The position numbers and the translations under genes were made by a program. Below are positions 1-16,200 of a DNA stretch of 16,200 bases, in pieces. Source of the DNA: an uncultured bacterium (GTDB lineage: Bacteria; CSSED10-310; CAZUFC01); assembly GCA_964619725.1 (NCBI GenBank), contig CAZUFC010000052.1:1-16200 (forward strand). The letters run 5' to 3'. How positions within the stretch are numbered: position 1 is the first letter of the stretch; each line of letters starts with the position of its first letter. Below the pieces are notes generated by a model. It ran no database searches and was not told the DNA's origin. It saw nothing but the letters and a program-made list of their open reading frames with translations.

Positions 1-35
1 ATTTGATCGATGCAAAGTAATGGGATGCAGTTGAA

Positions 36-1325
36 ATGATCAAACAAAAAGCAGTATTGGGAGTAATTGGAATATCAGTCATCGTAACGCTGTTCATAAT
101 AGGTTACGCAATATCAAAAAAAGATGGTCGCCGGGAACTCAGCGCCGAAGAAATGGAGTTGATAACCAGTTTGGGGTATGCTGACGAGGTAGGAAGGGTA
201 GTAACCGACAATGCGGTCGGATTGACTGTATTCGACAAGGATCGCGTCTGTCCCGGATTGACGTTGATCGTATATGGAGCGAGCCGGGATACGGTTTTGC
301 TGGATAATTCAGGAAAAATTCTGCACAGATGGAATTTTAAGGATTACGGAAAGCTGAATTTAGACGTCAACGATGAGAATACGCTTTCAAGACTCTATTG
401 GCGTGATGTAGAGTTATTGCCTGACGGAGGAGCGATCGCTATTTTCGATTATCTGGGCATAATGAGGTTGACGGCTGAATCAGAATTGATGTGGTGGAAT
501 GAGAACAAGTCTCATCATGATATATGGATAAATGATGACGGCAGCTTACTCACGCTGACCGCCCATAAAGAAATAATTCCGATTTTAGACCCGGAAGGTG
601 AAGTGGTCGAAGATTATCTGTCATTTATAGATATCGAAAACGGAGTTGAATTCAGGCGTATTTCAATGATCGATTGTTTTCTTAATTCGGAATACAGGCA
701 TATCCTGCTGAACGATCATTATTTGGACCTTGTGATCAGCGAATGGGACAGGGACATACTTCATACCAACTCGGTTTTTCCGTTGGATGAGACCTTTCCC
801 GGAAACGCCCCGGTTTTCCGCGAGGGCAATATATTGGTTTCCATGAGGAATCTGAGTGCATTGGCGGTTGTGGACCCGGAGGAAGAGCGGATAGTGTGGG
901 CTAAACAACTGGATTGGGGGACGTTCCAGCACAAAGCATCATTGTTGCCGGGAAAGAGAATACTGTTTTTCGACAACAGCAGTTTAATATTTTCAAGTTC
1001 CAGGGGTATGGAGGCGTCCAGGGTGATCGAATTTGATACCGTTGAAGAGAAGGTCGCGTGGACTTACATTTCAGACCCTCCGACGGATTTTTTCTCCCGG
1101 CATGCGGGTTCATGTTGCAGGTTATGGAACGGCAATACGTTTATCGTTGAAAGCGAAGGCGGACGAATTTTTGAAACCGGCACGGACAGAGAAATCGTTT
1201 GGGAGTATATTACCGATCAGACAGATGTGATTGACGGTGAGATCAGAAAAGCTTACATATGCGAGGGCAGTAAATATCCCGTGGATTATTTTGATGCTGA
1301 ATTTCGGAGCAAACTTGGAAAGTAG
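36..1325 (+). CDS. Arylsulfotransferase (ASST)-family beta-propeller protein with N-terminal membrane anchor
   Basis: 429-aa ORF; hydrophobic N-terminal segment (aa ~6-26). ASST-type motifs in order: SHHDI, DILHTNSV, GNILVSMRNLS, FQH...ILFFDN, FFS..AGS..RLWNGNTFIVES..GRIFE....EIVWEY. Confidence 0.85.
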   Translation: MIKQKAVLGVIGISVIVTLFIIGYAISKKDGRRELSAEEMELITSLGYADEVGRVVTDNAVGLTVFDKDRVCPGLTLIVYGASRDTVLLDNSGKILHRWNFKDYGKLNLDVNDENTLSRLYWRDVELLPDGGAIAIFDYLGIMRLTAESELMWWNENKSHHDIWINDDGSLLTLTAHKEIIPILDPEGEVVEDYLSFIDIENGVEFRRISMIDCFLNSEYRHILLNDHYLDLVISEWDRDILHTNSVFPLDETFPGNAPVFREGNILVSMRNLSALAVVDPEEERIVWAKQLDWGTFQHKASLLPGKRILFFDNSSLIFSSSRGMEASRVIEFDTVEEKVAWTYISDPPTDFFSRHAGSCCRLWNGNTFIVESEGGRIFETGTDREIVWEYITDQTDVIDGEIRKAYICEGSKYPVDYFDAEFRSKLGK

Positions 1326-1489
1326 ATGTTGATTCTGAGGGTGAACTTTCCGCCTGCTGATGAAAGACAGAAATTTGTATCTTTCTGCTGGTATCTTTAT
1401 CATAGGAAAGCGCCTCTCCGGCTGTCCCCTAAAAGGGTTGCAGGGGCGGGACGCGAGCACGGCAAGAATTTTGACAGAGGAACCATACG

Positions 1490-3052
1490 ATGAAACATAT
1501 GCTTGGATTTTTAATATTGTTTTCTGTGTTGATGTCGGCGACGGGTTGCGGCAAGGGCGTTCGCGAGGGACATCAGGTATTCGTTCTGGGGTTGGACGGA
1601 GCGGATTTTCGTTTGATTGATCCCTGGCTGCGCAACGGGGATTTGCCGAATTTAAAGAGCGTGATGGATTCAGGCAGCTCCGGGATGCTGAAGTCCACAA
1701 TACCGGCGATATCGCCTGCTGCCTGGACGTCGGCCATAACGGGAAAGAATCCGGGCAAGCACGGCATTTTCGATTTTTTCTACCGGAAGCCGGGAACTAT
1801 GGAATCGGCTGTGACGACCTCAATGAACAACAGCGAGAAGACGATTTTTGAGATAGCCGGAGATTACGGCAAAAAAACGATTTCAGCCAATATTCCACTG
1901 ACTTATCCGCCGCGGACGATCAAAAACGGCATCCAGATATCGGGCATACCCAGACCTGATTCAGGCTTTGTCTATCCGCCGGAAATGGAATCAGAAATTC
2001 TGCATCAGGGTTACAAAAACGACCTGTTTGATGCGCATCCTCAACCGGGAACGGAAGAAACCTATCTTGATGCGGCTCGTGCCGTAAGACAAAGCCGAAT
2101 CGATTTCGCTCTGCCGATATTGAAAAAAGGCGATTGGGACCTTTTCTGGCTGACGCTCATGGGAACGGACGTAATGGAGCATTATTACTGGAAATACATG
2201 GACCCGGAGCATCCCGAATATGATCCTGATGCGCCGGAAAAGTTGAAAAACGCGCTGCATGATTTCTGGATCGAAACGGATAAAGCGGTGGGACTGATGC
2301 GCGATGCCCTACCGGAAGGGACGATATTCGTGATAATGTCGGATCATGGAATGGCTCCTGTGTACCGGGAGTTTCGCGTTTCCGACTGGCTTGTTGAAAA
2401 CGGTTATCTGGGGATCGATCCCCGGAAGATTAAAGCCTACCCCTTCTTTTCCGTTGGCGGAAATATCTTTATTTATCTTAAAGGACGAGAACCCAACGGC
2501 GTTATCGAACCGGGAGAAGAATACCGGCGTCTGACCAGAGAAATTGCCGACAAGCTGAAGCAAACCAGAAACCCGCAGACCGGCGAAGCTGTCGTTCAGG
2601 ATATATTTTTGAAGGACGAACTGTTCAGTGGAACTCATCTGGATGCAGCTCCCGACATAGCGTTTACGGCTGTGCCCGGTTATTTCGTCTGTCGCGGAGA
2701 ATTCCGCACCAAAAACCTGGAAATTTTCGGACCGCTTTCCATGGTTTTCGAAGCTTATCACAGGCCGGAAGGCATACTGGCCATCAGCGGCGATCCCGTT
2801 AAATCCGGATACCGCTTCGCCGAAAGTTCCATTTACGACGTAACTCCAACCATCATGCACCTGATGGGATTGCCCGTGCACAAAGATATGGACGGCGGCG
2901 TGCTGGAAGAATTGCTTCAGGAATATTACGTGAAAGCGCATCCCGTTGCCTTCAAAGAGGTGAAAAAGAAGGATAAAAAGCCCCCGGAACTTGAGCCGGA
3001 ATTATCGGAAGAATTTTTGGAGAAGATGAAATCGCTCTCCTACGTGCAGTAG
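1490..3052 (+). CDS. Alkaline phosphatase superfamily protein (type I phosphodiesterase/nucleotide pyrophosphatase-like), probable lipoprotein
   Basis: 520-aa ORF; GAGG RBS upstream; signal peptide ending in lipobox-like SATG-C. Motifs VFVLGLDGA, STIPAISPAAWTSAITGKNPGKHGIFDF (nucleophile region), TDVMEH, MSDHG, YHRPEG, DVTPTIMHLMG, and the C-terminal EKMKSLSY helix. Confidence 0.9.
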   Translation: MKHMLGFLILFSVLMSATGCGKGVREGHQVFVLGLDGADFRLIDPWLRNGDLPNLKSVMDSGSSGMLKSTIPAISPAAWTSAITGKNPGKHGIFDFFYRKPGTMESAVTTSMNNSEKTIFEIAGDYGKKTISANIPLTYPPRTIKNGIQISGIPRPDSGFVYPPEMESEILHQGYKNDLFDAHPQPGTEETYLDAARAVRQSRIDFALPILKKGDWDLFWLTLMGTDVMEHYYWKYMDPEHPEYDPDAPEKLKNALHDFWIETDKAVGLMRDALPEGTIFVIMSDHGMAPVYREFRVSDWLVENGYLGIDPRKIKAYPFFSVGGNIFIYLKGREPNGVIEPGEEYRRLTREIADKLKQTRNPQTGEAVVQDIFLKDELFSGTHLDAAPDIAFTAVPGYFVCRGEFRTKNLEIFGPLSMVFEAYHRPEGILAISGDPVKSGYRFAESSIYDVTPTIMHLMGLPVHKDMDGGVLEELLQEYYVKAHPVAFKEVKKKDKKPPELEPELSEEFLEKMKSLSYVQ

Positions 3053-3093
3053 ATTCCGATCCGGGAAAAGATGTGAAATGCCTGCTCTTGTGA

Positions 3094-3438
3094 TGGTTCA
3101 TTCGGAGCGGTGACTGCATTTTGCGTGTTCGGGTAGTAATATTAGCCGGGAAGTCCGCGCATAACGATATCTGTTTTGCCCTCTTCATCCCAGTCGCCGC
3201 CGTCGATCTTGATATGAGTTTCGACTTCCACGTATCCGTAACCGGCTTCCAGACGTCCTTCACTGATGAGGTGGGCTTCTCGCGGAGAGACGTAATTGAT
3301 GAATTTTTAGACGAAACCGTTATTGCTGTGAGCGCTGACGACCAGGTCCGGGTCGCCGTCTTTTTCGTAATCCCATATTTTGGGACAGGGCAACTCAATA
3401 TCTTCTCCGACTATCCCGAAAGGATCGGGCAGCGGAGC
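3094..3438 (-). pseudogene. Decayed FG-GAP/VCBS-repeat protein fragment
   Basis: Hand translation of the minus frame antisense to ORF 3121..3468 gives ...LPCPKIWDYEKDGDPDLVVSAHSNNGFV*KFINY...HIKIDGGDWDEEGKTDIVMRGLPG*YYPNTQNAVTAPNEP. Two DxDxDGxxD-like loops; in-frame TAA at 3307-3309 and 3142-3144; further stops upstream at 3439-3441 and 3445-3447. Confidence 0.6.
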
Positions 3439-3695
3439 TCAAGATTAAGCGACCAAAGGGACTGGTGAGAATTGAAAAGGCTCGTCCGTTTTTTGCGAGA
3501 TGATGGAAATCTGGAATGATGGACAGCCGGCTGATGAACTGACGTATAATCCGTACTTCACACCCCAGATGGATCAGGACAGGCTGCAGGGGCTTTTCAT
3601 GAATCCCCAACCTCGGCGTCCTGCGTATTACACATCCTTGCATGCTTCCACTATGCCGCCGGATCGGACGAGAGATTCGAGTTTATGGACAGGCA

Positions 3696-5060
3696 CTATC
3701 TACCGTCTTTGACGGTAAAAATAGGCACCAGTCCTCCTCCTGCAGAGATATTGATGACGGAGGAGTCCGACAAACGGACGAAACCGCCTGCCACCTGTCC
3801 GTCGTATACGTAGAAATTGGTGTTGACTTTTTTAGGCTGCCAGGTCAGTTTGCCGTTTTCGTCCGCCACAGGCATATCGATTTCGGGTATGGGACAGTAT
3901 TCCTGAACGACGCAACGTTTATTTACAGTGTCTTTCAGGTAGGCATCCCATTCCTCCTGGGTCGCATCTTCGCCGATGATGACGTCTTTTCCTCCCAGTT
4001 CATCAATGGGTTTCATTATGAGGGTATCTTTATTGGTGCTGGTGAATTCATAGAGATCGACCGGTTTGCCCTTGTATTCGGTTTTGCTTTGTTCCAGATA
4101 ACGTGTCCAGGGGATGTGGTCTCTTATCACTTTTCTTTCAAATTCATCGAAGAGTTTCTGCATACGTTCTTCCTGGATCACGGCCAGCAGGTGTTTATTG
4201 TCGCAGAGTTTGCAGCGCATGGCGTTCACTACGCACACTTTGCCGTCCTGGCACGCCTTGATCAAAGGCTTAATTTCATCCATATGATCGGTCCAGTCTC
4301 TTCCCCATCCCCTGCGCAGAATAGTGTTGACCTTGTGATCCTTGTAATGCAGGTCTTTTCCGTTGTATTCCAGGTCTCTGGGGTCGCATACGATCGCCGG
4401 ATAACCCCTTTCCTTGGCAAACCTGGCGATCATATGAAATTCCGTTATCGTCGATGATTCTCTGCCTCCCACTATGGCGATGCGCGGAACGTCGGAACCG
4501 CCGAATTCATAATAACTCGTGATTAAAAGCGTCAGGTCCTGAGGTAAAAGTATATCACGCCCCAGATCATATTTCTGCTTGGTCCTTTTCATCACTTCTC
4601 TATTTTCCAGAAGTTCGACCTGCGTATCCGTGTAGGCGGCTCCTCCGGGAGAATCGCAATTGAATTCGATGTATTTCAGTTCCGTTTCAGTGGCGAAGGC
4701 ATCCAGCCGGCAACGTTTGACCTTGCGCAGCAGGTGGGTCGGAATATTGACTAAAAAATCTTCTTCCGGCGTCAGTTTATAAATGTCTTTATACTCATCC
4801 CCCTGAAAATACAGATCGCCTACCTTTTCCATCAACGACAGTATGGCGGCGCTGGCCTTGTTGATGTACATCCGCCGTTCCGCTGAAAAAAAGAACGGTT
4901 TCAAAAATGTGGGTATCGGCTTATCGTATATCCTTAATCCCTTCTGTAGAAACTGTTCATTCAATTCAGCCGTTTCCTTGTGAACCGGATAACCCGTTTT
5001 GTCCAACTCTTCAATCAGTTCATTAAAATCAGCATTGATCTTTTCGATTATTTCCGTCAT
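3696..5060 (-). CDS. Circularly permuted ATP-grasp (type 2) / glutathionylspermidine synthetase-like ligase
   Basis: 454-aa ORF with strong RBS (GGAAAGGAG). Motifs RLD...IEFNCDSPGG, DPRDLEY, NK, IPWTR, KPIDELGGKDVIIG, VVQEY, INISAGGG. Confidence 0.85.
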   Translation of the reverse strand: MTEIIEKINADFNELIEELDKTGYPVHKETAELNEQFLQKGLRIYDKPIPTFLKPFFFSAERRMYINKASAAILSLMEKVGDLYFQGDEYKDIYKLTPEEDFLVNIPTHLLRKVKRCRLDAFATETELKYIEFNCDSPGGAAYTDTQVELLENREVMKRTKQKYDLGRDILLPQDLTLLITSYYEFGGSDVPRIAIVGGRESSTITEFHMIARFAKERGYPAIVCDPRDLEYNGKDLHYKDHKVNTILRRGWGRDWTDHMDEIKPLIKACQDGKVCVVNAMRCKLCDNKHLLAVIQEERMQKLFDEFERKVIRDHIPWTRYLEQSKTEYKGKPVDLYEFTSTNKDTLIMKPIDELGGKDVIIGEDATQEEWDAYLKDTVNKRCVVQEYCPIPEIDMPVADENGKLTWQPKKVNTNFYVYDGQVAGGFVRLSDSSVINISAGGGLVPIFTVKDGR

Positions 5061-5236
5061 TGATTTCTGGTCTCCTTTCCTGCGGATAAAAAATGAAAAA
5101 CTTGCCTGATATTAACACAAGTGTAACGCTGCGCCAAAGGTAAGTTTGACTCTTCGGAAAAGCATGATGAAAATGACCAGGCGAATATTCCTGGGAGTCA
5201 GGCCAGGGGCGTGCATTCTGCCGCAGGCGTTTCCGA

Positions 5237-5263
5237 AGGGCTCTGACCCCATTCCAAGAGCCC
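5237..5263. repeat. Single REP-like hairpin related to the repeats at 16064-16200
   Basis: AGGGCTCTGACCCC (5237-5250) is identical to part of the second terminal repeat unit; stem GGGCTCT (5238-5244) / AGAGCCC (5257-5263); intergenic. Confidence 0.55.
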
Positions 5264-5327
5264 GTCGCAGAAGGATTTCGGGTGTCGTTACCGGTTCAGG
5301 GGTGTTTTTGATAGGGGTGAAGGTTGA

Positions 5328-8012
5328 TCAGAGTTTTTTATCTGCATCTACGAGGGAGTCGTCTGATCCTGCGTCCAGCTCGAATTTTCTTTTTTCGAAG
5401 AGGGATATCATGCGGGGATTATCTGTTGTGGTTTGAGCCACGACGAGTTCCAGACCCCAATCTTTAGCGATTTCTATGCAATAGTCGGTAAGGATGCCGC
5501 CCAGTCCTTTATTTTGCCATTCGTCTGTGATGAGGACCGCGTATTCTCCTGTTTTCATGTCGGGAGCGCCGACCAGTCTTCCTACGCCCAAGAGTTTACG
5601 TTCGTCATTTCGGTTCAGTTCAGCCACTATGGCCATTTCACGATCATAATCTATGAAGCAGTATCTCACCGCTACCTCGTGCGATGCCCAATGAAACATG
5701 TAACGGAAACGCATATAGATAGATTCGCGGGAACAGCTTCCCAGCATATCCATCCACAGAGGTTCATCTTCAGGTTTAATGGGACGCAGGGTGACTTCTG
5801 TTCCGTCCTTCAGGACGGCGCTGCGTATATATTCTTCGGGATAGGGCCTCAGTGCGAGGTGAGCATAAGGTCTGACTTCCGAAAATTTAATTTCGGGATC
5901 GATTATTATGCGGGCGTCAAGCGCTATCACTCCGTCCGGAGAGACCAGCAGAGGATTGATGTCCAATTCTTTAATCTCAGGATAATCGGCCGCTATGTAA
6001 GACAGTCTCATCATGGTTTCCAGCAGCTTATCAATATCAGCTTTGGGCCGGCCGCGATATCCGTTCAGCAGGGGCCAGGCTTTGAGCGATTCCAGCATGC
6101 GCATTGCCAGTCGCTCGTTCAAGGGCGGGAAACCCAGCGCCCGGTCTCTGAACACTTCCGCTCCCGTGCCCCCAAGCCCCACCATAATCACCGCTCCGAA
6201 TACCGGATCGCTTTTGGCGCCCAGTATCAGCTCCGTCGAATGCTTATGCCTCACCATTTTCTGAACGGTGACTCCTTCAATTTCCGATTCAGGATGCCTG
6301 GTTCCCGCTTGCTCCATGATATCGCGGAAACCGTTGTGAACCATCGCCTCATTCTGAATGTTCAATTTAACGCCGCCTATATCCGATTTATGAGTAATTT
6401 TCTCCGACCATATTTTCAATGCCACGGGATATCCGATTTTTTCCGCTATCTCCACGGCTTCTTCCGCAGTTTTCGCGGGTTGAGGCATTGTCGCCGATAT
6501 CCCGTAATCGTTCAGCAGCTTTTTCGATGTTCTTTCGTCCAGGATTGATGAACCGCCGCAAATGATGTTCTGGAAATCCTTCCTTATCTGTTTTCGATCC
6601 AGTGAAAATTCGACCGGCATCTCTTTCGGCGTTTCGTAGATGATCTCCAGGTTTCGGGAATAGGAGACCAACGACATGAATGCCCTGACGGCCTGTTCCG
6701 GCGTATCATACGCTGCTGCTCCCGCATCGCTGAGTATCCGGACGCCTTCCTGCATGCTTTGTCCGCCGACCCAGGCGGCCAGAACAGGTTTTCTGGTCGT
6801 TTCCGCGAGTTCACTTACCGCTTTGGCCGCTGATGTAGGATTAGTCATCGCCTGCGGAGTCAGAATAACCAGGACCGCATCGACTCCCTTGTCGTTCAGA
6901 ACGGTCTTGACGGCCTTGGTTATCCGTTTGGAACGGGCGTCCCCCAGGACGTCCACGGGATTACCATGCGACCAGAAAGGCGGAAGGAACTCGTCTAAAT
7001 TCTTTATCGTTTCTTCCGATAATTCAGCCAGAATTCCCTCATTCGCAATCAAGGCATCCGTCGCCATTACGCCAGGTCCGCCCGCATTGGTCACTATTCC
7101 CAAGCGAGCCCCTCTCGGCAGTTTGCCCCTTCCGATCAGTTCCGCAACATCGAATATTTCGCCGATATTGAAAACCCGAACTATGCCCGCTCGCTGAAAC
7201 GCCGCACGGTATACCGCATCCTCTGCAGCCATCGCTCCCGTATGTGATGCCGCCGCTTCCGCCGATTCAGGAAAACGCCCAGCCTTGAATGCCACAATCG
7301 GTTTGGTGCGAGCAAAAGCACGGGCCGCTGTCATGAATTTACGCGCATTTTTGATCGACTCTATATATAAAATAATCGATTCAGTGGATTCGTCTTCTCC
7401 AAAATAATCGATTAAATCAGCAAAATCCACGTCAACACTGTTCCCAATCGATACGAAATAAGAAAAACCGATCTTCTCTCCCTGAGCCCAATCCAGGATC
7501 GAAGTTCCAAGGGCTCCCGATTGCGATATAAAAGCTACATGACCGCTTTTGGGTACAGCATTGGCGAACGTCGCATTCAAGTTTAATCCGGGAACAACTA
7601 TGCCCAGACAATTGGGGCCTATTATCCGCATATCTTTAAATGCCGAGGCTTCCTTTTTTACTCGCCGCTCCAGCTCCAACCCATCAGGTCCGATCTCCTT
7701 GAATCCGGCCGATATGATGATAATCCCCATTATGCCTGCCTCGCCGCATTCCCTGACGACTTCAGGAACCTGAGATGCAGGCGTGCAAACCACGGCCAGG
7801 TCCGGCGTCTTCGGCAAACTCCGGACGTCCGGAAAACAGGATATGCCCAGCACCGCCTCACAGGATGGATTCACAGGATACACCACGCCGCGGAATCCGG
7901 CGCCGATTAAATTTCTCAATACCGTCCCCCCGACGCTCTTCGGATTCCGGGTTACCCCTATTACCGCGATGCGCTTTGGTTTAAAAATACCATCAAGATT
8001 GTGTATATCCAT
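5328..8012 (-). CDS. pat: Bifunctional acetate--CoA ligase (ADP-forming)-like / GNAT N-acetyltransferase (Pat/YfiQ-type protein lysine acetyltransferase)
   Basis: 894 aa. CoA-binding domain (IAVIG, YPVNP, GPNCLG); ligase domain (SQSGA, SHTG, TNAGGPGV, NPVDVLGDA); ATP-grasp (GYPVALK, HKSDIGGV, DINPL, ALDARI); C-terminal GNAT (RPIKPED, GEYAVLI, WQNKGLG). RBS (GAGGA) upstream. Confidence 0.93.
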   Translation of the reverse strand: MDIHNLDGIFKPKRIAVIGVTRNPKSVGGTVLRNLIGAGFRGVVYPVNPSCEAVLGISCFPDVRSLPKTPDLAVVCTPASQVPEVVRECGEAGIMGIIIISAGFKEIGPDGLELERRVKKEASAFKDMRIIGPNCLGIVVPGLNLNATFANAVPKSGHVAFISQSGALGTSILDWAQGEKIGFSYFVSIGNSVDVDFADLIDYFGEDESTESIILYIESIKNARKFMTAARAFARTKPIVAFKAGRFPESAEAAASHTGAMAAEDAVYRAAFQRAGIVRVFNIGEIFDVAELIGRGKLPRGARLGIVTNAGGPGVMATDALIANEGILAELSEETIKNLDEFLPPFWSHGNPVDVLGDARSKRITKAVKTVLNDKGVDAVLVILTPQAMTNPTSAAKAVSELAETTRKPVLAAWVGGQSMQEGVRILSDAGAAAYDTPEQAVRAFMSLVSYSRNLEIIYETPKEMPVEFSLDRKQIRKDFQNIICGGSSILDERTSKKLLNDYGISATMPQPAKTAEEAVEIAEKIGYPVALKIWSEKITHKSDIGGVKLNIQNEAMVHNGFRDIMEQAGTRHPESEIEGVTVQKMVRHKHSTELILGAKSDPVFGAVIMVGLGGTGAEVFRDRALGFPPLNERLAMRMLESLKAWPLLNGYRGRPKADIDKLLETMMRLSYIAADYPEIKELDINPLLVSPDGVIALDARIIIDPEIKFSEVRPYAHLALRPYPEEYIRSAVLKDGTEVTLRPIKPEDEPLWMDMLGSCSRESIYMRFRYMFHWASHEVAVRYCFIDYDREMAIVAELNRNDERKLLGVGRLVGAPDMKTGEYAVLITDEWQNKGLGGILTDYCIEIAKDWGLELVVAQTTTDNPRMISLFEKRKFELDAGSDDSLVDADKKL

Positions 8013-8413
8013 TTGTCCTCACCTTCGTAAATGAAAAAGCGAACTAAGTTTCCCGCTCCTTCGACTCACAAATGATATTAAATATGAAAAGAAAGCTTTG
8101 CAAGAGCGAATCCCCAGGAATGAAAAACAAAGGCTTTCGATGCGAACAAAGCCCTGCGTCGACAATGTGCAATAAATCTTCCGAAACATGCGTCACTTTT
8201 TCACTGTTAATGAACTACACATCTCCTGACATTGACAGATAAAAAATTAAAGTCAAGCCGGGATTCCCGCCCCTTATCTCATATATCGCCCGGACCTGCC
8301 CTTTCCTTCCGGCAGAATTTATATTTTTTACCGGCGAATTTTCATGTTCGCAGGCAGCCGGTTTTTCAGCAGCTCCAATGATTACTCGAAATTCAGGCGA
8401 TGATCGGAATACT

Positions 8414-8743
8414 CTAATGTCTGCCGGCCTGAGTGTCTATTTCATCTTCATGATTCCCGGTTGATTCAGCGTGTTGGATTTGGGGCGGTTCGAGCGGGTC
8501 CCAATGATTTTCGGGCAATTCATATTTGTGACCCAGAAAGTCGTTGAACTCTTCCAGGACGGTAACTCTTTGACGCACGTATGAATCGGGGACTGTGCCC
8601 AATCCTTTGGCTTTGACGTCGCCGGTGAGATATTGTATGGAATCTGTTTTTTTCAGTTCTGCGGTTTTTTTTGCGCCGGCGCCGGAAATGGGGTCGGCCA
8701 GTCCCAGCGTTTTTTTCAGCAGTCCAAGTCCGGGAAGTCTCAT
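8414..8743 (-). CDS. Hypothetical protein (109 aa)
   Basis: ATG with GGAG RBS upstream; fills the gap between pat and the PilZ gene; no recognisable domain. Confidence 0.6.
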   Translation of the reverse strand: MRLPGLGLLKKTLGLADPISGAGAKKTAELKKTDSIQYLTGDVKAKGLGTVPDSYVRQRVTVLEEFNDFLGHKYELPENHWDPLEPPQIQHAESTGNHEDEIDTQAGRH

Positions 8744-8812
8744 GATACACTCTCCATTTTTTGTATAGCATCAGGAAGCGTTTCGGTCAATCATCGCCGG
8801 CTTCCTTAACTG

Positions 8813-8840
8813 TTATCGGACGGAGGGCGTTTTTTGTTCA
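8813..8840 (-). promoter_or_regulatory. Possible sigma-28 (FliA/SigD)-type promoter for the 109-aa gene
   Basis: Minus strand reads TGAA-N16-TCCGATAA versus consensus TAAA-N15-GCCGATAA; about 70 nt upstream of the start codon. Confidence 0.3.
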
Positions 8841-8933
8841 CTGAAAGCGGAAAAAAAGTGTCGGCGGCATTGCTTTTAAAAATTAAATCCTTATATAGAG
8901 AAGTGTTGACTGGGAACGCTATGTTCCAGCAGG

Positions 8934-9647
8934 GTGAATTTGAAGATGAAAGCTGAATATCAAAATGAATTCCCTCTGATCCGACATCTGGATGAGAAGG
9001 CGAGGGGTTTGATCAACGCCGGTAAATACTCGAGAGCGATACATTGCTGGGAGAAGGCATTCGAATTGTCGCCGGATCGAATCGATTTGCTGGACAAGAT
9101 AGAGAAGGCGGTAATGGAGGAGCAAAGGAAGATAGACGATCTGATGTCTGAGTCATTAGATTTTTACCGGAAGGGAGACTACGATCAGGCGAAAAAGAAG
9201 CTGGAGAAGGTATTAGAGATGGACCCTGGGCATTATGCCGCCAATCGGCATCTGACAAGGATCAAAAGTTATATTGAAAGAGCGGAGAATGAAGGCGATA
9301 CGGAAGGAAACCGATTGGACAAGCGCCGGTACTTCAGAATACACGAGACGTTATCTTTAAAATATGTCCTGGAGGAATCCTTTGAAGGGATAGAAGAACC
9401 GGCAGTGGTTTTGAATTTCAGTCTTGGAGGAATTCTGTTTGAAGCAGAACGACGCTTACCCCCGGCAGCCCGCCTTTATCTTATTTTTCATTTGCCTGAC
9501 AATACTGAACCCATAAGGGTATTATCCCGGATCGTCAGGCAGGCGAGGGTATCTGCGAACAGGCATCTGGTCGCAGCGAAAATAATCATCATATCTGAGA
9601 AGAACCGGACGAAGCTGCAGAATTACGCCATGGAGGCAGCGGCTTAG
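8934..9647 (+). CDS. TPR-repeat protein with C-terminal PilZ (c-di-GMP binding) domain
   Basis: Two TPR-like helical units (AGKYSRAIHCWEKAFELSP; KGDYDQAKKKLEKVLEMDPGH), then PilZ motifs RxxxR (RRYFR) and NxSxGG (NFSLGG). Start may be the downstream ATG (MKAEY). Confidence 0.88.
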   Translation: MNLKMKAEYQNEFPLIRHLDEKARGLINAGKYSRAIHCWEKAFELSPDRIDLLDKIEKAVMEEQRKIDDLMSESLDFYRKGDYDQAKKKLEKVLEMDPGHYAANRHLTRIKSYIERAENEGDTEGNRLDKRRYFRIHETLSLKYVLEESFEGIEEPAVVLNFSLGGILFEAERRLPPAARLYLIFHLPDNTEPIRVLSRIVRQARVSANRHLVAAKIIIISEKNRTKLQNYAMEAAA

Positions 9648-9894
9648 ACCCAGGACCGAGCCGAGAGTTTGATTTTCGCTGTGCGATAATTAGGTTGAGG
9701 GAGAAATCTGTAGCGGGCATGGAAGCGTATCGTATTGTCAGGTTTTTAAAATCGATCGTGAATTCATCAATTTGAAAACTAATCAGACTAGCAGTGAATC
9801 AGCATATGGAATCACCAGCCTAACCCCCGACAAAGCAAGTCCGAAACAAATCCTAATTACTTTGACGATATCGTGAGCGTTCTGGTTGATTTTC

Positions 9895-9921
9895 AAACAA
9901 AACGATTCTAATATGTTCAGC
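9895..9921 (+). mobile_element. Cassette 5' core recombination site (GTTCAGC, 9915-9921) in an attI-like or secondary-site context
   Basis: GTTCAGC is complementary (6/7) to the inverse core GCCGAAC of the downstream attC and lies immediately before the hicB RBS. The upstream sequence is AT-rich and non-palindromic, so it is not a second attC. Confidence 0.5.
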
Positions 9922-9934
9922 GGAGGATTCGAGG

Positions 9935-10135
9935 ATGAAGGTTGAAATTGAGCGGGAAGAAGATGGTCGCTGGATTTCTGAAATTCCAGAACTGCCAGGT
10001 GTTATGGCCTACGGGCGGAGTCGCGAAGAAGCGATTTCTAAGGTGAAAGCTTTAGCTTTGCGAGTAATGGCTGACCGCTTGGAACACGGCGAGGTAATCC
10101 CCGAACTCCGTGAGGTTTTCGCGGTACAGTCATAA
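9935..10135 (+). CDS. hicB: HicB-family antitoxin (short form, no DNA-binding domain)
   Basis: 66 aa, MKVEIEREEDGRWISEIPELPGVMAYGRSREEA (partial RNase H fold signature); GGAGG RBS at 9922-9926. Confidence 0.92.
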   Translation: MKVEIEREEDGRWISEIPELPGVMAYGRSREEAISKVKALALRVMADRLEHGEVIPELREVFAVQS

Positions 10136-10347
10136 GTAAATGGCCATCGACCAAGGCGCGGCTCGTTTTGGCAGCTTTACTTCGAATTGGATGGACAATA
10201 AAGCGTCAAAGCGGGACATCTCACCGTGTTCTATCGCGAGAAGGATGGTCGAATTACGTTTTTGCATTTCATGACCGTGAAAAAATTGGTCCTCGCATGC
10301 TTGCACGAATTGCCAAACATACAGGCTTGAAACCCAAAGACCTATGA
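10132..10347 (+). CDS. hicA: HicA-family mRNA interferase toxin; first codon is ATA (possibly silenced); absent from the ORF track
   Basis: Hand translation: (I)SKWPSTKARLVLAALLRIGWTIKRQSGTSHRVLSREGWSNYVFAFHDREKIGPRMLARIAKHTGLKPKDL*. HicA pattern GW..KRQ.G.SH ... H...IG...L..I....G. First codon overlaps the hicB stop as ATAA. Confidence 0.88.
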   Translation: MSKWPSTKARLVLAALLRIGWTIKRQSGTSHRVLSREGWSNYVFAFHDREKIGPRMLARIAKHTGLKPKDL

Positions 10348-10353
10348 AAACCA

Positions 10354-10441
10354 GCCGAACCACCGGATGAACCGGACGGTGAAAACGCTCAACCAAAATC
10401 CGGCAGGAAACCATCGCCGCCGGTTATCTTGGCCGTTGAAC
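10354..10441 (+). mobile_element. Integron attC-like site (88 bp)
   Basis: R'' GCCGAAC (10354-10360), 5-nt spacer, L'' GATGAACC (10366-10373) ... L' GGTTATC (10422-10428), 6-nt spacer, R' GTTGAAC (10435-10441). L''/L' pair with one extra base; pairing extends as GGACGGTGA / TCGCCGCC with a second extra base. Starts 6 nt after the hicA stop. Confidence 0.8.
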
Positions 10442-10531
10442 TAAACCGCTTCGCGGGAACTTTTTGAATTCCATCGCTATATTTAAATCCCTCCTCAACA
10501 TAAAACAGAATAGTCTTCCCGCCTGTTTTAA

Positions 10532-10560
10532 TTGCATCAGATTGAAAAAATAATTATTAT
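10532..10560 (+). promoter_or_regulatory. Sigma-70-like promoter with no downstream ORF
   Basis: TTGCAT (10532-10537)-N17-TATTAT (10555-10560), preceded by inverted repeat TAAAACAG-N14-CTGTTTTA (10501-10530). AT-rich context lowers specificity. Confidence 0.3.
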
Positions 10561-10613
10561 CAATTAATGTGCCTCTGTAATCATACAGGGGGATCGTTGT
10601 TTTTTAGTGATAT

Positions 10614-10650
10614 AAAAAGCGAAAGCCCTAAGAAGCGACTTCGGACTTTC
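10614..10650 (-). terminator. Probable intrinsic terminator downstream of the class-V PLP gene
   Basis: Minus strand: GAAAGTCCGAAG-TCGCTT-CTTAGGGCTTTC then GCTTTTT; 12-bp stem with one G-U pair and one mismatch. Confidence 0.45.
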
Positions 10651-10860
10651 AATTAAGTTTCCTTTTCATAGGAAACGCAAAACTAAGCTTCCTTATATCA
10701 TTATTTCCATGCGACATTCAAGTTTTTCGAGTTCGTTTTGCTTTTAATAGAGGTTTCGTGTCGTAATTGCAGTTTGGTTTTCCATGTTTGCCGGAGCGTT
10801 CTGCAGTTTGGGCAGGCGGCTACGTATAACGCCCGGAAGAGGCTTTTTTAAGGATTTCAG

Positions 10861-13182
10861 TCAGTCCTCCGATTTTGATGTGCCGGAAATGATTATGGCG
10901 GTACGAAGGGCCTGGATGATTCCCGGAGTGCCGGCATCTTCCATGATGGTCCTGTCTTTAACGTAACGTTGATCGCCGGCTGTCGTCCAGTTGACTATGC
11001 CGCCGCCGACGTCCAGGGGCAGTTTATTTTTGAACATGCCTTCCTGCAGCAGCAGGACCGGATGCGTGAACAGTCCGCCGGGCAGTTCATCCGGGTAAAG
11101 GATTATTCCGTTAATACGGTTTTCTGCAGTTTTAAGCGGAAATTCGTCAAGTACAGGGGTCGCTTCCACGATAATACCGTAATCATATTCCTGCATTTTT
11201 CCAAGCATATCCAGAAATTGTTCTTCTGTGGCGTTCTTGTCGGGTCTGAATATAACGTAACCCGGCCTTCCCCGGCATTCCTCCATGGCTTTGAGCAACG
11301 ATACCCGGTTAACGTGTCGGACTATTTCAGCAACAGGGGAAAAAAAGGTTTCTCGCCAGTCCTGACCGAAAAGGAAAAACACGGTTCTATCCTGCAGAGT
11401 CAGCCTGTCTTTCAAACCGAATTTTTCGGCTTTTTCCTCCTGCACACGAACCCCAAGGTAAAAACTCAGAGCATCAAAACAATCGTAACCGGTTCGAATG
11501 AATTTGAGCGCATAGGAATCATCGGCGCCCAGAGCATCTCTGATTGCATCCTGAGCCTGGCGATAAAAATTCGTCATAACGGTGCCGGTGTAGCTAGTCT
11601 CAGTATGAGTGTTCGCTGCATACTGCAGAATATTCGTTTCTATGTAGTCCTCAACTTCAGTAAGCATGAATCTCTGGTCGTTCTCTCTTTCACCGTCCAG
11701 GTCCGTTCGTAAAACCGGCAGAGTCCGCTTTTCGGCCTTCGGATGGAATTCTCCGGTCTCAGGATTCTGTCGATAATGCGCAGCATATCGCACCCACTCT
11801 TCACTCAGTTCATCCACAGCGTTTAGTATCCGCTCTGCTTCTTCTAAAGAAATTAGTTCATTAAGGGTCATGCGCACCCAGCCGGGTTTCAGATCAAGGA
11901 GGCCCCGGTCGATTCTGTTCCTGTGATAAAGAGACATCTCCTCGTCTATGTCAAGCAGCCAATGACCGTAGGGACCTGCACAGGAGCATCCGGGGCGCAC
12001 CTGAATCCCGTAAAGATCGCTTAACAATCGAGCGATCAGGTTATGATGCACGAAATATTTTTTCAGGCCGTCAGCCGGGTTTCTTTTCAGCAGATAAGGC
12101 ATCAGGGATTGCGGGAGTTCCGAGTTCTTATCGATTTCGTATTTAACCAGAAATGAAATGATGCAGAACCGGGGGCGTTCGACGGCGCCCAGGAGTTCAA
12201 TTTTTTTATTTAACGCCAGGCGATCAAGCGCTGTTTTAGTGTAGAACTTTATCACATTGCGAATGCGCTCCGGATTCATTTTTTTCTTTAAATCCAGAAC
12301 CAGGGCGGTGCGGAATATTTCGATTTTTTCCGCTGGTCTGACTTTTCTGTTGTTCAGTATCTTTCGATAATGACCCAGATGTTTTTTTCTTAAAATGAGC
12401 AGTCCGCATGTTTGAGGCCCGCCGGGGAATTTATGAGGTGAGAGAGCAAGAGCGTCGAGTTGGAGATTTTTCATGTTAATGGATTCGTAGGGAGCGGCTG
12501 CAGCGTAGTCGGCGGCAAGGGCGGCATGGTGTTTATGCACGATTTTTCTTATTTTTTCGATATCCGGGGCAATGCCGGTAATGTTGCTGCCTGCGGAGCA
12601 GACGACCCAGACGGTTTTATTCCGTTCATTTCTGTAGTATTGCAGGAGTTTGTCGAGTTCATCGGAATCAGGTAATCCGTCAGCGTCCATGCAGAGATGG
12701 ACGACTTTTGATGCGAAGCTTTCCCTCAGGACAAGATCAGAGGAATGGTGTTCCATGAGGGTAGTGATAAGGACAGGGCGTTCAGCCTCGGGTATTTTAT
12801 CAGGGGAGACGACTGGAGAGAGGTAATCGGGCAGGCGCCAACCGAGGATATCCCTGAAGAGGAGATTCATAGCGCCGGTACAACCGCTGCCGACAGGGAT
12901 AATCTGATAAGAATCGTCCAGGTTGAATGATGAGGCGATCCGGCGTAAGGAATCATTATATACCCGGTTCAATTCATCCATATCATTTTTTTTCAGAAGC
13001 TTCCGGACTTCCTTTTCGATGCTTCTTACCGGAGAACCCATAGCCGTCGCATCGGCATATATAACGTTGACTTTCCTGCCGAACAGCCCCTCATATTGAG
13101 CTTCCGGAAAATAAAGGTCCTTCCGGAATTCTTCAAAAAAAGCCAGATCGTCCGATATTTCTTCGGGAGGATGTATTTTCAT
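10861..13182 (-). CDS. Aminotransferase class V / cysteine desulfurase-like PLP enzyme with a degenerate C-terminal duplicated large domain (773 aa)
   Basis: Start placed at ATG 13182 (AAGGAG 7 nt upstream) instead of 13353. Motifs YADATA, GSGCTGA, MEHHS, SAGSNITG, DYAAAAPY, LSPHKFPGGP (PLP Lys), LYGIQVRPGCSCAGPYGH, KPGWVR; then a second partial copy with ANTHTETSYTG, GGGIV and EDAGTP. Confidence 0.9.
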   Translation of the reverse strand: MKIHPPEEISDDLAFFEEFRKDLYFPEAQYEGLFGRKVNVIYADATAMGSPVRSIEKEVRKLLKKNDMDELNRVYNDSLRRIASSFNLDDSYQIIPVGSGCTGAMNLLFRDILGWRLPDYLSPVVSPDKIPEAERPVLITTLMEHHSSDLVLRESFASKVVHLCMDADGLPDSDELDKLLQYYRNERNKTVWVVCSAGSNITGIAPDIEKIRKIVHKHHAALAADYAAAAPYESINMKNLQLDALALSPHKFPGGPQTCGLLILRKKHLGHYRKILNNRKVRPAEKIEIFRTALVLDLKKKMNPERIRNVIKFYTKTALDRLALNKKIELLGAVERPRFCIISFLVKYEIDKNSELPQSLMPYLLKRNPADGLKKYFVHHNLIARLLSDLYGIQVRPGCSCAGPYGHWLLDIDEEMSLYHRNRIDRGLLDLKPGWVRMTLNELISLEEAERILNAVDELSEEWVRYAAHYRQNPETGEFHPKAEKRTLPVLRTDLDGERENDQRFMLTEVEDYIETNILQYAANTHTETSYTGTVMTNFYRQAQDAIRDALGADDSYALKFIRTGYDCFDALSFYLGVRVQEEKAEKFGLKDRLTLQDRTVFFLFGQDWRETFFSPVAEIVRHVNRVSLLKAMEECRGRPGYVIFRPDKNATEEQFLDMLGKMQEYDYGIIVEATPVLDEFPLKTAENRINGIILYPDELPGGLFTHPVLLLQEGMFKNKLPLDVGGGIVNWTTAGDQRYVKDRTIMEDAGTPGIIQALRTAIIISGTSKSED

Positions 13183-13484
13183 GAAGTCGCTCCTTTTTGT
13201 GTTGTCGTTCAAAAAAGCATTGCCCTTTGCTGAACGAAACATGACAGCGGGTCTCATCATACAGGGAAGAGGGGGAGAATGGAAGATTGAGAGAAGGAAG
13301 ATTGTGGAAAGGCGCTTGCTGGTTTTGTTGCGGTTGTTATCTCTGATTGTCATTTTTGGGCATTGATCAAAAAAGCGTTACCTCGGTTTGATCAGTCCCA
13401 CTTTTTTATTTTCAGAGAGCTTAACAAAAGATAGACTTGCAATCTTTACTGATGTAATTCATATTCGAGGTGCGAGGAAGAATC

Positions 13485-13577
13485 GTGAATCAGGGATCGA
13501 TGCCGCCGTTTGGATTTTCTGAGAATGATCCAATTGAGGTTGCAATTTTGGAGAATTTCATTTTTTATTATCTGTGA
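13485..13577 (+). CDS. Possible 30-aa small ORF upstream of the radical SAM gene
   Basis: GTG start preceded by GAGGAAG; MNQGSMPPFGFSENDPIEVAILENFIFYYL followed by tandem TGA TGA. No homology evidence. Confidence 0.2.
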   Translation: MNQGSMPPFGFSENDPIEVAILENFIFYYL

Positions 13578-13692
13578 TGATCCGTGATATCCGGGGTCGC
13601 TGCAGACGTTGGAATTGTTTCCAAAAACCCGGGTATTTTGATATGACCGAACCATGAAATTTTCAACCTATCGACTTTCTGGATAAACAATC

Positions 13693-14835
13693 ATGCGACC
13701 TTATCTCCCAGGTCCTTTGAAGACTGTGAACATTCATATAACGAACCGGTGTAATTTGAATTGTCGTTGCTGTTATCTGCCGGAGTCTTCCGTGAAAGAA
13801 GGGGAAGGGAAGGAATGGGAGGCAGTGTTTGCAAAACTGGCCGAACTCAATGTGGAGACGATTATGCTTTCGGGAGGGGACCCGCTGCAGCGGGATGATC
13901 TTTTTGAACTGATCCGGGGGATTCGGGGCTATGGTATGAAAGTATATCTGGCAGTGACGGGAGTCGGAGTTAGCGAGGAGCGCTGCAGCCGTTTGTGCGA
14001 AGCTGAACCGGATATGATATTTCTGGGTTTAGACCCTTTTTCTGGAGGGGATAAAGATGCTGCAGCGACTGAAAACAGCAGAGCCGTCGTGAAGCGATTG
14101 ATCGAATCAGGACATAAAATAACCGGCAACCTGATCGTAACGCATCGGAATATCGGGGAGCTCGAGAAAATTGCCGGTGAATTCAAGCGCCTGGGCATTA
14201 TGCATTTGAACCTGTTAAGGCCCAAACCGGACAGAAACGGAATGTGGTTTTCAGAATCGCGACTGACGGCAGAGGACTTATTGAGACTTCAGATTCTAAG
14301 GTTGAGGATCGCACGGAAAGAAAGCATGAGACTAAGCCTGGATTGCGCTTTCGGATGCCTGGTACATGGGTTGTTGCCTCAGAAATTCCTGCTTCAGCGT
14401 TTTCTTTACGCCTGTAATGCGGGAATGACTTATTTTCATATAAATGCCGACGGAGAGATATTCCCCTGTCCCTATCTCACGGAGCGGCAATTTTCCTGCG
14501 GCAATGCGTTTACCGACAATATTCGCGATATATGGCGGGACGCTCCTGTTTTCATGAAGTTACGAAATCACGACAATTTAAAAGGCAACTGTTCGGATTG
14601 CCCCATAAGATTAACCTGCAGGGGCTGCCGGGCCATTGCCCGTTATGATTCGGACGATCTCTTTGGTGAGGATGAGGATTGTCCGTTTAACGGAGACTCA
14701 TATCTGAGTTGCTTCAAGCAGGCGCTTTCAGCGCGATGGGAAATGTTGCTTTTCGCCCTGAAGAATATGTACCGGAAGCGTGAATCCAGAAAACTTCAAA
14801 AAAAACATCATATTGCAAGTAAAGGGAAAAAATGA
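13693..14835 (+). CDS. Radical SAM protein with SPASM domain
   Basis: CxxxCxxC (CNLNCRCC), SGGDPL; SPASM cysteines C-x17-C (CNAG...GEIFPC) and C-x2-C-x5-C-x2-C-x17-C (CSDCPIRLTCRGC...EDEDC); basic C-terminal tail. Confidence 0.93.
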   Translation: MRPYLPGPLKTVNIHITNRCNLNCRCCYLPESSVKEGEGKEWEAVFAKLAELNVETIMLSGGDPLQRDDLFELIRGIRGYGMKVYLAVTGVGVSEERCSRLCEAEPDMIFLGLDPFSGGDKDAAATENSRAVVKRLIESGHKITGNLIVTHRNIGELEKIAGEFKRLGIMHLNLLRPKPDRNGMWFSESRLTAEDLLRLQILRLRIARKESMRLSLDCAFGCLVHGLLPQKFLLQRFLYACNAGMTYFHINADGEIFPCPYLTERQFSCGNAFTDNIRDIWRDAPVFMKLRNHDNLKGNCSDCPIRLTCRGCRAIARYDSDDLFGEDEDCPFNGDSYLSCFKQALSARWEMLLFALKNMYRKRESRKLQKKHHIASKGKK

Positions 14836-16055
14836 AAAGGACAAAAGGAATCAGGTCGCTGGTAATTCTGATGACGGCATTCATATCGGCGTTCATTTTC
14901 TCATCAATCAATGATGCCGAAGCCGCTTCTCAGGAAGCGACGCTTACAGGAACAATTGTGTGTTATGAAACGCAACAGCCGTTGCCCGGAACAGTGATAC
15001 GATGGAAACAATCCGAAGCGACAGCTGATGCGGAGGGTGCGTACACTCTGTCGATTAAGACGGGAATGCGTCGAATCGAGATAAAGCTGCCGGACGGGAG
15101 AGATTTTTCCAAAGTCATACGTATCGAAGGAGGGGATGAATCACACAAGGTCGATTTGATCGCTCCGGGGAAAAGCCGGCCTGCGGGGCGCTGGATATTG
15201 GATATGGGGCCTGATTACGATAAATCAGGGAATGAATTGGAGTCGGATTTCAAAAGGCATTACGAGCTTTGGACAACGGATGCTTTATTCAACAACGGCG
15301 AGCCGCTGAAAATCCCGGAGATAAAAGGCAACATACACTGTCCACAATGGAGTCCTTCGGGAGAAGTGGTCGCTTTTTCGGTCGAAACGATACCCGTGAC
15401 GAAGGAACTGAGGGAATCCAGGGGGATATATTTTTATTCTGTGAAAACCAAGAAGATCAGCAAGAAGAAGCTGGAGACCGGTATATTAAACCTTCATTAC
15501 AGTCCGGACGGCAATCGAATGGCGGCAGCGGATCAGAAATCGGCATTCATAGTGGATTTACAAAAAAATGATGATGACATAGAAAAAATCGTTTCTTTAG
15601 CCGCTGATGAGAACATCCTGTCCGTCACATGGACGCCCTGGAACGCTATATTGCTGACGGTTCATGGAACTTTAGCAGAATGCAATTCAGAGCTCTCTTC
15701 CTGCTCGTGCATAATCATCAATGATGCTGATGACCCGGGAAAACGCCGGTTTTTCGGCGAGCAGGGCCGATGGCTCAGATATCCTCTGCCGCTGGACGAA
15801 CGGGGCAGGATTTTATACGCGTCCTTTGCGGAAAACGGCGCTGATGCTGTGTTTAAAGTGAAAAATTTAGTGAAGGATAAGCCTGCGAGAATTCTTTTTC
15901 GGAATGGGTCCAGGCCCGTTTTCTGGGAGAAGGAGAGCGGGGAGCTGTTCTATATGAAGCAGGATGATTTGCACGTCAATTTTATCGAGCAGTCCATTGA
16001 TTTACTGGCGACGCCTTCCATTGATTCAGCAGATTACTTTGTTTGCAGGGATTGA
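14832..16055 (+). CDS. Secreted protein: carboxypeptidase-regulatory-like beta-sandwich plus TolB/PD40-like beta-propeller
   Basis: Signal peptide (MKRTKGIR-hydrophobic-AEA); ATLTGTIV...QPLPGTVI...ADAEGAYTL pattern; propeller repeats PQWSPSGEVVAFS, HYSPDGNRMA, VTWTP; ATGA overlap with the radical SAM stop. Confidence 0.75.
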   Translation: MKRTKGIRSLVILMTAFISAFIFSSINDAEAASQEATLTGTIVCYETQQPLPGTVIRWKQSEATADAEGAYTLSIKTGMRRIEIKLPDGRDFSKVIRIEGGDESHKVDLIAPGKSRPAGRWILDMGPDYDKSGNELESDFKRHYELWTTDALFNNGEPLKIPEIKGNIHCPQWSPSGEVVAFSVETIPVTKELRESRGIYFYSVKTKKISKKKLETGILNLHYSPDGNRMAAADQKSAFIVDLQKNDDDIEKIVSLAADENILSVTWTPWNAILLTVHGTLAECNSELSSCSCIIINDADDPGKRRFFGEQGRWLRYPLPLDERGRILYASFAENGADAVFKVKNLVKDKPARILFRNGSRPVFWEKESGELFYMKQDDLHVNFIEQSIDLLATPSIDSADYFVCRD

Positions 16056-16063
16056 AGCTCAGA

Positions 16064-16200
16064 TTTTGCGGAGGGCTCTGCGGAGGGCTCTGACACCCGT
16101 GCGAGCCCTAGCACCTCCGCAGTGAGATAGGTGTACCGGGGTTTTGCGGAGGGCTCTGACCCCCGTGCGAGCCCTTGGACCACCGAAGTGAGATAGGTGT
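16064..16200. repeat. Tandem palindromic REP-like repeats (66-bp period), truncated by the window edge
   Basis: Units starting at 16080 and 16146 match at 50/55 nt; each contains AGGGCTC...GAGCCCT; an extra 12-bp duplication GCGGAGGGCTCT at 16068-16079. Confidence 0.8.

Follow-up and report, generated by a model that had tools for sequence, protein, structure and literature searches.

Symmetric homodimerization, with active sites shared between the subunits, is regarded as obligatory in class V PLP enzymes. Current work on the gating of persulfide transfer in SufS centers on the cross-subunit β-latch and the His/Arg loop. SufS and CsdA are homodimers of identical subunits of ~400 aa, each of which carries both cis and trans elements; in the protein described here (P0001), these elements are split over two unequal halves of one chain. 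An excerpt on E. coli SufS assigns the Gly-rich loop and the hairpin to the neighboring monomer's active site (PMC10011822), and an excerpt of a second report describes Arg56 in the SufS His loop as functionally important (PMC11507941).

Arrangements of two paired, unequal units have been described in other fold-type I families. In glycine decarboxylase P-protein, the two halves are homologous and share an origin, the PLP Lys lies in one of them only, and the enzyme is known both as an alpha-beta heterodimer and as a fused chain (excerpt of PMC7259800). The LCB1 and LCB2 units of serine palmitoyltransferase are encoded by separate genes in some genomes and are fused in most EhV strains (excerpt of PMC5371807).

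P0001 is encoded in a window of 16,200 nucleotides, the whole stretch of DNA that was analyzed, and its features are listed in Table 1. It is a 773-aa class V PLP protein with 93.3 bits to Pfam Aminotran_5 (PF00266), for which the gathering cut-off is 21.5. The N-half alone scored 81.5 bits, and the C-half alone 18.3–18.5 bits, just under the cut-off. Neither a stop nor a frameshift interrupts the 773 codons. The ORF is open as far as 13353; a longer form starting there was rejected, and ATG 13182 is the likely start, because it fits the N-termini of the relatives and has the AAGGAG 7 nt upstream. Every motif named in the sequence-only reading, which had described a single-chain pseudo-dimer, was recovered at its position by translation and motif mapping. 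We propose that the gene product is probably a SufS-like (type II cysteine-desulfurase-like) PLP enzyme in the form of a fused pseudo-heterodimer.

Table 1. Features of the P0001 gene, with positions in the window
Feature	Residues	Coordinates	Strand	Remarks
AAGGAG ribosome-binding site		13190..13195	-	Read from sequence; 7 nt upstream of ATG 13182
Whole gene (P0001)		10861..13182	-	773 codons plus stop, read by translation
N-half large domain	38–290	12313..13071	-	Cis catalytic motifs all present (alignment, motif mapping)
Deletion point 1	K65/N66	12985..12990	-	10 residues gone at ANTHTE loop of single-copy relatives (alignment)
GSGCTGAMN		12865–12891	-	N-half large domain
EHHS (HH motif)		12742–12753	-	N-half large domain
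SNITG		12574–12588	-	N-half large domain
DYAAAAPY	Asp = D225	12487–12510	-	N-half large domain
SPHK	S248-P-H-K251	12430–12441	-	N-half large domain; Lys251 codon 12430–12432
Deletion point 2	N277/R278	12349..12354	-	~31 residues gone at GGG loop/β-hairpin/GGTP (alignment, BLASTP gaps)
N-half small domain	291–465	11788..12312	-	phmmer domain 4, alignment, motif mapping
Cys loop RPGCSCAGPY	R396-P-G-C399-S-C401	11968–11997	-	N-half small domain
Linker	466–510	11653..11787	-	30% conserved; model confidence lower
C-half	511–773	10864..11652	-	Degenerate second large domain, seven strands, without small domain
Retained ANTHTE loop plus TSYTGTV	523–535	11578..11616	-	C-half; ANTHTE at 11599–11616
YPDE(LPGG) for S-x-H-K	696–699	11086..11097	-	PLP Lys to Glu in C-half (alignment)
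Retained KNKLPLDV-GGG, β-hairpin and EDAGTP	718–753	10924..11031	-	C-half; most conserved block, 69%
GGG	726–728	10999–11007	-	C-half
EDAGTP		10924–10941	-	C-half

The N-half has both a large domain with a seven-stranded sheet and a C-terminal small domain, and the C-half has the large domain only. The Schiff-base Lys in S-x-H-K and the Asp to the pyridine N are present in the N-half and absent from the C-half. S248-P-H-K251, D225, the Cys loop, and all other cis catalytic residues were invariant in the six aligned family members. In the small domain, R396-P-G-C399-S-C401 falls on the Cys loop of SufS after R-x-G (phmmer domain 4); this domain also carries an insert of ~25 aa specific to the family (residues ~346–376) and the region of the carboxylate-binding Arg437. 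Against the single-copy relative P0026, BLASTP aligned the N-half with E 1e-76 and 35% identity, and with gaps at both missing segments. Column by column mapping against 59 single-copy relatives located gaps of 10 and ~31 residues, which bears out the earlier claim that the N-half lacks the AN(T/V)H loop and the GGG…GTP stretch.

The C-half aligns across the whole large domain of P0026 (residues 43–314; BLASTP E 2e-26, 25% identity), and its model reached Z 17–19 to NifS/SufS, which supports its assignment as a class V large domain. In the alignment, E-H-H-S is deleted, the Asp is replaced by Glu and S-x-H-K by Y-P-D-E. The chain stops directly behind the post-AGTP helix and thus has no small domain. 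The Gly-rich loop and the β-hairpin insertion, deleted from the N-half, occur in the C-half only (GGG 726–728, with the hairpin strands present in the model). The C-half thus keeps both segments and lacks the PLP Lys and the small domain, as the sequence-only reading had held.

A phmmer comparison with a solved SufS (8d8s) matched the SufS chain in four pieces that alternate between the halves: chain residues 47–90 correspond to residues 511–554 of P0001, 121–247 to 136–266, 249–294 to 716–762, and 351–381 to 379–410. A direct comparison of the N-half with the C-half found no similarity (best E 3.7), which is expected if the parts retained by each half are complementary.

The family with the two-half architecture comprises ~11 sequences, and five of its members, P0001 included, are full length. 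A search for full-length homologues with the same split, which had been suggested as a check, showed the pattern to be invariant in the four others (767–788 aa); it was also found in fragments from other assemblies, and the locus in a Fermentibacteria MAG carries a two-half ORF of 788 aa. This indicates that the pattern is due neither to chance nor to assembly. The halves were fused in all the sequences that show the junction (P0001, P0003–P0007, P0009, and P0122). With P0001 as the query, neither a stand-alone C-half nor a split form was found, and the short matches P0009, P0122, P0123, and P0124 were read as contig-end fragments. Judged from these sequences and from the separate clades of the two halves (below), the fusion is real and old.

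Among the five full-length proteins, mean pairwise identity was 53% in the N-half large domain and 58% in the small domain. Within the C-half it was 58% in the ANTHTE block, 19% in the center, and 69% in the GGG/AGTP block; AANTHTE was invariant in all five. At the sequence level, the complementary anatomy of the two halves, its conservation, and its rarity are established.

The origin of the halves was addressed with a quick IQ-TREE tree of 44 rows: five N-halves, five C-halves, 30 of the 59 single-copy domains (every second one was dropped), and four outgroup rows consisting of class V ORFs from the same genome. The N-halves (support 95) and the C-halves (support 94) each formed a clade of their own, and the branching within the two clades was nearly congruent. 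The tree left a sister relation between these clades without resolution; long branches meet there, and the outgroup rows L001 and L005 are very long and misplaced. The tree does not separate an intragenic duplication, which had been put forward earlier, from a fusion of two paralogues. Both halves derive from an unnamed single-copy, ANTHTE-type, SufS-like family, although neither half alone has all of its signatures.

As a single chain, the full-length AF2 model had a pLDDT of 88.0 and a pTM of 0.92; hairpin residues 728–742 fell below a pLDDT of 50. The N-half model matched SufS with Z 27.0 and rmsd 2.4 over 371 aligned residues (model residues 11–463), and gave Z 27–28 with SufS-type desulfurases. 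The C-half predicted alone had a pLDDT of 89.7, with the hairpin strands present; VIA matched it to NifS-like 4ixo_B (Z 19.3) and SufS 1t3i_B (Z 17.3, 253 aligned), and these matches cover about residues 1–305 of the NifS-like/SufS chains. Searches with VIA wide, VIA on Foldseek's top 1000, and Foldseek returned no two-domain match to a solved single-chain PLP protein among the best 50 rows; the VIA and Foldseek matches among the rows listed were one-domain matches to the N-half.

When the N-half, the C-half, and PLP were predicted as a complex, ipSAE was 0.94/0.94/0.95, against 0.44, 0.00, and 0.00 for the controls. Of 80 solved complexes, 58 reach the ipSAE mark, as do 2 of 110 mismatched pairs; these counts hold only roughly here, as the prediction used its own alignments and a riding ligand. 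Contacts agreed between runs to at least 96%, and partner pLDDT was at least 86. The high ipSAE may be recall of a known interface and not evidence on P0001, because SufS homodimers have already been solved. The lowest-error pairs joined N106 with L723/D724/V725, T102 with D724 and with A750/G751/T752, A47/M48 with A523/N524, and Q394/S388/Y42 with Y531/T532/G533; the predicted interface further includes H145–S147, S248, H250, and C401. In this model, the AGT, pre-GGG, and ANTHTE residues of the C-half contact the phosphate loop, the α6 Asn, and the Cys loop of the N-half. N106 aligns with the α6 Asn of SufS, which in E. coli hydrogen-bonds the Gly-rich loop (excerpt of PMC10011822).

The model, in which the trans segments of the C-half touch the active-site loops of the first copy, is consistent with the earlier expectation that the C-half would occupy the partner-subunit position. 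The packing and the contacts of the C-half on the N-half are thus predicted ones. The sequence-only reading had also taken the AN(T/V)H loop, the GGG hairpin, and the Thr as established contributions of the partner subunit in SufS. This is documented for the Gly-rich loop and hairpin (excerpt of PMC10011822); the backing for the His loop and for the Thr is only indirect (excerpt of PMC11507941).

We propose that the N-half would be the catalytic subunit, binding PLP through Lys251 and providing the phosphate loop, the HH motif, Asp225, the substrate Arg, and the Cys399-x-Cys401 loop. Both segments with which, in fold-type I enzymes, one subunit completes its partner's active site are missing from this half. 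The C-half would be a truncated and catalytically dead paralogue from the same family, packed at the partner-subunit position according to the model, and may lend the loop carrying ANTHTE, the Gly-rich loop together with the β-hairpin, and the Thr of AGTP. Since these are exactly the segments missing from the N-half, each chain would have one composite active site, as opposed to the two of a homodimer. Homology, complementary losses, the conservation pattern, and the predicted interface all agree with the composite site that had been suggested, with cis elements from the first copy and trans elements from the second. Such an arrangement would have arisen through reciprocal losses: the trans loops went from the catalytic copy, and the cofactor site and the small domain from the second copy, which survives only to donate the β-latch, the ANTHTE loop, and the Thr that binds phosphate. 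The two-half family has T after the loop His, where SufS has Arg56, so the trans loop may work differently. As to the chemistry, PLP-dependent C–S (or C–Se) cleavage of cysteine, with the persulfide on Cys401, is a proposal for and against which we see even chances.

With every curated cysteine-desulfurase family, P0001 stayed far under the cut-off: it reached 63 bits where sufS (NCBIfam TIGR01979) requires 475.1, and 48.5 where CsdA requires 607. The neighbors of P0001 in the window are unrelated to it, and neither suf/csd genes, nor a SufE/SufU acceptor, nor an Fe–S assembly gene was found among the window ORFs (Pfam, ORF list). The Fermentibacteria copy adjoins Mla transport genes, and no sulfur acceptor or suf/csd genes were found beside it.

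The low curated scores, the lack of an acceptor gene near the locus, and the freedom of the C-half center to vary would suit a C-half that is no more than an appendage with a structural or regulatory role, or a platform on which a partner docks, with an N-half that works without trans elements or a protein that is altogether a pseudoenzyme. We consider this improbable: the best-conserved parts of the C-half are the trans segments and no novel surface, the N-half deletions remove exactly what the C-half retains, and the catalytic residues of the N-half are invariant. A domain-swapped dimer, in which two chains complete each other's N-halves with their C-halves to give two active sites, is unlikely, if somewhat less so. 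The linker could reach either way, because it has ~45 poorly conserved residues modeled with lower confidence, and single-chain P-proteins still form alpha2 dimers (excerpt of PMC7259800). In the model, however, the C-terminus of the N-half (residues 486 and 488–489) touches residues 14–19 of the C-half, which would suit an intrachain link; the high pTM of the single chain points the same way, although a swapped dimer would suit both observations as well.

There is next to no likelihood that two adjacent genes or a chimeric contig were read as one ORF, even though the window comes from a metagenome bin contaminated to 6.5% and the only contig that reaches across the full gene (run X1) is possibly identical with the source assembly. 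Parts of the gene are without cover in runs X2–X4; a contig of a second sample (X2, 11033–11739) extends from the C-half to within the linker and shows 0 differences. The uninterrupted frame argues against this artifact too, and so does the same junction in seven sequences of other assemblies, including the Fermentibacteria ORF. The misassembly that the sequence-only reading had named as a danger is therefore not supported.

If the fused pseudo-heterodimer is true, one cis and one trans set in a single chain would reveal which elements truly act in trans, and would offer a one-site scaffold on which half-site behavior could be studied with no heterodimers to be made. The protein would, moreover, be a clean case of subfunctionalization through complementary deletion. 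The wider impact is limited by the rarity of the two-half family.

The best sequence and structure matches of P0001 are the type II cysteine desulfurases (SufS, CsdA, and the encapsulin cargo CyD), with Z 27–28, rmsd 2.4 over about 370 aligned residues, and a PDB phmmer E of 2.4e-10. With these enzymes it has in common the PLP Lys motif, the HH motif, a short Cys loop, the Gly-rich loop with the β-hairpin, and the AGTP Thr. The single-copy parent family (497–602 aa, mostly from Actinomycetota and annotated as "aminotransferase class V-fold PLP-dependent enzyme") has the ANTHTE, DYAAA.PY, SPHK, and GCSCAGPYGH signatures in common with P0001; unlike P0001, its members have one copy with all the elements. 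It accounts for 112 of the 120 matches listed and 79 of 80 genome loci. No curated model was found for this family, nor was a conserved neighbor among 20 neighbor ORFs at nine loci, where greedy ORF calls at high GC are possibly wrong.

We found no description of a tandem or pseudo-dimeric class V enzyme in the open-access literature, so the earlier statement that the architecture was undescribed stands for that class; the pseudo-dimer principle itself is already documented in other fold-type I families, in the excerpts on P-protein and serine palmitoyltransferase. We lean toward P0001 being a one-site enzyme of the cysteine-desulfurase type by reciprocal loss, which would make it the first in class V and the third independent passage from homodimer to pseudo-heterodimer among fold-type I PLP enzymes, after those two. 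P-protein belongs to another fold-type I family, and the likeness is architectural only: its active half is C-terminal and both of its halves have a small domain, whereas P0001 has an N-terminal active half and a truncated dead one. P0001 did not match the P-protein profile (NCBIfam GcvPB, E 0.14, 10.8 bits against 441), and 1wyt_B was matched with one half only (Z 17.2). In serine palmitoyltransferase, LCB1 is without the PLP Lys. That enzyme differs from P0001 in belonging to the alpha-oxoamine synthase family, in its chemistry, and in being eukaryotic or viral and membrane-associated; common to both are two paralogous fold-type I units that can be fused, as in the coccolithovirus enzyme.

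The 773-aa SufS-like class V PLP protein P0001 belongs to the Pfam family Aminotran_5 (93.3 bits against a cut-off of 21.5, in two stretches). The NCBIfam cysteine-desulfurase models all stayed below threshold, the best of them, sufS, reaching 63 bits where 475 are required. Its frame has an upstream extension open as far as 13353; we took ATG 13182 as the start because the N-termini of all relatives line up there and AAGGAG lies 7 nt upstream.

The sequence-only reading had proposed that the two halves of this chain lost complementary motifs, and every motif that it named was found where it had been placed in the gene. Read against the consensus of 59 single-copy relatives, the N-half (residues 1 to about 465) has a 10-residue gap at K65/N66, exactly where the ANTHTE loop belongs, and a gap of about 31 residues at N277/R278 in place of the GGG-to-GGTP stretch; it is otherwise complete, Cys loop and carboxylate Arg of the small domain included. 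The C-half (about 511-773) was read against the single-copy relatives that make up 61 of the 66 rows of its alignment. It retains ANTHTE, GGG, the hairpin and E-D-A-G-T-P, but the PLP Lys motif S-x-H-K has become Y-P-D-E, S-N-V-T-G has become K-N-A-T-E, an Asp is replaced by Glu, and E-H-H-S is absent by deletion. It also lacks a small domain, the chain stopping after the helix that follows AGTP. The second copy proved homologous to class V enzymes, as claimed: it matched the single-copy relative P0026 at residues 43-314 (E 2e-26, 25% identity), and the N-half matched the same protein with an E of 1e-76 and 35% identity. Direct comparison of the C-half with the N-half gave no significant similarity (best E 3.7). 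In a phmmer comparison with solved structures, SufS chain 8d8s was matched by four pieces alternating between the halves. The complementary motif anatomy of P0001 is confirmed.

The homologue search with P0001 scored 8000 candidates, 6137 of them at E <= 0.001. Among the 120 matches listed, five were full-length two-domain proteins of 767-788 aa, the query included, three were two-domain proteins in shortened form, and 112 were single-copy, 497-602 aa long and 31-37% identical to the query over 53-70% of its length. P0003-P0006, at 42-46% identity, and P0007, which is truncated, show the split with identical architecture and losses, and the fragments P0009 and P0122 also extend across the junction between the halves. 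Since all seven stem from other assemblies, they argue against a misassembly as the source of the fusion. A Logan contig from sequencing run X1 covers 10500-13500 with 0 differences, though the window may itself derive from it; a contig of another sample (run X2) covers 11033-11739, which takes it out of the C-half and into the linker.

The two-domain family is very rare. A HMMER pass with the C-half over 1.84 billion representatives gave 476 matches at E <= 0.001, and only four of these (the query, P0003 and two fragments) reached E <= 1e-30; two further short fragments came next, at about 5e-27. In the best 80 genome loci (one genome each, 185,579 species) the two-domain form occurred once, as a 788-aa ORF in a Candidatus Fermentibacteria MAG, and the remaining 79 were of single-copy size, mostly from Actinomycetota. 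The 13 same-phylum genomes searched held no C-half match, and the C-half query found no stand-alone C-half.

The parent single-copy family (P0010-P0121; L010-L088) is large, accounting for most of the 6137 matches at E <= 0.001, and appears uncharacterised. Its proteins of 497-602 aa have a C-terminal extension of 100-150 aa, carry signatures of their own (ANTHTE, GCSCAGPYGH) and reach no curated NCBIfam cut-off. Every class V element lies within one copy, spelled in the family's own way: Y-A-N-T-H-T-E, G-S-G-x-T-G, E-H-H-S, S-N-V-T-G, D-Y-A-A-A, S-P-H-K, P-G-G-G-T-V, the hairpin, E-G-G-T-P and G-C-S-C-A-G-P-Y.

A tree was built from 44 domain sequences; the N-halves formed one clade (SH-aLRT 95) and the C-halves another (94). 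The two clades branch internally in nearly congruent ways, P0004-P0006 being together in both and P0001 paired with P0003 in the N tree only. Separate clades with near-congruent branching indicate that the halves have been joined since before the five proteins diverged. The tree, limited by long branches and poor outgroups, accommodates either sister clades, that is, the intragenic duplication proposed earlier, or the joining of separate paralogues.

Conservation was taken as mean pairwise identity among the five full-length two-domain proteins. It was 53% in the large domain and 58% in the small domain of the N-half, 30% in the linker, 58% in the ANTHTE block of the C-half (residues 511-580), 19% in the C-half centre (581-698) and 69% from LPGG through GGG, the hairpin and AGTP (699-766). 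This last block is the most conserved of the entire protein, so that the C-half is strongly constrained exactly where a fold-type I subunit enters its partner's active site. Outside the partner-reaching segments, the dead copy is almost free to vary. The two-domain proteins, unlike the single-copy relatives, have about 25 extra residues in the N-half small domain (residues ~346-376, window ~12055-12147); this insert does not count among the residues placed confidently at the interface in the complex model.

The AF2 model of the full chain (70-row alignment) had a mean pLDDT of 88.0 and a pTM of 0.92, with low confidence only in the linker and in hairpin residues 728-742. Its N-half matched type II desulfurases with Z 27-28 and rmsd 2.4 over about 370 residues. 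Folded alone (66-row alignment), the C-half gave a seven-stranded sheet plus hairpin (pLDDT 89.7, pTM 0.88), closest to the N-terminal segment and large domain of class V enzymes: NifS-like 4ixo_B (Z 19.3, rmsd 3.3, 233 aligned) and SufS 1t3i_B (Z 17.3, rmsd 4.3, 253 aligned, chain residues 7-305). Only one-domain proteins were among the matches listed in structure searches with the P0001 model.

A complex of N-half (1-489), C-half (490-773) and PLP was predicted with ipSAE 0.94, 0.94 and 0.95, against 0.44 (best), 0.00 and 0.00 for controls, and with 232-242 contacts, at least 96% agreement between runs and partner pLDDT of at least 86. In calibration, 58 of 80 solved complexes attained the score mark, as did 2 of 110 mismatched pairs; these counts are only rough for this pair, which used its own alignments and a riding ligand. 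In the model, T102, which is the Thr in the phosphate loop G-S-G-C-T-G, contacts A750, G751 and T752 of E-D-A-G-T-P; N106 contacts L723, D724 and V725, immediately before GGG 726-728; A47 and M48 contact A523 and N524 of ANTHTE; and Y42, S388 and Q394, beside the Cys loop, contact Y531, T532 and G533. The predicted interface further holds H145-S147, S248, H250 and C401. N106 is the counterpart of the SufS alpha-6 Asn in the family alignment and in that of P0026 with S. aureus SufS, and T278 of SufS presumably binds the PLP phosphate of the partner subunit. By this contact list the predicted interface matches the contacts that are canonical between subunits, the N-half providing the cis side and the C-half the trans side, and copy 2 is predicted to complete the site of copy 1 as had been proposed. 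According to PMC11507941, loop residues H55 and R56 of SufS contact S254 and T278 near C364. The high score may be a memory of the SufS interface, since such homodimers are solved; the packing of the C-half on the N-half is a prediction, to be read as likeness to the SufS dimer and not as binding.

The chain probably pairs its two halves into an internal pseudo-dimer that has just one composite active site, and the in silico results support the earlier interpretation of cis elements from copy 1 and trans elements from copy 2. PLP would be carried on K251, and the substrate would be held by Arg437 and the N-terminal strand, all in the N-half, with Cys401, or possibly Cys399, as nucleophile or persulfide carrier. 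Thr752, the Gly-rich loop with its hairpin, and the ANTHTE loop of the C-half would close the site. The mirror-image site would be dead, as the C-half there has no Lys, HH or Asp and the N-half no trans loops to lend. For cysteine desulfuration as the chemistry the chances are about even, because this is a distant SufS-like clade with no curated model and the P0001 family reads Thr where SufS has Arg56.

Coordinates of P0001 and the neighbouring features in the window
Feature	Position	Strand	Remark
Arylsulfotransferase-family ORF	36-1325	plus	
Type I phosphodiesterase / nucleotide pyrophosphatase ORF	1490-3052	plus	after arylsulfotransferase-family ORF
Weak circularly permuted ATP-grasp match	3696-5060	minus	adjoins 5328-8012 ORF
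894-aa ADP-forming acyl-CoA synthetase (CoA-binding, ligase, ATP-grasp) with C-terminal GNAT fusion	5328-8012	minus	
HicB-like / HicA toxin-antitoxin pair	9935-10135, 10168-10347	plus	just downstream of P0001 gene, opposite strand
SufS-like gene P0001	10861-13182	minus	unbroken 773-codon frame
AAGGAG	7 nt upstream of ATG 13182	minus	P0001 gene
Radical SAM/SPASM gene	13693-14835	plus	upstream of P0001 gene, divergent
Beta-propeller-like ORF, 407 aa	14832-16055	plus	start overlaps stop of radical SAM/SPASM gene

The P0001 gene looks monocistronic. Its Fermentibacteria counterpart has different neighbours, and no neighbour family was shared among nine single-copy loci. HicA_toxin scored 36 bits against a cut-off of 27; HicB-like and UPF0150 remained below cut-off at 22-23 bits. 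For the radical SAM/SPASM protein the top-scoring NCBIfam models, NirJ2/AhbD-like and peptide-maturase ones, all fell far short of their cut-offs, and no precursor peptide was seen. The acyl-CoA synthetase-GNAT fusion has a Pat-like protein acetyltransferase architecture. A short upstream intergenic element (13354-13399) also occurred on separate deeper contigs in four of four runs, with identical loose ends to either side. These contigs had depths of 6.6-41.8, compared with 7.9 in the main X1 contig, and the element is probably a repeat common to other loci or organisms. The window DNA was found in microbial-mat metagenome runs of one study. Its genome, a 9.17-Mb bin (90.9% complete, 6.5% contamination), also has several ordinary class V genes, and a further class V match (G000:C59:47232-48311, L002) lies within a 747-aa open frame that is possibly a different fusion.

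A full-text search of open-access papers and bioRxiv brought up no class V enzyme or cysteine desulfurase described as tandem, pseudo-dimeric or single-chain. The principle of paired homologous halves, of which only one bears the PLP Lys and which are encoded apart or as a fusion, is already documented in two fold-type I families. Most coccolithoviruses have serine palmitoyltransferase in fused form, and two strains have it split (PMC5371807). P-protein (glycine decarboxylase) is likewise made of homologous fold-type I halves, separate or fused, with the PLP Lys in only one of them (PMC7259800). Compared with P-protein, P0001 is more extreme: its dead copy has no small domain, and the trans loops are physically deleted from its live copy.
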